Of a stretch of 64,000 nt of DNA, positions 1 to 64,000 are shown piece by piece (the first letter of the stretch is position 1; each line of letters starts with the position of its first letter). The translations under genes and the position numbers were made by a program. Source of the stretch: an uncultured Actinomycetes bacterium (GTDB taxonomy: Bacteria > Actinomycetota > Thermoleophilia > UBA2241); assembly GCA_963767005.1 (NCBI GenBank), contig CAVYCN010000002.1, positions 345,272-409,271 on the forward strand. The letters are read 5' to 3'. The notes beneath the pieces were generated by a model. That model had not been told where the DNA came from and searched no databases. It saw only the letters and a list, made by a program, of their open reading frames with translations.

Positions 1-643
1 TGACGACGACCCCGACTGCGTGCGAGGCAACCGGCGTACGCTCGCGGCCGCGCTGGGCATCGACGCGGACGCGCTGGTGGTGCCCGGACAGGTGCACGGC
101 ACGACCGTGGCCGTGGTGGGGCCGGCGGAGCGGGGAAGAGGCGCGCGCGAGCCGGCCGACGTCGTCCGCGACACCGACGGCCTGCTCACGACCGCTGCGG
201 GGCTGCCGCTCGTCGTGAGCGTCGCCGACTGCGTGCCGGTGGTGCTCGCCGCCGGGCGCCCGGCGCGCGCCGTCGCGGCGGTGCACGCCGGTTGGCGCGG
301 CATGGTCGCGGGCATCGTCGGACAGGCGGCGCGGGCGCTCGGCGCCTATGGCGCAGCCCGCGCCGCCGTCATCGGGCCCAGCATCGGGCCATGCTGCTTC
401 GCCGTGTCCGCCGACGTCGGCGAGGCCTTCGAGGAGCGCTGGCCCGGCACCTGGCGCGACGGGCGCGTCGACCTGTGGGAGGCGGCTCGCCGGCAGCTCA
501 CCGAGGCCGGCGTCCCCGCCGAGGCCGTGGTCACGAGCGGGCTCTGCACCTATCACGATGCGCGCTTCTTCTCGCACCGGCGCGAGCACGGTGTGACCGG
601 CAGGCAGGCGGCCGTCGTCTGGATCACAGGAGGGAAGACGTGA
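1..643 (+). CDS. pgeF: YfiH/PgeF family laccase-domain protein (DUF152), 5' end truncated by window
   Basis: ORF 20..643 translation carries the HAGWRG and GPSIGPCCF motifs typical of YfiH. It sits at the head of the yggS-sepF-yggT-divIVA cluster as in Gram-positive division clusters. Confidence 0.8.
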   Translation, partial: DDDPDCVRGNRRTLAAALGIDADALVVPGQVHGTTVAVVGPAERGRGAREPADVVRDTDGLLTTAAGLPLVVSVADCVPVVLAAGRPARAVAAVHAGWRGMVAGIVGQAARALGAYGAARAAVIGPSIGPCCFAVSADVGEAFEERWPGTWRDGRVDLWEAARRQLTEAGVPAEAVVTSGLCTYHDARFFSHRREHGVTGRQAAVVWITGGKT

Positions 644-1329
644 AGCAGTACAGCGGGAGCGCCGCGCACGTGCGGGAGCGGTTCGCCGAGGTCCGTGAGC
701 GCGTCGACGAGGCCGCCGCCCGGGCGGGCCGGCGGCCCGGCGAGGTCGAGGTCCTCGTGGCCACCAAGTACGTGGCCACCGACGACATGGGCGTGCTCGC
801 CGAGGCCGGCATCACGCTGGTCGGCGAGAACCGCGCCCAGGACCTGGCCGCCAAGCACGAGCGCTTCGCCGACGCCTTCACGTTCGACTTCATCGGTCAC
901 CTGCAGAGCCGCAAGGTCAAGCTCGTGCTGCCGCTCGTGCGCCTCATCCACTCGGTCTCCACGGCGAGCGTCGTAGAGGAACTGCAGGCCCGCGCGCAGA
1001 ACCCTGTTGACGTGCTGCTCGAGGTCAACATCGGGGGAGAGGCGTCAAAGTCGGGGGTCGGTCCGGCCGACGTCGAGCGCTTTCTCGACGAGGCGGCGCC
1101 GCACGACAGGGTGCGCTTCGCCGGCCTCATGTGCATGCCGCCGCTCGAGGCCGACCCCGAGGGCGCGGCGCCGTATTTCGCCCGCACACGAGAGCTTGCC
1201 GCCGACCTTTCGACGCGCTGGGCCGGACGATATACTTTCGCGCAGTTGTCGATGGGCACGAGCGCAGACTACGACGTCGCGGTACGCGAGGGTGCGACGA
1301 TCGTCCGCGTCGGGAGCGTGCTCTTCTGA
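640..1329 (+). CDS. yggS: YggS family PLP-binding (PLP homeostasis) protein
   Basis: Translation from GTG 640 (VKQYSGSAAHVRERF...LVATKYV...GENRAQ...MGTSADY) is alanine-racemase-fold YggS. The start overlaps the pgeF stop (GTGA). Confidence 0.85.
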   Translation: MKQYSGSAAHVRERFAEVRERVDEAAARAGRRPGEVEVLVATKYVATDDMGVLAEAGITLVGENRAQDLAAKHERFADAFTFDFIGHLQSRKVKLVLPLVRLIHSVSTASVVEELQARAQNPVDVLLEVNIGGEASKSGVGPADVERFLDEAAPHDRVRFAGLMCMPPLEADPEGAAPYFARTRELAADLSTRWAGRYTFAQLSMGTSADYDVAVREGATIVRVGSVLF

Positions 1330-1348
1330 CGCCCGACCAGGAGGAACG

Positions 1349-1885
1349 ATGGGTCTAGGAGATAGCTGGCACAAGGTGATGGTCTACTTCGGCATCTCCG
1401 AAGACGAGGAGTACGACGACGAAGAGACCCTCGCGCCCTCCGACGAGCTCGAGCGCTCCTACCAGGATCGGCCCAACGTCCGCAAGCTCTCCCGCAGTGC
1501 GCGCGGCCGCCAGGCCGAGTACGACGACATCTTCGCCGACGAGCCGCCGGCGCGCCAGCAGCGGGCCGCCGCCGTCGTGCGCCCGATCGAGGCGCCGCGC
1601 CCGCAGCGCGTCGAGGTGCACCTCGTCATCCCCAAGAACTTCAACGACGCGCAGCAGATCGCCGACAAGTTCAAGGTCGACATCCCGGTGATCGTCAACT
1701 TGCAGGGGTCGGACACCGACCTGTCCAAGCGCCTGATCGATTTCTCGAGTGGGCTCACGTACGCCCTCGACGGCGGCATGCAGCGGGTCGCCGACAAGGT
1801 GTTTCTGCTCACGCCGCGCAACGTCGAGGTCTCCGCCGAGGAGCGTGCCCGCCTCATCGAGAAGGGCTTCTTCAACCAGTTTTGA
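1349..1885 (+). CDS. sepF: cell division protein SepF
   Basis: MGLGDSWHKVMVYFGI... with the C-terminal conserved SepF core (VHLVIPKNFNDAQQIADKFK...VIVNL). GGAGGA RBS 8 nt upstream of ATG 1349. Confidence 0.9.
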   Translation: MGLGDSWHKVMVYFGISEDEEYDDEETLAPSDELERSYQDRPNVRKLSRSARGRQAEYDDIFADEPPARQQRAAAVVRPIEAPRPQRVEVHLVIPKNFNDAQQIADKFKVDIPVIVNLQGSDTDLSKRLIDFSSGLTYALDGGMQRVADKVFLLTPRNVEVSAEERARLIEKGFFNQF

Positions 1886-2682
1886 CCATGCGCGCAGGAC
1901 TCCTCGGCGCCGGGCACATCGCACGGGCCCTTGCTGAGGGCTGGCACCGGCCGTCCCCCGATCTCAGCGCGCGGCCCGACCTCTTCGTCTACGATCCCCT
2001 CGACGAGCGCGCCGCGTCGCTCGCGGCCGCCTTCGAGGCGCGGGTCTGCGTCGCGCCCGCCGAGCTCGCCCGCGCTTGCGACGTCGTCGTCCTTGCCATG
2101 CGTCCGGCCGACGTGGCCGGCGGGCTCGCGGCCCTGAGGCCGGCGGTCGGGGAGACGGCGCTCGTCTCGGTCGCCGCCGCCGTGCCGCTCGCGACGCTGC
2201 TCGGCGGACTGCCGCCGGGCGCCCGTGTGGCACGCGTCATGCCCAACGTGGCCGCCGCGGTCGGACAGGGCGTCTTTCTGTTCGTACCGGGTACGCTCTC
2301 AGCGCGGCAGGCGGGCGAGGTCGCCGGCTTGTTCGCTCTGGCAGGGATGGTGGTCGAAGTGGCCGAGGAACAGTTCGACGCGGCGACCGCGGTCGCCGGC
2401 TGCGGCCCAGGCTTCACCGCGCTCTTCATCGAAGCGCTGGCCAAGGCCGGCGCGGCGAGCGGGCTCGACGCGACGCTCGCCCGGCGCCTCGCGATCGGTG
2501 GCGTGGCCGGGGCGGCCGCTCTCTTGGCGCGCGACGGCGACCCGGTCGCGCTGCGCGAAGCGATCGCCACGCCGGGCGGCATGACGGCCGCGGGCGTCGA
2601 GGTGCTCGAGAGGAACGATCTGCGGGGGGCGCTCGGCGCGGCGGTCGCCGCGGCCGTAGCACACGCCAGGCGTACACCGTGA
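1882..2682 (+). CDS. proC: pyrroline-5-carboxylate reductase
   Basis: NADP Rossmann N-terminus (LLGAGHIARAL) and ProC dimerisation motif (GCGPGFTALFIEALAKAG). The start may be TTG 1882 or ATG 1888. Confidence 0.85.
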   Translation: MTMRAGLLGAGHIARALAEGWHRPSPDLSARPDLFVYDPLDERAASLAAAFEARVCVAPAELARACDVVVLAMRPADVAGGLAALRPAVGETALVSVAAAVPLATLLGGLPPGARVARVMPNVAAAVGQGVFLFVPGTLSARQAGEVAGLFALAGMVVEVAEEQFDAATAVAGCGPGFTALFIEALAKAGAASGLDATLARRLAIGGVAGAAALLARDGDPVALREAIATPGGMTAAGVEVLERNDLRGALGAAVAAAVAHARRTP

Positions 2683-2960
2683 GCTTCCTGGCGAGCGTCG
2701 TCAACCTGGCCTTCGAGCTCTACTGGCTCGCCATCATCGGACGCATCCTGCTGAGCTGGGTGCCGCTGCGGTCCGGCACGTTCGCCTACCGCGTGTACAG
2801 TATCCTGTACGATGCGACCGAGCCGTATCTGCGGCTCTTCCGTCGGTATCTGCCCACGATACGGTTCGGCAACGCCGCCCTCGATCTGAGTCCGCTGGTC
2901 GGCCTCGTGGTCCTGGTCGTCGTGAACCAGATCGTCGTTCGTCTGATCGCTCGGCTCTAG
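2679..2960 (+). CDS. yggT: YggT family membrane protein
   Basis: Small hydrophobic protein (ELYWLAIIGRILLSWVP...) in the conserved position between sepF and divIVA. GTG 2679 overlaps the proC stop. Confidence 0.8.
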   Translation: MSFLASVVNLAFELYWLAIIGRILLSWVPLRSGTFAYRVYSILYDATEPYLRLFRRYLPTIRFGNAALDLSPLVGLVVLVVVNQIVVRLIARL

Positions 2961-2983
2961 ACCGCGCCAAGACTGGAGGCCCG

Positions 2984-3868
2984 ATGAAGCTCACTCCGCT
3001 CGACATCCGGCACAAGGAGTTCAAGCGCGGCATGCGCGGCTACGTCGACGGCGAGGTCGACGAGTTCCTCGACGAGGTCGCCGACGAGTTCGAGCGGCTC
3101 TTCAAGGAGAACATCGAGCTGTCCGAGCGCGGGGAGAGCCTCCAGGAGAAGCTCGACCAGTACCGCAACCTCGAAGAGACGCTGCAGAACACGCTGGTCG
3201 CGGCCCAGCGCAGCGCCGAGGAGCTCAAGGCCAACGCGCAGAAGGAGGCTCAGCTCATGCTGAGCGAGGCCGAGCTCAAGGCGCGCGAGATGGTCAACCA
3301 GTCCTACGCCGACAAGCAGACAGTCGAGAAGCAGATCGTCGTGCTGAAGGCCGCCGAAGAGGACTTCCGCTTCAAGTTCCGCTCACTGCTCGAAGGCTAT
3401 GCCAAGCAGCTCACCGAGGCCGACGCGGCCACGAAGAAGGCCGAGCAGTTCGCCGGTCACGGCGAGCAGATCAGAGACGCCATGGCGCGTGACGCGGCGG
3501 CGCGCCCGGTGCCGGGCGCGGGTGCGCCATCCCCGGGACCGGGCGCTCCCGTGCCGCCGCCCGCGCGGCCCGCCGGCGCCGGCGAGCCGCCGTTCAGGCC
3601 GGCCGTGCCGCCGGCCGAGCGTCCCACGGCGCCCGGGGCGGCCGCGACCGCGCCGCTCGGCGCCGAGCGCGACGGCGCCGCCGGTCCCACCGCCGCGGAT
3701 GGCGAGAACGGCGCGACCGGCGTGGAGTCGGGCAAGGTCGCCGTGCCGCCCGCCGAGCGTCCCGGGCCGGCCGCCGCGGGTCAGCCGCGCGCGCCGTTCC
3801 TCGGCGATGCCGACGATCTCCTGTCCGACGTCGACGGTGAGATCGACGAGAACGCCTTCAAGTGGTGA
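2984..3868 (+). CDS. divIVA: DivIVA domain cell-division/polar growth protein
   Basis: N-terminal DivIVA domain (MKLTPLDIRHKEFKRGMRGY...EVDEFLDEVA) followed by coiled coil and a long Pro/Ala-rich low-complexity tail. Confidence 0.9.
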   Translation: MKLTPLDIRHKEFKRGMRGYVDGEVDEFLDEVADEFERLFKENIELSERGESLQEKLDQYRNLEETLQNTLVAAQRSAEELKANAQKEAQLMLSEAELKAREMVNQSYADKQTVEKQIVVLKAAEEDFRFKFRSLLEGYAKQLTEADAATKKAEQFAGHGEQIRDAMARDAAARPVPGAGAPSPGPGAPVPPPARPAGAGEPPFRPAVPPAERPTAPGAAATAPLGAERDGAAGPTAADGENGATGVESGKVAVPPAERPGPAAAGQPRAPFLGDADDLLSDVDGEIDENAFKW

Positions 3869-3878
3869 CGGCGCGCCG

Positions 3879-4172
3879 CTGCGCGCCGCGAGCGACGGTC
3901 TGCGGCTCGCCGTCTGGGCTTCGCCCGGCCGGCGACGCTCGGCCTTGGCCGGCGTCGCCGACGGGCGCCTGCGCGTGCAGGTAGCGGCCCCGGCCGTCGA
4001 CGGACGTGCCAACCGCGAGCTCCTGCGTTTCCTCGCCGGCGAGCTCGGCGTGGCGCCGAGCACCCTGGCGCTGGTGGCCGGCGAGAGCGGGCGACGCAAG
4101 ACGATCGCGATCGCCGGCCTCGACCTGGTGACGGCTGCCGCGCGGCTGGGCCTCGGCGGAGACGAGCGGTGA
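3879..4172 (+). CDS. DUF167 (YggU family) protein; start codon uncertain
   Basis: The C-terminal ~95 aa of ORF 3399..4172 (LRLAVWASPG...VQVAAPAVDGRANRELLRFLAGELGV...) match the YggU fold. There is no in-frame ATG/GTG/TTG near the expected N-terminus, so the start is possibly CTG 3879 or TTG 3945. Confidence 0.6.
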   Translation: MRAASDGLRLAVWASPGRRRSALAGVADGRLRVQVAAPAVDGRANRELLRFLAGELGVAPSTLALVAGESGRRKTIAIAGLDLVTAAARLGLGGDER

Positions 4173-4648
4173 CCGGCTCGTCCGGGGCGGCGCTGCGCGG
4201 CGTCCGGCTGCGCGCCAGTGTCCTCGCCCTCGTGGTCCTCGGCGCCGACCAGCTCGCCGGCTGGCTCGTGCGCCACGAGGCGGCCCACCTGCCGTGGACG
4301 TTGGGTCGCGAGCTTGGCGTGCGGGTGGCGCACAACACCGGCATCTCGTTCAGTCGCCTGTCGGACAGCGGGGATTGGCTACGCTGGGTCATCGGCGCCG
4401 TCTGCGTCGCCCTGGCCGTTGCCCTCTGGCGCGCTCCGGCGCGTTTCGCCGTGCCCCTGGCGCTCGTGCTCGGAGGCGCGGCCGGCAACCTCGTCGACCG
4501 TCTGCGTTTCGGTTACGTCCTCGACTACGTCGGCATCGGCTCCTGGCCGACGTTCAACGTCGGCGACGTCGCGATCGCCGTCGGCGCCGCGCTCATCGCG
4601 CTCGCCGTGCTCTTCCCGGCGGGCGCCGGCGTGCGCCCTGAGGAGTGA
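4169..4648 (+). CDS. lspA: lipoprotein signal peptidase II
   Basis: Four TM segments with the conserved LspA motifs (NTGISF, GGAAGNLVDR, FNVGDVAI). GTG 4169 overlaps the upstream stop. Confidence 0.85.
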   Translation: MTGSSGAALRGVRLRASVLALVVLGADQLAGWLVRHEAAHLPWTLGRELGVRVAHNTGISFSRLSDSGDWLRWVIGAVCVALAVALWRAPARFAVPLALVLGGAAGNLVDRLRFGYVLDYVGIGSWPTFNVGDVAIAVGAALIALAVLFPAGAGVRPEE

Positions 4649-4655
4649 GGCCGTC

Positions 4656-5567
4656 GTGCCCGGCTTCGTGCCGAGCGGCGACGAGCTCGGCGTGCGCCTC
4701 GACGCGGCGCTCGCTCGTCGCCTCGACACGAGTCGAGCCGCCGCCCAGCGTCTGATCGAGTCGGGCGCCGTCACCGTGGCCGGCCGGCCGGCCGGCAAGA
4801 GCCACGTGCTGCGCGCCGGCGACGAGGTGGCCTACGAGGCCCCTCGGCCGGCCGCGACGAAGCTCACCGCCGAGGCCGTGCCGTACCGCCTGGTCTACGA
4901 GGACGACGACCTGCTCGTCGTCGACAAGCCGGCCGGCGTCGTCGTGCATCCCGCGCCGGGCCACGAGCACGGCACCCTCGTGCAGGGGTTGCTCGCGCGC
5001 GGCATCGCCGGCGGGCACGAGTCGCGCCCCGGCGTGGTCCACCGCCTCGACCGCGACACGTCGGGCCTTCTGATCGTGGCCCGTACCACCGTCGCGCACC
5101 GGCGCCTGGTCGAGCAGATGGCGCGCCGCGAGATCACCCGGCGCTACGTGGCCCTCGTGGTGGGCGACCTGCCGCACGACGCCGCCACAATCGACGCGCC
5201 GCTCGGCCGCCACGTGCGCGATCGCAAGCGGATCTCGGTGCACACGACGCGGCCGCGACGGGCCGTCACCCATGTCGCAGTGCGCCGGCGCCTCCCGGGC
5301 TACACCCTGCTCGACGTGCGGCTCGAGACGGGGCGCACGCACCAGATCAGGGTGCATCTCGCGGCGCTCGGCCACGCCGTGGCGGGGGACACCGTATACG
5401 GGGCGCGCCAGCGGCCGCCGGGTCTTGACCGCCAGTTCCTGCACGCCGCGCACCTCGAGCTGCGGCACCCCACGAGCGGCGCGGCGCTCGCCTTCGACGC
5501 GCCGCTGCCCGACGACCTGGCCGGGTTCCTGACGGCTCTCGAAGCGGCCGCTGCCCCGACCCCCTAG
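4656..5567 (+). CDS. rluD: RluA/RluD family 23S rRNA pseudouridine synthase
   Basis: S4 domain N-terminus, then the catalytic HRLDRDTSGLL motif and conserved C-terminal block (THQIRVHLA). lspA-rluD adjacency as in Bacillus. Confidence 0.85.
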   Translation: MPGFVPSGDELGVRLDAALARRLDTSRAAAQRLIESGAVTVAGRPAGKSHVLRAGDEVAYEAPRPAATKLTAEAVPYRLVYEDDDLLVVDKPAGVVVHPAPGHEHGTLVQGLLARGIAGGHESRPGVVHRLDRDTSGLLIVARTTVAHRRLVEQMARREITRRYVALVVGDLPHDAATIDAPLGRHVRDRKRISVHTTRPRRAVTHVAVRRRLPGYTLLDVRLETGRTHQIRVHLAALGHAVAGDTVYGARQRPPGLDRQFLHAAHLELRHPTSGAALAFDAPLPDDLAGFLTALEAAAAPTP

Positions 5568-5593
5568 CCGCCGCGGGCCGCCGGCCGCGGGCC

Positions 5594-5622
5594 TTGACCG
5601 CGCCGCCGCGCCGGTCTAGAGT
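5594..5622 (+). promoter_or_regulatory. putative sigma70-type promoter of the pyr operon (TTGACC-17 nt-TAGAGT)
   Basis: Hexamers read directly in the intergenic region between rluD and pyrR. Confidence 0.4.
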
Positions 5623-5629
5623 CGTGAAA

Positions 5630-5722
5630 ACCTTTAAGTCCAGGTCCGAGAGACCGGAAAGGGGTGCTTCATGACGCACCGTGCCAGCAGGTCCGCCGCC
5701 CACTCCGGGGCGGTGTTTTTTT
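5630..5722 (+). promoter_or_regulatory. PyrR-binding attenuator leader with intrinsic terminator
   Basis: GUCCAGGUCCGAGAGACCGGAAAGGG resembles the PyrR binding-loop consensus (UCCAGAGAGGCU). It is followed by hairpin CCGCCC-ACUCCG-GGGCGG plus U7 (about 5693..5722), immediately before the pyrR ATG. Confidence 0.65.
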
Positions 5723-6301
5723 ATGTCTGAACGCGGCGACAGGGTCGTTATGACCGGCGAGCAGCTCGGCCGCACGGTCACCCGCATGGCCCACGAGATC
5801 CTCGAGAAGAACTCCGGCCAGGAGCGCCTTGCGGTGGTCGGTATCCACACGCGCGGCGCCTACCTGGCGCGCCGCCTGCACGCGATCCTGTCGGACATCG
5901 CGGGGCGTGAGCTGCCGCTCGGCGACCTCGACATCTCCTTCTATCGCGACGACGTCGCGGCGCGCGGCGCCTGGGGAGTGGTGCCGGCGACGCCCAACCC
6001 GGTCGTCAAGAGCAGCGACCTCGCTTTCGAGGTCGACGGCGCTACGGTGGTGCTCGTCGACGACGTGCTCTACACCGGACGCACGATCAAGGCCGCGATC
6101 GACGCCCTGTTCGACTACGGCCGGCCGTCTCGCGTGCAGCTCGCCGTCCTCGTCGACCGCGGTCATCGCGAGCTGCCGATCAGGCCCGACTACATCGGCA
6201 AGAACCTGCCGACGGCGCGCAACGAGCGCATCGCCGTGCACCTCTCCGAGGTCGACGGCTCAGACGAGGTCGTGCTCGAGAGCCCGGCCGGGGAGGAATG
6301 A
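5723..6301 (+). CDS. pyrR: bifunctional pyrimidine operon regulator / uracil phosphoribosyltransferase PyrR
   Basis: PRTase fold with PRPP-binding motif VVLVDDVLYTGRT. It is the first gene of the pyr operon. Confidence 0.9.
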   Translation: MSERGDRVVMTGEQLGRTVTRMAHEILEKNSGQERLAVVGIHTRGAYLARRLHAILSDIAGRELPLGDLDISFYRDDVAARGAWGVVPATPNPVVKSSDLAFEVDGATVVLVDDVLYTGRTIKAAIDALFDYGRPSRVQLAVLVDRGHRELPIRPDYIGKNLPTARNERIAVHLSEVDGSDEVVLESPAGEE

Positions 6302-6302
6302 C

Positions 6303-7247
6303 ATGGCCAAGCGTGACCTGCTGTCGATCGACGATCTGACCCGCTCCGAGGCCGAGCTCATCCTCGAGACGGCCGAGAGCTTCCTGCCCGTGCTGCAACG
6401 CGACATCAAGAAGGTGCCGACGCTGCGCGGTCGCACGATCATCAACATGTTCTACGAATCCTCGACCCGCACGCTGACGAGCTTCGAGCTCGCCGCCAAG
6501 CGCCTGTCGGCCGACACCATGAACGTGCGCGCCGCGGGCTCGGCGGTCGACAAGGGCGAGTCGCTCAAGGACACCATCCTCACGCTGTCGGCCTACCAGC
6601 CCGACATCATCGTCATGCGGCACCCCCAGATCGGCGCCTGCCGTCTCGCCTCGCGATACACGGGGGCGAGCGTGGTGAACGCCGGCGACGGCAAGTTCCA
6701 GCACCCCTCGCAGTGCCTGCTCGACCTCTTCACCATGCGCCAGGCGCTCGGCCGCGACCTCGACGGCATGAAGGTCTGGATCGTGGGCGACATCCTGCAC
6801 AGCCGCGTGGCGCGCTCCGACATCGCCGGCTTCCAGCTCCTCGGCATGGACGTGACCGTCGCCGGCCCGCCGTCGCTCATCCCGCGCGACGCCGAGGCCC
6901 TGGGCGTGAAGGTCGAGTACACGCTCGACCGCCTCGCCGAGGCCGACGTGATCTACCTGCTGCGCATGCAGATGGAGCGCATGCAGGAGGGCGCCAACTT
7001 CATCCCCTCGCTGCGCGAGTACTCGGCGCTCTACGGCATGACGCTCGAGCGCCTGCGCCCCGGCCAGAAGGTCATGCACCCCGGTCCGATCAACCGCGGC
7101 GTCGAGATCAGCCCGGCGATCGCCGACCACCCCGACACGCTGATCCTCGAGCAGGTCGAGAGCGGCCTCGCCGTGCGCATGGCGATCCTCTACCGCACGA
7201 TCGCCGGATACGACGAACGGCCCGCCCACGAAAGGGGTGCGGCATGA
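6303..7247 (+). CDS. pyrB: aspartate carbamoyltransferase catalytic subunit
   Basis: STRT carbamoyl-phosphate motif (FYESSTRTLTSFELA) and the HPQ and HPGP motifs. Confidence 0.95.
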   Translation: MAKRDLLSIDDLTRSEAELILETAESFLPVLQRDIKKVPTLRGRTIINMFYESSTRTLTSFELAAKRLSADTMNVRAAGSAVDKGESLKDTILTLSAYQPDIIVMRHPQIGACRLASRYTGASVVNAGDGKFQHPSQCLLDLFTMRQALGRDLDGMKVWIVGDILHSRVARSDIAGFQLLGMDVTVAGPPSLIPRDAEALGVKVEYTLDRLAEADVIYLLRMQMERMQEGANFIPSLREYSALYGMTLERLRPGQKVMHPGPINRGVEISPAIADHPDTLILEQVESGLAVRMAILYRTIAGYDERPAHERGAA

Positions 7248-8563
7248 CCGTGCAGACGTGGAGCAAGGCAGGCGCGGGCGCCGAGCTGCTCGTGCGCGGC
7301 GCGCGCGTCGTCGACCCGCAGGCGGGGCTCGACCAGACGGTGGACGTGCTCGTCCGCAAGGGCCGGATCGCCGAGATCGGCGAGGGGCTCGCGGCGCCGG
7401 CCAAGGTGCGCGTGGTCGAGGGCGATGGCGCGCTGCTGCTGCCGGGCTTCGTCGACCTGCACGCCCACCTGCGCACGCCGGGGCGCGAGGACGAAGAGGA
7501 CATCGTGAGCGGCACGGCCGCGGCCGCGGCCGGCGGCTACGTGACGATCTTCGCCATGGCCAACACCGACCCCGTGGTCGACACGGCACCCGTGCTCGAG
7601 GGGCTGGCGCGCCAGGCGGCCGCCGTGGCGAGCGTACCGGTCGGCTTCTTCGCCGCCATGAGCAAGGGCCTCGCCGGCAAGCAGCTCACCGAGATGCACG
7701 AGCTCGCCGCGGCCGGCGCCGTCGGCTTCAGCGACGACGGCCGTCCGCCGGCGAGCGCCTTGCTGCTGCGCCGCGCGCTGCAGTACGCCAAGGTCACCGA
7801 CCGCTTCGTCGCCGTCCACGCCCAGGACGACTCGCTCATGGGCACGGGCGTCATGCACGAGGGCGCCGTGTCGGCCAAGCTCGGCCTGGGCGGCATCCCT
7901 GCCATCGCCGAGAGCGCCGACGTGGCGCGCGCCCTCGAGGTCGCGCGCTACGAGAGCGGCCGCCTCCACCTCTGCCACCTGAGCACGGCGCTGTCGCTCG
8001 AGCACCTGGCCCGCGGCCGCGAGCTCGGTGTGCCGGTGACGGCCGAAGCCACGCCGCATCACCTCACGCTGACCGACGACGCCGTGGTGAGCCTCGACTC
8101 CAACCTCAAGATGAACCCGCCGCTGCGGCCCGAGGCCGATCGCAAGGCGCTCGTCGAGGCCCTGCGCGACGGCCTCATCGACTGCGTGGCCACCGACCAC
8201 GCGCCGCACGCGCAGCAGGAGAAGGAGGTCCCCTTCGAGGCCGCACCGTTCGGCACGACGGGGCTCGAGACGGCCTTCGCCGCGCTCTACAGCGGTCTCG
8301 TGCTGACCGGCGAGCTGCCGCTCCCGGTCCTCGTGACCCGTATGAGCCAGGCGCCGGCCACGCTCGCGGGCCTGCCCGCTCCGACGATCGCGGCGGGTGT
8401 GCCGGCCGATCTGTGCCTGGTCGACGTCACGACGCCCTGGACGGTCGCGGCGACCGACCTGCACTCGCGGTCGGCCAACTCCGCCTGGCTCGGACGTACC
8501 GTCAAGGGACGCGTCAGACTCACCGTCGCCGCAGGCCGCGTCGCCTACGACGACCGTGCCTAG
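7244..8563 (+). CDS. pyrC: dihydroorotase
   Basis: Metal-dependent amidohydrolase (GFVDLHAHLR ... DHAPH). ATG overlaps the pyrB stop (ATGA). Confidence 0.9.
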   Translation: MTVQTWSKAGAGAELLVRGARVVDPQAGLDQTVDVLVRKGRIAEIGEGLAAPAKVRVVEGDGALLLPGFVDLHAHLRTPGREDEEDIVSGTAAAAAGGYVTIFAMANTDPVVDTAPVLEGLARQAAAVASVPVGFFAAMSKGLAGKQLTEMHELAAAGAVGFSDDGRPPASALLLRRALQYAKVTDRFVAVHAQDDSLMGTGVMHEGAVSAKLGLGGIPAIAESADVARALEVARYESGRLHLCHLSTALSLEHLARGRELGVPVTAEATPHHLTLTDDAVVSLDSNLKMNPPLRPEADRKALVEALRDGLIDCVATDHAPHAQQEKEVPFEAAPFGTTGLETAFAALYSGLVLTGELPLPVLVTRMSQAPATLAGLPAPTIAAGVPADLCLVDVTTPWTVAATDLHSRSANSAWLGRTVKGRVRLTVAAGRVAYDDRA

Positions 8564-9701
8564 CCCGGCCCTCGTCGTCCTCGAAGACGGCGCCGCCTTT
8601 CGCGGCGAGGCGATGGTCGGGTCGGGGACGGTCGGTGGTGAGATCGTCTTCAACACGGCGATGACGGGCTACCAGGAGATCGCGACCGACCCGTCGTACT
8701 GCGGCCAGATCGTGACGTACACGTTCCCGTTGAACGGCGACTACGGCGCCGACCCGGCGCGCGACGAGTCCGACCGGGCGCACGCGCGCGCCATCGTCGC
8801 CCGCGAGCTCGTGAACTACGCCTTCAACCGGGCATCGAGCACGAGCTGGCTCGACTGGTTGAGCGCCCACGGTGTGCTCGCCGTGAGCGGCGTCGACACC
8901 CGCGCGCTCACGCGCCACATCCGCAGCCGCGGCGCGTTGCGCGCGGTGGTGTCGACCGACGATCCCGACGTCGGCTCGCTGCGCAAGCGCGCGCAGCGGC
9001 TGCCACGCATGGCGGGGCTCGACCTCGCGAGCGCCGTCACGCGGGCACAGCCGGCCGAGAGCCCGACGACCGCCGAGCCGGCCGACGGCGGGCCGCCGCT
9101 GCACGTGGTCGCGCTCGACTTCGGCATCAAGCGCTCGATCGTCGGCTACCTCGCGGCGGCCGGGTGCCGCACGACCGTCGTGCCGGCGGGCACGGCCGCG
9201 CGCGACATCCTCAGGCTCGCGCCCGACGGCGTCTTTCTGTCGAACGGTCCGGGCGACCCGGCGGCCGTCGGCTACGCCGTGAAGACCGTCCAGAAGCTGC
9301 TCGGCCAGACGCCGCTGTTCGGCATCTGCCTGGGACACCAGCTCCTCGCTCTGGCGCTCGGCATGCCCACCTACAAGCTCAAGTTCGGTCATCGCGGCGC
9401 CAACCACCCGGTGAAGGAGCTCGGCACGGGCGCGATCGAGATCACGACGCAGAACCACGGCTTCGCGGTGCGCGACGAGCCCTCGTCGAAGCGTGACGCG
9501 ACCGTGCGGGTCACCCACGTGAACCTGAACGACGGCACGGTCGAGGGCGTCGCCGCGCCCGAGCGCTACGCCTTCTCCGTGCAGTACCACCCCGAATCGA
9601 CGCCGGGACCGCACGACTCCCTGCACCTGTTCGGGCGCTTCGTGGCCGAGATGCGGCGCTTCGCCGCAGAGCGTGCGCCGGCCGTGGCGGAGGTGCGCTA
9701 G
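8556..9701 (+). CDS. carA: carbamoyl-phosphate synthase small (glutaminase) subunit
   Basis: N-terminal CPSase small-chain domain plus class I glutamine amidotransferase with catalytic GICLGHQ. GTG 8556 overlaps the pyrC end. Confidence 0.9.
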
Positions 9702-9703
9702 CT

Positions 9704-12909
<3,206 letters not shown>

Positions 12910-12913
<4 letters not shown>

Positions 12914-13719
12914 GCGCGGCCGCGGCCTTCGGCGTCGAGAGCTGCGCCGCCGCGACGAGCGGCCGCTACCGCGTCGTCGAGCGACGCTCGTTCGGGCGCT
13001 ACGCGCTGCTCACGGTGCTCGCCCCCAACGTGGCCGCGGCGGCGCGTCCCGGTCAGTTCGTTATGGCGGCGGTGCCGGGCGGCGCGTTCCACCTGCGCCG
13101 GCCGCTCTCGATCCATTCCGTGCAGGGCGACCGCCTGCGTCTGCTCGTCGAGCCCCGCGGCGAGGGCACGCTCGAGATCGCCAGCGCCGGCGTGGCCGAC
13201 ACGCTCGCCCTGGCCGGGCCACTGGGCAACGGGTTCCCGCTCGACGACGTGACCGAGGCGCTGCTCGTGGGCGGCGGCATCGGCGCGGCACCGCTGCAGT
13301 CCGTGGCCGACGCCCTGCGGGCCCGCGGCGTGCCTACGACCGCCGCCTTCGGGTTCCGCGACGCCGAGCAGGCGCGGCTGGCGGGCGCCTTCGAGATCGC
13401 CGATCTCTGGGTCGCGACCGACGACGGCAGCGTCGGCCGGCGGGCGACCGCCGTCGAGCTTGCGGCCGAGGTCGGGGCGGGACCGCAGGCGACCGTGCTC
13501 GCCTGCGGTCCCGCCCCGATGCTCGCCGCCGTGCGCGCCTGGGCCGCCGCGGCCGGCCGCCCGGGCTTCGCCTCGCTCGAGGCGCACATGGCCTGCGGCA
13601 CGGGTGCGTGTCACGGGTGCGTGGTGGCCACGACCGAGGGGTACCTGCGAGTCTGCGTCGAGGGCCCGGTGTTCCCCTTCGATCTGCTGGCCGACGGTCC
13701 CGCCGAGGTGGCGCCGTGA
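12910..13719 (+). CDS. pyrK: dihydroorotate dehydrogenase (class 1B) electron-transfer subunit
   Basis: FAD/NAD-binding ferredoxin-reductase fold with a C-terminal Cys cluster (CGTGACHGC...C) for 2Fe-2S. GTG overlaps the carB stop. Confidence 0.8.
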
Positions 13720-13768
13720 ACCGCCGACGTCGCGGCCGTGCCGGCACGCCCGGCCAGAAGGAGGATCC

Positions 13769-14737
13769 GTGAGCGGCGAGGCCATCGGCCCCGACCTGCG
13801 CGTCGACCTGGCGGGGCTGGCGCTCGCCCACCCCGTGATCAACGCCTCGGGCACCTTCGATGCGCTCGAGACGGCCCGGCGGTTCGGCCCGGCGGCGCTC
13901 GAGCCGTTCCCCTTCGCGGCCTACGTCCCCAAGACCGTCACACTCGAGCCGCGCCCCGGTAACCCGCCGCCGCGGGTCACCGAGACGGCGGCCGGCATGA
14001 TCAACGCGGTCGGTCTGCAGAACCCCGGCCTCGAAGCGTGGCTCGCCGACCTGCCGCTGCTCTCAGCCGTGCCGGTGCCGGTCATCGTCAACATCGGCGG
14101 CCGGCGCCCCGACGACTACCTCGAGGTGCTGCGTCGCGTCGAGGCGCGACTCGACGAGGGCGCCGCCGGACTGCCCGACGTCGTCGGGTACGAGCTCAAC
14201 GTCTCGTGCCCCAACGTGGGGAGGGGCGGCCTTGCGATCGGCACCGAGGCGGTCGAGACCGCTCGCCTCACGGCGGCCGCGCGGGCGCTCACCCGCCGGC
14301 TCGTCATCGTCAAGCTGACGCCCAACGTCACCGACGTCGTGGCGATCGCCCGGGCGGCGGCCGAGTCGGGGGCCGACGCGGTCTCCCTGGTCAACACGCT
14401 GAAGGGTCTCGTGCTCGACCCGGCTACGCTGCGGCCGTTCCTGGGCAACCGCACCGGCGGGGTGTCGGGCCCGGCGATCAAGCCGGTCGCCCTGCGCATG
14501 GTGTACGAGGTCGCCGAGGCTGTCGAGGTCGCCGTGGTCGGCATGGGCGGCGTGACGAGCGGCCGCGACGTGCTCGAGTTCATCGCCTGCGGTGCCACGG
14601 CCGTCGCGGTCGGCGCGGCGACGTTCGCCGACCCCGAGGCGCCGCGGCGTGTGGTCGCCGAGCTCGCCGCCGAGCTGCGCGCGCGCGGCGTGCGCAGCCC
14701 GGCGGCGTTGCGCGGGGCGGCCCTCGAAGGCTCGTAG
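13769..14737 (+). CDS. pyrD: dihydroorotate dehydrogenase catalytic subunit (class 1B)
   Basis: TIM-barrel DHODH motifs (INASGTFD, ELNVSCPN, VKLTPNV, GMGGV). GGAGGA RBS before GTG 13769. Confidence 0.9.
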   Translation: MSGEAIGPDLRVDLAGLALAHPVINASGTFDALETARRFGPAALEPFPFAAYVPKTVTLEPRPGNPPPRVTETAAGMINAVGLQNPGLEAWLADLPLLSAVPVPVIVNIGGRRPDDYLEVLRRVEARLDEGAAGLPDVVGYELNVSCPNVGRGGLAIGTEAVETARLTAAARALTRRLVIVKLTPNVTDVVAIARAAAESGADAVSLVNTLKGLVLDPATLRPFLGNRTGGVSGPAIKPVALRMVYEVAEAVEVAVVGMGGVTSGRDVLEFIACGATAVAVGAATFADPEAPRRVVAELAAELRARGVRSPAALRGAALEGS

Positions 14738-14857
14738 CGGCGAGCGGGCGAGACGGGGCGGCGACAGCCGCCGCCCAGATTCTGCCGCACCGTCGCCCTT
14801 TTGGGCGGCGCCGGCGGCTTGAACCGGCCCGGGCGGTTCCCCTATACTGGCGGGCAC

Positions 14858-15190
14858 ATGAGCACGCCCGCCAAACAGCTCAACATCGCACCAGCCCGCT
14901 CACTCGACCAGCGCATGGACGCGCTGCGGCGCGCCAACCAGGTGCGCAGCGACCGCGCTCGCCTCAAGGTCGACCTCAAGCGCGGCACGGTGACGATCGC
15001 CTCGGTGCTGCGCGAGCCGCCCGGCTACCTGCTCACCGCCAAGGTCATCGACGTCCTCATGGCCGCGCCCAAGTGCGGCAGAGTCAAGTCGGCGCGCATC
15101 ATGGACCAGTGCCGCGTCAGCCCGAGCAAGACCGTGGGCGGCCTCTCCGACCGCCAGCGCACCGAGCTGCTGCGCTTCTTCGGGAGCTGA
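14858..15190 (+). CDS. mihF: actinobacterial-type integration host factor mIHF
   Basis: The C-terminal ~80 aa align closely with mycobacterial mIHF (LKxxLKRGxxxxxxVL...GRVKxxxIMxxxxxxPxxxxxGLSDRQRxxLLxxFGS). It precedes gmk-rpoZ as in Actinobacteria. Confidence 0.8.
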   Translation: MSTPAKQLNIAPARSLDQRMDALRRANQVRSDRARLKVDLKRGTVTIASVLREPPGYLLTAKVIDVLMAAPKCGRVKSARIMDQCRVSPSKTVGGLSDRQRTELLRFFGS

Positions 15191-15201
15191 CCATCCCCGC
15201 G

Positions 15202-15771
15202 GTGTTCGTCGTCCTGGGGCCGTCGGGCGCCGGGAAGGGGACCCTCATCGATCTCGCCCTTCGCTCGCTGCCGGGCGTCGTCACATCGGTGTCGGCGACC
15301 ACGCGCGCGCCCCGCGCCGGCGAGATCGACGGCACGCACTACCGGTTCCTGTCGCAGAGCGCGTTTCGCCGGGCCGTCGACGAGGGCAGGTTCCTCGAGT
15401 GGGCCGACTACGGCGGCAACCTCTACGGCACGACTCGCGACGACGTGGAAGCCAAGCTCGCCGCAGGCTATGATGTGATCCTCGAGATCGACCTGCAGGG
15501 CGCGCGCGCGGTCCGCGCGGCCGTGCCCGACGCCACCCTGATCTTCGTCGCGCCGCCGTCGATCGAGGAGCTCGGTCGGCGCCTGCGTGGCAGGGGGACC
15601 GACTCCGCGGCGGCGATCGCCCGCCGGCTCGAGATCGCGCGCGGCGAGCTCGCCGCGGCGCACGAGTTCGACGAGGTGATCGTCAACGACGACGCGAAGC
15701 AAGCGGCGGCGAGGCTGGCCGCGATCATCGCGGACCGCCGCGACGCAGAGAAACGACACAAAGGAGACTAG
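15202..15771 (+). CDS. gmk: guanylate kinase
   Basis: P-loop GPSGAGKGT and guanylate kinase signature (ATTRAPRAGEIDGTHYRF). The start is GTG 15202, or possibly CTG 15187. Confidence 0.9.
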   Translation: MFVVLGPSGAGKGTLIDLALRSLPGVVTSVSATTRAPRAGEIDGTHYRFLSQSAFRRAVDEGRFLEWADYGGNLYGTTRDDVEAKLAAGYDVILEIDLQGARAVRAAVPDATLIFVAPPSIEELGRRLRGRGTDSAAAIARRLEIARGELAAAHEFDEVIVNDDAKQAAARLAAIIADRRDAEKRHKGD

Positions 15772-16004
15772 TGGACCGTCCCCGCATCGACGAGCTGCTG
15801 CCCCGCGCGGGCAACTCGCGCTACTCCCTCACGATCATCGCGGCCAAGCGCGCCCGCCAGATCAACAACTACTACAACTCACTCGGCGAGGGCCTGTTCG
15901 ACGAGTTCCCGCCGCCCCTCGTGACGTCGCGCAGCAAGAACCTGCTGACGATCGCCTTCGAGGAGATCGCCGAGGGCAAGATCGACTTCGAGTCGAAGGC
16001 CTGA
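15771..16004 (+). CDS. rpoZ: DNA-directed RNA polymerase subunit omega
   Basis: 77-aa RpoZ (SRYSLTIIAAKRARQIN). GTG overlaps the gmk stop. Confidence 0.85.
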   Translation: MDRPRIDELLPRAGNSRYSLTIIAAKRARQINNYYNSLGEGLFDEFPPPLVTSRSKNLLTIAFEEIAEGKIDFESKA

Positions 16005-16020
16005 GCGGACCGCGCCGCGC

Positions 16021-17244
16021 GTGGCAGCCGTGACCGTCGTCGAGGCACATCCGCCCGAGCGCCACGTCCTCGTGGGCGTGAGCGGCGGCATCGCCATCTA
16101 CAAGGCTGTTGAGCTCGTCCGCCTGCTCACCAAAGAGGGCTTCGCGCCCACCGTCGTGGCCACCGAGGCCAGCAAGCGCTTCATCATGCCGCTGACCTTC
16201 GCCGCGGTGGCGCGCGCCGCCGTGCTCGACGACGAGAGCTCGTGGCAGCCCTCGAGTGGCTGGTTCGAGCACATCGAGGCGGCCCGGCGCGCCGACGTCA
16301 TGGTGATTGCGCCGGCGACCGCCAACACGGTCGCCAAGCTCGCCCACGGACTGGCCGACAACCTGCTGTCGGCGATCTACCTGGCCTTCCGCGGCCCCGT
16401 CATCGTGGCGCCGACCGCCAACTGGGCGATGTACGAGCACCAGGCCACGCAGGGCAATCTCGCGATCTTGAGCGAGCGGGGCGTCGAGGTCCTGCCGACC
16501 GGCACCGGCGATCTCGCCTGCGGCGAGGAGGGCGCCGGTCGCATGGCCTCGCCCGACGTCATCATGGCGGCCGTACGGCGCGCCTTTGCCGGCCTCGCGG
16601 CCGGGCCGCTGTCCGGCCGCAAGGTCGTGGTGACCGCCGGCGGTACACGCGAGGCGATCGACGCCGTGCGCTACATCGGCAACCGCTCGAGCGGCAAGAT
16701 GGGCCGAGCGGTGGCCGACGAGGCCTACCTGCGCGGCGCCGACGTCGTGCTCGTCACGACGCAGGCCGGCGCCGAGGTGCCCTACCGCAGGGTGATCGTC
16801 GAGTCGGCGACCGAGATGGCCGACGCGGTGAGCGGCGAGTGCGCCGACGCCGCGGTCCTCGTGATGGCCGCGGCCGTCGCCGACTATCGCCCGGTCTCGG
16901 TCGCCGAGGGCAAGCTCTCGCGCAGCGACGAGCCCGAGCTCACGCTGCGGCTCGTGCCCACCGTCGACGTCCTCGCGACGACGCGGCGGCCCGGTCTCGT
17001 GCGGGTGGGCTTCGCCGCCGAGGCGGGGCCGCGCATCGACAGGGCGCGTGCCAAGAAGGCCGCCAAAGACGTCGAGATGCTGGTCTTCAACGACATCCTC
17101 GCCGCCGGCGTCGGCATCGGCTCCGACGAGAACGAGATCACTATCCTCACCACCGGGCGCGACGTGCACGTGCCGCGCACGAGCAAGGCGGCCTGCGCGA
17201 GGGCGATCCTCGACGAGCTCGAGGGCATCCTGACGGCCGGCTGA
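16021..17244 (+). CDS. coaBC: bifunctional phosphopantothenoylcysteine decarboxylase / phosphopantothenate-cysteine ligase
   Basis: N-terminal flavoprotein domain (VLVGVSGGIAIYKA) plus C-terminal CoaB domain (NRSSGKMG). Confidence 0.9.
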   Translation: MAAVTVVEAHPPERHVLVGVSGGIAIYKAVELVRLLTKEGFAPTVVATEASKRFIMPLTFAAVARAAVLDDESSWQPSSGWFEHIEAARRADVMVIAPATANTVAKLAHGLADNLLSAIYLAFRGPVIVAPTANWAMYEHQATQGNLAILSERGVEVLPTGTGDLACGEEGAGRMASPDVIMAAVRRAFAGLAAGPLSGRKVVVTAGGTREAIDAVRYIGNRSSGKMGRAVADEAYLRGADVVLVTTQAGAEVPYRRVIVESATEMADAVSGECADAAVLVMAAAVADYRPVSVAEGKLSRSDEPELTLRLVPTVDVLATTRRPGLVRVGFAAEAGPRIDRARAKKAAKDVEMLVFNDILAAGVGIGSDENEITILTTGRDVHVPRTSKAACARAILDELEGILTAG

Positions 17245-17333
17245 TCCCCGGTCGCGCGCCAGGAGCGCCCAGGGCCGGTGCAGCCACGCGGTCGGGCCGC
17301 GTCCGGCCGCGTCCGACAAGGAGGCAAGGGCAC

Positions 17334-17909
17334 ATGAGCGTCAGCCCCGCGACGCGCGCCGTGCTCGTCGGTCTCATCGGCGAGTCGGTCGCAAACGAGA
17401 ACCTCCGCCGTCACATGCTGGCGACCGAGGCGGTCATGCGGGCGCTCGCCGAGCGCCTCGGCCACGATCCCGACCTCTGGGGTCTCGCCGGCCTCGCCCA
17501 CGACCTCGACGCCGAAGAGACCGCGCACGATGCCGCGCGCCACGGGGCGCAGGCGGCCGAGCGTCTGGCCGGCCTGGGCCTGCCCGACGAACTGGTGCAC
17601 GCCGTCGCGGCCCACAACCCCGCGACGGGCACGGTCGTCGAGCGGCCGATCGACGTAGCCCTGATCGCCGCCGACCAGACGACCGGTCTGATCACCGCCG
17701 CCACGCTCGTGCGGCCCGACCGCGCGCTGCCCGAGGTCAAGCTGAAGTCCGTGCGCAAACGCATGCGCGAGGGCGCCTTCGCGCGCGGCGTCGACCGCGG
17801 CTCGATCGCGCGGTGCGAAGAGCTCGGTCTCGGCCTCGACGAGTTCCTCGATCTGGCGCTGCAGGCGATGCAGGGCGTCGCCGCCGACCTGGGGCTGGCC
17901 GGGGAGTGA
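17334..17909 (+). CDS. HD/HDIG domain phosphohydrolase
   Basis: HD motif (LAGLAHDLD...H) in a 190-aa protein. AAGGAGG RBS before ATG 17334. Confidence 0.65.
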   Translation: MSVSPATRAVLVGLIGESVANENLRRHMLATEAVMRALAERLGHDPDLWGLAGLAHDLDAEETAHDAARHGAQAAERLAGLGLPDELVHAVAAHNPATGTVVERPIDVALIAADQTTGLITAATLVRPDRALPEVKLKSVRKRMREGAFARGVDRGSIARCEELGLGLDEFLDLALQAMQGVAADLGLAGE

Positions 17910-18334
17910 GCAGCGACACGGTCGGTGGCCCGCCGCGGTCCGGCGACTCGCAGGTCGCCCCGGTGGGCGGCGACGGCGACCGCGCCTACGAGTACTTCGA
18001 GAGAGGGCGGCGGTTCCTCGCCGAGCGTCATCCGGCGCAGGCCGCCATGTACCTCGAGCGCGCCCGGGCGATCGCCCCCGACAAGAACTCGATCCGCGAG
18101 GCCCTCGGCCGCGCCTACTACGCGCTCGGGCGCTACGACGGCGCGGCGCGCGAGTTCGCGGAGATCGTCGGCCGGGCGCCGGCCACCGACTACGCGCATT
18201 TCGCCCTCGCGCGCTGCCTGCTGAAGCTGGGCGACGTGTCCGGTGCGCGTCGCGAGGCGCGTCTCGCCGTGGCGATGGCGCCCGGCAACGACGACTACCG
18301 CCAGGCGCTCGACGACTGCCTCGAGGCCGGCTGA
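17906..18334 (+). CDS. tetratricopeptide-repeat protein
   Basis: TPR-like repeats (AAMYLERARAIAPD...ALGRAYYALGRYDGAAREF...). GTG overlaps the upstream stop. Confidence 0.55.
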   Translation: MSSDTVGGPPRSGDSQVAPVGGDGDRAYEYFERGRRFLAERHPAQAAMYLERARAIAPDKNSIREALGRAYYALGRYDGAAREFAEIVGRAPATDYAHFALARCLLKLGDVSGARREARLAVAMAPGNDDYRQALDDCLEAG

Positions 18335-18416
18335 GGATCTGCGCGGCGCGCGACCGCGAGCCCGGGGGGTGCGGCCGGCGCGGGGAACGGGGGCGGCGTG
18401 AGCGCCGCCGCGAGGC

Positions 18417-19394
18417 TCAGGCTCTCGGGGTCTGCTGCGGCGCCGCGCTGGGCGGCGTGAGCGCGTCGCTGCCGGCGTGCGCCATGTCGAGCAGGATCTG
18501 GATGCGCTTCTGGATGGGCGGATGCGTGTCGAACAGGCCGGCCGATTCGCGCGTCTTGCGCCCCTTGAGGGGGTTGGCGATATAGAGGTGCGCGGTGGCC
18601 CTCGTCGCGACCTGCAAGGGGCGCGGGTCGGCGGCGATCTTCTGCAGGGCGTGGGCGAGACCGAGCGGGTTGCGCGTGAGCTCGACGCCGCTCGCGTCGG
18701 CTAAGTACTCGCGGTGGCGCGAGACGGCGAGCTGCACCATCCAGGCGAAGAACGGGGCGAGGATGGCGAGCACGATGGCGATCAGAAAGAAGATCGCCCC
18801 TGCGCCGCCGCCGCTGTCGTTGTTACTGCGGCGGCCGCCGCCGAAGCCGCCGAAGAACGTGAAGCGCAGGAAGAAGTCGGCGATCAGGGCGATCATGCCG
18901 ACGAGCACGCCGACGAGCGTCGCGAAGCGGATGTCGAAGTTGCGCACGTGCGACATCTCGTGGGCGATCACACCCTGGAGCTCGTCGCGGCTCATCATCT
19001 GGAGAAGGCCGGCCGTGACCGCGACCGAGGCGTGCTTGGGGTCGCGGCCCGTGGCGAAGGCGTTGGGCGCCGCGTCGGCGATGACGTACACGGTCGGCAT
19101 CGGGATGCCGGCGGCGATCGACATCTCCTCGACCACGTCCCAGAGGATCGGGGCCTGATCGCGCGTGATGCGCTGCGCGCGACTCGCGGCCAGGACGATG
19201 CCGGCCCCGCCGTAGTAGCCGATCAGGCTCCAGACGATCGCGACGATGCCGAAGACACCGAGCAGCCCGATGCCGCCCGTGTACGTACGGAAGGCGGCCA
19301 CGCCGATGGCGAAGCCGAGCGTGAGTAACACGGCGAGGATGACGGCGACCAGGAAGACCGAGTCGCGCTTGTTGCGGGCGATCTGCTCGTACAT
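18417..19394 (-). CDS. htpX: zinc metalloprotease HtpX
   Basis: M48 protease with HEMSH zinc motif, N-terminal TM helices, and a C-terminal EYLADASG block. Confidence 0.9.
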   Translation of the reverse strand: MYEQIARNKRDSVFLVAVILAVLLTLGFAIGVAAFRTYTGGIGLLGVFGIVAIVWSLIGYYGGAGIVLAASRAQRITRDQAPILWDVVEEMSIAAGIPMPTVYVIADAAPNAFATGRDPKHASVAVTAGLLQMMSRDELQGVIAHEMSHVRNFDIRFATLVGVLVGMIALIADFFLRFTFFGGFGGGRRSNNDSGGGAGAIFFLIAIVLAILAPFFAWMVQLAVSRHREYLADASGVELTRNPLGLAHALQKIAADPRPLQVATRATAHLYIANPLKGRKTRESAGLFDTHPPIQKRIQILLDMAHAGSDALTPPSAAPQQTPRA

Positions 19395-19427
19395 GCCGGG
19401 AACGGCGCTCCTTCAGCCGGCCGTCGC

Positions 19428-20123
19428 CTACTGCTGCGGCGTGGGCGGCTGCTGCGGCGGCGCCGGGGGTTGCTGGGCGACCGGCGGCTGCGCCAGGGGT
19501 GCGGGCTGCGGGGCCGGCGCGACCGGGGCCGCGGGCTGCTGGAGCTGCACCGCGGGCGCCGAGAGGCCCAGGTCGACCTTCGGCACCTCGCGGTCGGCCG
19601 CTTCGCCTTCGAAGAACTGGCGCGCCGTGAAGTTGAACATGCCGGCGATCGTGTTGGCCGGGAACGACTGGATCTTCGTGTTGTAGCTCATGACGCTGTC
19701 GTTGTAGAACTGGCGCGCGAACGAGATCTTGTTCTCGGTCGTGGTGAGCTCCTCTTGCAGCGAGATCACGTTCTGGTTCGCCTTCAGGTCGGGGTAGTTC
19801 TCGACGACGGCGAACAGCGAGCGCAGCGTCTGGGTCAGCGTGTTCTCGGCCTGTGCCTGGGCGGCAGGGCCCTGCGCGCCGGCGGCCACCGCGGCGGCCC
19901 GTGCGTTGGTCACCTTGGTCAGGGTGTCCTGCTCGAACTGCATGTAGCCCTTGACCGACTCGACCAGGTTGGGGATGAGGTCGTGCCGGCGCTTGAGCTG
20001 CACGTCGATCTGGCTCCAGGCGTTGTCGACCTGGTTGCGCCCGCGTACGAGGCCGTTGTAGGTGGCCCACAGTGCGAGCGCGAGCACCACGACGATCACG
20101 ATCACCACGATGACTGCAGTCAC
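19428..20123 (-). CDS. lemA: LemA family protein
   Basis: N-terminal TM plus LemA domain (NGLVRGRNQVDNAWSQIDVQLKRRHDLIPNLV). Pro/Gln-rich C-terminal tail. Conserved htpX-lemA pairing. Confidence 0.85.
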   Translation of the reverse strand: MTAVIVVIVIVVVLALALWATYNGLVRGRNQVDNAWSQIDVQLKRRHDLIPNLVESVKGYMQFEQDTLTKVTNARAAAVAAGAQGPAAQAQAENTLTQTLRSLFAVVENYPDLKANQNVISLQEELTTTENKISFARQFYNDSVMSYNTKIQSFPANTIAGMFNFTARQFFEGEAADREVPKVDLGLSAPAVQLQQPAAPVAPAPQPAPLAQPPVAQQPPAPPQQPPTPQQ

Positions 20124-20251
20124 GACGATTCGCTCCTTTTGAAGGTCTTGTCCCTGCGCGTTCTACCCATTCTACGTCAGACGCTCGCAGGCGAGTGGGT
20201 GCCGGCGGGCGGAGCGGCGTCGCAGGTCCTCCCGTACACTGAAACGTTCCC

Positions 20252-21088
20252 GTGAACGGAGATGCTATGCTGGCCGCCATGAACGGCGACGAAAGACCGC
20301 GCGGTCGGGCCGCGCGCCGCGCGCCGCTCAGGTTCGCGGCCGTCGCCGTCGCCTTGGCCGTGCTGGCCGGCGGCGGCTGGGCCGTGGTGCGCGCCCGCGC
20401 GGCCGGCGCCGCTCTGCCGCCGCTGCCGCCCGCGCCCGCCGTGTCGCCGGGCCCCAGCGCGAGCTCCGTCCCAGCGGTGCAGGGCTGGCAGGTCGCCAAG
20501 GCCGTCGGGCCGGTCGTCGCCTACCGGCGACCCTCCACGTCGGCGCCCGTGCGCCAGCGCTTCGGTATCCTCAACCCGAGCGGCTATCCGAGCGTCTTTC
20601 TGGTGCGCGGCGTGCGCGAGGTCGGCGGTGTCACCTGGTACGACGTCTGGCTGCCCATCAGGCCGAACGAGAGTCACGGCTGGATCCGCCAGGGCGGCGT
20701 GTCGATCTACACGACGACCGCCAAGATCGTCGTGCACCTCGCCACCCATCGACTGGTCGTCTACCGCCGCGGCGTCGAGGTCGGCAGCTTCCCGGTCGCG
20801 GTCGGCATGCCGTCGCTGCCCACGCCTCGCGGGATCTACTATATCGACGAAAAGCTCCTGCCGGACGCGCCGGGCGGGCCCTACGGCGTCCTTGCCCTGG
20901 GCCTCAGCGCGTTCCAGCCGCGGCTGCCGAACTGGCCGCTCGGCGGCCCGGTGGCGATCCACGGCACCAACGAGGACGCGCTGATCGGCCAGGCCATCAG
21001 CCACGGCTGCATCCGCATGCACAACGCCGACGTGCTCAAGGTGAGCGCCTGGGTGCCGACCGGCAGCCCGGTGGTCGTCGAACGCTAG
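20252..21088 (+). CDS. L,D-transpeptidase (YkuD domain)
   Basis: YkuD catalytic motif (HGT....SHGCIRM) with an N-terminal signal/TM segment. Confidence 0.8.
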   Translation: MNGDAMLAAMNGDERPRGRAARRAPLRFAAVAVALAVLAGGGWAVVRARAAGAALPPLPPAPAVSPGPSASSVPAVQGWQVAKAVGPVVAYRRPSTSAPVRQRFGILNPSGYPSVFLVRGVREVGGVTWYDVWLPIRPNESHGWIRQGGVSIYTTTAKIVVHLATHRLVVYRRGVEVGSFPVAVGMPSLPTPRGIYYIDEKLLPDAPGGPYGVLALGLSAFQPRLPNWPLGGPVAIHGTNEDALIGQAISHGCIRMHNADVLKVSAWVPTGSPVVVER

Positions 21089-21166
21089 CGCACAAACGAC
21101 GCGGGCGGGGCGGCCCAGAGGGCGCCCCGCCCGCGTCGCGCCGCCGCCGCGACAGCGAGAAGGGCC

Positions 21167-21451
21167 TCACCAATACTCGCCCTGAATGAGCTGCATGTCC
21201 TTGGCCTTGCACTTGGGGCAGGTGTACGACTGCGCCTTCTCGAGGAAGAAGAGCTCGCTGCCGCAGGTCTCGCAATGGAATTCGTCGACGATGATGTCGG
21301 CACCGGTCAGGTCGACCGAGGCGATACACTTGCACTGCACGCAGACGGCGGGCATGAAGCGCTTGCGCGGGTCGGTCACACTCACGCCCCAGCGGATCTT
21401 GTCGGTCGTGTAGCCGCATTCCCGGCACACGAAAGTGGTGTATTCTCCCAT
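21167..21451 (-). CDS. small double zinc-ribbon protein (hypothetical)
   Basis: 94 aa with four CxxC pairs (C9xxC12, C36xxC39, C60xxC63, C78xxC81). The function is unknown. Confidence 0.5.
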   Translation of the reverse strand: MGEYTTFVCRECGYTTDKIRWGVSVTDPRKRFMPAVCVQCKCIASVDLTGADIIVDEFHCETCGSELFFLEKAQSYTCPKCKAKDMQLIQGEYW

Positions 21452-21553
21452 GCTCGCAGCCCCTCGCTCGGTCGCCCGTCGCGGTCGTGGTCCGGGGCAG
21501 GGTATCGGCAGATTTGTGCCGCTCGTTGAGCGAAAAGGCGGCTGCCGCCGCCT

Positions 21554-21582
21554 TGATTAGTCTTCGAGGCGGGTGGTATATA
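21554..21582 (+). promoter_or_regulatory. putative sigma70 promoter of the rimP-nusA-infB operon (TTGATT-17 nt-TATATA)
   Basis: Near-consensus hexamers in an unusually AT-rich patch (ggtggTATATACTgagg). An 8-bp palindrome AAGGCGGC/GCCGCCTT overlaps the -35. Confidence 0.5.
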
Positions 21583-21628
21583 CTGAGGCACGACGAAACG
21601 GACAACCGGGAGGCGAAGGCTTTCGAGA

Positions 21629-21657
21629 AGTGGGTGCGGGTCGCCCACTTTTGTTTT
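21629..21657 (+). terminator. leader intrinsic terminator/attenuator upstream of rimP
   Basis: Hairpin AGUGGG-UGCGGGUCG-CCCACU followed by UUUUGUUUUG, 7 nt before the rimP ATG. Confidence 0.5.
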
Positions 21658-21663
21658 GTGGAG

Positions 21664-22127
21664 ATGAGCACACGCGACCAGCACCGGCAGCTCGTGACCG
21701 AGGTCGAGGCCCGGCTGGCCGGGCCCCTGCCCGACGTCGAGGTCGTCGCGGTCGACGTCCAGGGCGGACGCGGGGCGCGTCTCACCGTCTACATCGACCG
21801 ACCCGGAGGCGTCGACCTCGGTCTGTGCGAGGCGGTCGCGCGCGAGCTCGACGACCTGCGTGAGCGCTATGCGCTCGACGTCTCGTCGCCCGGCCTCGAC
21901 CGGCCGTTGCGTACGGTCGCGCAGTTCGAGCGGGCGACCGGCGAGCGCGTGTACGTGAAGACCGACGTGCGCCTCGACGGGCGCGCGGTCTTCCGGGGCC
22001 GGCTGACGGGAGCCGGCGCGGCCGCCGTGACACTGGCGCTCGACGAGGGCGCGGCGGTCGAGATCCCGTTCGACACGATAGCGAAGGCCCACGTGATCTT
22101 CGAGTTCGACGACACCGGAGGGCATCA

Positions 22128-22131
<4 letters not shown>
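21664..22131 (+). CDS. rimP: ribosome maturation factor RimP
   Basis: RimP fold (VEVVAVDV...RLTVYIDRPGGVDLGLCEAVAREL...YALDVSSPGLDRPL) immediately upstream of nusA. Confidence 0.85.
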
Positions 22132-23344
<1,213 letters not shown>

Positions 23345-23348
<4 letters not shown>

Positions 23349-23629
23349 CGGCGCCTCGCATGAGCGTGCCACGGCGCACCTGCGTGGGGTGTCGCCAGGC
23401 AGCCCCGAGCGACGCTCTCGTCCGTCTCACGCTGCGCGACGGCCAGGTCGAGGTGGCCGCGCCGCGCCCCAGCGGGCGCGGCGCCTGGTTGTGCCCCGAG
23501 CCCGAGTGTCTCGACCGGGCCGCGCGGCGGCGCGCTCTCGAGCGCGCGCTGCGCGCCCGCGTGTCCATCGATCCCGATCTGCGCAGGCGCTTCACCGACG
23601 TCTGCGAGCAGCGAAAGGCGGTGAGGTAA
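23345..23629 (+). CDS. ylxR: YlxR/RnpM family (DUF448) RNA-binding protein
   Basis: RTCVGCR motif typical of YlxR. Its position between nusA and infB is conserved in Gram-positives. Confidence 0.8.
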
Positions 23630-25711
23630 GTGGCCCGCATGATCCCAGTCGCGCAGATCGCCGAACAGCGCGGCACCACCGTCGCCGACGTGCTCGCTCA
23701 TCTGCGACGCGCCGGTGTGGAGCTCGCCCAGGGCCAGCTCGAGGTCGACGAACAGCTCGTCGAGCGCGCCTACGCCGCGACGGGCGGCGCCCGTCGCGGC
23801 CGTCCCGGCGGCGGCGGCGGCGGACGCCGACGCCGCGTCGTGATCGACGCGCAGGCGTCGCGTCGCGGTCCCGGACCGCAGGGAGACCGGCGCGGCCGGC
23901 GCGACCGCCAGCAGCCGGGCGACCGCGCCGAGTCGACGCCGGCCGCGCCGGTCGAGGGCCAGGTCGTCAAGGTGCCCTCGGGCTCGAGCGTGAAAGACGT
24001 CTCGCAGCTGCTCGGCGTGTCCACCGCCGAGATCATCAAGCGGATGATGGGCTACGGTGAGATGGCGACCATCACGCAGCCGCTGTCCGACGAGGCCATG
24101 ACCATCCTTGCCGACGACTTCAAGCGCACCATCGAGATCACTCACGCCGCCGACGAGGAAGGCGAGGTCGACGAGACGCCCGAGGACCGTCCCGAGGACC
24201 TCAAGCGCCGGCCGCCGGTGATCACCGTCATGGGCCACGTCGACCACGGCAAGACGAGTCTGCTCGACGCGATCCGCGAGACCTCGGTGGCCGCCGGCGA
24301 GGCGGGCGGCATCACTCAGCACATCGGCGCCTATCAGGTCGCGCACGACGGCAAGACGATCACGTTCCTCGACACGCCGGGCCACGAGGCCTTTACGGCC
24401 ATGCGCGCCCGCGGCGCCAAGGTGACCGACATCGCCGCGATCGTCGTGGCCGCCGACGACGGCGTCATGCCGCAGACCGTCGAGGCCATCGACCACGCCA
24501 AGGCGGCCGGCGTGCCGATCGTCATCGTGATCAACAAGATCGACAAGCCCGACGCCAACGTCGAGAAGATCAAGCAGCAGCTCACCGAGTTCAGCATCGT
24601 GCCCGAAGCGTGGGGCGGCGATACGGTCTTCGTCGAGGCCAGCGCGAAGCAGCGCATCGGCCTCGACAACTTCCTCGATATGCTCCAGCTCGTGGCCGAT
24701 GTGGCCGACCTCAAGGCCAACCCCGACACCGCGGCGAGCGGCGTCATCATCGAGGCCAAGGTCGACGTCGGCCGGGGCGTCGTCGCCACCATGCTGGTCG
24801 GACGCGGCACCATCCACGTCGGCGACGCCGTCGTCGCCGGCGAGGCCAGCGGCCGCGTGCGCGCCATGCACGACTTCCGCGGCAAGCCGGTCAAGGTGGC
24901 GGGGCCCTCGGTGCCGGTCGAGATCATCGGCTTCGACTCGGTGCCCGAGGCCGGCGAGTTCTGCCGCGTCGTCAAGGACGAGAAGGCGGCCCGCGTGGTG
25001 GCCAACCGGCGCACCAACCGGCTGCGCGCCGAGGAGCTCGCCAAGCAGCACTCGCTGACCCTCGACGACCTCTACGCGCGTATCGCGCAGGGCGAGGTCG
25101 CCGAGCTCAACCTCGTGCTCAAGGCCGACGTCCAGGGCAGCATCGAGGCGCTCGCCGACGCCCTCCTGCAGATCAGCCACGACGAGGTCAAGGTACGCAT
25201 CATCCACTCGGGCGTGGGCGGCATCAACGAGTCCGACGTGATGCTGGCGACCGCCTCGAAGGCCATCATCATCGGCTTCAACGTGCGGCCCAACGCGCCG
25301 GCCGCGGCGCTCGCCGAGTCCGAGGGTGTCGACATCCGCACGTACCGCGTCATCTACAAGGTGACCGAGGACGTGCAGGCCGCCCTGGTCGGGCTCCTCA
25401 AGCCCGAGGTCGTCGAGGAGGTGCTCGGCCAAGCCGAGGTCCGCCAGCTGTTCAAGGTCTCCCGGCTGGGCACGATCGCGGGCTGCTACGTGACGCGCGG
25501 CAAGATCACGCGCACGGCCAGCATCCGCGTGCTGCGCGACGGCGTGGTCGTCCACGACGGCAGGATCGCCTCGCTCAAGCGCTTCAACGAAGACGCCCGC
25601 GAGGCGCTCGAGGGCTTCGAATGCGGCATCCTGCTCGACGGCTTCAACGACCTCAAAGAGGGGGACATGCTGGAGGCGTACGAGACGAAGGAAGTCGCCC
25701 GTGGCGGGTGA
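23630..25711 (+). CDS. infB: translation initiation factor IF-2
   Basis: Gly/Arg-rich N-terminus, GTPase domain ([25 protein letters not shown]) and C-terminal IF2 beta-barrel domains. Confidence 0.95.
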
Positions 25712-26024
25712 GGCGCACGTCGGCGTGCTGCTCGCCGAGCTGCACTTTCCGGCGAGTCGCTCGCTCAAGGCCAAACGACAACCGCTGACCTCGCTGCGCG
25801 ACACCGTGCAGCACCGCTTCCGGGCCTCCTTCGCCGAGGTCGGCCGGCACGACAGCTGGCAGCTCGCCGAGGTGCTGGTCGTCCTCGCCGCGTCGTCGGG
25901 GCGGCAGGCCAGCGAGCGCATCGACGAGATCGACCGGTACCTGCACGGTCGCGAGTTCGAGGTGTCGCGGGTCATGGTGAAGTCGGTCGACCCGGTCGAG
26001 GCCCTGTGGGACACAGGCTCCTGA
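25701..26024 (+). CDS. DUF503 (YlxP-like) protein
   Basis: ~100-aa protein placed between infB and rbfA, as YlxP is in Bacillus. Confidence 0.7.
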   Translation: MAGEAHVGVLLAELHFPASRSLKAKRQPLTSLRDTVQHRFRASFAEVGRHDSWQLAEVLVVLAASSGRQASERIDEIDRYLHGREFEVSRVMVKSVDPVEALWDTGS

Positions 26025-26503
26025 AGGTTAACGAGGCGCTGCGCGAGGTGCTGTCGCGCGAGATCGCCGGTCTCAAGGACCCACGCGTCGGCTTCGTCAC
26101 GGTGACCGGCGTGCTGACCTCGAACGACCTGCGCCACGCGAAGGTCTTCGTGAGCGTGCTCGGCAGCGCCCGCGAGCGCGAGCGTTCGCTCGACGGCCTG
26201 CGCGCCGCCCACGGCTTCCTGCAGGAGCGGATCGCCGTCGACGTGCGCATCAAGCGCACGCCGCAGCTGCGGTTCCTCTACGACGAGTCGATCGACCGCG
26301 GCCAGCGCATCGAGAGCCTGCTCAAGCGCTACGAGGACGAGCTCGGGGGCGAGCCCGCCGCTCCCGGCGAAGGCACCGAGGAGGCCGTCCAGGTCGGGGG
26401 GCCGGTGCCCGGCGAAGGCGGCGAGGAGGTCGTTCAGGGCGAGGAGCCCGCGCCCGGCGGTGGCGGCGCAGAGGCCGGACCCGACGACGTGGAGGAGCCA
26501 TGA
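26006..26503 (+). CDS. rbfA: ribosome-binding factor A
   Basis: RbfA KH-like core (RVGFVTVTGV...DLRHAKVFVSV) with an acidic Gly/Glu-rich C-terminal extension. Confidence 0.85.
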   Translation: MGHRLLKVNEALREVLSREIAGLKDPRVGFVTVTGVLTSNDLRHAKVFVSVLGSARERERSLDGLRAAHGFLQERIAVDVRIKRTPQLRFLYDESIDRGQRIESLLKRYEDELGGEPAAPGEGTEEAVQVGGPVPGEGGEEVVQGEEPAPGGGGAEAGPDDVEEP

Positions 26504-27477
26504 CCGAACGCGGCGATCAGATCGACGCCGTGTGCGCCGCGATGCGCGCCGAGTCGCAGGTCGCGGTCGCCGTGCACGAGAGCCCCGACGCCGACGCGGT
26601 CGGCGCGGCGGCCGGCATGCTCGACCTCTTCGGGCAGCTCGGCGTGCCCGCCGCCCTGCACGTCGACGCCGGCGTCGCCGTGCCGTACGCCGCCGAGCTG
26701 CTGCCGCCCGGCGTGGTCGTCGTGGGATCGCCGCCGGGCGCCGCCACGCTGTACGCCCTCGATTGCGGGTCGCTCGACCGCCTGGCGCTGACGCTCGGGG
26801 AGCGCAGCGGGCGCACCGTCGACATCGACCACCACCACGACAACACCCGGTTCGGCGACCTCACGTGGGTCGACGGGCGGGCGAGCAGCACATCCGAGCT
26901 GGTCTGCCGCCTCGCCGCGCGCCTCGGGCTCGAGTTCGGCACCCGCGCCGCCACGGCGCTCTACGCCGGGATCTCGTTCGACACGGGTCACTTCCAGCAC
27001 GAAAGCACGTCGGCCGAGACCCTCGGCTGGGCGGCGCGCCTCGTCGAGCGCGGCGCCGATCCGACGCGCGTGTATCGCCTGCTCTATGAGCGCCGGAGCC
27101 TCGCCGGGCTGCGCCTCTGGGCGCGAGCGATCGAGCGCATACGGCCGGCCGCCGGCGGCCGCGCGCTGCTGGCGATGCTGACGGCCGACGACTTCACCGC
27201 CACGGGGGCGGCCGACGACGACTCCGAGGGCATCGTCGACGCCCTGCGCGGCGTGCCCGGCGTCGACGTGGCCGCCCTCGTGCGACCGCGCGACGACGGG
27301 CGCGTGCGGGTGAGCCTGCGCTCCGAGGGCTTCGACGTGAGCGCGGTCGCCAGCCTGAAGGGCGGCGGCGGCCACCGCCAGGCCGCGGGGTTCACGGCGG
27401 CGGGCTCGCTCGAGGAGGTGATCCAGTGGCTCAGTACCGTACTCGACGAGCGCCTCTCGACGGTGTCCTCCTCGTAG
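26500..27477 (+). CDS. nrnA: DHH-family phosphoesterase NrnA (oligoribonuclease / pAp phosphatase)
   Basis: DHH motifs ([14 protein letters not shown]) plus a DHHA1 C-terminal domain (GGGH). Confidence 0.8.
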
Positions 27478-28337
27478 ACAAGCCGGCCGGCTGCACGTCG
27501 CACGATGTCGTGGCGCGCGTGCGCCGGGCGCTGCGCCCCGAGGTCAAGAAAGTGGGGCACGCCGGCACGCTCGATCCGTTTGCGACCGGCCTGCTGATCG
27601 TCCTCGTCGGGCGCGCGACCAAGCTCGCCCGTTTCTTCGTCGACCTGCCCAAGGACTACGTCTGCACGCTGCAGTTCGGCTTCACCTCGGACACCGGCGA
27701 CGGGACCGGCGAGCTCACGCCGACCGTCCGCGCGACCACGCTCGACGAGCTCGCCGCGACGCTGCCGCGGTTCCTCGGGCGCATCCAGCAGAAGGTGCCG
27801 ATGACCTCGGCCGTCAAGGTCGACGGGGAGCGCCTCTACCGCAAGGCGCACCGCGGCGAGGTCGTCGAGACGCCGATCAAGGAGGTCGAGATCACGGCCA
27901 TCGACGTGCTCGACTTCGACCCCGAGAAGCTGACCTCGCGCTGCCGGGTCGTGTGCTCGAAGGGCACCTACGTGCGGCAGCTCGCGATCGACGTCGGCGA
28001 GGCCCTCGGGGCCGGCGCCTACGTCGCCAGCCTGGCGCGCGCCGCGACCGGCCCCTTCCGGCTCGAGGACGCGCAGACGCTCGCCGATTTCGAAGAAGCC
28101 GTCGCAGCCCGCGAGCCCGACGATCTGCGCATCCCCGGCCTGCTGTCGCCGGCCCAGGCGCTGCAGTTCATGCCGGCGGTGACGGTGACGGCGGCCCAGG
28201 TGGCGGCCGTGCGCAACGGCGCACGGCTGCCGGCCGGCCCGCCGCACCCGGTGCGCCTGCTCTTCAGGGGCGAGCTCCTCGCCGTGTACGGACCGGTCGA
28301 CGACGGCCCGGGGCTGCGCCCGCTCGTCATGCTCTGA
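27426..28337 (+). CDS. truB: tRNA pseudouridine(55) synthase
   Basis: Catalytic [11 protein letters not shown] motif with a PUA-like C-terminus. GTG 27426 is the only canonical start, giving a 52-nt overlap with nrnA. Confidence 0.9.
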
Positions 28338-29293
28338 TGGAGGTCGTACACGACCTCTCGGCCGCCGCCCGGCGTCCGCGTGCCGTGGCCCTCGGCACCT
28401 TCGACGGCGTGCACGCCGGCCACCAGCTCGTGATCGGTGTGGCCCGCAAGGAAGCGCGCCGGCGGGGGATCACCGCCAGCGTCGTCACCTTCGACCGTCA
28501 CCCCCTCGCGATCATCGATCCGACCCACCAGCCGCGGCTGCTGACGCCGCTCGGCGTCAAGGAGGAGCTCATCGGCGAGCTCGGTGTCGACGAGCTCGTC
28601 GTGCTGCGCTTCGATCGAGCGCTCGCCGACCTGCCCGCCGACGACTTCGTGGCCGGCGTGCTCTCGGGCGGCCTGCGCGCCAACGTGGTCGCGGTCGGCG
28701 AGAACTTCACCTTCGGGGCGCGTGGCCTGGGCACGCCGGCGACGCTCGCCGCTCGCGGCGACGACCTCGGTTTCGAGACGATCGTCGTGCCCCTGCTCCA
28801 GTCGCACGGCCGGCCGATCAGCTCCTCGCGCATCCGGCGCCTCCTGCACGACGGCCGGCTGCCCGAGGTGCGCGCCATCCTCGGTCGCCCGCCGCGACTC
28901 GTCGGCGTGGTCGTGCACGGCGACAAGCGCGGCCGCACGCTCGGCTTTCCGACCGCCAACATCGACGCCCACACCGGCATGATCTTTCCAGGGCGGGGCG
29001 TCTACGCGGCTCGCGCGCGGCTCGACGGCCGCTGGTACCGCGCCGCGGTCAACGTGGGCCACAACCCGACGTTCCTGCACCCGGGCGACGAGACCGCGTT
29101 CGTGCGCATCGAGGCGCACCTGCTGGGCTTCGACGGCGACGCCTACGGCGCCGACATGGTGGTCGACTTCCTGGCGAGGCTTCGTGCCGAGCAGACCTTC
29201 GCCAGCGCCGCCGACCTCGTGGCGCGCATGCACGACGACATCGCGCGCACGGCGGCGCTGAACGACCGCGCCTATCTCGAGCTCGGTCTGTGA
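28337..29293 (+). CDS. ribF: bifunctional riboflavin kinase / FMN adenylyltransferase
   Basis: FAD synthetase N-terminal domain (GTFDGVHAGHQ) plus riboflavin kinase C-terminal domain (GFPTANI). Confidence 0.9.
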   Translation: MEVVHDLSAAARRPRAVALGTFDGVHAGHQLVIGVARKEARRRGITASVVTFDRHPLAIIDPTHQPRLLTPLGVKEELIGELGVDELVVLRFDRALADLPADDFVAGVLSGGLRANVVAVGENFTFGARGLGTPATLAARGDDLGFETIVVPLLQSHGRPISSSRIRRLLHDGRLPEVRAILGRPPRLVGVVVHGDKRGRTLGFPTANIDAHTGMIFPGRGVYAARARLDGRWYRAAVNVGHNPTFLHPGDETAFVRIEAHLLGFDGDAYGADMVVDFLARLRAEQTFASAADLVARMHDDIARTAALNDRAYLELGL

Positions 29294-29491
29294 GGGTGGC
29301 GCCGCACGGCCGCGCCCTTGAGCTCGGCGTGTGACGGCGGCGGCGCGGGCGTGGGGGAGAGGGTCGGCGGTGGTCCGGCGACCCCTACGAGTTTGTACCG
29401 ACCCCCCGGTGTGGTACCCTACCCAGCGACCGTCTCTCGGTTCCGGGCTCGCCGACCCGGTACTGGGTCTCCGGATCATCCCGCAAGGGAG

Positions 29492-29770
29492 GTGATTCCC
29501 CTGGCGATCACGACTGAAGACAAGCAAGCCATCATCGCACGATTCTCCAAGCACGACGGCGACACCGGTTCGCCCGAAGTGCAGGTGGCGCTCCTCACCA
29601 AGCGCATCGACGACCTCACCGAGCACCTCAAGGTCCACAAGAAGGACCACCACTCCCGCCGAGGCCTGCTCATGATGGTCGGCCACCGGCGCCGCCTGCT
29701 CGACTACCTGCAGGCCAAAGACATGGAGCGTTACCGTACCCTCGTGAAAGACCTCGACCTGCGCAAGTAG
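29492..29770 (+). CDS. rpsO: 30S ribosomal protein S15
   Basis: S15 signature ([14 protein letters not shown]...[12 protein letters not shown]). GTG 29492 overlaps the AGGGAGG RBS. The biologically likely initiator is CTG 29501 or ATT 29495, so this is a non-canonical start. Confidence 0.85.
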
Positions 29771-29844
29771 GCGGCGTCCTCCACGTGGCCGCGATCGGCC
29801 GTCCCGATGCGAATGGGACGGCCAGAAGGATTCGAAGGGATTCC

Positions 29845-31950
29845 ATGACCGTTCACACCGTTGATGTAGAGATCGGGGGGCGCACCATCACCCTCGAGAC
29901 AGGCAAGCTCGCCAAGCAGGCCAATGGGGCCGTCGTGGTGCGCTGCGAAGACACCGTCGTGCTGGCCACGGCGGTGGCGCGCGAGGAGACCCGCGAGAAC
30001 CAGGACTTCTTTCCCCTGACGGTCGACGTCGAGGAGCGCATGTACGCCGCCGGCAAGATCCCCGGCGGCTTCATCAAGCGCGAATCACGGCCGAGCGACA
30101 AGGCGACGCTCACCGCGCGTCAGATCGACCGGCCCATCCGTCCATCGTTCCCGAAGGGCTTCATGAACGAGGTCCAGATCATCGGGACAGTGCTCTCCTA
30201 CGACCAGGAGAACGCCTACGACGTCCTGACCATGACCGGCGCTTCGGCGGCCCTCACGATCTCCGAGATCCCCTTCCTGGGGCCGCTCGGCGCCGTGCGC
30301 GTCGGCCTGATCGACGGTGAGTTCGTGGTCAACCCGCCGCTCTCCGACCTCGAGGGCGCGAGCCTCGACCTCGTCGTGTCCGGCAGCAGCGACGCGATCG
30401 TGATGGTCGAGGCCGCCGCGAACGAGGCCAGCGAGGAGCAGGTCCTCGAGGGCCTGCGGCTCGCCCACGCCGAGATCAAGAAGCTGATCGACGCCCAGCT
30501 GCGCCTGCGCGAGCTGGCCGGCAAGCCCAAGTGGGACGTGCCGCCCTACGAAGTCGATCGTGGCCTCTACGACCGCATCGTGCGCGACTTCGGCGCTGAG
30601 GTCGACCGCGTCACGCAGATCGAAGACAAGAAGGGCCGCCAGGAGGGTACCGTCGAGCTGCGCCAGCAGGTCGTGGAGCGTCTCACCGAAGGCGTCGCCG
30701 ACGACGACCTGCGCGAGCACACGGCGCAGGTCCGGCGAGCCTTCGCGCAGCTCGAGAAAGACGTGATCCGGCGGCGCATCGCCGTCGACAAGCGGCGGCC
30801 TGACGGGCGCCGCACCGACGAGATCCGGCCGATCAGCTGCGAGGTCGGGCTCATGCCGCGCACCCACGGCTCGGCCCTGTTCACCCGGGGCCAGACGCAG
30901 GCCCTCACGCTGCTCACCCTGGGGGCGACCGGCGACGCCCAGCGCATCGACACGATCAACCCCGAGGAGAGCAAGAAGTACATCCACCACTACAACTTCC
31001 CACCCTACTCGGTGGGCGAGACGGGCTTCATGCGCGGCCCCAAGCGCCGCGACATCGGCCACGGCGCCCTCGCCGAGCGCGCCCTCGTGCCCATGCTGCC
31101 CGACGAGAAGGACTTCCCCTACACCATCCGCCTGGTGTCCGAGATCCTCGAGAGCAACGGCTCCTCGTCGATGGCGAGCGTCTGTGGCTCGACCCTGTCG
31201 CTCATGGACGCCGGCGTGCAGATCCGCGAACCCGTGGCCGGCATCGCCATGGGCCTGATCAAAGAGGGCGACGACTACGTCGTACTCTCCGACATCGCCG
31301 GCGTCGAGGACCATCTCGGCGACATGGACTTCAAGGTGGCCGGCTCGCGCAACGGCATCACCGCCCTGCAGATGGACATCAAGATCCGGGGCGTCAGCTT
31401 CGAGATCCTGGGCGACGCCCTGGCGCAGGCCAAGCGCGGCCGCCTGTTCATCCTCGACAAGATGCTCGCCACATTGCCGGCGCCGCGCGCCGAGCTCTCG
31501 CCGTACGCGCCGCGTATCTTCACGATCCAGATCAACCCCGACCAGATCGGCCTGATCATCGGCAAGGGCGGCGAGACCATCAAGGGGCTCTGCGAGGAGT
31601 TCGGCGTGCAGATCGACATCGAGGACGACGGCACCGTCTACGTCGCCGCCCCCGACATGGAGGCCGGCGAAGCCGTGACCGAGCGCATCGTGTCGATGAC
31701 CAAGGACATCGAGGTCGGCGACATCATCACCGGCAAGGTCGTCAAGACGACCGACTTCGGCGCGTTCGTCGAGCTCAAGCGGGGCGTCGACGGGCTCATC
31801 CACATCTCCAAGCTCGGCGGCGGCAAGCGCGTCGACAAGGTCGAGGACGTGGTCAGCCGCGGCGACACGATCACGGTCGAGGTCGTCGAGATCGACAAAG
31901 CGCGCAACCGGATCGGCCTGCGGCCGCTCGAAGCCCCGGTCAAGCAATAG
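29845..31950 (+). CDS. pnp: polyribonucleotide nucleotidyltransferase (PNPase)
   Basis: Two RNase PH domains, KH (IGKGGETIKGL) and S1 C-terminal domains. Confidence 0.95.
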   Translation: MTVHTVDVEIGGRTITLETGKLAKQANGAVVVRCEDTVVLATAVAREETRENQDFFPLTVDVEERMYAAGKIPGGFIKRESRPSDKATLTARQIDRPIRPSFPKGFMNEVQIIGTVLSYDQENAYDVLTMTGASAALTISEIPFLGPLGAVRVGLIDGEFVVNPPLSDLEGASLDLVVSGSSDAIVMVEAAANEASEEQVLEGLRLAHAEIKKLIDAQLRLRELAGKPKWDVPPYEVDRGLYDRIVRDFGAEVDRVTQIEDKKGRQEGTVELRQQVVERLTEGVADDDLREHTAQVRRAFAQLEKDVIRRRIAVDKRRPDGRRTDEIRPISCEVGLMPRTHGSALFTRGQTQALTLLTLGATGDAQRIDTINPEESKKYIHHYNFPPYSVGETGFMRGPKRRDIGHGALAERALVPMLPDEKDFPYTIRLVSEILESNGSSSMASVCGSTLSLMDAGVQIREPVAGIAMGLIKEGDDYVVLSDIAGVEDHLGDMDFKVAGSRNGITALQMDIKIRGVSFEILGDALAQAKRGRLFILDKMLATLPAPRAELSPYAPRIFTIQINPDQIGLIIGKGGETIKGLCEEFGVQIDIEDDGTVYVAAPDMEAGEAVTERIVSMTKDIEVGDIITGKVVKTTDFGAFVELKRGVDGLIHISKLGGGKRVDKVEDVVSRGDTITVEVVEIDKARNRIGLRPLEAPVKQ

Positions 31951-31964
31951 GGCGGAGGCCGGCC

Positions 31965-33236
31965 ATCCAGGACTTCGAGATCGCCACGCTCGACAACGGG
32001 CTGCGGGTCGTCACCGAGCCCATCGACGGCGTACGGTCGATCGCGCTCGGATTCTGGATCGGGGTCGGGTCCCGCCACGAGGACCCGACCAAGGCCGGCA
32101 TATCGCACCTGATCGAGCACCTCATCTTCAAGGGTACGGCCGACTACTCGGCCTGGGACATCGCGCGCATCTTCGATCAGATGGGCGGCGAGCTGAACGC
32201 GGCGACGGCCAAGGAGTACACGCTGCTGCACGCGCGCTTCCTCGACGCTCACTTGGACGAAGCCTTCGCCGTCATGGCCGACATGGTGGCCAGGCCGCTC
32301 ATGGCCGACCTCGACGCCGAGCGCGAGGTCGTGCTCGAAGAGGTCGCGCTGTACGAGGACTCACCCTCCGACCTCATCCACGACTACCTCGCCGAGACGG
32401 TCTTCTGGGAGCATCCGCTGGGTCGCCAGATCATCGGCACGGCCGAGACATTGCGGGCGGCCGACCGCGCGGCCGCCGACGCCTACCACCGGGCGCACTA
32501 CGTGACGCCGTCGATCGTGATCGCGGCGGCCGGGAACCTGCGCCACGAGCGCATCGTCGAGCTCGCCAGGCGCCACTTCGGCGGCGCCGGGCGTGGCGCG
32601 TCGCCGACCTCGCCGCTGGCGCACCCCGTCGCTCGTCACGACGCCTACTTCATGCGCAAGGACACCGAGCAGTTCCACGTGTGCCTGGGCGCACCGACCA
32701 TGGCCCGCGACGACCCGCGACGCTTCGCCCTGTCGGTGCTCGACACGGCCCTCGGCGGCTCGTCGAGCTCGCGCCTGTTCCAGGAGATCCGCGAGAAGCG
32801 CGGCCTCGTCTACTCGGTGTACTCGTACACCTCGCTCTATGCCGACACCGGCCTCGTGGCGATCTCGTTCGGCTCGCGGCCCGAGGGCCTGGCCGAGGTC
32901 ATGGAGCTCTGCACCACCGAGCTGCGCGGGCTCGCCGCGTCGCTCACCGACGAAGAGGTCGAGCGCACCAAGGAGCAGATCAAGGGGCAGATCGTGCTCA
33001 GCATGGAGAGCCCCTCGTCGCGCATGAACCGCCTGGGCCGCAGCGTGCTCATGGACCTCGAGATCCGCACGCTCGACGGCATGCTGGCGCAGATCGACGC
33101 GGTCGACCGCGCGGCGGTGGTCGACCTCGCCCGGAGCTCCTACGACGTCGCCACCTGGTCGGCGGTCTGCATCGGCCCCGAGCCCGAGCCCTTCCAGGCG
33201 ACGGTCGGCGACTACAGGTGGTGGGACCCCGAGTGA
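31965..33236 (+). CDS. M16 family zinc peptidase (YmxG/MlpA-like); start non-canonical or unresolved
   Basis: The open frame continues upstream of the first in-frame ATG (32181) and encodes the N-terminal M16 domain, including the HxxEH zinc motif (ISHLIEHLIFKGT). There is no ATG/GTG/TTG in that stretch; the candidate initiator is ATC 31965 or ATA 31947. Confidence 0.75.
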   Translation: MQDFEIATLDNGLRVVTEPIDGVRSIALGFWIGVGSRHEDPTKAGISHLIEHLIFKGTADYSAWDIARIFDQMGGELNAATAKEYTLLHARFLDAHLDEAFAVMADMVARPLMADLDAEREVVLEEVALYEDSPSDLIHDYLAETVFWEHPLGRQIIGTAETLRAADRAAADAYHRAHYVTPSIVIAAAGNLRHERIVELARRHFGGAGRGASPTSPLAHPVARHDAYFMRKDTEQFHVCLGAPTMARDDPRRFALSVLDTALGGSSSSRLFQEIREKRGLVYSVYSYTSLYADTGLVAISFGSRPEGLAEVMELCTTELRGLAASLTDEEVERTKEQIKGQIVLSMESPSSRMNRLGRSVLMDLEIRTLDGMLAQIDAVDRAAVVDLARSSYDVATWSAVCIGPEPEPFQATVGDYRWWDPE

Positions 33237-34006
33237 CCGGCGTCGTCGTCATGGGAGCGCTGGGGCGCATGGGCTCGCTGCTCTGCGCGTCGATCGACGC
33301 CGCCGCCGACCTCGCCCTCGTCGCGCGGGTCGACCCCCGCGCCGCCGCCGCGAGCGGCGCGGGGTCGGCGGCGCCGCTCTTCGCGACCCTGGCCGAGGCG
33401 CTGGCCGCGACACGACCCGACGTCGCTTTCGATTTCACCGTGCCGGGCGCCGTGTTCGACAGCGTCGCCGACGCGCTTCGCGCCGGTCTGCCCACGGTCG
33501 TCGGCACGACCGGCCTCTCCGACGACCAGGTCGAGGCGCTGGCGGCGATCGCCGCCGCGCACGACGCGGCCCTGCTGATCGTGCCGAACTTCGCCCTGGG
33601 CGCCGTCCTGCTCATGCGCTTCGCGACGCAGGCCGCGCGCTACTTCCCGGCCGCCGAGATCATCGAGCTTCACGAGCAGGACAAGCTCGACGCGCCCTCG
33701 GGCACGTCGCTGCGCACCGCCCGGCTCATGTGCGAGGGCGGCGCGGCCCACCCCCACGGCGCCGACGAGACGCGTCCCTCGCGTGGCCTGTCGGCCGACG
33801 GCGTGCGGATCCACAGCGTGCGCCTGCCGGGCCTGGTCGCCCACCAGGAGGTCGTCTTCGGGGGCGTGGGGGAGACCCTGAGCCTGCGGCACGACTCGCT
33901 GTCGCGCGAGTCGTTCATGGCCGGCGCGCTGCTTGCCCTCAGGCGGGCGCCCGGTCTCACCGGCACGACGGTCGGCCTCGAGCACCTGCTCGACGACGGG
34001 GCCTGA
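33233..34006 (+). CDS. dapB: 4-hydroxy-tetrahydrodipicolinate reductase
   Basis: N-terminal NAD(P) Rossmann fold (VVVMGALGRMG) and DapB C-terminal domain (EIIELHEQDKLDAPSGT). GTG overlaps the upstream stop. Confidence 0.85.
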   Translation: MTGVVVMGALGRMGSLLCASIDAAADLALVARVDPRAAAASGAGSAAPLFATLAEALAATRPDVAFDFTVPGAVFDSVADALRAGLPTVVGTTGLSDDQVEALAAIAAAHDAALLIVPNFALGAVLLMRFATQAARYFPAAEIIELHEQDKLDAPSGTSLRTARLMCEGGAAHPHGADETRPSRGLSADGVRIHSVRLPGLVAHQEVVFGGVGETLSLRHDSLSRESFMAGALLALRRAPGLTGTTVGLEHLLDDGA

Positions 34007-34038
34007 GCGACGTGAGCGACGACAGGGGGAACGCCGAG

Positions 34039-34914
34039 ATGCAGTTGTTCGGAGACATCCTCACCGCCGTCGTCACGCCGTTCACCGCCGACCTGCAGGT
34101 CGACGCCGTCGCTTTCGCGCGCCTCGCCGACCATCTGCTGGCCGGCGGCTCCGACGGTCTCGTCGTGGCGGCGACGACGGGCGAGGGGCCCACGCTCTCC
34201 GACGACGAGAAGGTCGCCCTGTTCCGTCACGCCGTCGAGGTCGCGACCGGCCGCGGCACGGTGATTGCCGCGACCGGCTCCAACGACACCGAGCACAGCG
34301 TGGCGCTCACGCGCCGCGCCGAGGACGCCGGCGTCGACGGCGTGCTGGTCGTGACGCCCTACTACAACCGTCCGCCCGAGCGTGGCCTGCGGCTTCATTT
34401 CGCGGCCGTCGCGGGCGCGACCACGCTGCCGGTGATCGTCTACAACATCCCGTCGCGCTGCGCCCTGAACCTCTCGCCCGAGCTCCTCGCCGACCTCGCG
34501 GCGATCGACAACGTCGTCGCCGTCAAACAGGCCAACCCCGACCTCGCCGAATCGCGCCGCTTGCGCGAGCTGTGCGACCTCGGCCTGTACGCCGGCAACG
34601 ACGACATGACGCTCGACATCGTCGAGATGGGGGGTTGGGGCTGCATCTCGGTGGCAAGCCACCTGGTCGGGCGGCGCCTCAAGGAGCTGGTGCTGGCCGC
34701 TCGGTCCGGCGACCGGGCACGGGCAGCCGCGATCGACCGCGACCTGGCGCCGCTCTACGCGGCGCTGTTCACCACGACCAACCCCATTCCCATCAAGGCC
34801 GCGCTCAACCTGACCGGCCACGAGGTCGGAGGTCTCCGCCCGCCGCTCGTCGAAGCGAGCGACGACGAGACCTGCGCCATCGAGGCTGAGCTCGAGCGTC
34901 TGGGCCTGCTCTGA
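34039..34914 (+). CDS. dapA: 4-hydroxy-tetrahydrodipicolinate synthase
   Basis: DapA/NAL family TIM barrel (TAVVTPF...GLVVAATTGE...YYN..) with the Schiff-base Lys region (AVKQAN). Confidence 0.9.
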   Translation: MQLFGDILTAVVTPFTADLQVDAVAFARLADHLLAGGSDGLVVAATTGEGPTLSDDEKVALFRHAVEVATGRGTVIAATGSNDTEHSVALTRRAEDAGVDGVLVVTPYYNRPPERGLRLHFAAVAGATTLPVIVYNIPSRCALNLSPELLADLAAIDNVVAVKQANPDLAESRRLRELCDLGLYAGNDDMTLDIVEMGGWGCISVASHLVGRRLKELVLAARSGDRARAAAIDRDLAPLYAALFTTTNPIPIKAALNLTGHEVGGLRPPLVEASDDETCAIEAELERLGLL

Positions 34915-34986
34915 AGGATCGCGAGGCGCGCGCCGGCGATCGCTGCTCGCGCGGCCCGCGACGACAAAAGGATCGATTGAACCAAC

Positions 34987-36651
34987 ATGAACGATGACAC
35001 CCTGAAGATCATCCCGCTCGGCGGGATGGGCGAGATCGGCAAGAACATGACCGCCGTCGAGTACCGCGGTAAGATCGTCGTGGTCGACTGCGGGCTTGCC
35101 TTCCCGCGCGACGAGATGCTGGGCATCGACCTCGTCCTGCCCGACATCACCTACCTGCGCGAGCGGCGCGACGACGTGCTGGCCTTCCTCATCACCCACG
35201 GCCACGAGGACCACTTCGGCGCCCTCGCCTACGTCCTGCGCGACATCAACGTGCCGGTCTACGGCAGCCGGCTCACGCTGGCCTTTGCCAAGTCCAAGCT
35301 CGACGAGCACGGGCTGCTCAAGGACGTCGAGCTCCACGAGGTGACCGAGGACTCCGTGCTCGACCTCGCTCCCTTCACCGTGCGTTTCTGCGCGGTGAGC
35401 CACAGCGTGCCCGACGCCCTGGCGATCATCGTCGAGACGCCCGCCGGTCGCGTGGTGTGGTCGGGCGACTACAAGTTCGACCACACGCCGATCGACGGGC
35501 GCACGACCGACGTCGACAAGCTCGCGCGGCTCGGCCGCGAGGGCGTGCTGGCCCTGCTGGCCGACTCGACCAACGTCGAGAGCGAGGGCAGCACCGGCTC
35601 CGAGAGTCAGGTCGGTCAGGCGTTCCACCGCATCTTCGCCGAGGCCGACGGCCGGGTGCTCGTGGCCTGTTTCTCGTCGCACATCCACCGCATCCAGCAG
35701 GCGGTCGAGATCGCCTACCTGCACGGCCGCAAGTTCGCCGTGTCGGGTCGGTCGATGGTGAAGAACGTCAACATCGCGCGCAACCTGGGCTACCTGAAGG
35801 TGCCCGACGACGCCCAGATCAAGCTCACCGAGATCGACCAGTACCGGCCCGACGAGGTCCTCATCTTGACGACCGGGAGTCAGGGCGAGCCCCTGTCGGC
35901 GCTGTCGCGCATGGCCTGGGACGATCACCCCCAGGTCGAGCTGCAGCCCGGCGACACGATCGTGATCTCGGCCCGCCCGGTGCCCGGCAACGAGGTCAGC
36001 GTGATGGACACGGTCAACCGCCTGCTGCGCTCGGGTGCCCGCGTGATCTACGGCGCCGCGAGCGGCGTGCACGTGTCGGGCCACGCCTCGCGCGAGGACC
36101 AGCGCATGCTGCTCAACCTGCTCACGCCGCGCTACTTCGTGCCAGCGCACGGCGAGTACCGTCACCAGTACCTGCACGCCGAGCTCGCGCGTGAGGTCGG
36201 CATCCCCGACGACCACGTCTTCATCCTCGACAACGGCGACGTGCTCGAGTTCGGCGACGGCACGGCCGCCGTCACCGCCAAGGTGCCGGCCGGCATGATG
36301 TTCGTCGACGGGCTGCAGATCGGCGGTGCCGAGCACGTCGTGCTGCGCGAGCGCCAGCAGCTCTCGGGCGACGGCATCCTGATCGCCGTGGTCACGGTGA
36401 GCGTGCAGACCGGTGAGTCGGTCGCGCCGCCCGAGCTCGTCGCACGCGGCTTCCTCTACGACGAGACCACCGAGCACGACCTGCTGGCCGCGGCCTCCGA
36501 CACGCTGGTCGAGCGCCTGCACGAGCTCACGGGTGAGCACACGACCGGTCAGCGCCTGCTGCGCGAGGACATCCACGACACGCTCGCTCAGTTCATCTAC
36601 CGGCGCACCAAGCGCGAGCCGCTGATCCTGCCGGTCGTCGTCGAGATCTGA
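34987..36651 (+). CDS. rnj: ribonuclease J
   Basis: Beta-lactamase/beta-CASP RNase with the HGHEDH motif and an RNase J C-terminal domain. Confidence 0.9.
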   Translation: MNDDTLKIIPLGGMGEIGKNMTAVEYRGKIVVVDCGLAFPRDEMLGIDLVLPDITYLRERRDDVLAFLITHGHEDHFGALAYVLRDINVPVYGSRLTLAFAKSKLDEHGLLKDVELHEVTEDSVLDLAPFTVRFCAVSHSVPDALAIIVETPAGRVVWSGDYKFDHTPIDGRTTDVDKLARLGREGVLALLADSTNVESEGSTGSESQVGQAFHRIFAEADGRVLVACFSSHIHRIQQAVEIAYLHGRKFAVSGRSMVKNVNIARNLGYLKVPDDAQIKLTEIDQYRPDEVLILTTGSQGEPLSALSRMAWDDHPQVELQPGDTIVISARPVPGNEVSVMDTVNRLLRSGARVIYGAASGVHVSGHASREDQRMLLNLLTPRYFVPAHGEYRHQYLHAELAREVGIPDDHVFILDNGDVLEFGDGTAAVTAKVPAGMMFVDGLQIGGAEHVVLRERQQLSGDGILIAVVTVSVQTGESVAPPELVARGFLYDETTEHDLLAAASDTLVERLHELTGEHTTGQRLLREDIHDTLAQFIYRRTKREPLILPVVVEI

Positions 36652-36661
36652 TCGGGCCTCC

Positions 36662-36711
36662 GGCGCCCGGGCCGGCGCGGCGGCACAGGCCGCCGCGCCG
36701 GCCCGGGCGCC
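36662..36711. terminator. perfect 23-bp inverted repeat (GGCGCCCGGGCCGGCGCGGCGGC-ACAG-GCCGCCGCGCCGGCCCGGGCGCC) downstream of rnj
   Basis: Read directly: the arms are exact reverse complements around a 4-nt loop, with no U-tract. It is likely a factor-independent-like terminator or RNA-stability hairpin of the high-GC type. Confidence 0.55.
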
Positions 36712-36770
36712 GACGACGAAGTCTGTCGCCGGCCCTAGGGTTCGCGCCGTCCCCGTCGAATAGGCGACCC

Positions 36771-39233
36771 ATGCCCACATCGCGCACCACGTCATCGACC
36801 GCCGGGCGTCGCCGCCCGGCTACGGGGTCGTCGCGGCGCGGCCGCCCGGTTACGCCGCGTCGCGTCCGGCGTGCGGCGCCCTCGTCGGTCCGCCGTCGAG
36901 CTCGCCGGGGCGAGCTCGCCGCGCTGATCTGCGGCGCACTGGCCGTCTTTCTCGTCTGCGTCCTCTACCTGGGCTGGCACGGCGGCACGCTGGGGCACTG
37001 GCTGGTCCACGGACTGCGCCTGCTGGTGGGATTCCTCGCCTATCTCACGCCGTTCCTGCTCGGCTACGTGGCCGTGCTGCTCGCCGTGCGGCGTGACCGC
37101 CGCCCGTCGGGCGAGGTCACGGTCGGCGTCATCGTCCTCTGTCTCGCCTTCGGCCTCGCCGCCGCGGCCGACACCTTCGGCCTGTTCGGCGGCGCGCGGC
37201 CGGGCCGCACGTTCGTCACGTCGTACATGCAGGGCCACGGCGGCCTGCTCGGAGAGGGGATGTGGGCCCTGCTCCACGTCGTCATCGGTGGCGTGGGCAT
37301 CGCCGTGCTCGTCGTCGTGGCCACCGTCGCCGGCCTGCTGCTCGTGACGGGCTCGTCGCTAGGGCTCTGGGCGAGCCGCTCACGGCGCGGCGTCGTGGCC
37401 GCCGGCGATGTCGCGCGACGCTCGGCGCGCACCCTGGGCGCGCGCCGCGAAGCCGCGGCCGAGCTCCGCCGCCGCGACGCGACCGTCGCGACGGGCCCGC
37501 GTCCGTTCGAGCACGCGGAGCCTGAGCGCGTGACGCTGATCGACGGCGCCCGCGACCTGCCCGACGACTACGGTCCGGCCACCGTGGCCGACACGCCGGC
37601 CGTCGTCTTCACGCGGCCGCGACCCGAGCCACGTCCCGTCGAGCGGGTCGAGGCCGACGACCCCGGCGAGCAGCTGTCGCTCGCGGGTGAGGCAGAGGAG
37701 GCCGGCGACGAGGCCGGCGCGGTCGCCTTCGAGGCGCCGGCCGAGCGCCCGTGGCTGTTGCCCGATCCGAGCCTGCTGCAGCGCACCAAGGCGGGCGAGG
37801 GCGAGGCCAAGGCCGTGATCGCCTCGGTCGCCACCCAGCTCACGGAGACCCTCGGCCACTTCGGCGTCGAGGCACGCGTCATCAACACGATCTCCGGGCC
37901 GCGCGTCACGCAGTACGAGCTGCAGCTCGCGCCCGGCACCAAGGTGAGCCGCGTCGCCTCGCTGCGCGACGACATCGCCTACGCCTTGGCCGCCACCGAG
38001 ATTCGCGTGCAGGCGCCGATCCCGGGCAAGTCGGCGGTCGGTGTCGAGGTGCCCAACCGCGAGCCCAACTGGGTCAGCCTCGGCGACATCTACGGCGACC
38101 TGCCGGTGAACGCCTCGCCGCTTGCCATGTGGATCGGCAAGGACATCACCGGCAAGCCGGTGCTGGCCGACCTGACGCGCCTCATCCACGTGCTGATCGC
38201 CGGTACGACCGGCTCCGGCAAGAGCGCCTGCCTGAACGCGATCGTGAGCTCGATCCTGCTGCGCGCCACGCCCGACCAGGTGCGCTTCATCATGATCGAC
38301 CCCAAGAAGGTCGAGCTCTCGCACTTCGACGGCGTACCGCACCTGCTGGCGCCGGTGGTCACCAACGTGCGCAACGCCGGCGGCGTGCTCACCACGATCA
38401 TCCACGAGATGGAGCGGCGTTACGAGCTCATGATGCGCACCGGCAACGCCCGCGACCTGCGCGAGCTGAACAAGCGCCTCGTCGCCGGCGGCGAGAAGCC
38501 GCTACCCTACATCGTCATCGTCATGGACGAGCTCGCCGACCTCATGATGGTGGCTCCGGCCGAGGTCGAGCACGCCGTGATCCGGCTCGGTCAGCTCGCC
38601 CGGGCGGTGGGCATGCACCTCGTCGTGGCCACCCAGCGCCCGTCCGTCGATGTCGTCACCGGGCTCATCAAGACCAACATCCCGTCGCGGATCGCCTTCA
38701 AGGTGTCGTCGCAGACGGACTCGCGCGTGATCCTCGACTCGGGCGGCGCCGAGAGCCTGCTGGGCGACGGCGACATGCTCTTTCACCCCTATTCGAGCGC
38801 CAAGATGCTGCGTGTCCAGGGCGCCTTCATCTCGTCCGAGGAGATGGCGTTCATCACCGGCCACTGGCGCTCTCAGGCCGCGCCCGAGTATCGCCAGGAC
38901 CTCGTGGAGAGCGCCACCGGCGATTCCGGCGAGGGCGCGCCCGGCGGCGACGGCGGCGACGGCCTGCTGCCCGAGGCGATCACGACGGTGGTCCGCACCG
39001 GCGCCGCGTCGGTCGCGCTCCTGCAGCGTCGCCTGCGGGTGGGCTACGCGCGGGCCGGGCGTCTCATCGACATGATGGAGGAGCGCGGCATCATCTCGGG
39101 CTTCGACGGCAGCAAGGCACGCAAGGTGCTGATCGACGAGGACGACCTGCCGCGCGTGCTGGGCGGCGCGACGTCGGCCGAGAGCGCCGACGCGGAGCCG
39201 TCCGCCGACGACGGCGAGGAGCCGCTCGACTGA
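36771..39233 (+). CDS. ftsK: DNA translocase FtsK/SpoIIIE
   Basis: Basic N-terminus and TM helices, a Walker A motor domain (GTTGSGKS) and a C-terminal gamma winged-helix domain (LLQRRLRVGYARAGRLID). Confidence 0.9.
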   Translation: MPTSRTTSSTAGRRRPATGSSRRGRPVTPRRVRRAAPSSVRRRARRGELAALICGALAVFLVCVLYLGWHGGTLGHWLVHGLRLLVGFLAYLTPFLLGYVAVLLAVRRDRRPSGEVTVGVIVLCLAFGLAAAADTFGLFGGARPGRTFVTSYMQGHGGLLGEGMWALLHVVIGGVGIAVLVVVATVAGLLLVTGSSLGLWASRSRRGVVAAGDVARRSARTLGARREAAAELRRRDATVATGPRPFEHAEPERVTLIDGARDLPDDYGPATVADTPAVVFTRPRPEPRPVERVEADDPGEQLSLAGEAEEAGDEAGAVAFEAPAERPWLLPDPSLLQRTKAGEGEAKAVIASVATQLTETLGHFGVEARVINTISGPRVTQYELQLAPGTKVSRVASLRDDIAYALAATEIRVQAPIPGKSAVGVEVPNREPNWVSLGDIYGDLPVNASPLAMWIGKDITGKPVLADLTRLIHVLIAGTTGSGKSACLNAIVSSILLRATPDQVRFIMIDPKKVELSHFDGVPHLLAPVVTNVRNAGGVLTTIIHEMERRYELMMRTGNARDLRELNKRLVAGGEKPLPYIVIVMDELADLMMVAPAEVEHAVIRLGQLARAVGMHLVVATQRPSVDVVTGLIKTNIPSRIAFKVSSQTDSRVILDSGGAESLLGDGDMLFHPYSSAKMLRVQGAFISSEEMAFITGHWRSQAAPEYRQDLVESATGDSGEGAPGGDGGDGLLPEAITTVVRTGAASVALLQRRLRVGYARAGRLIDMMEERGIISGFDGSKARKVLIDEDDLPRVLGGATSAESADAEPSADDGEEPLD

Positions 39234-39354
39234 GAACAGTGGTCGAGGCGAGGCCGTCCCGGCGTCCGTTCGCGGAACGCCCGTCCTTGGCCGGAATTGT
39301 GTTCTCGTCGGGGCGAACGTAGACTCGCGGTGAGGCGCGGCCGTCGACGGCGGC

Positions 39355-40125
39355 ATGGCCAGCGCGCCTCGCCGTCGGACAGCGACCGGGAAGAGAAGCT
39401 CCGTGTTCGAGATCGGAAGCACGCTGCGCGAGACCAGGGTGCGTCGCAAGACCACCCTCCAGCAAGCCGAAGACGACACGAAGATCCGCGCCAAGTACAT
39501 CCAGGCGATGGAGAACGACGACTTCGATCTCATGCCGTCGCCGGCGTACGTCAAAGGCTTCCTGCGGACCTACTGCGAGTACCTGGGGCTCGACGCGAAC
39601 GTCATCCTCGACGAGTACAGGTCGCGGTTCGAGCCCGACGAGGAGCACGAGCCCTTCGGCGGTAACTCGGCCCTCGGGCGCCCACACGCCCACCGGCGGC
39701 GCAACACCCTCACCTTCATCGCCGTGGTCTGCCTGCTCATCCTGGGGCTGCTCTACATGCTGGGGCTGGGTCGGTCGGGGAACAAGTCGACACCCCCGCC
39801 GGTCACCGTCCTCAGCCCGACACCGCAGACCACGCCGAGCGTGCATACCACGACGGCGACCGCCACCTTCAGCGTGCGCATCGTGGCCGACCAGGGGGCA
39901 TGCTGGGTGCAGGTCACGCGCGGCGGCGCGAGCGGGCCGGTCCTCTACCAGGCGACGCTGGCGCTCGGCCAGGCCCACACGCTGCACACGCGCCGCCCGA
40001 TCTACGTGCGTCTCGGGGTGCCGTCCGAGGTATCGATCAGGGTCGCCGGCAGAGCCCCATTCCGGCCGGCCGAGACCGTCTCTACCACCTACGAGGTGAC
40101 GAGGAAGGGCGTGGTGAAACTGTAG
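39355..40125 (+). CDS. RodZ-like helix-turn-helix membrane protein (HTH + TM + DUF4115)
   Basis: N-terminal XRE-like HTH (IGSTLRETRVRRKTTLQQAEDDTKIRAKYIQAMENDDFDLMPSPAYVKGFLRTYCEYLGLD), a single TM, a Pro/Thr linker and a C-terminal beta-rich domain. Confidence 0.7.
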   Translation: MASAPRRRTATGKRSSVFEIGSTLRETRVRRKTTLQQAEDDTKIRAKYIQAMENDDFDLMPSPAYVKGFLRTYCEYLGLDANVILDEYRSRFEPDEEHEPFGGNSALGRPHAHRRRNTLTFIAVVCLLILGLLYMLGLGRSGNKSTPPPVTVLSPTPQTTPSVHTTTATATFSVRIVADQGACWVQVTRGGASGPVLYQATLALGQAHTLHTRRPIYVRLGVPSEVSIRVAGRAPFRPAETVSTTYEVTRKGVVKL

Positions 40126-40617
40126 ATGGCCCAGGACTTCTCGTTCGACGTGGTCTCCGAGGTCGATCGCGACGAGGTGCGCAACGCCGTGAACCTCGCG
40201 CAGAAGGAGATCACTACCCGCTACGACTTCAAGAAGTCGGTGAGCAAGGTCACGCTCGATGGCGACGACCTCGTGCTCGTCTCCGACAACGAGGGCAAGC
40301 TGCACTCGGTGACCGATTTGCTCGAGGAGAAGCTCGTGCGCCGCAAGGTGCCGCTCAAGGCGCTGCAGTACGGCAAGGTCGAGCCCGCCCTGGGCGGCAC
40401 GGTGCGGCAGCGCGTGCTCGTCACCCACGGCATCCCCGACGAGAAGGCGCGCGAGGTCACCAAGCTGCTGCGTCAGCGCTTCAAGAAGGTGCGGCTCCAG
40501 GTGCAGGGCGACGCCGTGCGCGTCTTCTCACCCAAGAAGGACGAGCTTCAGGCCGCCATGCAGGCGCTGCGCGAGCACGACTTCGGCATCCCGCTGCAGT
40601 TCACGAACTACCGGTAA
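40126..40617 (+). CDS. yajQ: YajQ family nucleotide-binding protein (UPF0234)
   Basis: 163 aa with a conserved YajQ N-terminus (SFDVVSEVDRDEVRNAVNLAQKEITTRYDFK). Confidence 0.8.
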   Translation: MAQDFSFDVVSEVDRDEVRNAVNLAQKEITTRYDFKKSVSKVTLDGDDLVLVSDNEGKLHSVTDLLEEKLVRRKVPLKALQYGKVEPALGGTVRQRVLVTHGIPDEKAREVTKLLRQRFKKVRLQVQGDAVRVFSPKKDELQAAMQALREHDFGIPLQFTNYR

Positions 40618-40645
40618 CGTCGTCGCCTCCTCGCGCGAGCCCGAC

Positions 40646-41932
40646 GTGACGTCGCCCGCCCGGGCCACCTTCGCCGTCGTCACGATGGGGTGTCCGAAGA
40701 ACGAGGCCGACTCCGACCGTCTCGAAGCGGCGCTCGTGGGGGCGGGCCACCGGCCCGCCCCCACGAGCGCCGCCGACCTCGTCCTCGTGAACACCTGCGG
40801 CTTCATCGACGCCGCCAAAGAGGAGTCGATCGCCGTCCTGCTCGACGCCTGCGACGAGGCTCACGCGCGCGGCGCCCGGGTCGCGGCCTACGGCTGCCTC
40901 GTGGCGCGCCACGAGGCCGAGCTGGCGGCCGCGCTCCCCGAGCTCGACCTGCTCTCGGCGTTCGACCTGGCGCCGGTCCTCGAGCTGCTCGCGCGGCTCG
41001 AGTGGCGGGGCGGCGCCACGAGCCCGGGATCGCGCCGGCGCCGGCGGCCGCTCCACGCGTACCTGAAGGTCTCGGACGGCTGCGACCGGCGCTGTGCCTT
41101 CTGCGCCATCCCGCTCATCAAGGGTGCCTATGAGACCGTCGCGCCCGACGCCGTCCTCGCGGCGGCGCGCGCGGCCCTCGACCGCGGCGCGCGCGAGCTC
41201 GTCCTCGTGGGGCAGGACACGACGCGCTGGCGGGTGCCGGGCTACGGCGGCCTCGAGCGTCTGCTGGCCGACCTGCGCGCGCTCGAACCGCTCTGGCTGC
41301 GACTCATGTACCTGCAGCCCGAAGGCCTCAGCGACGGCGTGCTCGAGGCGCTTGCGGGCTTCTGCGTGCCCTACGTCGACCTGCCGCTGCAGCACGCCTC
41401 GGGACGCGTCCTCGCGGCGATGGGGAGGGGCGGAGACGCCGCAACGCATCTCGCCTTGCTCGAGCGGGTGCGGGCGAGCCTGCCCGGCGCCGCGGTCCGC
41501 TCCGCGTTCATCGCCGGCTACCCGGGTGAGACCGACGACGACGTCGAGGAGCTGCTCGGCTTCGTGGCGGCGGCCGAGCTCGCCGTGGCCGGCGTGTTCG
41601 TCTTCGACCCGCAGGAAGGCACGCGCGCGGCCGCCCTGCCCGGTCAGGTGCCGCCGGCACTGCGCGCGGAGCGGGCCGCACGTCTGGGCGACGCCGTGGC
41701 CGCCGCTGCACGCCGCTACTGGGCATCGTTCGTGGGCCGCACGGTCGAGGTGCTCGTCGAACGGGGCTCGCGTGGCGTGGCGGCGGAGGTGGCTGGTAGA
41801 ATCGCAGAACAGGCTCCCGACGTGGACGGCCAGACGTGGGTGGCAGGGGCGAGAGCGCGCCGCGGCCAGGTCATCCGCGCGTTGGTCGACGACGCCGACG
41901 GGTACCATCTCTCTGGACAGGCCGTGACATGA
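40646..41932 (+). CDS. rimO: ribosomal protein S12 methylthiotransferase RimO (MiaB-family radical SAM)
   Basis: MTTase N-terminal domain (VTMGCPKNEADSD), radical SAM CxxxCxxC (CDRRCAFC) and a TRAM C-terminal domain. Confidence 0.8.
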   Translation: MTSPARATFAVVTMGCPKNEADSDRLEAALVGAGHRPAPTSAADLVLVNTCGFIDAAKEESIAVLLDACDEAHARGARVAAYGCLVARHEAELAAALPELDLLSAFDLAPVLELLARLEWRGGATSPGSRRRRRPLHAYLKVSDGCDRRCAFCAIPLIKGAYETVAPDAVLAAARAALDRGARELVLVGQDTTRWRVPGYGGLERLLADLRALEPLWLRLMYLQPEGLSDGVLEALAGFCVPYVDLPLQHASGRVLAAMGRGGDAATHLALLERVRASLPGAAVRSAFIAGYPGETDDDVEELLGFVAAAELAVAGVFVFDPQEGTRAAALPGQVPPALRAERAARLGDAVAAAARRYWASFVGRTVEVLVERGSRGVAAEVAGRIAEQAPDVDGQTWVAGARARRGQVIRALVDDADGYHLSGQAVT

Positions 41933-42519
41933 GCGTCGACACCGACAAGCGACTCGTCAGCCGCTCGGCGCTCAACGCCGCCAACACCATCACGGTCGCG
42001 CGCATCCTGCTGATCCCGGTGTTCGTGGTGCTGCTCGTGGCGCACGTGCCCTGGGGCGCCCTCCTGGCCACCTGCGTGTTCGCCGTCGCCGCCCTCACCG
42101 ACAAGCTCGACGGCTACGTGGCGCGCTCGCGCAACCAGATCACCACGCTGGGCCAGTTCCTCGACCCGCTCGCCGACAAGCTGCTGGTGTCGGCCGCTCT
42201 CATCGCCCTAGTGGGGCTCGGCAGGCTGCCGGCCTGGGTGGCGATGGTCATCATCGCCCGCGAGTTCGCCGTGAGCGCCCTGCGCGTGCTCGGCATCGAC
42301 CAGGGCGTCTCGATACCGGCGAGCCCCCTGGGCAAGGCCAAGACGACGAGCCAGATCGTGTGCGTCATCCTCCTGATGCTGGGCCACGGGCACCTCACCT
42401 GGGTCCGCTGGCTCGACGTGATCTCGATCGTCGTCATGGTGGCGCTCACGCTCATCTCGGGCGTGCAGTACTTCGTGAGGGCGCGCGACAACCTGCACCT
42501 GCCCGGAAGCAGCCGATGA
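41929..42519 (+). CDS. pgsA: CDP-diacylglycerol--glycerol-3-phosphate 3-phosphatidyltransferase
   Basis: CDP-alcohol phosphotransferase motif (DKLDGYVAR...G...DPLADK). ATG overlaps the rimO stop (ATGA). Confidence 0.9.
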   Translation: MSVDTDKRLVSRSALNAANTITVARILLIPVFVVLLVAHVPWGALLATCVFAVAALTDKLDGYVARSRNQITTLGQFLDPLADKLLVSAALIALVGLGRLPAWVAMVIIAREFAVSALRVLGIDQGVSIPASPLGKAKTTSQIVCVILLMLGHGHLTWVRWLDVISIVVMVALTLISGVQYFVRARDNLHLPGSSR

Positions 42520-43763
42520 CCCCACCCGTGGCGGCCGTGCTGCTCACCGGCAGCGAGCTGCTCGACGGCCGCACACGCGATCGCAACGGCTTCTATCTGA
42601 CCGGCACGCTCGCGGCCGCCGGCTTCGACGTGGCCCACATGGTGCTCACGCCCGACGAGCCGGCGGCCCTGCGCCGCGACCTCGCCGGCCTGCTGCAGGA
42701 GCGACCGACGGTCCTCGTGCTGTCCGGCGGCCTGGGCACCACCCACGACGACCTCACCGCGCAGATCGTGGCCGACGTCACCGGCCGGGCGCTCGCCGAG
42801 CACCCCGCGGCGCTGCGCATGGTCGAGGACACGACGCGCCGTGTCGCCGAGCGCCGCGGCTTGCCGCTCGCCGAGCTGCTGTCCGACATGCGTCGCCAGG
42901 CGTTTCTGCCGGGCGGCGCTCGTCCGGTGCCGCCGGCCGGCGTGGCGCCCGGCTTCGTCGTCGAGCACGAGGGCACGGCGATCGTGGCGCTGCCCGGCGT
43001 GCCCTGGGAGGTCGAGAGCATGTGGCCCGCCGTGCTCGACGAGCTCGCGGGCGCCCACGGCGCCGTGTCGCCGCGCACCGTGCAGGTACGGTTCTACGGA
43101 TGGGGCGAGGTCCAAGTCGCCGCCCTGCTGCGCGCCCGGGCGACCGACAGGCTGCGGGTGGCGATCACCGCGTCGCTCGGCGAGGTCACGGTGACGGCCC
43201 GTCATCAGGCCGGCGACGGCGCCGCGGCCGCCCAGCTCGACACGCTGGTCGGGGCGCTGCGCGCCGGCGGCCCCGTGTTCTCGAGCGACGGCCGCGGCAT
43301 CGACCAGATCGTCGCCGACCTGCTGCGCGCCCGCGGCGCGACCGTCGCGACGGCGGAGTCCTGCACCGGTGGCCTGCTCGGCGGACGTCTTACCGATCTC
43401 GCCGGCAGCTCCGACTACGTCGTGGGCGGGGCCGTGACGTACGCCGACGACGCCAAGCGCGACCTGCTCGGCGTACCCGCCGACCTTCTCGCGGCCCACG
43501 GCGCGGTGTCGGAGCCCGTGGCGCGCGCCATGGCCGAGGGCGTCCGTGCGAGGACGGGCGCCACCTTCGCGCTCAGCACGACCGGCATCGCCGGCCCCGG
43601 CGGGGCGACGCCCGCCAAACCGGTCGGCCTGGTCTATGTCGGCTGCGCCGCGCCCGGCGGCACGGCGGTGCGGCGCCATGAGTTCCCGGGCGACCGCGCC
43701 ACGGTCCGCGCCTGGAGCGTGGTGGCCGCCCTCCACCTGTTGCGGCGCGCGCTCGAGACATGA
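42516..43763 (+). CDS. cinA: competence/damage-inducible protein CinA (MoeA-like N-terminus + NMN deamidase C-terminus)
   Basis: The two-domain CinA architecture, with the C-terminal CinA domain motif (TAESCTGG). ATG overlaps the pgsA stop. Confidence 0.85.
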   Translation: MTPPVAAVLLTGSELLDGRTRDRNGFYLTGTLAAAGFDVAHMVLTPDEPAALRRDLAGLLQERPTVLVLSGGLGTTHDDLTAQIVADVTGRALAEHPAALRMVEDTTRRVAERRGLPLAELLSDMRRQAFLPGGARPVPPAGVAPGFVVEHEGTAIVALPGVPWEVESMWPAVLDELAGAHGAVSPRTVQVRFYGWGEVQVAALLRARATDRLRVAITASLGEVTVTARHQAGDGAAAAQLDTLVGALRAGGPVFSSDGRGIDQIVADLLRARGATVATAESCTGGLLGGRLTDLAGSSDYVVGGAVTYADDAKRDLLGVPADLLAAHGAVSEPVARAMAEGVRARTGATFALSTTGIAGPGGATPAKPVGLVYVGCAAPGGTAVRRHEFPGDRATVRAWSVVAALHLLRRALET

Positions 43764-43793
43764 GCCCGGACTACGCGCGCGACGGAGTCACGC

Positions 43794-44444
43794 ATGCGTG
43801 AGCGGCAACGACGCAGTCTATCGCCGGACTATCCGGCGCGACCGCGGCGCGCGGGTCGGCCAGCCGAGGTTCGCGGCCGTGACAAACCGGGTGCGCCCGG
43901 TCGCGAACCCAGCCGGCGGCTCTTCGTCGCCTGCGACCTGCCGCTGGCGGCGCTCGCCGCCGTGACCGACTGGCAGGCCCGCGAGCTCGCGCCGCGCGAC
44001 GACCTGCGCCTGAACCACAGCCTGCACCTGACCCTCTGCTTCCTGGGCGCGGTGCCCGAGCGCCGCGTCGACGACGTCGCCGCGGCGCTCGCCGGGCTCG
44101 ACCTGCCGGCCCTGCCGAGCGGGCTCGGCGCGGCGCTGTTCCTGCCCGAGCGCGGCCTCAAGCGGGTGATGGCCCTGGCCCTCGATGACCCCACCGGGGC
44201 GCTCGTCGCGACCCAGCGTTCCGTCTCCGAGGCCCTGTACCATCTCGGGGTGTACGCGCCTGGGAAACGCCCCTGGCTGGCCCATCTGACGGTGGCTCGC
44301 TTCCGCCGTCCCGGTCAACCTTTTTCGCTGCAAAACGTGAACATCGCGCCGTTTGGACTGCCCTCGGTCATCCTGTATGCTAGCGTCCTGGAGCGGGGTG
44401 GGGCAGTCCACACGCCCCTTGCCACGTTTCCCACCTCAGCCTGA
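43794..44444 (+). CDS. thpR: RNA 2',3'-cyclic phosphodiesterase (2'-5' RNA ligase LigT/ThpR family)
   Basis: Two H-x-T-x motifs (HSLHLTL and AHLTVARF) of the 2H phosphoesterase fold. The ~40-aa basic N-terminal extension suggests the true start may lie downstream or be non-canonical. Confidence 0.7.
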   Translation: MRERQRRSLSPDYPARPRRAGRPAEVRGRDKPGAPGREPSRRLFVACDLPLAALAAVTDWQARELAPRDDLRLNHSLHLTLCFLGAVPERRVDDVAAALAGLDLPALPSGLGAALFLPERGLKRVMALALDDPTGALVATQRSVSEALYHLGVYAPGKRPWLAHLTVARFRRPGQPFSLQNVNIAPFGLPSVILYASVLERGGAVHTPLATFPTSA

Positions 44445-44462
44445 CGAGAGGAGCACGCCACC

Positions 44463-45554
44463 GTGGATAAAGACAAGGCCCTCGAAGCCGCCGTCACCCA
44501 GATCGAGCGCCAGTTCGGCAAGGGCAGCATCATGCGCATGGGCGAGCATGCCGCCGCGGCCGACCTGCAGACCGTGCCGACGGGCTCGCTCGCCCTCGAC
44601 ATCGCGCTTGGCGTCGGCGGCATCCCGCGCGGGCGCATCGTCGAGATCTACGGGCCCGAGTCATCGGGCAAGACGACCCTCGTCTACCACCTCATCGCTC
44701 AGGCCCAACGTCTCGGGGGCGTCGCCGCCTTCATCGACACCGAGCATGCCATGGACCCCAACTACGCGCGTACCATCGGGGTCAACGTCGACGATCTGCT
44801 GGTCAGCCAGCCCGACTACGGCGAGCAGGCGCTCGAGATCACAGAGATGCTCATCCGCAGCGGCGCCATCGACATCGTCGCGATTGACTCGGTGGCCGCG
44901 CTCACGCCGCGGGCCGAGATCGAAGGCGAGATGGGCGACAGCTTCGTGGGCCTGCAGGCGCGGCTCATGAGCCAGGCGTTGCGCAAGCTGGCCGGCACGC
45001 TCAGCAAGTCGGGCACCATCTGCGTCTTTACCAACCAGCTCCGCGAGAAGATCGGCGTCATGTTCGGCAACCCCGAGACCACGACCGGTGGCAAGGCGCT
45101 CAAGTTCTACGCCACCATCCGGCTCGACATCAGGCGCATCGAGACCCTCAAAGAGGGCACTGAGGCGGTCGGCAACCGGGTACGCGTGAAGGTCGCCAAG
45201 AACAAGGTGGCGCCGCCCTTCAAGCAGGCCGAGTTCGACATCATGTACGGCACCGGCATCTCGCGCGAGGGCACGCTGCTCGACCTCGGCGTCACCGCCG
45301 ACGTCGTGCACAAGAGCGGCGCCTTCTTCAGCTACAACGACGACCGCCTCGGGCAGGGCCGCGCCGCCGCGCGCGCGTTCCTGCACGACAACCCCGACAT
45401 CGCCGACGACATCGAGCGCCAGATCCGCGACCGCGCCGGGCTGCCCGCGGCGCCTGCACCGGTCGCCGCCGCGGGCGCCGACGGCAAGAAGTCGGCCGCG
45501 GCGGCGCTCGCCCAGGCCGAAGCCCAGGCCGCCGCGCCCGACGCCGAGCGGTAG
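44463..45554 (+). CDS. recA: recombinase RecA
   Basis: Near-textbook RecA (GPESSGKTT Walker A, L1/L2 loops, [16 protein letters not shown]) with an Ala-rich C-terminal tail. Confidence 0.97.
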
Positions 45555-45573
45555 CCGGTCGCCGGGGCCGTCG

Positions 45574-46218
45574 GTGCCCACCGTCACGGCTCTCAAGGCG
45601 ACTCGGCGCGGCCACGTCGCGATCCACGTCGACGACGCCTTCGTCGCGGCGGTAGGCGACGCGTTCGTCGTGCGGCACGGTCTGTTCGTCGGCCTCGAGC
45701 TCGATGCCGCACGGCTCGACGAGCTCGTCGCCGCCGCCGGCGTCGAGCGCGCGCTCGCCGACGCCTACCGCCTGCTGGGCCATCGCGCCCGTTCCCGTAC
45801 CGAGCTCGCCGAGCGCCTGCGCGCCAAGGGCCATCCCGAGCCCATCGTAGCCGGCGTCGTCGAGCGTCTCGTCGCCGAGGGCCTGCTGAACGACCCCGCC
45901 TTCGCGGCCGCGTTCGTCGCCGACAAGCGCCGTCTGGCCGGCTGGGGCGCCGGCCGCATCGCTCGCGAGCTCGCGCGCCACGGCGTCGCCGACACGATCG
46001 CGCAGGCCGCCCTGTCCGGCTCCGGCGACGACGCCGACGAGCTCGCCCGCGCCCTGCAGGCGCTGGCCCGTCGCGGCCCGGCGCGGGCGCCCCTCGACGC
46101 CGCCCGCAAGCGCGCCTACGACTACCTGCTGCGGCGCGGCTACTCGACCGCCGTGGCCTACCGTGCCGTGCGCGACTGGTCGGCCGCGGCCGCCGGTTCG
46201 GGCCAAGTCACCGATTGA
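45574..46218 (+). CDS. recX: regulatory protein RecX
   Basis: Three-repeat helical RecX fold (RSRTELAERLRAKG...AAAFVADKRRLAGWGAGRIAREL) directly downstream of recA. Confidence 0.8.
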   Translation: MPTVTALKATRRGHVAIHVDDAFVAAVGDAFVVRHGLFVGLELDAARLDELVAAAGVERALADAYRLLGHRARSRTELAERLRAKGHPEPIVAGVVERLVAEGLLNDPAFAAAFVADKRRLAGWGAGRIARELARHGVADTIAQAALSGSGDDADELARALQALARRGPARAPLDAARKRAYDYLLRRGYSTAVAYRAVRDWSAAAAGSGQVTD

Positions 46219-46248
46219 CAGTGCCTTCGAGGCGAACCTACAATCACA

Positions 46249-46267
46249 AGTGAGCAGCTTGCTCACT
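46249..46267 (+). terminator. hairpin (AGTGAGC-AGCTT-GCTCACT) 30 nt after recX stop
   Basis: 7-bp perfect stem read directly, followed by a weak U-containing tract (gacTTTgcg). Confidence 0.35.
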
Positions 46268-46497
46268 GACTTTGCGTATGACTGTGGCACCTGAAGGCCA
46301 TGCATTCCGGTCCTAGGCGGCCGGCCTGTCGAACGAGCGACGTAGGGGTCTCACACAACGTAGGGAGCTTTTCGAGAGCACTTCCGGGCTTTCCCCGAAG
46401 CCGCACGTCAAACGACTGCAAAGATGCTCAAAGAACCGCGTGAGTGCCGGTAGGCACCGCGGCATGGCACCGTCAGGGACGACGACCGTACGAGAGG

Positions 46498-46522
46498 CCG
46501 GGCGAGTTGCCCGGCTTTTTTC
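46498..46522 (+). terminator. canonical rho-independent terminator (GCCGGGC-GAGTT-GCCCGGC + TTTTTT)
   Basis: Perfect 7-bp GC stem plus U6, located inside the recX-rny intergenic region 54 nt upstream of the rny ATG. It terminates whatever is transcribed across the ~250-nt lower-GC segment before it. Confidence 0.7.
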
Positions 46523-46575
46523 GTCTCATTTGACGTGACGTCGCAACTGACGATCACCGGCACAAGGGGACCAGC

Positions 46576-48105
46576 ATGACCGCAGTGTTCATCGTGATCG
46601 CGCTCGCCGCCGGCGTGGCGGCCGGATACCTGGTCAGGCGCTATCTGGTCGACAACCGGGTGAAGGGCGCGCAGGGCGAGGCGCAGCGCCTGCTGCGCGA
46701 CGCCCAGCGCGAGGCCGAGGCCACCGTCAAAGAAGCCCGCCTCGAAGCCAAAGAGGAGCTCCACAAGGTGCGCACCGAGGTCGAGAACGACCTGCGCGAG
46801 CGACGCCTCGAGCTCAAGAACGCCGAGGATCGCGCCGCCCAGCGCGAGGAGCAGCTCGAACGGCGGGCGGCCGAGCTCGAGCGCCGCGACCAGCAGGTCT
46901 TCGAGCGCGAGGAGCAGGCCGCCGCTCTCACCGAGCAGCTCAAGGTCGCGCAGGCCGAGCAGGCCGCCGCCCTCGAGCGCATCTCGGGCCTGACCGGCGC
47001 CCAGGCGAAGGAGATGCTCCTGCGCAAGATCGAAGAAGAGGCACGGCACGACATGGCCCGCCTCGTGCGCTCTATCGAGGACGAGGCCAAGCGTGAAGCC
47101 GACCGGCGGGCCCGCAACATCCTCTCGCTGTCGATCCAGCGCACCGCCGCCAACCACGTCGCCGAGACCACGGTCTCGGTCGTGCCGCTGCCCTCCGACG
47201 ACATGAAGGGCCGCATCATCGGCCGCGAGGGGCGCAACATCCGCGCCCTCGAGAACCTGACCGGCATCGACTTCATCATCGACGACACGCCCGAGGCGGT
47301 CGTGCTGTCGGGCTTCGACGGCGTGCGGCGCGAGATCGCCCGCCTCACCATCACCAAGCTGCTCGCCGACGGCCGCATCCATCCGGCCCGCATCGAGGAG
47401 ATGTACGGCCAGGCCAAGGCCGAGATCGACGCGACCATCGAGGAGGCCGGCGAGCAGGCCTGCTTCGACGCCAACGTGCACGGCGTGGCGCCCGAGCTCG
47501 TCAAGGTCCTCGGCCGGCTCAAGTTCCGCACGAGCTACGGCCAGAACGTGCTCAACCACTCGGTCGAGGTCGCCCACCTGGCCGGCATCATGGCGAGCGA
47601 GCTGGGCGCGAACCCCAAGATCGCCCGGCGCGCCGGCCTGCTGCACGACGTCGGCAAGGCGATCGATCACGAGGTCGACGGCTCCCACGGCCAGATCTCG
47701 GCACAGCTCGCCCGCAAGTACCGCGAGACTCAGAGCGTCGTGCACGCGATCGAGGCGCACCACCAGGACGTCGAGCCGCAGACCGTCGAGGCGGTCCTGG
47801 TGCAGGCCGCCGACGCCATCTCGGCCGCCCGCCCCGGCGCCCGGCGCGAGACCCTCGAAGGCTACGTCAAGCGCCTCGAGTCGCTCGAGAAGATCGCCGA
47901 GAGCAAGCGCGGCGTCGAGAAGTCGTATGCCATGCAGGCGGGCCGTGAGGTGCGCGTCATGGTCAAGCCGGCCGAGATCAGCGACGACGATGCCGTGCTG
48001 CTCGCGCGCGAGATCGCCAAGGAGATCGAGGAGACGCTCGACTACCCCGGCCAGATCAGGGTGACCGTCATCCGCGAGAGCCGCGCCACGGAGCTCGCCA
48101 AGTAG
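46576..48105 (+). CDS. rny: ribonuclease Y
   Basis: N-terminal TM, coiled coil, KH domain ([15 protein letters not shown]) and HD domain (LHDVGKA). Confidence 0.95.
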
Positions 48106-48116
48106 GAGCGGTCCAC

Positions 48117-49415
48117 GTGCGCACGTTCTATCTGCGGTCGTTCGGCTGCCAGATGAACGACCACGACGCGGAGCGTATCTGCGCGCTCCTCGAAGCGGAT
48201 GGTCTCGTCCGGGTGTCGCGCGTCGACGACGCCGACGTCATCGTCTACAACACCTGCACGGTGCGGCGCAGCGCCGACGACCGACTCGCCGGCCACCTGG
48301 GCGAGGCGGCCCGCGTCAAGGCGCTCGACCCGGCGCGGGTGGTCGTCGTCGCCGGCTGCCTGCCGCAGGTCGAGCGCGAAGGCCTCTTCGAGCGCTTTCC
48401 GTTCGTCGACGTGGCCCTTGGACCGCAGCACCTGGCCGAGCTGCCCGACGCCCTGCACGCCTGCGGGCAGCGCGGTTACTTCGACGGCGAGGGCGGGTTG
48501 TCGAGCGCTCTGCCGGCGCACCGCGAACGCGCGTTCCAGGCCTGGGTCCAGGTGATGTCGGGCTGCACGAACTTCTGCTCGTACTGCATCGTGCCGGCCG
48601 CGCGCGGGCCCGAGCGCAGCCGTCCCCTCGACGACGTGATCGCGGAGGTGCGCACCCTCGTCAGCGACGGCGTGCTCGAAGTCACGCTGCTCGGACAGAA
48701 CGTGAACGCCTATGGCAACGACCTGACGGTGGCAGATCCGCCGACGTTCGCCGCCCTGCTGCGCAGGCTCGACGGGCTCGCCGGCCTGCGCCGCGTGCGC
48801 TTTACGACCTCGCATCCGCGTGACCTGTCCGACGAGCTCGTCGCTGCCATCGCCGAGCTGGCCACCGTGTGCGAACACGTGCACCTGCCGGCGCAGTCCG
48901 GCTCTGATCGCGTGCTTACCGCCATGGGCCGTGGGTATACGATGGAGTGGTACCTGGGGAGGGTCGACGCCTTGCGTGCAGCGGTGCCGGACATCGCGAT
49001 CACCACCGATCTCATGGTCGGCTTTCCCGGCGAGACCGACGCCGACTTCGACGATACGATGACCCTGGTCGAGCGCGCCGGCTTCGACGCCGCCTTCACC
49101 TTCGTCTACTCGCCCCGGCCGGGCACACCGGCGGCGGCGTTGCCCGACCCCGTCGCGCCCGACGTCGCTCGCGAGCGTATCGTGCGCCTCGTGGGGGCGA
49201 CGCAGGCGCAGAGCGGGCGCCGGCGGGCCGCGGTGGTGGGTTCGACCGTCGAGGTCCTGGTCGAGGGCGAGAGCCGGCACGGCCGGTTGTGGCGCGGCCG
49301 CACGCGGCAGAACGTGACCGTCAACTTCGCGGGCACGGCCGCGCCCGGCGAGCTCGCGCCGGTCCTGGTCACCGCCGCGACGTCGACCACGTTGAGCGGC
49401 CGGCGCGTCACCTGA
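48117..49415 (+). CDS. miaB: tRNA-i6A37 methylthiotransferase MiaB
   Basis: MTTase N-terminal domain (SFGCQMNDHD), radical SAM CxxxCxxC (CTNFCSYC) and a TRAM domain. Confidence 0.85.
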   Translation: MRTFYLRSFGCQMNDHDAERICALLEADGLVRVSRVDDADVIVYNTCTVRRSADDRLAGHLGEAARVKALDPARVVVVAGCLPQVEREGLFERFPFVDVALGPQHLAELPDALHACGQRGYFDGEGGLSSALPAHRERAFQAWVQVMSGCTNFCSYCIVPAARGPERSRPLDDVIAEVRTLVSDGVLEVTLLGQNVNAYGNDLTVADPPTFAALLRRLDGLAGLRRVRFTTSHPRDLSDELVAAIAELATVCEHVHLPAQSGSDRVLTAMGRGYTMEWYLGRVDALRAAVPDIAITTDLMVGFPGETDADFDDTMTLVERAGFDAAFTFVYSPRPGTPAAALPDPVAPDVARERIVRLVGATQAQSGRRRAAVVGSTVEVLVEGESRHGRLWRGRTRQNVTVNFAGTAAPGELAPVLVTAATSTTLSGRRVT

Positions 49416-49421
49416 GGGGGG

Positions 49422-50198
49422 ATGACCGTGCGAGGCTGTGTATGTCCCCATCCGCCGTTGCTGATCCCGGCCGTCGGCGGTGAGAACCGGCGCCAGGTGC
49501 AGGCCACGGTCGACGCGATGGAGCGCCTGGCCGCCGACGTCGGCCCCGCCGACCTCGCGATCGTCATCTCGCCGCACACGCCGGGCTACGCCGACGCAGT
49601 GGCGGTGCGCACGCCGGCCACCCTCTGGGGCGACTTCGCCGCCTTTCGCAGTCCCAGCGTGGGGGTCGAGATCGACAACGACGTCGAGTTCGTCCAGCGC
49701 CTGATCGAGCGGGCCGACGGCGAGGCGGACCTCGACGTCGAGCCGCTCGACGACGAGCTCCTCGACCACGGCGTGCTCGTGCCGCTCTTCTTCTTGAGCG
49801 CGCGGCGCCTCGTCAACCTTGCCGTGGCGCGCCCGTACGAGCTGCACGCCCGCCTCGGACGCCTCATCCGCGAGACCGTCGACGAGCTTGGCCGCCAGGC
49901 CCTGTTCGTGGCCTCGGGCGACCTGTCTCATCGCCTGCAGCCGGGCGCGCCGGCTGGCTACGACCCGCGCGGCGCGCAGTTCGACGCCACCGTCGTCGAT
50001 CATTTCCGTCGCGCCGACCTCGACGGCCTGCGCCGCCTCGACCCGTCGCTGGTCCAGGGGGCGGGGGAATGCGGGCTGCGCTCGTTCATCGCGCTGGGCG
50101 CCTACCTGGGCGCCGACGCCGGCCCGGCCCGGGTCCTGTCCTACGAAGGGCCATTCGGCGTGGGCTACGCCGTCGCCGCCTTTGGCGAGGTCTCATGA
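49422..50198 (+). CDS. class III extradiol dioxygenase-like / MEMO1-family protein (AmmeMemoRadiSam system protein B-like)
   Basis: LigB-superfamily signature (ISPHTPGY...HGVLVPL...SGDLSHR) in a 258-aa protein. It is translationally coupled to the downstream AMMECR1 gene (ATGA overlap). Confidence 0.6.
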   Translation: MTVRGCVCPHPPLLIPAVGGENRRQVQATVDAMERLAADVGPADLAIVISPHTPGYADAVAVRTPATLWGDFAAFRSPSVGVEIDNDVEFVQRLIERADGEADLDVEPLDDELLDHGVLVPLFFLSARRLVNLAVARPYELHARLGRLIRETVDELGRQALFVASGDLSHRLQPGAPAGYDPRGAQFDATVVDHFRRADLDGLRRLDPSLVQGAGECGLRSFIALGAYLGADAGPARVLSYEGPFGVGYAVAAFGEVS

Positions 50199-50773
50199 GC
50201 GGCCCGGGACCCGTCGAGGAGCCGGGCACGTCCGGTGCGGCGCTCTCGACCGGACCGGCCGACTACGCCCGCTCGTGTATCGAGGCGTTCGTCGCCGGCC
50301 GGCCGGCCCCCGCGCCGCCGGCGGACGCCCTCTACGACACCGTGGCCGCGTGCTTCTGCTCGCTCAAGAAGCACGGCGAGCTGCGCGGCTGCATCGGCAC
50401 CCTGTCGCCTGCCGAGCCCTCACTCGGCAACGAGATCGCGCGCAACGCCTGGGCGGCCGCCTTCCGCGACCCGCGCTTTCCGCCGGTCGCCGCCGGCGAG
50501 GTCGCCGCGCTCTCCTGTTCGGTCGACGTGCTCGACCCGAGCGAGCCCTGTGGTCGGGCCGACCTCGACCCCCGCCGGTACGGCGTGATCGTCGTCGCCG
50601 GGGCGCGCCGCGGCGTGCTGCTGCCCGACCTCGCCGGCGTCGATACGGTCGAGCGGCAGCTCGGCATCGCCTTGCAGAAGGCCGGCATCGACCCCTCGAG
50701 CCCGTATGCGATCGAGCGCTTCACCGTGCGGCGCTTCGGCGAGGGCGCCGGCTGCGACGTCGCCTGTGGCTGA
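50195..50773 (+). CDS. AMMECR1 domain protein (AmmeMemoRadiSam system protein A-like)
   Basis: AMMECR1 core motif (CFCSLKKHGELRGCIGT). Confidence 0.7.
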   Translation: MSGPGPVEEPGTSGAALSTGPADYARSCIEAFVAGRPAPAPPADALYDTVAACFCSLKKHGELRGCIGTLSPAEPSLGNEIARNAWAAAFRDPRFPPVAAGEVAALSCSVDVLDPSEPCGRADLDPRRYGVIVVAGARRGVLLPDLAGVDTVERQLGIALQKAGIDPSSPYAIERFTVRRFGEGAGCDVACG

Positions 50774-51695
50774 CGAGCCCGCGCCGCCGCTCGTCGCCCT
50801 CTTCGGGCCGACGGGCATGGGCAAGACCGAAATCGCCGTCGCCCTCGCGGCCGAGCTCGGTGCCGAGATCGTGTCGGCCGACTCGATGCAGGTCTATCGC
50901 GGCCTCGCGATCGTCACCAACCAGCCGACCGCCGAGCAGCTCGCCGCGGTGCCGCACCATCTGGTCGGCGTGATCGATCCGCGCGACGAGTTCTCGGCGG
51001 GCCGCTACGCCAGGCTGGCCGAGGCGGCGATCGCCGCCGCCCGGGGGCGCGGCCGGCGCGTGGTCGTGGCCGGCGGCTCCGGCCTCTATCTGCGCGCGGC
51101 GCTGGGCGGCCTGACCTTCGGCGGGCCGCCCAGCGCCGCGCGCCGCCCCGAGCTCGAGGCGCTGGCGACGCGCGATCCCGGCGAGGCCCGTGAGCGGCTG
51201 CGGCGGGTCGACCCCGAGGCCTATGCGACGATCGATCTCGCCAACCCGCGCCGCGTCGTGCGCGCCCTCGAGGCCGCCGCGGCGCGTGAGGCGGGCGAGC
51301 TCGCGAGCACCGCCGCTCGGGGCGAGCTCTGGTCGCCCGAGGCGACGCGCCACGAGACCCGCCTCTTCTGCCTCGACGTCGAACGCACCGGCCTGCGTGA
51401 GCGCGTCGAGCGGCGCGTCGACGACATGGCGCGCCGCGGCCTGCTGGCCGAGGTGGCTGCGCTGCCGCAGCCTGTGTCGCGCACCGTCGCCCAGGCCATC
51501 GGCGTGCGCGAGATGCTCGCCGTGCTCGCCGGCGAGTCGAGCCTCGAGGCGGCGCTCGACCGCATGAAGGCCCGCACCCGTGCCTACATCAGGCGCCAGC
51601 TCACATGGATGCGCAAGCTGAACGCTGATATCATCCCCACGTCCGCTCGTCCCCCCGAGTCCGTCGCGTCCGAGCTCGTGCGGCGACTGTCGTAG
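50766..51695 (+). CDS. miaA: tRNA dimethylallyltransferase
   Basis: P-loop GPTGMGKTE, SADSMQVYRG and the MiaA C-terminal helical domain. Confidence 0.9.
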   Translation: MADEPAPPLVALFGPTGMGKTEIAVALAAELGAEIVSADSMQVYRGLAIVTNQPTAEQLAAVPHHLVGVIDPRDEFSAGRYARLAEAAIAAARGRGRRVVVAGGSGLYLRAALGGLTFGGPPSAARRPELEALATRDPGEARERLRRVDPEAYATIDLANPRRVVRALEAAAAREAGELASTAARGELWSPEATRHETRLFCLDVERTGLRERVERRVDDMARRGLLAEVAALPQPVSRTVAQAIGVREMLAVLAGESSLEAALDRMKARTRAYIRRQLTWMRKLNADIIPTSARPPESVASELVRRLS

Positions 51696-51712
51696 ACCAA
51701 GGAGGCTCCGCC

Positions 51713-52578
<866 letters not shown>

Positions 52579-52582
<4 letters not shown>

Positions 52583-53760
52583 CCGACACCTTCCAGCCCC
52601 GCCTGTCCGAAAGGGTCGAGAGCCTGCCGCCCTATCTCTTCGCCGAGATCGAGCGCAAGGTCGCGGCCAAGCGCGCCGCCGGCGTCGACATCATCAGCCT
52701 GGGTATCGGCGACCCCGACTCCCCGACGCCCGAGCACATCGTGCAGGCCATGATCGAGGGCGTGCGCACGGCCCGCAACCACCAGTACCCCACGAACCGC
52801 GGCACCGCCGAGTTTCGCGCGGCGGTGGCGTCCTACTATCACAATCGTTTTGGCGTGCGCCTCGACCAGGACAGTGAGATCGTGCCGCTTCTGGGCGCCA
52901 AGGAGGGTATCGCCCACATCTGCTTCGCGCTGCTGAACGAGGGCGACCTGTGCCTGTCGGCCGATCCCGGATATCCGGTCTACACGACCGGCCCGCTGAT
53001 CGCCTCGGGCAGGGCCGTGCACCTGCCGCTGCGGCCCGAGCTCGGCTTCCAGCCCGACCTCGCGGCGATCGACGACGAGACGCTCGCCCGCGCCCGCATG
53101 ATCTTCGTGAGCTACCCGAACAACCCGACGGGCGCCGTCATCGAGGACGACTTCTTCACGCGTCTCGTGGCCTTCGCCCGCGAGCACGACATCGTGGTCG
53201 TCCACGACAACGCCTATGCCGACATCACCTTCGACGGCTACGTGGCGCCGAGCTTCCTGCAGACGCCCGGGGCGCGCGAGGTCGGCGTCGAGCTCTTCTC
53301 GCTGTCGAAGAGCTACAACATGACCGGCTGGCGGGCCGGCGCCATCGTCGGCAGCCCGGCCGTCGTCGACGCCTACTGGCGCCTCAAGACGAACATGGAC
53401 TCCGGCATGTTCGGCGCCCTGCAGCACGCCGCGGCGGTCGCGCTCACCGGGCCGCAGGACTCGGTCGCCGAGCTCTGCCGCCTGTACGCCCATCGCCGCG
53501 ACCTGCTGGTCGCGGCGCTGGGCCGCGTCGGTATCGGCGTCGAGCCGCCCAAGGGCACGATCTACCTGTGGGCGCCCGTGCCTGCCGGCCACACCTCGGG
53601 CAGCTTCGCCGAGCTCGTGCTCAACCAGGCCGACGTGATCGTCTCACCGGGCGCCGCCTACGGTCCGTCCGGCGAGGGCTACGTGCGCTTCTCGCTCACG
53701 GTGCCCGACGACCGCCTGAACGAGGCGGTGGCGCGCATCGAGGAGCGCGTCAGCCTGTGA
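52579..53760 (+). CDS. dapL: LL-diaminopimelate aminotransferase (DapL-type class I aminotransferase)
   Basis: Fold-type I aminotransferase with PLP-Lys region (SLSKSYNMTGWR) and a DapL-like N-terminus (LPPYLFAEI...ISLGIGDPD). It is adjacent to and coupled with dapF. The DapL assignment versus a generic aminotransferase is an inference from family resemblance. Confidence 0.65.
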
Positions 53761-53815
53761 CGGCGGTCCGGCGGCGTTTCACCCGCGGCCGTCTCGCGGT
53801 CGCCCGCCCCCTGCC

Positions 53816-55171
<1,356 letters not shown>

Positions 55172-55173
55172 AG

Positions 55174-55641
55174 GTGGACCTGCCCGTGGTGCGCCTGCGG
55201 CCTTCGGCCCGCTTGCCGGTGCGCGCCTATCCCGACGATGCCGCGTTCGACCTGCACGCCGCGGTCGACGCCGTCGTCGCGCCCCAGGGTCGTGCCGTCG
55301 TGCCTACCGGCATCGCGCTCGGCTTGCCGCCGGGCGTCGCCGCGCTGACGCTGCCGCGCTCGGGCCTGGCCGCAAGACACGGCGTCACGCTGCTGAACAC
55401 GCCCGGTCTGATCGACCCCGGCTATCGCGGCGAGGTCCAGATCGTGCTCCACAACACCGACCCCGAGCACGAGTTCGTCGTGCATGCAGGCGACCGCATT
55501 GCCCAATTGCTCATCGTCGGCCTGCTCGAGGTCGCGCTGCTCGAGGTCGACCGCCTCGACGATACCGCGCGAGGCGAGAGCGGCTTCGGTTCGACGGGCA
55601 CCGACGCCGCACCCAGCTCGACCGCACGGTCCTCACCGTGA
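55174..55641 (+). CDS. dut: dUTP diphosphatase
   Basis: Dut motifs (AAFDLHA, RSGLA, GLIDPGYRGE, GDRIAQL). GTG 3 nt after the hflX stop. Confidence 0.85.
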   Translation: MDLPVVRLRPSARLPVRAYPDDAAFDLHAAVDAVVAPQGRAVVPTGIALGLPPGVAALTLPRSGLAARHGVTLLNTPGLIDPGYRGEVQIVLHNTDPEHEFVVHAGDRIAQLLIVGLLEVALLEVDRLDDTARGESGFGSTGTDAAPSSTARSSP

Positions 55642-56150
55642 GCGCCGCGCCCGCAGACCACGCCGCCGCAGCCGGACGTCGTACGACTGCCGTCGGAGGG
55701 TGTGAACGCACGCCTACTGTGCGCGCGGCCGCACTTATCCTTGATGAGCGTGGTCTGCTGCTCGTCCGCCAGCGTCGCCTGGAGCGCACGTACTGGCTCC
55801 TGCCGGGCGGCGGCGTGCGCTTCGGCGAATCGCTTGCCGAGGCGCTACGCCGCGAGCTCCTCGAGGAGCTCGCGCTCGACGTCGTGCCGGGACGGCCGCT
55901 GGCCGTCGCCGAGGCGATCTCGACCGACATGGCGGCCTACCCGAAGCACGTCGTGCACGTCGTCCTGCAGGCCACGCCGGTCGAGCCCGACGCCGTGCCG
56001 CAGCCGAGCGACGACGCCATCCTCGAGGCGCGCTACGTGACGAGGGGCGAGATCGCCGACCTGGCGCTGACACCGCCGATCGCGCCGTTCCTCGACGGCT
56101 GCTTCGCTGCGCCGCCGCGGGCCATGACGTACCTCGGCGTGGTGTGGTAG
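55638..56150 (+). CDS. NUDIX hydrolase
   Basis: Nudix box (LPGGGVRFGESLAEALRRELLEELAL). The start is either GTG 55638, overlapping the dut stop, or an internal GTG near 55719. Confidence 0.7.
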   Translation: MSAAPADHAAAAGRRTTAVGGCERTPTVRAAALILDERGLLLVRQRRLERTYWLLPGGGVRFGESLAEALRRELLEELALDVVPGRPLAVAEAISTDMAAYPKHVVHVVLQATPVEPDAVPQPSDDAILEARYVTRGEIADLALTPPIAPFLDGCFAAPPRAMTYLGVVW

Positions 56151-56172
56151 ACGCTCCCTGGTGACCGCAGAG

Positions 56173-56207
56173 GCCGCTGCCGACCGGGCCATCCGGCCGG
56201 CAGCGGC
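56173..56207. terminator. strong GC hairpin downstream of nudix (GCCGCTGCCG...CGGCAGCGGC with inner CCGG/CCGG)
   Basis: 10-bp perfect outer stem plus a 4-bp inner stem read directly, with no U-tract. It marks the end of the long housekeeping operon. Confidence 0.5.
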
Positions 56208-56754
56208 GACACAGGGCGTTCTACGAACGTGATTCAAACGCACGATAATCAATGTTATGTAAAGCTACGACCGTCAGCGACTTCTGAGCCGGTCATGCGC
56301 CTCGATCACCGCCTCCGCTCCCCCGACGGCCACCGAGGTGCCCGTCCAAAGCCGGATTTCTGCGAACACTCTCACCTGACAGCCCATCTCGTCCCGTGAC
56401 GGCGCCGCACCGGCACAGACCGGTGAATCGCTCGCACCACGGCGGCCGGCGCGCGTTCGTCAGCGTGGTCATTCGCGCCGCACGCTGAGTCACGACCCCT
56501 CGACTTGCGCCGCTGCGGCGGATCGCCGGACGTTCTTGTGCCTGTCGACGTTTGATCGCGTGCCTCTTCCCCGGCCGCCTCCGACCACCGCATACGATGC
56601 GCATCGTGACAGCGGCAGTCTGGCCGTCTGGCGCGCCGTGCTTTGCGCTTGGCCGCGCGGTATGATGTCGCCCATCAGGCGAACAGACGTTCGCGCCGAG
56701 CCGCGCCGCCGTCGACCGGAGCTTGCGGTCGCGGGCACGACGCAAGGGGGTCTC

Positions 56755-57645
56755 GTGAAGGCGACGATCATTGCCGTACCGTACGCCGCAGGGCGTTTCG
56801 CCACAGGCATGGGGCTGGGCCCCGTGAAGTACCTGGCGACGCACCCCGAGGTGGCGCTCGCTGCAGGGGGACACGACGTCGAGGTGGTCGAGGTGCGGCC
56901 CCGCCTCGACCCCGCGTTCGATGAGCCGGCGGCCGTCGCCGTGATCGACACCGCGCTGGCGGATGCCGCGGCGGCGGCCCTTGCCGCGGGGCGGTTCCCG
57001 CTGGTCCTGGCCGGCAACTGCAACAGCGCCCTCGGCACGCTCGCGGGCATGCAGGCGACCGGCGCGACCCGCGTCGGCATCGTCTGGTTCGACGCCCACG
57101 GCGACCTCAACACCCCGGATACCACGCCGGGCGGGTTCTTCGACGGCATGGGCCTGGCCATCGCCACCGGGCGGACGGGCGCCGACATCGCCGCGGCGAT
57201 CGGCGTCCGCCCGGTGCTCGAGGCGCACGTGCTCCACCTGGGTGCTCGCGACCTCGATCCGCCGGAGATCGCCTATCTCGCGCGCGGCGTCATGCCGTCG
57301 ATCGGCGCCGCCGCGCTGCAAGCCGACGTTGCGGGCGCGCCCGACGGCGCGCTCCGCGCTGCCTTGGCGGCGCTGCGCGCCGCCACCGACCAGGTCTACC
57401 TGCACGTCGACATCGACGTGCTCGCGGCCGGCTTCGCACCCGGCGTCGACTTCCCGTCCGCCGGTGGCCTGTCCTTGCCCGACCTCGAGAACGCGCTCAG
57501 GCGGGTCGTCGCCGAGCTGCCGGTGCGCGCCGCGGCGCTCACCGCCTACGATCCCGATCGTGACCGCGGCGAGGTCACCCTGCGCTCGGGGCTGCGTCTG
57601 GTGACCGTGATCGCCGACGCGCTGCAGGCGAAGGCCGGCCGCTGA
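56755..57645 (+). CDS. arginase/agmatinase/formiminoglutamase-family ureohydrolase
   Basis: Binuclear Mn-site motifs of the arginase family (GNCNSALG, WFDAHGDLNTP, HVDIDVLAAG). AAGGGGG RBS before GTG 56755. Substrate specificity is not determinable from the sequence. Confidence 0.8.
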   Translation: MKATIIAVPYAAGRFATGMGLGPVKYLATHPEVALAAGGHDVEVVEVRPRLDPAFDEPAAVAVIDTALADAAAAALAAGRFPLVLAGNCNSALGTLAGMQATGATRVGIVWFDAHGDLNTPDTTPGGFFDGMGLAIATGRTGADIAAAIGVRPVLEAHVLHLGARDLDPPEIAYLARGVMPSIGAAALQADVAGAPDGALRAALAALRAATDQVYLHVDIDVLAAGFAPGVDFPSAGGLSLPDLENALRRVVAELPVRAAALTAYDPDRDRGEVTLRSGLRLVTVIADALQAKAGR

Positions 57646-57665
57646 GCCGCCCGACGCCGGCCGGG

Positions 57666-58193
57666 TCAGTACGAGATCAGCGTGAAGACGTCGACGCCCG
57701 GCAGCTTGTCGCGGCCACCGAGGTCGGCGAGCTCGATGAGGAACGCGGCGCCGACGACGTTACCGCCCATCTTCTGGGCGAGACGCACCTTCGCAGCGGC
57801 CGTGCCGCCGGTGGCGAGCAGGTCGTCGTGGATCAGGACGTTCGTGCCGGGCGCGATCGCGTCGGCGTGCACCTCGAGCGCGTCGGTGCCGTACTCGAGC
57901 TCGTACGACTCGGACACAGTGTCGAACGGCAGCTTGCCGGGCTTGCGGGCGCACACGAAGCCGGCGCCCAGCGCGTAGGCGAGCGCCGAGCCCAGGATGA
58001 AGCCGCGCGACTCGGCCCCCAGCACCACGTCGACGTGACGGCCGGCCGACCACTCGGCCATGCGGTCGACGGCTGCGCGCAGCGCGCGCGGGTCCTGGAG
58101 CAGCGGCATGATGTCGCGAAAGAGGATGCCGGGCTTGGGAAAGTCGGGGATCGCACGGATGCGTGCGGCGAGATCGACCTGGGCGTCCTGCAC
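57666..58193 (-). CDS. apt: adenine phosphoribosyltransferase
   Basis: PRTase motif (VLIHDDLLATGGTA) with a conserved Apt N-terminus (DFPKPGILFRDI). Confidence 0.9.
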   Translation of the reverse strand: MQDAQVDLAARIRAIPDFPKPGILFRDIMPLLQDPRALRAAVDRMAEWSAGRHVDVVLGAESRGFILGSALAYALGAGFVCARKPGKLPFDTVSESYELEYGTDALEVHADAIAPGTNVLIHDDLLATGGTAAAKVRLAQKMGGNVVGAAFLIELADLGGRDKLPGVDVFTLISY

Positions 58194-58239
58194 GGTGTCC
58201 TCCTGGTGCCGTGGCGCGGGCTGACCGGTCCGCGAGCCG

Positions 58240-58959
58240 CTAGACCGTGAGCCGTCGGATGTAGCGCGTGAGCAGCAGCTGCTGGAGCTGCGACATGGCC
58301 TGGGCGAGCTCCTCGAGGGCGTCGAGGGCCTCCTGACGTTGCTCGGCCCGGCGCGAGCGCAGCGCCGGCAGGATGACCTGCTCGATGAGGCCGCCCTCGC
58401 GGTCGACGGCGCTCTTCATGGCGCGCAGGTTCTTGGGCCGCAGACCGGCGCGCGCCAGGCGCGCCGCCGTGGCGACCACGCTGGCCTCGAGCTCGGTGTA
58501 GCGGCGCACGCCGCTCACCTGGCGGCCCTTGACGAGCTCGTACTCCTCGAGCTCGGACAGCAGGGCGCCGTCGGCGCCGGCGAGCTGCTGCAACTCCTCG
58601 GCGGTGAACTCCTTCTCGCCCGCGGGATTGGGCACGAAGTCGGCCTTGCGCAGGCCGCCACGCGCCGGCCCGGCCACGCCCGCCGGCGCGCGCTCGATCT
58701 CTTTGCGGATCACCTTGAGCGGCAGGTAGTCGTCGCGCTGCATGGCGAGCACGCGGATGAGACGCTGGTAGTCGTCGCGCGAGAAGAGCCGGTAGCCGCC
58801 CTTAGTGCGGCGCGGCGCGACCAGGCCCTGCTCCTCGAGGTAGCGCAGCTTGCTGACGCTGATGTCGGGGAACTCGCCCTTGAGGCGGTCGACCACCGCC
58901 CCGATGGTCATGAGCTTCTCGTCGCCGATGTCGAACAGGACTTCGGTCTTCTCGTTCAC
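58240..58959 (-). CDS. MerR-family transcriptional regulator (Rv1828/FtsR-like)
   Basis: N-terminal MerR HTH (MTIGAVVDRLKGEFPDISVSKLRYLEEQGLVAPRRTKGGYRLFS...QRDDYLPLKVIRKEI) closely resembles the conserved actinobacterial Rv1828-type regulator found downstream of the FHA gene garA. Confidence 0.75.
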   Translation of the reverse strand: MNEKTEVLFDIGDEKLMTIGAVVDRLKGEFPDISVSKLRYLEEQGLVAPRRTKGGYRLFSRDDYQRLIRVLAMQRDDYLPLKVIRKEIERAPAGVAGPARGGLRKADFVPNPAGEKEFTAEELQQLAGADGALLSELEEYELVKGRQVSGVRRYTELEASVVATAARLARAGLRPKNLRAMKSAVDREGGLIEQVILPALRSRRAEQRQEALDALEELAQAMSQLQQLLLTRYIRRLTV

Positions 58960-59411
58960 GGCGTGATGAAGGTGAGCTTGTACTTGCCGACCTGCAGCTC
59001 GTCGCCGTCGAGGAGGGTCTGGCGCTCGATGCGCCGGCGATTGACGTACGTGCCGTTGAGGCTGCCCTGGTCGGCGATCACGTAGGCGTCGTCCTCGCGC
59101 GTGACCACGGCGTGGTTGCGCGACACGGTGACGTCGTCTAAGAACACGTCGGAGTCGGGGTGGCGCCCGATCGCGGTGCGCTCGCCCTTGAGCTCGTAGG
59201 TCTCACCCGCGCGCCCACCGCCGCTGCGGATGACGAGCGTGGCGCGCTCGGGCAGTTGACGCGAGAGCGGCGGCAGCGTTTCGGGGCTGTCGCCGGGCGA
59301 GTAGTTCATGGTGGTCTGGGGGTCCGTCTTGTCGGCGATCAGGCTGGCGCCGCAGCGCACGCAGAAGTTGACGCCCTCGGAGTTGCGGTACCCGCAGTTC
59401 GGGCAGAACAC
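58956..59411 (-). CDS. FHA-domain protein with N-terminal zinc ribbon (GarA/OdhI-like)
   Basis: CPNCGYRN...CVRCG zinc ribbon, then an FHA domain (TAIGRHPDSDVFLDDVTVSRNHAVV...YVIADQGSLNGTYVN). Confidence 0.8.
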   Translation of the reverse strand: MFCPNCGYRNSEGVNFCVRCGASLIADKTDPQTTMNYSPGDSPETLPPLSRQLPERATLVIRSGGGRAGETYELKGERTAIGRHPDSDVFLDDVTVSRNHAVVTREDDAYVIADQGSLNGTYVNRRRIERQTLLDGDELQVGKYKLTFITP

Positions 59412-59415
59412 GGGT

Positions 59416-59697
59416 CTAGTGCCCGCCGCTTGCGCCTTCGCCTTCGGCGAGGCCGGCCGCGGGATGCTTGCCGGCGAGGATCTCGGAGAGGCGTGAGACG
59501 TCGTCGGCGGTGATGATCGACTCGCCGGCCGCGTGCTCGCGCTGCAGACGCAGGACGAGTTCGGCCCGCAGGATGTCGATCTTGCCGTGGAGGATGCGCC
59601 GCTGACGGGAGACTTCCTGCTCCTCGGCGGTCAACGTGCCGATGAGCGCCTTGAGCTCCTCGTCGGACAGCGACACGAAGTCGATGATGTCGTCCAT
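59416..59697 (-). CDS. small coiled-coil protein (hypothetical)
   Basis: 93 aa of helical/heptad-like sequence (SLSDEELKALIGTLTAEEQEVSRQRRILHGKIDILRAELVLRLQ). AAAGGA RBS before the ATG. It is separated from the FHA gene by 4 nt. Confidence 0.5.
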   Translation of the reverse strand: MDDIIDFVSLSDEELKALIGTLTAEEQEVSRQRRILHGKIDILRAELVLRLQREHAAGESIITADDVSRLSEILAGKHPAAGLAEGEGASGGH

Positions 59698-59732
59698 CGC
59701 TGGTCCTTTTCGTCGTACCGACCGGGAGAGTT

Positions 59733-59761
59733 ACCTTACAGGACCCGAAGGCAACCTTCAA
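59733..59761 (-). promoter_or_regulatory. putative sigma70 promoter (TTGAAG-17 nt-TAAGGT) for the coiled-coil-FHA-MerR operon
   Basis: Hexamers read on the minus strand about 35 nt upstream of the small-protein ATG. They lie in the 128-bp gap after the DUF4388 gene. Confidence 0.4.
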
Positions 59762-59825
59762 CTTCACGTTGAGATATCCCCGTTGACGGACGCACCGACG
59801 CCGCAGCGCGCGCCCGGCGCGACGC

Positions 59826-60365
59826 TCAGGTCACGAGGCGCACGACGTCGCGCTCGCGCAGCCGGGCGACCGCGAGCAGCACGTCGTACTCGTCGGCCAT
59901 GCCCTCGACGAGGGCACCCGCGACGATGTCGCCGACGCTGCGCCGGCCGGGCCCGAGAAAGCCGAGCACGGTGGCCTCGACCGAGTCGTGCGGTTCGCCG
60001 CCGAGCAGTGAGACCAGGCCGTACGACGGCAGGGCGTCACGCAGCCGGCCGATCTCGTCGACGCGGCGCATGGCCTCCATGAGGAGCGAGCCCGTGGGCA
60101 GGTCGGCCGCCGGCGCGTCGCCGGGGTCGAGGTCGGGATCGAATACGAAGCCGCCCTCCTTGAGACCGATCAGGGCGTAGAAGGCACGCTCGCCGACCAG
60201 CGCTCCGCACGAGGCCGACGTGAGGGTGCCGCCGCGAAAGGCGAGGCGCCCGGCCGGGGAGCCGTCGGCCTGGGTGACGTCGAGCACGCCCGTCTTGCCG
60301 CCCAGCGCCGTGATCTCGACGAGGTCGCACAGCGCAAGCTCCGAGAGGTTGCCCGTGAAGCTCAT
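59826..60365 (-). CDS. DUF4388 domain protein
   Basis: The N-terminus (GNLSELALCDLVEITALGGKTGVLDV) matches the DUF4388 pattern. It is divergent from mglB-mglA. Confidence 0.65.
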   Translation of the reverse strand: MSFTGNLSELALCDLVEITALGGKTGVLDVTQADGSPAGRLAFRGGTLTSASCGALVGERAFYALIGLKEGGFVFDPDLDPGDAPAADLPTGSLLMEAMRRVDEIGRLRDALPSYGLVSLLGGEPHDSVEATVLGFLGPGRRSVGDIVAGALVEGMADEYDVLLAVARLRERDVVRLVT

Positions 60366-60504
60366 GATCGTCCTCGAGCGGCCGTTTCCACGCCCGGCAG
60401 TCTACCACGCGGCCTCGCCTTCCCTCCCCCGCCGGCTCATGTTCGGCGCCTCGCGCGACGATACAGCAAGCGGTGCAACGCAGGCACTCTTGCGGCGGCT
60501 GCCT

Positions 60505-60513
60505 GATATACTG
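60505..60513 (+). promoter_or_regulatory. putative extended -10 promoter (TGATATACT) for mglB-mglA
   Basis: A TGn-TATACT element in an otherwise GC-rich divergent intergenic region, about 35 nt upstream of the mglB GTG, which has a GAAAGGAGA RBS. Confidence 0.4.
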
Positions 60514-60546
60514 CGCCAAAAGCGCGCCGTGCTCGAAAGGAGACCT

Positions 60547-61047
60547 GTGGCGAAGCGGAAAGGCCTCGTCATCAACGACCGCCAGCTCGACCTGTGCGAC
60601 GACCTCCTGCGCAAGCTCAAGGACGTCACCGGGTCCACCTTCCTGGCGCTCATCTCCACCTCGGGGCAGCCGATCACGACGGCTTCCGACGACTATCACC
60701 CCGAGACCCTGTCGCTCGCGTCGCTCGCAGCGAGCTCGTTCGCCGCGACGCAGCAGCTCGCCAGCATCCTCGACGAAAAGGAGTTCACGCTCCTCTTCCA
60801 CGAGGGCAAGACCTCGAACCTGCACGTGTCCCAGGTCTCCGACCAGGTGCTGCTCATCATCACCTTCGGGCGCGAGACCCAGGTCGGCAAGGTGCGTCTG
60901 TACACGCAGCGCGCAATCGAGGTGCTGCGCCCCATCTTCGAGGGCTCAGACGAAGAGAACGAAGCGCTGTCGGTCGACGACGATTACGAAGTCACGGCCG
61001 GCAAGGCGATCGACGACCTGTTCGCCGACCTCGAGGGACAGCCCTGA
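60547..61047 (+). CDS. mglB: roadblock/LC7 domain protein (MglB-like GTPase-activating protein)
   Basis: 166-aa roadblock-fold protein immediately upstream of, and 1 nt from, the mglA ATG. The start GTG 60547 is in frame within ORF 60220..61047. Confidence 0.7.
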   Translation: MAKRKGLVINDRQLDLCDDLLRKLKDVTGSTFLALISTSGQPITTASDDYHPETLSLASLAASSFAATQQLASILDEKEFTLLFHEGKTSNLHVSQVSDQVLLIITFGRETQVGKVRLYTQRAIEVLRPIFEGSDEENEALSVDDDYEVTAGKAIDDLFADLEGQP

Positions 61048-61048
61048 G

Positions 61049-61627
61049 ATGCCCCTGATCAACTTCGCCGCGCGCGAGATCAACTACAAGATCGTCTACT
61101 ACGGCTGCGGGCTCTGCGGCAAGACGACGAACATCCAGTACATCCACCGCAAGATCAACCCTTCGGCGCGCGGCAAGCTCGTCTCGATCGCCACCGAAGA
61201 GGAGCGCACCCTCTACTTCGACTTCCTGCCGCTCAGCCTCGGCACGGTCAAGGGCATGCAGACCCGCTTCCACCTGTACACCGTGCCCGGCCAGAGCTAC
61301 TACAACGCGAGCCGCAAGCTCGTCCTGCAGGGCGTCGACGGTGTGATCTTCGTGGGCGACTCGCAGATCACCCGCCTGGACGAGAACGTCGAGAGCTACC
61401 TGAACCTCTGGGACAACCTCATCGCCCAGGGCGACGACCTCTCACGGCTGGGCTTCGTGATCCAGATGAACAAGCGCGACTTGATCGACATCTTCTCGGT
61501 CGAGGACCTGAACGAGTTGCTCAACCACACGCAGTCGCCGGTGATCGAAGCCTGCGCGGTGAGCGGTCTCGGCGTGTTCGATACGCTCAAGCTCTGCTGC
61601 AAGCAGGTGATCGCGAAAACGGCCTGA
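61049..61627 (+). CDS. mglA: Ras-like small GTPase MglA
   Basis: Strong match to the MglA family (INYKIVYYGCGLCGKTTNIQYI...DRTLYFDFLPLSLG...TRFHLYTVPGQSYYNASRKLVLQGVDGVIFVGDSQ...NKRDL). Confidence 0.85.
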   Translation: MPLINFAAREINYKIVYYGCGLCGKTTNIQYIHRKINPSARGKLVSIATEEERTLYFDFLPLSLGTVKGMQTRFHLYTVPGQSYYNASRKLVLQGVDGVIFVGDSQITRLDENVESYLNLWDNLIAQGDDLSRLGFVIQMNKRDLIDIFSVEDLNELLNHTQSPVIEACAVSGLGVFDTLKLCCKQVIAKTA

Positions 61628-61716
61628 GGGCCGTCCGCTCCAGCGCGGATCGACGCTCGGTCCCCTCGTCCCACCTGTGGCGCCCTCGTCCCCCTGTGCC
61701 GCCGGACCTCGGCGTG

Positions 61717-63531
61717 CTACTGCTCGGTCCCGACACGCTCGATCCAGTCCTTGGGCGCGTAGGTCGACACGAACGAGTCCACGAAGAGCACGCGGCCGTT
61801 CTGCCGGACGGTACGCACAACCTTGACCGTGCGGCCGGCGAAGCCCTGCTCGTACGACACGATGCCCTTGGGCAGCGTGTCGTCGGTGATCACGCGCGGG
61901 TGCTGACGCGAGGTGTCCGTCGGCACCCAGTCGTAGAACGCGCTCGTCGTGAAGGTGACGGTGCGCCCCGTGCTGCCCACCAGCACCACGGTCACCTGGC
62001 CGCCGCCGGCCCAGCAGCGCAGCAGGAGCGCGTGGCCCGTGTCGTTGCGAAAGCGCAGGTCCTGCGAGCCGTAGGCGACCTGCGCGTCGCGGCCGATCGG
62101 GTAATGGTCGATCCAGAAGTCGTGCGGATGCCGCTCCACGACCGGCAGGCCGGCGAAGAAGACGGCGTTGAACAGCGTCGTCGCGAACTGGCACAGACCA
62201 CCGCCGACGCCGAGCCGCAGCACTCCGCCCTCGATCACCGGGGCGTAGTCGAAGCCACGGTCGAGCGTGCGCGGCCCGAGGGTCTGGTTCAGCGAGAAGA
62301 CCTCGCCCGGCTTGATCACGGTGCCGTCGCAGAGCTTCGCGGCCTGGATGATGTTCTGGGCGCGCGGCTTGTTCGTCTGGTCGTAGTAGGTCGTGAACTG
62401 GGAGCCCAGGCCGTCGAGCCCGAGCGACGTGAGGTCCTCGGTCGTGGTCGTGGGCTCGAGGGTCGTGAGCGGCACGACCACCTGGCGCAGGCCGGGCTGG
62501 CTTGCCACATAGTCCATGTCCGACAGCAGGGTGGGCATGTCCAGGCCGAAGCCGGCGCTGCTCGGCGTGATCGACACCTCGCGGCCCTTGACCACTACGC
62601 GGGCGTTCACGGCGGGGTGGTCCGTGAAGGCGAAGAGGCGGTGCAGCCTGGCGCGCGCCCGCGGATTGTCGAAGGTCAGCGGGCTCGTCGTCGCGTCCGC
62701 GCCGGTGTTCACCGTCAGCATGGTCGCCATGGTCGCCGGGCTCAGGTCGATCTCCTGACCTCTGAAGCGCAGCCGCAGCGGGCTGCTCAGGTACGTCGCG
62801 GCCTGCTCGGCCGCGACCTGGGCGGTGGCCGTGGTCACGGTCGGCTGGCTCGCCTCGAGGGGCACCGGCCCTTCGTAGCGGCCCCAGGCTGCCAGCGCCT
62901 GCTCGAGTCGCAGCCGCAGCGCGGCCGCGTCGATGGCGCTGCCCGTAGTGGCAGGACGCACGCTGACGGTCGTGCCGACCAGCACGAGGCGGGCGTCGCG
63001 GGGCGCCGTCTCGACATACGGCGCGATGCGCTCGACCGCGGCGGCGAGAGTGGTGACGTTGCAACGCACGACGGGTGCCACGACGCGGTGGCCGCCGAGC
63101 CACAGACGCAGCCCGAGCACGTCGACGCGGCCCGCCTGAGCGGCGCGTCGGGCCGTCGCCGCGGCGTCGACGCGCAGGCCCAGGTCGGCGAGCGTGAAGC
63201 GGACCGCGCCCTGCTTTGTCTGCAGCAGCACGGTCCCGAGGTCGCGCGCCGCAAGGAGTCCGGCGATGGCCGTGCGCGCCGGCGCCGGGCCGTCGCCGGC
63301 GAGACTGCGGTCGCCGGCCGTCACGCCGAAGGCGACACGGCCGTACAGGTAGCCCTGCAGGGCGCAGAATGCGATGACCACGACGGCGAGGCCCATCAGG
63401 GCGACGCGCAGCAGCGGACCGACGCGACGTGCGCCGGCCCCTCCTCCCCGGGCCGCGTGCGCCGGCCGGCGGCGGCGCCGCGCGCCGCCGCTCTCAGCTG
63501 GGTCCACGGGTGGTTCGGGATGGCTCGTCAT
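61717..63531 (-). CDS. VanW-domain protein with peptidoglycan-binding-like N-terminal region
   Basis: The C-terminal VanW domain (GGGLCQFATTLFNAVFFAGLPVVERHPHDFWIDHYPIGRDAQVAYG) is preceded by an N-terminal TM helix. Confidence 0.75.
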   Translation of the reverse strand: MTSHPEPPVDPAESGGARRRRRPAHAARGGGAGARRVGPLLRVALMGLAVVVIAFCALQGYLYGRVAFGVTAGDRSLAGDGPAPARTAIAGLLAARDLGTVLLQTKQGAVRFTLADLGLRVDAAATARRAAQAGRVDVLGLRLWLGGHRVVAPVVRCNVTTLAAAVERIAPYVETAPRDARLVLVGTTVSVRPATTGSAIDAAALRLRLEQALAAWGRYEGPVPLEASQPTVTTATAQVAAEQAATYLSSPLRLRFRGQEIDLSPATMATMLTVNTGADATTSPLTFDNPRARARLHRLFAFTDHPAVNARVVVKGREVSITPSSAGFGLDMPTLLSDMDYVASQPGLRQVVVPLTTLEPTTTTEDLTSLGLDGLGSQFTTYYDQTNKPRAQNIIQAAKLCDGTVIKPGEVFSLNQTLGPRTLDRGFDYAPVIEGGVLRLGVGGGLCQFATTLFNAVFFAGLPVVERHPHDFWIDHYPIGRDAQVAYGSQDLRFRNDTGHALLLRCWAGGGQVTVVLVGSTGRTVTFTTSAFYDWVPTDTSRQHPRVITDDTLPKGIVSYEQGFAGRTVKVVRTVRQNGRVLFVDSFVSTYAPKDWIERVGTEQ

Positions 63532-63729
63532 GGCTCCGCTCGGCGCTTGCGACTCGCGTCAGGGTTCACCGTACGGCCCGCGCTTCCCTGCAGAAGGTCC
63601 ACATCCCCTTCATCGGTCGTCGGGCCGTGAGCTTGACCGATCGCCGCGGCTGGAGCGTGGCCCGGCGCTGGGCATGCGGCCGGCGCCGGCTCGAGCGGTG
63701 CCGGCGTCGCGCCGTGAGAGCGCGCCGGC

Positions 63730-64000
63730 TCAGTCGGCCTTGGCGGCGATCACGGCCCTGACCTTGCCGACGAAGCCGTCGGCCAGTCGCTCGGAGGCGT
63801 CGCCGTCGACGCCCTCGGCGTAGATGTGGAACAGGGCCTCGTCGGCGTCGGGGATGATCTGCGCCCAGCCGCCCTTGTAGAAGACCTTGATGCCGTCGAG
63901 CAGGCTGAGACGGTGCCCGTCGCTGCGCTGCAGCTCTTCGGTGACGGTGCGCATGACCGTGCCCTTGAGCGACCACGGGCAGCCCACGGTCTTGTGCACG
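63730..64000 (-). CDS. phosphohexomutase (PGM/PMM family), C-terminal fragment; 5' part lies beyond window
   Basis: The C-terminal domain signature of alpha-D-phosphohexomutases (DGIKVFYKGGWAQIIPDADEALFHIYAEG, which maps to the TEPLxRIYAE block). Confidence 0.6.
   Translation of the reverse strand, partial: VHKTVGCPWSLKGTVMRTVTEELQRSDGHRLSLLDGIKVFYKGGWAQIIPDADEALFHIYAEGVDGDASERLADGFVGKVRAVIAAKAD

Follow-up and report, generated by a model that had tools for sequence, protein, structure and literature searches.

A conserved structured leader RNA with an intrinsic terminator ahead of the RNase Y gene in Thermoleophilia-type Actinomycetota: a candidate transcription attenuator

Leaders of ribonuclease genes and the recX-rny locus

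In many Gram-positive bacteria it is chiefly RNase Y that initiates mRNA decay, and for that reason its dosage must be kept under tight control. To our knowledge its autoregulation has been worked out for Bacillus subtilis only, and termination is not involved there. The B. subtilis rny gene has a sigma-A promoter and a 164-nt 5′ UTR, and RNase Y autoregulates its own synthesis via this 5′ UTR together with the first 100 nt of the ORF (Korobeinikova et al. 2023, PMC10303841). The control described is one of cleavage by RNase Y followed by trimming by RNase J1, with no terminator being mentioned (PMC10303841). That paper also cites the case of Escherichia coli, where a stem-loop within the 361-nt leader of the RNase E gene is bound by RNase E itself (PMC10303841). 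An earlier note on the DNA considered here regarded autoregulation of RNase Y via its leader as plausible and undescribed, and on the latter point it had been overtaken, since the case of B. subtilis was published in 2023 (PMC10303841). Apart from that autoregulation, the full-text literature yielded no description of an rny leader motif, of a riboswitch or of a premature terminator.

The locus lies in a 64-kb stretch of DNA, here termed the window, from an uncultured bacterium of the Actinomycetota that is of Thermoleophilia type; the four genes of the locus and the parts of the leader are on its + strand. The predicted genes recA (44463-45554) and recX (45574-46218, with its stop codon TGA at 46216-46218) are followed by rny (46576-48105) and the predicted gene miaB (48117-49415). 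The rny product, of 509 aa, has the Pfam domains RNase_Y_N, KH_1 and HD, and its homologues are named ribonuclease Y. Between recX and rny there is a gap of 357 nt (46219-46575), and GC is 0.59-0.61 over 46175-46550 compared with 0.69-0.83 in recX and rny. The window overall is 72% GC. The lower GC, the hairpins and the terminator to which the earlier note had drawn attention in this gap are all present in the sequence. The promoter, though it defines the unit, was absent from that note.

On the sequence evidence, the gap encodes a conserved structured RNA tied to rny, which is the gene that this leader serves. The order of the parts is promoter, 5′-terminal hairpin, ~230 nt of folded RNA, terminator, a 54-nt spacer with the ribosome-binding site, and then rny. 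With the rny leader of B. subtilis it shares the gene itself, a sigma-A/sigma-70 promoter and a long untranslated leader; that leader, however, has 164 nt and is AU-rich, whereas the one here has ~325 nt, is GC-rich and combines a junction fold with a textbook terminator. The likeness to the E. coli rne5 element (RF00040) is that of a long structured 5′ UTR belonging to the main decay-initiating endoribonuclease, but the enzyme family is another, there is no RF00040 match, and binding by RNase Y is in the present case a proposal only. We know of no terminator in the E. coli rne leader. Autoregulation also involves the E. coli pnp leader, and the Actino-pnp motif, reportedly described by Weinberg and colleagues in 2010, is said to be a conserved leader found in Actinobacteria upstream of a ribonuclease gene and presumed to be autoregulatory. 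That gene is the one for PNPase and the structure is a different one, the rny leader having no Rfam match. Set beside the leaders of E. coli rne and B. subtilis rny, the candidate has, by prediction only, the 5′-UTR position and own-gene promoter of an autoregulatory leader, and it has no sequence or structure homology to them, there being neither an RF00040 match nor any significant match of our covariance model R1 (see below) upstream of rny in the Firmicutes loci compared.

Two further comparisons are pertinent. The other promoter-leader-terminator unit in the window, at 5627-5721, is a PyrR-type attenuator (RF00515, 27.4 bits, E = 0.043) followed by a phosphoribosyltransferase gene, and terminator-based leaders are therefore used in this genome. 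The PyrR unit and the rny unit have in common a promoter, a structured leader and an intrinsic terminator with the regulated gene directly downstream. They differ in that PyrR leaders are ~100 nt long, with a defined antiterminator and a loop known to bind protein, whereas the rny leader has ~270 nt, no known binding motif and no antiterminator that a low-power test could detect. The other comparison is with E. coli 6S RNA (ssrS), which is co-transcribed with ygfA: in both instances a structured non-coding RNA keeps conserved synteny with the protein gene that immediately follows it. The rny leader differs in having a branched multi-helix junction rather than a rod with a central bubble, and neither RF00013 (6S), Ms1 nor any other sRNA family is matched even at E = 10; identity with 6S or Ms1 was rejected on both counts. 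Rfam 15 gave no gathering-score match anywhere in the 64-kb window. The Rfam scan that the earlier note had suggested found no family, a permissive run over 46100-46700 with E up to 10 giving just chance matches driven by the terminator (SorX, Bp1_162). The leader is predicted to function like known ribonuclease leaders and terminator attenuators while being a member of no described family.

Promoter, folded RNA and terminator

The unit opens with a sigma-70-type promoter, TTGACA-N18-TACAAT (46215-46244; −35 box 46215-46220, −10 box 46239-46244), which agrees with the consensus at 11 of 12 positions and has the recX stop codon TGA within its −35 box. It is the sole such site in the 5 kb from 44000 to 49000, where 0.1 would be expected, and one of two in the 64 kb. 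Both hexamers are kept in all the homologues, with the length of the spacer between them being variable. Placing the start 5-7 nt after the −10 box gives a predicted transcription start at ~46249-46251, at the foot of a hairpin, P0 (GUGAGCA-GCU-UGCUCAC, 46250-46266, or 46249-46267 with a flanking A-U pair), which would form the 5′ end of the transcript. In the nine close homologues P0 is either invariant or has one-sided changes only, and a 5′ hairpin is present in all the diverged members when these are folded independently to their minimum free energy (MFE).

At the other end of the leader is the predicted intrinsic terminator, GCCGGGC-GAGUU-GCCCGGC followed by U6, with stem strands at 46497-46503 and 46509-46515 and the U-tract at 46516-46521, 54 nt before the rny ATG at 46576. 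The earlier note had the GC hairpin, the U6 and the distance to the ATG right, and its coordinates for the terminator (46498..46522) were 1-2 nt off. The stem has 7-8 bp, seven of them G-C pairs, and its calculated energy is from −14.9 kcal/mol for the core to −16.8 kcal/mol with the flanking pair. Both features of an intrinsic terminator, a stable GC-rich hairpin and a directly adjoining U-tract, are thereby present. Canonical terminators are rare here, with ~5 in 64 kb by our own scan, which does find this one. A first terminator scanner missed the hairpin of the rny leader; greedy stem extension that paired GAGAGG with the U-tract is suspected.

The spacer and ribosome-binding region (46522-46575) contains a 17-mer, UCACCGGCACAAGGGGA (46554-46570), that is invariant in the close group and ends with the Shine-Dalgarno sequence AAGGGGA (46564-46570). 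The promoter scan of 44000-49000 found no promoter-like site between the terminator and the rny ATG, nor did inspection of the homologue spacers by eye reveal a conserved TANNNT or −10 element. Since there is no promoter between the terminator and the rny start, we infer that rny is transcribed only by read-through of the terminator, which would therefore act as an attenuator. Sequestration of the ribosome-binding site was tried as a further means of control and rejected; within the close group it has a consistent pairing partner in the leader (P1b-P2), with z-scores, from −2.5 to +0.7, that are not convincing.

Between its two terminal hairpins the RNA is predicted to be elaborately folded. 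The MFE of 46250-46525 is −119.7 kcal/mol (z = −3.36), and none of 200 dinucleotide shuffles is as stable. Folding of an alignment of nine close sequences (A2) with RNAalifold gives a consensus of P0, a long-range helix P1, a hairpin P2, a domain II, a variable A-rich linker and the terminator, with little variation within this close group. The 5′ strand of P1 is in three segments, CGUAUG (46275-46280), CCUGA (46290-46294) and GCCAUGC (46297-46303), that pair with 46462-46492, where the 3′ strand comprises GCAUGGC (46462-46468), UCAGG (46473-46477) and CGUACG (46487-46492); MFE folding, RNAalifold and the covariance-model alignment all have this helix. Next, at 46304-46324, come the junction strand J1/2, which is AUU in the window (consensus CAC-YCC), and P2, with strands CCGGUC (46307-46312) and GGCCGG (46319-46324), as drawn by both RNAalifold and MFE folding. 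Domain II (46326-46420) is a long irregular hairpin, found by RNAalifold with the nine sequences and at the same position in the MFE folds of the diverged members. It holds an invariant block, CUGUCGAACGAGCGACGUAGGGG, a repeated ACGUAGG motif and a hairpin, GGCUU-loop-AAGCC (46387-46402). A variable A-rich linker (CAAACGACUGCAAAGAUGCUCAAAGAACC) followed by a hairpin occupies 46410-46461 in alignments A2 and A3; this linker region is the most variable part of the leader in both length and sequence, and the linker is, by inference only, a candidate target of RNase Y. The two stem-loops that the earlier note had picked as examples are not the conserved ones. GUGCC-GGUA-GGCAC (within 46437-46461) does exist, in the window and in one relative (L001) only, and the CGGG/CCCG hairpin is better drawn as the conserved GGCUU...AAGCC.

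Conservation and covariation among rny loci

The rny loci compared came from GTDB species genomes scanned with the Rny protein (L001-L080), from a metagenome scan with the N-terminal 240 residues of Rny (L081-L160) and, through a protein search and exact-protein look-ups, from twelve relatives with 78-94% Rny identity (L161-L172). About 25 related Thermoleophilia-type loci among them have the same plan before rny, and the same order of parts is found in L001, L002, L081-L085 and L161-L172. A promoter, TTGACN-N17-19-TANNNT, is 290-370 nt upstream of the start codon and is followed by the 5′ hairpin, by 210-260 nt, and then by GCCGGGC-N4-6-GCCCGGC (GCUGGGC in L171), usually with a U-tract, the distance from terminator stem to ATG being 29-62 nt. 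The earlier note would have given up its proposal had the segment been absent from relatives; its architecture recurs in these loci, with covariation. In L166 a divergent arginine-deiminase-type gene replaces recX upstream and the leader unit is intact, so the element travels with rny. The window and L001 share 93% identity over the full length of the gap, whereas third codon positions of the same pair are 80% (recA), 74% (recX), 85% (rny) and 76% (miaB) identical; this non-coding segment has therefore changed more slowly than synonymous sites, which points to purifying selection. Solirubrobacterales relatives have a different conserved long rny leader.

Alignment of all 19 leaders with MAFFT followed by RNAalifold recovered the 5′ hairpin and the terminator alone, because the alignment was too poor, the diverged members being unreliable under MAFFT. 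Their independent MFE folds nevertheless have the same architecture of P1, P2 and a second domain, and the junction strands in these members retain GCAC-YCC and ACCGYA. Across lineages the strands of P2 are CCGGCC/GGCCGG, GGCGCC/GGCGCC, CGGCGC/GCGCCG, CGACAC/GUGUCG and GGCACUC/GAGUGCC, and P1 has the variants GCCAUGC/GCAUGGC, GAUGC/GCAUC, CGAUAC/GUAUCG and AGAAA/UUUCU. With one representative per lineage, cognate P1 strands pair with a mean energy of −20.9 kcal/mol versus −15.7 kcal/mol for non-cognate ones (Mann-Whitney p = 0.001).

The covariance model R1 was built from the close group, with 224 positions and 63 pairs, and was used to align 15 sequences (A5). In A5, where fitting of the alignment to the model inflates the pairing statistics, 93.8% of cells are standard pairs, a level that none of 500 shuffles attains (85.2%) and that drops to 35-43% with slid partners. 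Changes on both sides affect 21 pairs, 15 of the 18 pairs of P1 among them, compared with 10.3 ± 2.3 in the shuffles (0 of 500). The check for covariation with related recX-rny gaps that the earlier note had proposed thus comes out in its favor, with two-sided changes exceeding those in shuffles, and P1 and P2 are predicted to covary across lineages. Reverse-strand matches of R1 at the same loci reach 30 bits and the diverged members score 17-35 bits, so that the weak matches of the latter depend as much on position and orientation as on the score itself. R1 matches only upstream of rny among the loci compared; there is no second copy in the 64-kb window and none away from rny in those loci.

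The terminator hairpin has its own pattern of conservation. Its seven core stem pairs are invariant in 15 of the 15 aligned homologues while P1 and P2 covary freely. The motif GCCG[AG]G[CT]-N3-8-[AG]C[CT]CGGC occurs 15-160 nt upstream of rny in 27 of 158 loci, as against 7 occurrences in the remaining 746 kb on the same strands. These 27 loci include otherwise unrelated leaders, a second type (with ~100 nt after the hairpin) being that of L086-L088, L091 and L096, and the hairpin motif is also before rny in a Peptococcaceae MAG (L015) and in L108. Most homologues keep the U-rich tail; it is degraded or missing in L164/L165, L170, L118 and L066, though the hairpin is kept. Because some homologues retain the hairpin with a degraded U-tract, it may do more than terminate. 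In several Clostridia a predicted promoter is followed by a terminator that is unrelated to this one and lies 25-65 nt ahead of rny. Long leaders appear to be general for rny, and leaders containing a predicted terminator recurrent.

Readings of the leader and the control of RNase Y

Our preferred reading, to which we would give a probability of roughly 55%, is that the element is a conserved structured 5′ leader of rny which, with its intrinsic terminator, constitutes a transcription attenuator. The promoter on the recX stop codon would start an RNA whose first nucleotides form the protective hairpin P0, and the next ~230 nt would fold into a junction of the long-range P1, the hairpin P2 and the second domain. 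Right after P1 the GC hairpin and U6 would halt most polymerases, with release of a ~270-nt leader RNA. RNase Y would then be made only from the polymerases that read through, and the terminator would set, or regulate, the amount of rny mRNA. What might the folded domain be sensing? We think that it serves a feedback loop, either as sensor or in controlling decay, and the likeliest effector, speculative as its identity is, would be RNase Y itself, binding or cleaving the leader, with the A-rich linker and the segment adjoining the hairpin as candidate sites. As a guess we favor feedback by RNase Y on its leader, since in B. subtilis the enzyme is already on record as regulating itself by way of the rny 5′ UTR, and such feedback also parallels E. 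coli rne. The terminated product would be a ~270-nt sRNA, and the attenuator and sRNA readings are not mutually exclusive; with a structured RNA conserved before rny, the earlier note had hit on the right pair of options in proposing either an sRNA or a terminator-based leader of RNase Y.

The main rival, a serious one that we nevertheless consider doubtful, is an independent stable RNA of ~270 nt that would act in trans, for example by binding or sequestering a protein as 6S RNA does, with rny being expressed from leaky read-through of a constitutive terminator. The near-consensus promoter, the hairpin at the predicted 5′ end, the strong terminator with its invariant stem and the complex conserved fold, including the conserved junction nucleotides, all agree with it, and RIP-seq of RNA polymerase in B. 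subtilis recovers rny RNA with ~64-fold enrichment (PMC11077062), a hint of RNA-polymerase links at this locus that we treat as a lead only. It also agrees with the outcome of the antiterminator search, in which the best upstream partner of the 5′ arm of the terminator was no better than in shuffled leaders (duplex energy, mean z = −0.23), a negative result that is weak because the same test fails on the pyrR leader of the window. The strongest pairing of the terminator arm was frequently with P2, but it did not exceed chance, and the part of P2 involved differed from one leader to the next. Against it, however, stands the strict linkage to rny in the same orientation, which is found in every locus even where the RNA has diverged too far for simple alignment or recX is missing; with rny having no promoter of its own, the RNA would be part of the rny transcription unit anyway, and the failure to match any sRNA family and the branched fold, both described above, also argue against it. 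The antiterminator search bears the other way on a riboswitch of a new class, in which a metabolite or second messenger at the junction would choose between terminator and antiterminator. In its favor, the multi-helix junction is conserved, its stems covary, its junction nucleotides are kept, and it directly precedes an intrinsic terminator, with the outer part of P1 ending 4 nt before the terminator stem. The riboswitch-type leader suggested in the earlier note calls for a conserved, mutually exclusive antiterminator, which was not found in this low-power test. Riboswitch classes usually control several genes of one pathway, whereas the motif is before one gene only within the loci compared. 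There is no Rfam riboswitch match, we know of no obvious metabolite linked to RNase Y, and altogether we think a riboswitch quite unlikely.

Could the gap simply be ordinary intergenic DNA, with the hairpin as the recA-recX terminator, the promoter as that of rny and no functional RNA between? With no terminator separating recX from the hairpin, transcripts of recA-recX would end at the hairpin too, and long 5′ UTRs are common for rny. Yet the order is wrong, since the promoter precedes the terminator by ~250 nt and no promoter-like site follows the latter; the gap is more conserved than synonymous sites, the fold covaries, and L166 keeps the whole unit without recX. Conservation and covariation largely refute this explanation, which we rate as very improbable. 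Hardly credible, either, is control of the terminator by translation of a short ORF from the AUG at 46300, as leader-peptide attenuation or as a small protein. The view of the earlier note that there is no plausible ORF is borne out for the main one, 46300-46443 (47 aa), which is in the window only and is not conserved. From the same AUG, within GCCAUGC, 8 of 9 close homologues have a 14-codon ORF (MHSGxxGRPVERAT), and in L162 its frame is kept by two compensating 1-nt indels. The window, however, is frame-shifted into 47 unrelated residues, and the diverged members have by eye either no ORF or one of 5, 6, 11 or 33 codons. Furthermore the Shine-Dalgarno-like GAAGG is just 2 nt from the AUG, the stop of the ORF is ~150 nt upstream of the terminator, and the conserved codons overlap the RNA helices P1b and P2 and the invariant RNA block. 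A coding ORF was rejected accordingly, the 14-codon ORF being limited to the close group and no conserved translatable short ORF with a usable Shine-Dalgarno sequence having been found.

To return to the attenuator, a bolder version of it, which we think improbable, would have the leader as a dedicated sensor of RNA-decay capacity. The junction, together with the unusually invariant GCCGGGC/GCCCGGC hairpin, would serve as a recognition site for RNase Y or RNA polymerase, and both termination and leader decay would thereby be coupled to the level of the enzyme. This hairpin recurs before rny even in distant lineages and outlasts the decayed U-tract. If true, this would be a homeostatic device for RNase Y that is mechanistically distinct from the B. 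subtilis and E. coli cases.

The known carriers of the leader are uncultured soil and sediment Actinomycetota of Thermoleophilia type, and for these its ~270 nt with a terminator suggest a second, transcription-level control of RNase Y. It would be a new candidate alongside the few leader RNAs that sense a ribonuclease (rne, pnp, rnc), and it offers a concrete testable RNA with defined ends, fold and invariant blocks, all as predicted. Given that the hairpin is before rny in distant lineages, and that some Clostridia too have terminators there, unrelated ones, terminator-containing rny leaders may be widespread and have been overlooked.

Overlaps, conserved ends and a short reading frame in the rny leader

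The stop codon of recX (TGA) lies inside the −35 hexamer TTGACA (46215-46220) of the promoter for the rny leader, so that the 3′ end of recX overlaps the beginning of the transcription unit for rny, an arrangement kept in relatives (the related rny loci L002, L161 and others). At the other end of the leader, directly ahead of the start codon of rny, all nine close homologues carry the 17-mer UCACCGGCACAAGGGGA (46554-46570) unchanged, and the spacer 5′ of it varies freely among them. The start-codon context, GCAUG, ‘echoes’ GCAUGG in the 3′ strand of the long-range helix P1 and could, by virtue of this shared sequence, compete for the P1 5′ strand, with duplex z-scores that are not convincing.

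A 14-codon ORF (MHSGxxGRPVERAT), homologous to window positions 46300-46345, is retained in eight of the nine close homologues (L001, L081, L161-L163, L167-L169); in L162 its frame is preserved by two compensating 1-nt indels, and the window's own copy of the region is frame-shifted. Within the irregular hairpin termed domain II there are two copies of ACGUAGG about 20 nt apart (46339-46346 and 46358-46365), both conserved across the close group; in diverged leaders the corresponding position holds one or two purine motifs (GGGAG/GGAGG). These repeats and purine motifs could be protein-binding or Shine-Dalgarno-like elements. At some rny loci (L164/L165, L170, L118 and L066) the GCCGGGC/GCCCGGC hairpin is kept upstream of rny even where the U-tract following it is degraded or absent, a persistence which suggests that the hairpin has a role beyond termination.

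A similar unit elsewhere in the window

The sole strong promoter in the window besides that of the rny leader, TTGACC-N17-TAGAGT, belongs to a second promoter-leader-terminator unit (5594-5722, + strand), whose canonical terminator, CGCCGCCC-ACUCCG-GGGCGGUG-U7, lies about 75 nt past the promoter and is directly followed by a phosphoribosyltransferase gene (5723-6301). Among Rfam families it is matched best by the PyrR binding site (RF00515; 27.4 bits, E = 0.043, the gathering score of 54 not being reached), and the unit is probably a divergent pyr attenuator overlooked by the gathering-score scan.

Other leaders before rny

A second leader type, about 370 nt upstream of rny (L086-L088, L091, L096 and L004), has the same plan, with a consensus promoter and a GCCGRGC/GCYCGGC terminator, but differs in its internal conserved blocks, for example GAUAAUCGGUCGACGA and GACCUUGC...GCAAGGU; about 100 nt follow its terminator and include, ahead of the Shine-Dalgarno site, the conserved block CCCAACCA-GCGGCGGUGACG. 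Terminator-containing rny leaders may also exist outside Actinomycetota: several Firmicutes loci (L033, L039 and L050, of Christensenellaceae type; L015, L016, L021, L023, L035, L067 and L108) have a canonical terminator 25-100 nt ahead of the rny start and 3′ of a predicted sigma-A promoter, the L033 and L050 leaders being conserved (GUAAUCCUGCACUCUUAUGGUGUGUUCAUAAUAGAU). The Solirubrobacterales loci L062, L068, L072, L076 and L078 have another conserved non-coding block in common, GGUACUACGAU...AGCGAACGAAUGGCC-loop-GGCCA...AAACACCAGCAAAUC...GGAUUCCGGAC, which lies about 300 nt upstream of rny and differs from those above. One of them, L078, comes from Solirubrobacter phytolaccae, a strain in culture that could serve for experimental work on rny leaders.

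Follow-up and report, generated by a model that had tools for sequence, protein, structure and literature searches.

The locus described here raises the question of what an AMMECR1 protein and its LigB-type partner are doing between miaB and miaA. Both AMMECR1 and its partners of the Memo/LigB type occur in organisms ranging from bacteria to humans, where AMMECR1 is known as an X-linked disease gene and MEMO1 has been implicated in cancer. We know of no reaction for any of these proteins, and most of the earlier clues consist of a link to a radical SAM enzyme that is equally uncharacterised. In the stretch of DNA analysed here, 64,000 nucleotides from an uncultured Actinomycetes bacterium and called the window in the following, the pair is placed between two enzymes of one defined nucleotide, A37 of tRNA. 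This gives the question a concrete and testable setting, which recurs phylum-wide. An earlier note on the same DNA had read the locus as a MEMO1/LigB-like and AMMECR1 pair that lacks its dedicated radical SAM enzyme, and had suggested that the two proteins could act on tRNA or assist MiaB and MiaA.

The genes of the neighbourhood are collected in Table 1. Both open reading frames of the pair lie where the earlier note had placed them, on the + strand, and the translational coupling that it described is present in the sequence: the TGA stop of the LigB-type gene (50196-50198) overlaps the ATG start of the AMMECR1 gene (50195-50197), forming ATGA. The ATG of the LigB-type gene is found 6 nt past the miaB stop (49415) and is preceded by the Shine-Dalgarno-like run GAGGGGGG. 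At the other end, the AMMECR1 stop and the GTG start of miaA at 50766, as placed by an independent gene call on the identical public contig, overlap by 8 nt, and the operon junctions around the pair are 6 nt, -4 nt and -8 nt. Both neighbours are genuine, with miaB upstream and miaA downstream above their TIGR cutoffs (TIGR01574 and TIGR00174, respectively), and the embedding of the pair is in this respect as claimed. Within positions 43500-57000 there is one single promoter-like site, a candidate for the start of the transcription unit, while the terminator-like sites in the same region amount to 4 against 3.1 expected by shuffling, that is, no excess. Rfam and tRNA scans of the 64-kb window gave no matches.

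Table 1. The LigB-type/AMMECR1 pair and its neighbours, in window coordinates.
Feature	Position	Strand	Remarks
RimO-like methylthiotransferase	40646-41932		Second radical SAM enzyme of the neighbourhood
Sigma-70-like promoter, TTGACA-18-TACAAT	46215..46244	+	11/12 matches; between recX and rny; consensus match only
rny (ribonuclease Y)	46576..48105	+	TIGR03319 730 bits (cutoff 454); 11 nt upstream of miaB
miaB, tRNA i6A37 C2-methylthiotransferase	48117..49415	+	TIGR01574 425 bits (cutoff 355); UPF0004 + radical SAM + TRAM (Pfam)
LigB-type gene	49422..50198	+	258 aa; 'B' component of the pair; PF02900
ATGA start/stop overlap, LigB-type/AMMECR1	50195..50198	+	Read from sequence
AMMECR1-family gene	50195..50773	+	192 aa; PF01871 + TIGR04335
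miaA, tRNA dimethylallyltransferase	50766..51695	+	TIGR00174 201 bits (cutoff 149); GTG start
dapF, LL-diaminopimelate aminotransferase, hflX	51713..55171	+	Downstream; functionally unrelated to tRNA A37 modification

The identification of the second protein as AMMECR1 is borne out by its matches to Pfam PF01871 (136.5 bits) and to TIGR04335, AmmeMemoSam_A (119 bits, cutoff 99). Its motifs R64-G-C66-I-G and D92-P-R-F95 correspond to the signatures RGChG and DxRa that Balaji & Aravind described in 2007 (PMC2034487), and 1zq7 and 1vaj are its nearest neighbours by sequence among the solved structures. For AMMECR1, which is near-universal in Archaea (PMC2034487), a function in RNA base modification that would depend on a catalytic cysteine has been predicted (PMC2034487; PMC4075521). 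A role in RNA modification was thus already proposed in 2007 (PMC2034487) and is not new; a literature search for experimental function or a link to MiaA/MiaB returned only the 2007 and 2014 predictions of the Aravind group.

For the first protein, only the LigB part of the description "MEMO1/LigB-like" holds, the MEMO1 part being correct only at the superfamily level. The protein matches Pfam LigB (PF02900) with 99.3 bits (cutoff 26.3), while Pfam Memo (PF01875) gives no match and the NCBIfam MEMO1 model NF001987 gives 16.5 bits (cutoff 295). On TIGR04336 it scores 21.1 bits, under the cutoff of 26, and LigB-type proteins whose genes adjoin a genuine TIGR04337 gene reach 22-34 bits on the same model, which means that the subfamily straddles the cutoff. 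An AlphaFold2 model with a pLDDT of 87.6 was compared with known structures using Foldseek. The TM values were found to be 0.85 to 5hee (TK2203), 0.63-0.78 to other LigB-type extradiol dioxygenases and 0.50-0.57 to MEMO1, and all of the first 31 PDB matches belong to the LigB type. Judged by its profile matches and predicted structure, the first protein is of the LigB type, with the fold of the class III extradiol dioxygenases, and is not of the MEMO1 type.

His10, His52, His170, Glu216 and Cys217 are invariant in the alignment of LigB-type sequences, and His116 is replaced by Trp in two of 19. In profile alignments with aminophenol and homoprotocatechuate dioxygenases, His10 falls on the PHPP motif, His52 on SPH and Glu216 on the Glu motif, and His170 aligns with the LSH motif of solved dioxygenases. 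In those structures the aligned residues presumably act as the 2-His-1-carboxylate ligands and the catalytic His. The metal-site residues and catalytic motifs are identical in the relatives that are linked to miaB and in those that are linked to the radical SAM enzyme.

The distribution of the pair was examined in at least 80 species-level genomes with one locus each, and all counts given here are among the matches listed. AMMECR1 comes directly after the LigB-type gene in 78 of the 80 loci, the two exceptions (L036 and L042) being at a contig end or on a short contig. Outside Thermoleophilia, most relatives have them fused into a single open reading frame of about 440-490 aa. The pair is best explained as one functional unit that would here be split and co-translated.

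The order miaB-pair-miaA-dapF is found in 28 of the 80 loci listed, all from Actinomycetota of several classes, with two short contigs among them carrying Deltaproteobacteria labels that probably result from mis-binning. In 27 of these 28 the pair is directly downstream of miaB, and it is directly upstream of miaA wherever the contig is long enough; one locus (L023) keeps the pair and miaA without miaB. Also dapF, the LL-diaminopimelate aminotransferase gene and hflX are kept by miaA in nearly all of them. The linkage to miaA/miaB is absent in the other 52 loci, mostly from other phyla, and among the relatives listed none outside Actinomycetota has miaA or miaB adjoining the pair. The Thermoleophilia show identities of 55-89% for MiaB and 50-88% for the LigB-type protein, and the other classes 42-47% and 40-47%, respectively. 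The divergence of the pair tracks that of its flanking genes, which points to an old and vertically inherited placement. The miaB-linked lineages of different classes are roughly as distant from each other (45-50% identity) as they are from the radical-SAM-linked ones (43-44%); these group identities, together with a neighbour-joining tree (no bootstrap), do not separate one origin of the miaB linkage from several. From these comparisons, the miaB-pair-miaA arrangement is considered to be old and phylum-wide in Actinomycetota. The earlier note had stated that its reading would fall if the adjacency were unique to this genome. It is not unique, and its recurrence in 28 species-level genomes means that the arrangement is more than chance.

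Concerning the radical SAM partner, a six-frame translation and HMM search detected no TIGR04337-type gene in the 64-kb window, in line with the local absence noted before, and none of the 28 miaB/miaA-linked loci listed has an AmmeMemoRadiSam radical SAM gene at a distance of up to 10 kb. The HMM used was built from 41 neighbour sequences; its seed included one MiaB fragment, and it gives 25-81 bits on MiaB in the miaB-linked loci compared to 358-526 bits for true matches. That such pairs usually travel with the dedicated enzyme is likewise supported, as it is adjacent in 45 of the 52 listed loci without miaA/miaB linkage, mostly from other phyla, and in none of these 45 does miaA or miaB adjoin the pair. 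The two contexts are thus complementary among the loci listed (Fisher p = 2e-15, phylogeny uncorrected). No genome was found to have both kinds of locus, no assembly prefix occurring twice among the 80 listed. Among the 120 best matches to a Thermoleophilia TIGR04337 enzyme, all at >=71% identity, none corresponds by the length of its longest contig to a known miaB-linked contig, which is a weak negative for a partner elsewhere in those genomes. Three of the matches that lie on large contigs belong to complete radical SAM-LigB-AMMECR1 triads and are not orphans. Clustering of the genes in the radical-SAM-linked loci revealed no recurrent neighbour family other than the radical SAM enzyme itself. 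The miaB/miaA placement excludes the usual radical SAM partner locally.

The usual partner is a protein of ca 275-355 aa that resembles pyruvate formate-lyase activase, has a single-cluster architecture and scores 342 and 266 bits on TIGR04337. Since it does not resemble MiaB, which is here an ordinary two-cluster methylthiotransferase, MiaB is an unlikely stand-in for it. Nor is MiaB the only radical SAM enzyme nearby, as had been stated, because a RimO-like methylthiotransferase is also encoded in the window (Table 1). The earlier interpretation is thus retained in its coupling, local partner absence and conserved embedding; its MEMO1 assignment holds only for the superfamily, and a replacement of the partner by MiaB is unlikely.

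The reading that we prefer, and to which we would give an even chance, is that a split and co-translated LigB-type/AMMECR1 module resides in a housekeeping operon and performs a single oxidation, the substrate being a nucleotide or an RNA base, with A37 as a candidate. Its orthologues would be the LigB-AMMECR1 proteins, either fused or adjacent, that are encoded beside the AmmeMemoRadiSam enzyme in Bacillota, Chloroflexota, Patescibacteria and some Actinomycetota, and in Actinomycetota the module would long have been fixed in the string rny-miaB-(LigB-AMMECR1)-miaA-dapF-dapL-hflX, with no radical SAM partner nearby. Because the 2-His-1-Glu site and the catalytic His are kept, the LigB-type subunit may be an active non-haem metal enzyme, probably with Fe(II), and AMMECR1 would contribute a substrate-binding cleft with a reactive cysteine. 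The two would perform the oxidative step jointly, and the chemistry would be the same as in the radical-SAM-linked systems. Because of the presumed co-transcription with miaB and miaA, position 37 of tRNA, as i6A or ms2i6A, would be the most obvious candidate substrate in Actinomycetota, a hypothesis that derives from gene order. It is important to note that the conserved string, recA-recX-rny-miaB-...-miaA-dapF-dapL-hflX, also contains unrelated genes (recA, recX, dapF and the DAP aminotransferase), so that adjacency is weak evidence of shared function. The restriction of the miaA/miaB link to Actinomycetota among the loci listed also speaks against a role at A37, as does the lack of a recurrent neighbour other than the radical SAM enzyme in the radical-SAM-linked loci. 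Archaea, in which AMMECR1 is so widespread, are not known to have MiaA or i6A, and an i6A-specific role could then not be the general function of the family. In Mycobacterium and Streptomyces, both mia genes are retained, but the pair is not known there. The link of the pair to tRNA modification is hence a testable and as yet unproven hypothesis.

A different explanation, which we regard as possible though rather unlikely, is that the pair does the same non-tRNA job as elsewhere and owes its position to one old insertion that was retained in a strongly conserved operon, with a radical SAM partner that is encoded elsewhere in the genome or does not exist. One option for such a job would be the isoprenoid or small-molecule chemistry that Burroughs et al. 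reportedly considered in 2019. The equally good conservation of recA, dapF and dapL in the block would fit with this, as would the confinement of the miaA/miaB link to one phylum among the loci listed. Furthermore, pairs in other phyla can also be without a radical SAM gene in their 10-kb flanks (L060, a complete Dehalococcoidia chromosome, and L074, Sedimentibacter), and in eukaryotes AMMECR1 and MEMO1 apparently do without such an enzyme. The flanking synteny is, on the other hand, repeatedly broken, with an insertion of ca 3 kb between rny and miaB in L021, L022, L025 and L030 and with dapF or dapL found at another position in L026 and L070, whereas miaB-pair-miaA is contiguous in 27 of the 28 loci listed. 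A slot exactly between two enzymes of the same nucleotide would also be striking for a random insertion.

We consider it unlikely that the pair acts in the ms2i6A37 pathway itself, by making a further i6A/ms2i6A derivative or by helping MiaB/MiaA, with MiaB replacing the dedicated radical SAM enzyme. This scenario would account for the finding that the pair has one radical SAM enzyme next to it, TIGR04337 in some loci and MiaB in others but the two nowhere together, in 75 of the 80 loci listed (73 strictly adjacent, plus L067 and L081), for the immediate contact with miaB in 27 of 28 loci and with miaA where the contig reaches, and for the tight or overlapping junctions; the associated radical SAM enzyme has also been termed "related to MiaB" (Balaji & Aravind 2007, PMC2034487). 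However, that enzyme is the short, single-cluster, activase-like protein described above, the MiaB here is a standard TIGR01574 protein without an extra domain, and the likeness of the pair's catalytic motifs in both contexts gives no sign of adaptation to a new partner. The locus that has the pair and miaA without miaB (L023) points in the same direction. To our knowledge, S. cerevisiae has AMMECR1 and Memo and lacks MiaB-family methylthiotransferases, which also counts against this scenario, as does the occurrence of AMMECR1 and Memo in Archaea, which, as far as we know, are without i6A.

Quite unlikely in our judgement is also the proposal that the Actinomycetota module was recruited to the tRNA A37 pathway and works with MiaA/MiaB without a dedicated radical SAM partner. 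It could, for example, oxidise the isopentenyl side chain or process a MiaB intermediate, to yield an undescribed i6A/ms2i6A derivative.

Finally, an ordinary catabolic extradiol ring-cleavage dioxygenase with AMMECR1 beside it by chance is highly improbable in spite of the Pfam LigB match and the structural likeness to aminophenol/homoprotocatechuate dioxygenases, and was rejected on genomic context and sub-threshold equivalog scores: the pairing or fusion with AMMECR1 is near-universal, no aromatic-catabolism genes are seen near the pair, every equivalog dioxygenase model is far under its cutoff (e.g. HpaD, 20.8 vs 316), and the protein is small and has no partner corresponding to the alpha subunit with which LigAB and the aminophenol dioxygenases typically occur.

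If confirmed, a link to A37 would reveal a new step of tRNA modification together with the chemistry of the whole superfamily. Recruitment to A37, if true, would for the first time make the AMMECR1/Memo superfamily, including the human disease gene, accessible to biochemistry. If the link is false, the locus would serve as a warning that a deeply conserved operon position, which the pair shares with dapF and recA, need not imply a shared function.

Among the known systems, TK2203 of Thermococcus kodakarensis (PDB 5hee) is the best match to the LigB-type protein both by structure (TM 0.85) and by sequence (54.8 bits), but the identity is about 20%, and Asp-Ser stands there in place of Glu216-Cys. 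The His/His/Glu motifs of the class III extradiol dioxygenases align with the protein; the catabolic members of that class act on catechol or aminophenol substrates and have no AMMECR1 partner. The eukaryotic pair of MEMO1 and AMMECR1 belongs to the same superfamilies. MEMO1, whose Pfam family Memo gives no match here, is a distant structural relative (TM 0.50-0.57) and likewise has a Cys beside the metal site, Cys244, compared to GECG in the LigB-type protein. In the abstract of Burroughs et al. (2019, JBC), who treated Memo-AMMECR1 systems, the contexts of the Memo clade are reportedly associated with "nucleotide base and aliphatic isoprenoid modification".

In the MiaA/MiaB/MiaE pathway (i6A, ms2i6A and ms2io6A at position 37 of tRNA), genuine miaB and miaA are the genes that flank the pair, but in many organisms the two occur without it. 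MiaE is a precedent for an iron enzyme that depends on oxygen and acts on the isopentenyl group in a further modification (PMC5699536); it is unrelated to either protein of the pair.

With the AmmeMemoRadiSam system (TIGR04335/TIGR04336/TIGR04337), all catalytic motifs are common. Protein A is above its cutoff (119 vs 99 bits), protein B is below (21.1 vs 26 bits), and a TIGR04337 enzyme encoded with the pair is missing both from the 64-kb window and from the 10-kb surroundings of the 28 loci listed; the differences are thus the LigB type of B and the miaB/miaA context instead of a local TIGR04337 gene. The pair is orthologous to the TIGR04337-linked ones, with the same gene order and motifs and with tblastn identities to the window proteins that are given as 37-47% for the pair and, taken singly, as 35-47% for the LigB-type protein and 39-59% for AMMECR1. 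LigB-AMMECR1 fusions and a "ring-opening dioxygenase + AMMECR1 + radical SAM" neighbourhood were described in 2007 (PMC2034487). The window's pair has the same two domains in the same order, with the same RGChG Cys and DxRa motifs, and differs from these fusions in consisting of two overlapping open reading frames inside a miaB-miaA operon.

The LigB-type ORF1 and the AMMECR1-type ORF2 are located between miaB and miaA in a string of closely packed genes that extends from recA to hflX, in a region with a genome G+C of 71% whose closest public relatives are Thermoleophilia MAGs. The earlier note had described the pair as translationally coupled at this location, and the junctions bear this out: an ATGA overlap of the two ORFs can be read in the sequence at 50195-50198, 6 nt separate the miaB stop from the start of ORF1, which is preceded by the Shine-Dalgarno-like run GAGGGGGG, and in the gene call on an identical contig the AMMECR1 stop overlaps the miaA start by 8 nt. 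The sole good promoter-like site in 43500-57000 is a near-consensus sigma-70-like candidate directly 3' of recX. Terminator-like sites there show no excess over expectation, and an Rfam scan of the window gave no match.

Features of the string (window positions) and of the comparison loci (L-numbers)
Feature	Position	Strand	Remark
MiaB/RimO-family methylthiotransferase	40646-41932	+	6.2 kb 5' of miaB
LigT/ThpR-like ORF	43794-44444	+	just 5' of recA
recA	44463-45554	+	
recX		+	after recA
Candidate promoter	46215-46244	+	TTGACA-18-TACAAT, upstream of rny
Candidate promoter plus leader up to rny	46215-46575		leader ca 330 nt, untranslated
rny	46576-48105	+	
miaB	48117-49415	+	
LigB-fold ORF (ORF1)	49422-50198	+	258 aa
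Cys6-x-Cys8 of ORF1	49437-49445		
AMMECR1 ORF (ORF2)	50195-50773	+	192 aa
miaA	50766-51695	+	GTG start, as called on identical contig
dapF		+	3' of miaA
LL-DAP aminotransferase	52579-53760	+	3' of dapF
hflX		+	3' of aminotransferase
L023	5816-9830		no miaB upstream of pair
L054	11424-13706		
L084	6001-8486		triad
L086	6001-8426		triad
L087	6001-8443		triad

The aminotransferase matches the LL-diaminopimelate aminotransferase model NF006756 (540.6 bits vs a cutoff of 507), which suggests that a putative DapL variant of the lysine pathway is encoded beside dapF. The LigT/ThpR-like RNA 2',3'-cyclic phosphodiesterase ORF is marginally below the TIGR02258 cutoff (63.9 vs 65.7 bits). A second radical SAM methylthiotransferase gene, whose position is kept in the miaB-linked Thermoleophilia loci, scores best with RimO (327.5 bits, below the equivalog cutoff of 357) and is above the subfamily cutoff (261 vs 251).

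ORF2 is above the cutoffs of both Pfam AMMECR1 and TIGR04335, and it retains R64-G-C66-I-G and D92-P-R-F95, the two motifs of the proposed AMMECR1 active site (Balaji & Aravind 2007, PMC2034487). The designation of ORF1 as MEMO1-like has to be replaced by LigB-type. ORF1 matches Pfam LigB with 99 bits, has no match to Pfam Memo, and falls below the cutoffs of the AmmeMemoSam_B (21.1 vs 26) and MEMO1 family (16.5 vs 295) models. Its AlphaFold2 model, calculated from 19 homologues (pLDDT 87.6), has a TM of 0.85 to TK2203 (5hee) and of 0.63-0.78 to other LigB-type extradiol dioxygenases, with MEMO1 appearing at rank 32 at the earliest among the structure matches (TM 0.50-0.57). The residues His10, His52, His170, Glu216 and Cys217 do not vary within the subfamily. 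Three of them, His10, His52 and Glu216, are aligned by profile comparison with the PHPP, SPH and Glu motifs of the aminophenol and homoprotocatechuate dioxygenases. As these motif positions are the iron ligands of those enzymes, ORF1 is probably a working metal enzyme. Immediately before the putative metal ligand His10 there are two cysteines (Cys6-x-Cys8, in G-C-V/I-C-P-H-P-P) that are invariant in 19 Thermoleophilia sequences and non-Cys in other lineages, miaB-linked and radical-SAM-linked alike; they could be an extra metal or redox feature specific to the lineage.

A scan of one genome per GTDB species, with aligned LigB-type sequences as the query, gave at least 590 relatives. The best 80 were analysed with 10-kb flanks: the window proteins were compared by tblastn, ORFs were called, and the adjacent radical SAM enzyme was looked for with an HMM. 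AMMECR1 follows the LigB-type gene in 78 of these best 80 (the other two are a contig end and a short contig), and the two form one unit. They are fused (ca 440-490 aa) in most relatives outside Thermoleophilia, the split and overlapping ORFs of the window being the derived form.

The order miaB-LigB-AMMECR1-miaA(-dapF-aminotransferase-hflX) is found in 28 of the best 80 loci, all Actinomycetota: Thermoleophilia, several unnamed classes, a Coriobacteriia MAG, an 'Actinomycetes' MAG, a groundwater lineage of 37% G+C and Ca. Hakubella. At 45 of the 80, from Bacillota, Chloroflexota, Patescibacteria, Eggerthellaceae and two Thermoleophilia, the pair is adjoined by a 275-355-aa protein that is a true radical SAM enzyme of the AmmeMemoRadiSam system (TIGR04337, 342 and 266 bits vs a cutoff of 220), with glycyl-radical enzyme activases as next-best matches. 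The two contexts are mutually exclusive: the HMM finds no TIGR04337-type enzyme within 10 kb in any of the 28, and neither miaA nor miaB occurs in any of the 45 (Fisher p = 2e-15, which ignores the shared ancestry of loci). There is also no TIGR04337-like ORF within the 64-kb window, in agreement with the earlier observation that a dedicated partner is missing locally. At L054, in a Desulfovirgula (Bacillota) MAG, hflX lies directly 3' of the radical SAM gene; no other radical-SAM-linked locus among the best 80 has a neighbour in common with the actinobacterial string.

Neither context is present in the remaining 7 loci. Three are on contigs <6 kb, L081 has a cut-off radical SAM gene at the contig start, and in L067 the enzyme is 6 kb off; L060 and L074 alone are truly without it in full 10-kb flanks. 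Pairs with no radical SAM gene nearby thus occur elsewhere, the partner in these two being unlinked or absent, and eukaryotes also have pairs with which this enzyme is not known to occur. L060 (CP070819.1, a Dehalococcoidia chromosome) and L074 (the isolate Sedimentibacter hydroxybenzoicus DSM 7310) are outside Actinomycetota, with LigB-AMMECR1 fused and no miaA/miaB nearby.

In several lineages of the miaB/miaA-linked class the flanks are broken, by insertions between rny and miaB or by displacement of dapF or the aminotransferase, and the miaB-pair-miaA contiguity survives these breaks. L023, from an Actinomycetota MAG, keeps the genes from the pair to hflX and has, in place of miaB, a sugar-nucleotidyltransferase/phosphomutase-like and a phosphohexomutase-like gene; AMMECR1-miaA is therefore the tightest conserved junction. 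Relative to the window, MiaB and the LigB-type protein have identities of 55-89% and 50-88% in Thermoleophilia loci of this class, and of 42-47% and 40-47% in other classes. The divergence of the pair parallels that of the flanking genes, which fits vertical co-inheritance. Since the miaB-linked lineages have 45-50% identity between classes, vs 43-44% to radical-SAM-linked sequences, and the deep branches are not separated in a neighbour-joining tree, the placement would be either very old or of more than one origin. Two of the 28 loci, L005 (PMZC01000177.1) and L019 (JBLMXT010000277.1), are short contigs of Deltaproteobacteria-labelled MAGs; they carry miaB-LigB(-AMMECR1), with 77% and 52% identity to the window protein and a G+C of ca 74% (measured in L019); they are probably mis-binned Thermoleophilia contigs.

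For a radical SAM partner encoded elsewhere in the genome the indications are weak negatives: none of the best 120 listed homologues of a Thermoleophilia TIGR04337 enzyme is on a contig that agrees in length with a known miaB-linked contig, and no assembly has two loci among the best 80 of at least 590 relatives. Three TIGR04337 homologues on 0.78-3.56-Mb contigs of high-G+C soil Actinomycetota (L084, L086, L087) belong to complete radical SAM-LigB-AMMECR1 triads, none being an orphan, in a conserved context of PASTA Ser/Thr kinase, PHP phosphoesterase, triad, DUF2267, Lon, HSP20 and UPF0182. In L087, RtcB RNA ligase and Archease adjoin DUF2267.

The literature searched gave no experimental function of the pair. 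Memo-AMMECR1 systems were described by Burroughs et al. 2019; the abstract of that paper reportedly ties the Memo clade to 'nucleotide base and aliphatic isoprenoid modification', and the paper may therefore already cover the miaB/miaA context. An uncharacterised RNA base modification was proposed by Balaji & Aravind 2007, and likewise for archaeal contexts by Burroughs & Aravind 2014 (PMC4075521).

We consider the chances evenly balanced that the pair is a co-transcribed module of a metal enzyme and AMMECR1 performing the family's usual chemistry, probably nucleotide- or RNA-directed. That it purely hitch-hikes is rather unlikely in our judgement. The conserved block also keeps recA, recX, dapF and the DAP aminotransferase, unrelated to tRNA A37, and long adjacency there is therefore not specific evidence. 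A direct part in the MiaA/MiaB pathway appears distinctly improbable. The linkage is limited to one phylum, no recurring tRNA-related neighbour was found in the radical-SAM-linked loci, and the catalytic motifs are identical in both contexts, with no sign of adaptation to a new partner or substrate. Nearly all Archaea have AMMECR1 and are not known to have MiaA or i6A, and yeast has AMMECR1 and a Memo homologue with no MiaB-family enzymes known; an i6A-specific function therefore cannot be the general role of the family, although it may have been recruited in particular lineages. MiaB as a direct substitute is chemically unappealing, given that the usual partner resembles pyruvate formate-lyase activase and the MiaB in the window is a standard methylthiotransferase.

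The interpretation in the earlier note is partly supported. What the window shows is a genuine and old variant, Actinomycetota-wide in its spread, of an AmmeMemoRadiSam-type system without a local radical SAM partner. That the pair acts on tRNA A37, or that MiaB substitutes for the usual partner, is a hypothesis from gene order. In the AmmeMemoRadiSam system the radical SAM enzyme usually adjoins the pair, whereas in the window this place is taken by miaB and miaA.

Follow-up and report, generated by a model that had tools for sequence, protein, structure and literature searches.

Our analysis indicates that the mglB-mglA gene pair of an uncultured soil actinobacterium of the class Thermoleophilia and the adjacent rsiG-FHA-ftsR operon are two separate units that are neighbours in one Thermoleophilia lineage. 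In the reading that we favour (probability roughly 0.6), MglAB belongs to a type IV pilus polarity module, and the link between the units is transcriptional, via the anti-sigma factor RsiG and the sigma-28-family factor WhiG; mglBA would probably be transcribed partly through the RsiG/WhiG/c-di-GMP circuit. The neighbours of mglBA do not appear to form a dedicated signalling unit with it, and direct coupling to the FHA protein or the MerR regulator is unsupported. The window analysed is a contig stretch of 64,000 nucleotides, and its relevant features are listed in Table 1. Genes were taken from the open reading frame listing and from a separate gene prediction for the contig of origin (ENA ERZ25039473 contig_16833), and both place all six genes where a preliminary description of this DNA had put them. 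Families were assigned with Pfam and NCBIfam profile models.

Table 1. Genes and candidate regulatory elements in the window.
Feature	Position	Strand	Basis
ftsR, MerR-family FtsR/Rv1828 orthologue, 239 aa	58240..58959	-	NCBIfam NF050798
Zn-ribbon and GarA/OdhI-like FHA protein, 151 aa	58956..59411	-	Pfam FHA, Zn_Ribbon_1
rsiG, homologue of single-motif RsiG-type c-di-GMP-dependent anti-sigma factors, 93 aa	59416..59697	-	Pfam PF22802
Operon promoter with overlapping palindrome, full span	59733..59774	-	
Predicted rsiG-FHA-ftsR promoter: -35 TTGAAG, 17 nt, -10 TAAGGT	59756-59761 (-35); 59733-59738 (-10)	-	phylogenetic footprinting
FtsR-type inverted repeat TCTCAAC-N5-GTTGAAGGTT, overlapping the promoter	59753-59774	-	footprint
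PATAN (DUF4388/PatA_N) single-domain protein, 179 aa, divergent from mglB	59826..60365	-	Pfam PF14332
Extended -10 of the PATAN gene, TGGTAGACT	60399-60407	-	
Distal mglBA promoter candidate, sigma-28/WhiG type	60436..60464	+	conserved motif
Its elements: -35 CTCA, 17-nt spacer, -10 GACGATAC	60436-60439 (-35); 60457-60464 (-10)	+	
Predicted proximal mglBA promoter, extended -10 TGATATACT	60504..60512	+	conserved AT-rich block
mglB Shine-Dalgarno AAAGGAGA	60536-60543	+	
mglB, Roadblock/LC7 GAP partner, 166 aa, GTG start	60547..61047	+	Pfam Robl_LC7, PDB matches
mglA, group-1 MglA Ras-like GTPase, 192 aa	61049..61627	+	PDB matches, motifs
Sigma-28-type motif before a small Zn-ribbon ORF	21502-21530	-	same motif type

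The mglB-mglA pair and its divergent PATAN gene

Homologues and motifs mark the GTPase as a true group-1 MglA with MglB as its partner, and not as a generic Era/Ras-like protein, in agreement with the MglA-family assignment proposed before. It matches M. xanthus MglA (PDB 6hjh, 6h17, 5ymx) over its full length (residues 1-189, E=5e-72, about 60% identity) and T. thermophilus MglA (PDB 3t12), also over the full length (E=6e-64); Pfam and NCBIfam call it an Arf-type small GTPase. In the alignment the P-loop GCGLCGKT, TVPGQ and NKRD are intact, and switch I keeps Arg-Thr (EERTLYFD), i.e. the arginine finger is preserved. MglA identity among 80 Thermoleophilia species is 85-98%. The G+C content of mglA (0.617) is lowered at codon positions 1 and 2, but its GC3 of 0.95 is the same as that of its neighbours and therefore gives no sign of recent transfer.

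The partner gene ends one nucleotide before mglA (TGA G ATG), confirming the spacing given before. Its product matches MglB of M. xanthus (PDB 6izw_B, E=5e-17) and of T. thermophilus (PDB 3t1r, E=6e-15), with the C-terminal IDDLF helix included in the matches, and scores 76.5 bits with the NCBIfam Thermus MglB model, under the cutoff of 200. The pair is the sole plus-strand unit within a long minus-strand array. The gene divergent from it indeed encodes a DUF4388 protein (PF14332, 64.6 bits at a cutoff of 25, residues 4-104), named PatA_N in the contig annotation and lacking a receiver domain. With a custom HMM, the PATAN gene was found adjoining mglB in 64 of 79 loci and was absent from 13 loci long enough to reveal one. 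An association of PATAN with MglAB neighbourhoods has already been published (Makarova 2006, as related in PMC4316618).

The rsiG-FHA-ftsR operon

Since only 4 nt separate the rsiG stop from the FHA start, and the last 4 nt of the FHA gene (GTGA) are also the first of ftsR, the three minus-strand genes look like one operon. The preliminary description had recognised this operon but called its first gene product merely a small coiled-coil protein. Profile and structure matches identify this 93-residue helical protein as RsiG, an anti-sigma factor that c-di-GMP arms against WhiG: the RsiG-like model PF22802 scores 59.9 bits (cutoff 27), and RsiG of S. venezuelae (PDB 6pfj, E=3e-9) and R. radiotolerans (PDB 7lq2/7lq3/7lq4, E=8e-8) are matched. 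It carries the E-x3-S-x2-R-x3-H-x3-D motif (EQEVSRQRRILHGKID), which is kept in 76/76 orthologues, with H in 58 and Q in 18.

By homology, the FHA and MerR proteins are the pan-actinobacterial GarA/OdhI-FtsR pair. This assignment follows from several observations, namely that the MerR protein reaches 206.7 bits with the equivalog NF050798 TF_FtsR_Actino (cutoff 150), in agreement with its earlier description as Rv1828/FtsR-like, that GarA (3e-26) and OdhI (3e-24) are the best PDB matches of the FHA protein, the next FHA protein following at 3e-11, and that gcvH adjoins the operon in divergent MglA loci. The MerR protein also matches Pfam MerR_1 and is annotated with Rv1828_C on the contig, and among NCBIfam models the FHA protein scores highest with OdhI (118 bits, under its cutoff of 200). 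Where GarA and OdhI have their ETTS phospho-site, 66 of 75 orthologues have xTTxx[YF] (QTTMNY in the window); the CxxC...CxxC ribbon is found in 74 of the 75. The pairing also agrees with the literature, in which FtsR is a division regulator whose gene always lies downstream of odhI/garA (PMC6683498).

A generic sigma-70 consensus scan of 57600-61800 found no promoter, but phylogenetic footprinting bore out the claim that the operon has one of its own. The box T[CT]AA[CG]-N5-[GC]TTGA precedes rsiG in 59/76 MglA loci and 54/76 MglA-less loci (0.01 expected per 143 nt) and becomes a near-perfect palindrome, AACCTTCAACC-N3-GGTTGAAGGTT, in L090-type loci. FtsR may bind this palindrome, and since it overlaps a sigma-A-type promoter, FtsR probably autoregulates the operon.

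Conserved neighbourhood of two independent units

The co-conservation that had been suggested as a check holds only from one side. In 80 MglA-bearing Thermoleophilia species genomes, every sufficiently long locus has the order apt-ftsR-FHA-rsiG-(PATAN)-mglB-mglA-vanW, and mglBA adjoins the operon in all informative loci, also in those whose FtsR is down to 34-41% identity. Seen from the operon, 80 RsiG-selected metagenome loci all contained rsiG-FHA(-ftsR) and none contained MglA, MglB or PATAN; the upstream flank exceeds 3 kb in 25 of these loci and 6 kb in 19, and all 25 with more than 3 kb have the operon without mglBA. In MglA-less loci the gene directly 5' of rsiG is a GMPP/PMM fusion or pgsA, and the window has its GMPP/PMM fusion immediately past vanW. 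No genes separate rsiG from the upstream backbone gene in relatives, which makes mglBA a lineage-specific, oppositely oriented insertion into the actinobacterial gcvH-garA-ftsR backbone.

It had been proposed that this neighbourhood is a polarity or cell-cycle signalling unit made of a GTPase switch, an STPK readout and a transcription factor. Spelled out for MglA/MglB, PATAN, FHA and MerR, a Ser/Thr kinase would phosphorylate a component, FHA would read the mark, and the output would be transcriptional through FtsR and spatial through MglAB, e.g. placement of the division site or growth pole. The persistent co-localisation would fit such a unit, as would the role of FtsR in division, the adjacent cell-envelope genes (vanW/PG-binding and DUF881), and the loci without PATAN (including L060), where one divergent region of 160-430 bp holds both the mglB promoter and that of rsiG with its FtsR box. 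Nevertheless, we consider it very improbable: no Ser/Thr kinase gene was called within 10 kb, no FtsR-type box lies 5' of mglB in the window or in 78 of 79 loci, mglBA is a separate transcription unit on the opposite strand, the operon occurs without mglBA, and the GarA/OdhI-FtsR pair has metabolic and ftsZ roles in organisms without MglAB.

Alternatively, mglBA-PATAN(-vanW) might have landed beside rsiG-FHA-ftsR in an ancestor by accident and been carried along by synteny, with no regulatory or functional tie. The wide occurrence of the operon without mglBA agrees with this, and so do the equally conserved apt, vanW and hflX flanks and a 2014 survey in which group-1 mglA neighbourhoods vary widely, with partners usually encoded elsewhere (PMC4316618). 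mglBA is no more tightly syntenic with rsiG than with apt and vanW, and adjacency alone therefore carries no functional weight. What speaks against an accident, which we regard as unlikely though a serious possibility, are the region 5' of mglB and the pilus associations described below.

Candidate promoters of mglBA

Two elements precede mglB. TGnTATACT or TTGTTATACT sits 38-76 nt ahead of mglB in nearly every one of the 79 loci, the most divergent included, and this AT-rich block contrasts with the 72% G+C of the genome. About 50 nt upstream of this proximal extended -10, we identified the motif CTCA-N16/17-G[ACT]CGATA, predominantly GACGATA, in 49/79 loci (57/79 if TTCA or CTAA is allowed as -35). 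Of the strict matches in 1.37 Mb on both strands, 50/57 fall at this spot. The spacing is fixed (17 in 45 loci, 16 in 12) while spacer and flanking bases vary, and distances to the mglB start, checked by hand on the locus sequences, are not uniformly divisible by 3 from locus to locus, so the motif is non-coding. The preliminary description did not include this element.

Published criteria for WhiG targets are a -35 of CTCA or T(A/C)AA, N16-17 and GCCGA, in which a single mismatch is tolerated outside the central CGA (PMC12871210). The distal motif agrees with them in -35, spacing and central CGA, with A in place of C at position 2 of the -10 in most loci, and might thus be a promoter used by WhiG. 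The same motif type is intergenic before a REC-PAS-GAF-HD-GYP-type c-di-GMP signalling protein (locus L075), and HD-GYP-type c-di-GMP proteins are a typical, repeatedly reported WhiG target class; in 80 MglA-less loci there was no intergenic occurrence. Both the agreement and the HD-GYP case argue against an accidental neighbourhood, under which the motif would serve an unrelated regulator or a different group-3 sigma factor, e.g. the SigF-like one. Its absence from about 22/79 loci, including the whole gcvH/pil subgroup, is more easily reconciled with an accident. This conserved element is the more plausible link between the units than FHA or MerR, and RsiG may control it. Still, the -35 CTCA is WhiG1-like and RsiG is reported to bind WhiG2 and not WhiG1, which makes RsiG control uncertain even with a sigma-28 factor at the site. 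No whiG gene is shown within the 64-kb window and the 20-kb loci.

Type IV pilus context

RsiG, PATAN and MglAB are each independently tied to type IV pili in the literature, a further point against an accident: type IV pilus genes in Rubrobacter are under RsiG-WhiG control, PATAN domains bind PilB1/PilC, and MglAB sets pilus polarity in Myxococcus and Thermus. The 64-kb window contains no pil genes. In the divergent MglA subgroup, pilB, pilT and pilC lie 3-9 kb from mglBA, and pilB carries an MshEN c-di-GMP-binding domain; the sigma gene beside pilC is SigF/SigB-like and not WhiG, which again fits an accident. Together with the motif upstream of mglB, this pil neighbourhood is new relative to the preliminary description.

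Type IV pilus polarity is thus the output that we infer for MglAB. In the reading favoured here, the ancient actinobacterial operon encodes a single-motif RsiG, a GarA/OdhI-like phospho-threonine switch with a zinc ribbon and FtsR as a MerR-type division regulator; its promoter is of the sigma-A type and is overlapped by the FtsR-type palindrome. The second unit, the mglB-mglA bicistron with its divergent PATAN gene, is a standard polarity switch of a group-1 MglA GTPase and an MglB GAP: MglA-GTP would mark one pole, and an MglB dimer at the opposite pole would stimulate GTP hydrolysis through the arginine finger of MglA, the PATAN protein most likely coupling MglAB to the pilus motor (PilB/PilC). 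The units would be linked through transcription and not through protein-protein contact. The proximal extended -10 looks constitutive, and the sigma-28/WhiG-type promoter would add a second input: at low c-di-GMP RsiG would release WhiG and mglBA would be boosted together with pilus genes, at high c-di-GMP WhiG would be sequestered by RsiG.

Comparison with known systems

One divergent locus (L065) reads pgsA-GMPP/PMM-DUF881-DUF881-vanW-[mglA-mglB]-PATAN-gcvH-rsiG-orf96-FHA-ftsR-apt and corresponds, with insertions, to the M. tuberculosis-type backbone order pgsA-DUF881-gcvH-garA-ftsR. The FHA protein has the TT phospho-site in common with GarA/OdhI and differs by its added zinc ribbon. The 25-bp FtsR motif described for C. 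glutamicum (AACCCTAAAGTAAAGGTTGAGGGTA) and M. tuberculosis (PMC6683498) is similar to the operon palindrome. Finally, the H variant of the RsiG motif in the window also occurs in RsiG of Conexibacter woesei, for which binding of c-di-GMP and of WhiG has been demonstrated (PMC8325347).

Gene content and genomic setting

All six genes of the preliminary description were recovered at exactly its coordinates, both in the ORF list and by independent gene prediction on contig_16833 of ENA ERZ25039473 (442,882 bp), the public contig of which the window is a part. The genome has a G+C content of about 72%, and the closest relatives of all proteins come from MAGs labelled Thermoleophilia or Actinomycetota. 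The organisms carrying the locus are uncultured, and every protein of the locus is a member of a known family. The remaining window is of classical housekeeping character (carB, nusA, infB, pnp, RNase J, ftsK, recA, rny, miaB, dapF, hflX, dut and apt), with identities inferred from the N-termini of ORFs filtered by GC3 and from the annotation of the contig.

The Roadblock/LC7 partner had been placed 1 nt from the GTPase gene, and the junction sequence indeed has the mglB stop 1 nt before mglA. On the minus strand, rsiG lies 4 nt from the FHA gene, and the ftsR start overlaps the FHA stop by 4 nt (GTGA). The gene described as divergent DUF4388 is so arranged relative to mglB and encodes a single-domain PATAN protein according to Pfam. 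Recent horizontal transfer of mglA is rejected in view of a GC3 of 0.95; codon positions 1 and 2 account for its lower G+C. Screening 57500-62000 against Rfam at E<=1 revealed neither an RNA family nor a riboswitch.

Features of the locus and of comparison loci. L065 and L075 are MglA-bearing Thermoleophilia loci; L090 is an RsiG-selected metagenome locus without MglA.
Feature	Locus	Position	Strand	Remark
Cys-rich zinc-ribbon ORF	window	21167-21451	-	94 aa
Sigma-28/WhiG-type match CTCAACGAGCGGCACAAATCTGCCGATAC	window	21502-21530	-	intergenic
ftsR	window	58240-58959	-	
Zinc-ribbon-FHA gene	window	58956-59411	-	
rsiG	window	59416-59697	-	
Candidate rsiG-FHA-ftsR promoter	window	59733-59774	-	FtsR-type inverted repeat at 59753-59774
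PATAN/DUF4388 gene	window	59826-60365	-	
Extended -10 element TGGTAGACT	window	60399-60407	-	upstream of PATAN
Candidate sigma-28/WhiG-type mglBA promoter	window	60436-60464	+	
Candidate proximal extended -10 of mglBA	window	60504-60512	+	
mglB	window	60547-61047	+	
mglA	window	61049-61627	+	
VanW + PG_binding_4 gene	window	61717-63531	-	convergent with mglA; position kept in essentially all MglA loci
aroE-pilB-pilT-pilC-sigma	L065	578-5514	+	just beyond apt-ftsR-FHA-rsiG
96-aa ORF	L065	7831-8121	-	between rsiG and the FHA gene
CTCA-N17-GCCGATA	L075	17653-17680	+	
REC-PAS-GAF-PAS-HD_5 ORF	L075	~17697-20453	+	
rsiG-zinc-ribbon-FHA-ftsR	L090	7900-9486		

MglA, MglB and the PATAN protein

MglA/MglB is the paradigm of a bacterial Ras-like polarity switch; to our knowledge, work on it has been confined almost entirely to gliding and twitching diderms (Myxococcus, Bdellovibrio, Thermus). 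Assignment of the GTPase to the MglA family proved correct: a PDB sequence search matched it to M. xanthus MglA over residues 1-189 of 192 (E=5e-72; about 60% identity over the full length) and to T. thermophilus MglA over its whole length (E=6e-64), and every defining feature of group 1 is present. Group-1 proteins are characterized by an arginine finger beside the switch-I threonine, TVPGQ in place of DxxGQ, the G1 motif GxxxxGKT and the G4 motif NKxD (PMC4316618); the alignment contains the P-loop GCGLCGKT, EERTLYFD (R-T in switch I), LYTVPGQ and MNKRDL. Judged by sequence, the protein is a group-1 MglA, with GTP binding, MglB-stimulated hydrolysis and polar localisation as predicted properties. 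Its identity is 85-98% across 80 Thermoleophilia species, with values for neighbouring proteins dropping to 35-40%.

In all loci with enough sequence, mglA is paired with mglB. MglB reaches 37 bits against Pfam Robl_LC7 (cutoff 23) and matches PDB 6izw_B (5e-17) and 3t1r_A (6e-15), with an alignment that runs through the C-terminal helix IDDLF. Its 76.5 bits against the Thermus-type MglB equivalog (NCBIfam NF052242) fall short of the cutoff of 200; since this model is lineage-specific, the score weakens the label of a Thermus-type equivalog, not that of MglB. In a 2014 survey, group 1 was found in many phyla and Actinobacteria with groups 2 and 5 only (Wuichet & Sogaard-Andersen, PMC4316618), and our literature search returned no paper pairing MglA with Thermoleophilia.

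[quoted passage not shown] The GTPase described here, in contrast, has the group-1 arginine finger, TVPGQ and NKRD and not the group-2 features, and no genes for a CvnA histidine kinase or CvnC/DUF742 were called within 10 kb of the locus. Lacking these two members of the four-gene unit and encoding a group-1 GTPase, the locus is not a conservon.

The PATAN protein scores 64.6 bits against Pfam PF14332 (cutoff 25, residues 4-104), and its gene adjoins mglB in 64 of 79 loci, whereas 13 genuinely lack it. The C-terminal ~75 residues (about 105-179) are predicted to be helical and have no Pfam match, and a Pfam search with the C-terminal 80 aa returned nothing. In loci of the L065 type, the protein is just 110 aa long and has no such region. 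A single-sequence AlphaFold2 model of the PATAN protein was unusable (mean pLDDT 36). Upstream of PATAN, most non-window clades (e.g. the MglA-bearing loci L040 and L046, minus strand) share a conserved GGCAGGAAG-N~15-CTGCGAAGCT, which may represent a promoter of the ECF-sigma type; in the window clade, the extended -10 element TGGTAGACT takes its place.

The rsiG-FHA-ftsR operon

The gene reported to encode a small coiled-coil protein is real, and its 93-aa product can be identified more closely as an RsiG homologue for which binding of c-di-GMP and WhiG is predicted. It scores 59.9 bits against Pfam RsiG PF22802 (cutoff 27), matches the solved structures 7lq2/7lq3/7lq4 from R. radiotolerans (8e-8) and 6pfj from S. 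venezuelae (3e-9), and carries the full c-di-GMP motif E-x3-S-x2-R-x3-[Q/H]-x3-D as EQEVSRQRRILHGKID, with His replacing Gln. The motif is kept in 76 of 76 extracted orthologues (H in 58, Q in 18). The H variant is also found in RsiG of Conexibacter woesei (Thermoleophilia), for which binding of both c-di-GMP and WhiG has been demonstrated (PMC8325347). No FliA/WhiG-like gene is encoded in the window, and a cognate whiG was likewise not located in the 20-kb loci. A search with a 45-aa fragment of R. radiotolerans RsiG gave a single match, on an 874-bp contig without genomic context. A further Thermoleophilia-type RsiG homologue, P0132 (132 aa, on a 531-bp contig), has two tandem motif helices, EEENEISYKRRVLHGKID and DEEQEVSYRRRILHGKID, and represents either an artefact of assembly or an independent intragenic duplication of the kind suggested for the origin of twin-motif RsiG.

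The FHA protein is closest to GarA (3e-26) and OdhI (3e-24) among PDB entries, followed by the next FHA family at 3e-11. Where GarA and OdhI have their phospho-site (ETTS), 66 of 75 orthologues have xTTxx[YF], and the rest have at least one Thr. A CxxC...CxxC zinc ribbon is added at the N-terminus, and the score against the OdhI equivalog (NCBIfam NF041660) is 118 bits with a cutoff of 200; for these two reasons we name the protein GarA/OdhI-like and not an OdhI equivalog. Its gene lies directly upstream of ftsR across 160 loci, in line with the stated rule for odhI/garA (PMC6683498). The MerR protein had been called Rv1828/FtsR-like, and its 206.7 bits against the FtsR equivalog NCBIfam NF050798 (cutoff 150) bear this out; its C-terminal domain is annotated as PF28507 Rv1828_C on the contig.

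A generic scan of 57600-61800 for sigma-70 promoters and terminators found nothing, and promoters were identified solely through cross-species footprinting. Although the generic scan was blank, footprinting agrees with the proposal that the minus-strand operon has its own promoter, which is conserved across clades: a sigma-A-type promoter upstream of rsiG is common to all of them and reads TTGAAG-17-TAAGGT in the window. An inverted repeat, TCTCAAC-N5-GTTGAAGGTT in the window, overlaps this promoter. In loci of the L090 type, the repeat is a near-perfect 25-bp palindrome, AACCTTCAACC-N3-GGTTGAAGGTT, positioned over the -35 element of a TATAAT promoter. Published FtsR sites are 25-bp inverted repeats of the type AACC...GGTTGAGGG, and the palindrome has the half-site and the 25-bp architecture common to the C. 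glutamicum and M. tuberculosis FtsR sites (PMC6683498). The core pattern was found upstream of rsiG in 59 of 76 MglA loci and in 54 of 76 MglA-less loci, with 0.01 expected by chance. We infer that FtsR may autoregulate rsiG-FHA-ftsR via this candidate palindrome. Upstream of mglB, an FtsR-type box is absent except in the MglA-bearing locus L060, where the intergenic region is shared. The window does not include ftsZ.

Synteny of loci with and without MglA

We compared the gene neighbourhood from two directions. Searching a single genome of each species for MglA yielded 80 loci, which without exception come from Thermoleophilia-type MAGs, and every one of sufficient length has the order apt-ftsR-FHA-rsiG-(PATAN)-mglB-mglA-vanW, even where FtsR identity is down to 34-41%. 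In the most divergent subgroup (L058, L065-L070, L073, L076-L078, L080), gcvH and an extra ORF are also present, and L065 reads pgsA-GMPP/PMM-DUF881-DUF881-vanW-[mglA-mglB]-PATAN-gcvH-rsiG-orf96-FHA-ftsR-apt. This is, with insertions, the well-known actinobacterial pgsA-DUF881-gcvH-garA-ftsR neighbourhood, the gene order of M. tuberculosis; only the mglBA unit occupies the opposite strand. The extra ORF of 96 aa encodes an acidic, helical protein without Pfam match and occurs at the same position in L058, L066-L070, L073 and L076-L078.

For the second scan, metagenomes were searched with an alignment of RsiG sequences whose first member was Rubrobacter-like, which gave another 80 loci (L083-L162). 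Every one that reaches far enough contains rsiG-zinc-ribbon-FHA-ftsR, often followed by apt. No MglA, MglB or PATAN gene was found in these 80 loci, where the flank upstream of rsiG exceeds 3 kb in 25 and 6 kb in 19; the gene directly upstream of rsiG is a GMPP/PMM fusion or proS-pgsA. In the window, the GMPP/PMM fusion gene lies just beyond vanW. We conclude that the rsiG-FHA-ftsR operon is old and self-standing, and that vanW-mglAB-PATAN is a lineage-specific insertion beside it; the VanW/PG_binding_4 gene appears to belong to the inserted block and not to the backbone.

The co-conservation that the preliminary description proposed to test is thus one-sided: wherever MglA is present, the genes invariably lie together, but the FHA/MerR/RsiG operon also occurs without MglAB. 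A dedicated signalling unit of GTPase, FHA protein and MerR regulator is not upheld, and the co-localisation of these genes for the most part reflects the conserved synteny of the backbone.

Candidate promoters upstream of mglB

Two footprints upstream of mglB stand out from otherwise variable sequence. The first, in nearly all loci, is an extended -10 element TGnTATACT. The second lies ~50 nt further upstream, reads CTCATGCTT-N-GACGATAC, and has a CTCA-GACGATA spacing of 17 nt in 45 loci and of 16 nt in 12 loci; the window version is CTCA-17 nt-GACGATAC, 83-111 nt upstream of mglB. It agrees with the published WhiG/FliA-type consensus and with search rules for Actinomycetota (-35 CTCA or T(A/C)AA, spacer of 16-17 nt, -10 GCCGA(TAA) with the central CGA intact and at most one mismatch, less than 200 bp from the start codon). 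The second footprint is non-coding, since the frame in which it stands to mglB differs between loci. We rejected CTCATG as an alternative mglB start, which is in frame in the window and not elsewhere; in the MglA-bearing locus L012, a check by hand showed that the frame runs into a stop. A scan for the classical TAAA-N14-17-GCCGATAA gave two matches in the window and none in the cluster (2.65 in shuffles), missing the mglB element because its -35 is CTCA.

Out of 57 strict matches to the sigma-28-type motif on both strands of 1.37 Mb, 50 fall at the mglB position. Among the other seven, two are intergenic and correctly placed. One, in L075, is immediately upstream of the REC-PAS-GAF-PAS-HD_5 ORF, which encodes a signalling protein of the HD-GYP type; such c-di-GMP turnover genes are a typical class of reported WhiG targets. 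The other is the near-perfect match in the window, ~50 nt upstream of the 94-aa zinc-ribbon ORF, which has weak Pfam matches to HypA/DZR and is divergent from rimP-nusA. The MglA-less loci have no intergenic strict match and a single one inside the ftsR coding region of L087.

A possible link to type IV pili

In Rubrobacter, RsiG-WhiG controls type IV pilus genes, and in Myxococcus and Thermus, MglAB sets pilus polarity. In Synechocystis, the PATAN domain is the output domain and binds PilB1 and PilC, and proximity of PATAN genes to MglAB genes has been noted (PMC4316618). We found no pil genes in the 64-kb window. Loci of the divergent MglA subgroup (L058, L065, L066, L067, L069, L073, L076-L078, L080) have an aroE-pilB-pilT-pilC-sigma cluster 0.5-5 kb beyond apt. 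Its PilB has an N-terminal MshEN-type c-di-GMP-binding domain (NF053729, 67 bits, cutoff 38), and PilT shares ~51-52% identity with a PilT probe from P. aeruginosa.

Two further candidates in this cluster were rejected. The sigma gene 3' of pilC is not whiG: it scored 178.7 bits for SigBFG and 90.6 bits for FliA_WhiG, both under cutoff, and is SigF/SigB-like, with sigma-F 1l0o as the best PDB match (7e-28) and no WhiG chain among the matches. A conserved T(C/A)AA-N16-GTCGATA at exactly -227 of pilB in eight loci is not a promoter. The stop codon of aroE overlaps the start codon of pilB (TGATG), and the site lies inside the aroE coding sequence (NATSVG...PVD), so that its conservation is coding conservation.

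Interpretation

A genuine MglA/MglB(+PATAN) module in Thermoleophilia, adjoining a conserved rsiG-garA-like-ftsR operon, is secure. With moderate confidence, we propose that the predicted promoter of the sigma-28/WhiG family drives part of mglBA transcription and that mglBA acts in the polarity of type IV pili; that RsiG and c-di-GMP gate this promoter is proposed with lower confidence. A bolder reading, to which we assign a probability of about 0.3, is that the Ras-like MglA/MglB switch and its PATAN adaptor were recruited into the c-di-GMP/RsiG/sigma-WhiG regulon in one lineage of uncultured Thermoleophilia. Under such recruitment, rsiG and mglBA, the target operon of RsiG's sigma factor, would stand back to back, and rsiG would be controlled by FtsR, the division regulator, and translated together with a metabolic switch of the GarA type. 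Cell cycle and nutrient state (FtsR, GarA) and the level of c-di-GMP might then jointly time type IV pilus polarisation in a monoderm actinobacterium.

A genuine and strongly conserved MglA/MglB pair in Actinomycetota extends the system to a monoderm phylum, and the sigma-28/WhiG-type promoter beside the gene of a c-di-GMP-armed anti-sigma factor offers a testable regulatory hypothesis. As a side observation that may have independent value, single-motif rsiG is the first gene of a garA-like/ftsR operon under an FtsR-type palindrome across 160 loci. This placement links the c-di-GMP/WhiG switch to actinobacterial regulators of division and 2-oxoglutarate metabolism, a link that is not mentioned in the RsiG and FtsR literature compared.

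Comparison with known systems

The pair shares with MglAB of M. xanthus and T. thermophilus the P-loop, intrinsic arginine finger, TVPGQ and NKRD, the position of mglB immediately upstream of mglA in one operon, and the Roadblock fold signature and C-terminal helix of MglB. A nearby PATAN gene is likewise a trait of some group-1 systems (PMC4316618). It differs in its host, a high-G+C actinobacterium (Thermoleophilia), in the predicted sigma-28-type promoter, in being embedded in a gcvH-garA-ftsR neighbourhood, and in that the partners Frz, RomR and SgmX are not visible. The PATAN/DUF4388 domain is shared with the cyanobacterial PatA-type regulators PixG, PixE and LsiR, whereas a receiver domain is absent and an uncharacterised helical tail of ~75 aa is present.

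Like the single-motif RsiG proteins of R. radiotolerans and C. woesei, the protein is small, with one motif on a long helix (Schumacher et al. 2021, PMC8325347), and its H variant is that of the biochemically tested C. woesei protein, also of Thermoleophilia. Here, in contrast, rsiG is the first gene of a GarA-like FHA/ftsR operon under an FtsR-type box, a context that goes unmentioned in the two RsiG papers compared (FHA and FtsR, 0 occurrences each).

The closest counterpart of the backbone operon is the OdhI/GarA-FtsR pair of Corynebacterium and Mycobacterium, where the FHA gene likewise directly precedes ftsR and is coupled to it in translation (Kraxner et al. 2019, PMC6683498). The likeness extends to an FHA domain closest to GarA/OdhI, the N-terminal TT motif, a score above the cutoff of the FtsR equivalog, an upstream palindrome with the common half-site GGTTGA(G/A)GG, and, in divergent loci, the neighbours gcvH, pgsA and DUF881. 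The arrangement described here differs from it in the N-terminal zinc ribbon and the score under the OdhI cutoff, in rsiG preceding the FHA gene, and in having apt downstream where the four-gene cluster has genes for a bifunctional nuclease and a second MerR protein. Finally, the characterised FtsR box sits on ftsZ, whereas the FtsR-type box described here sits on the operon's own promoter.
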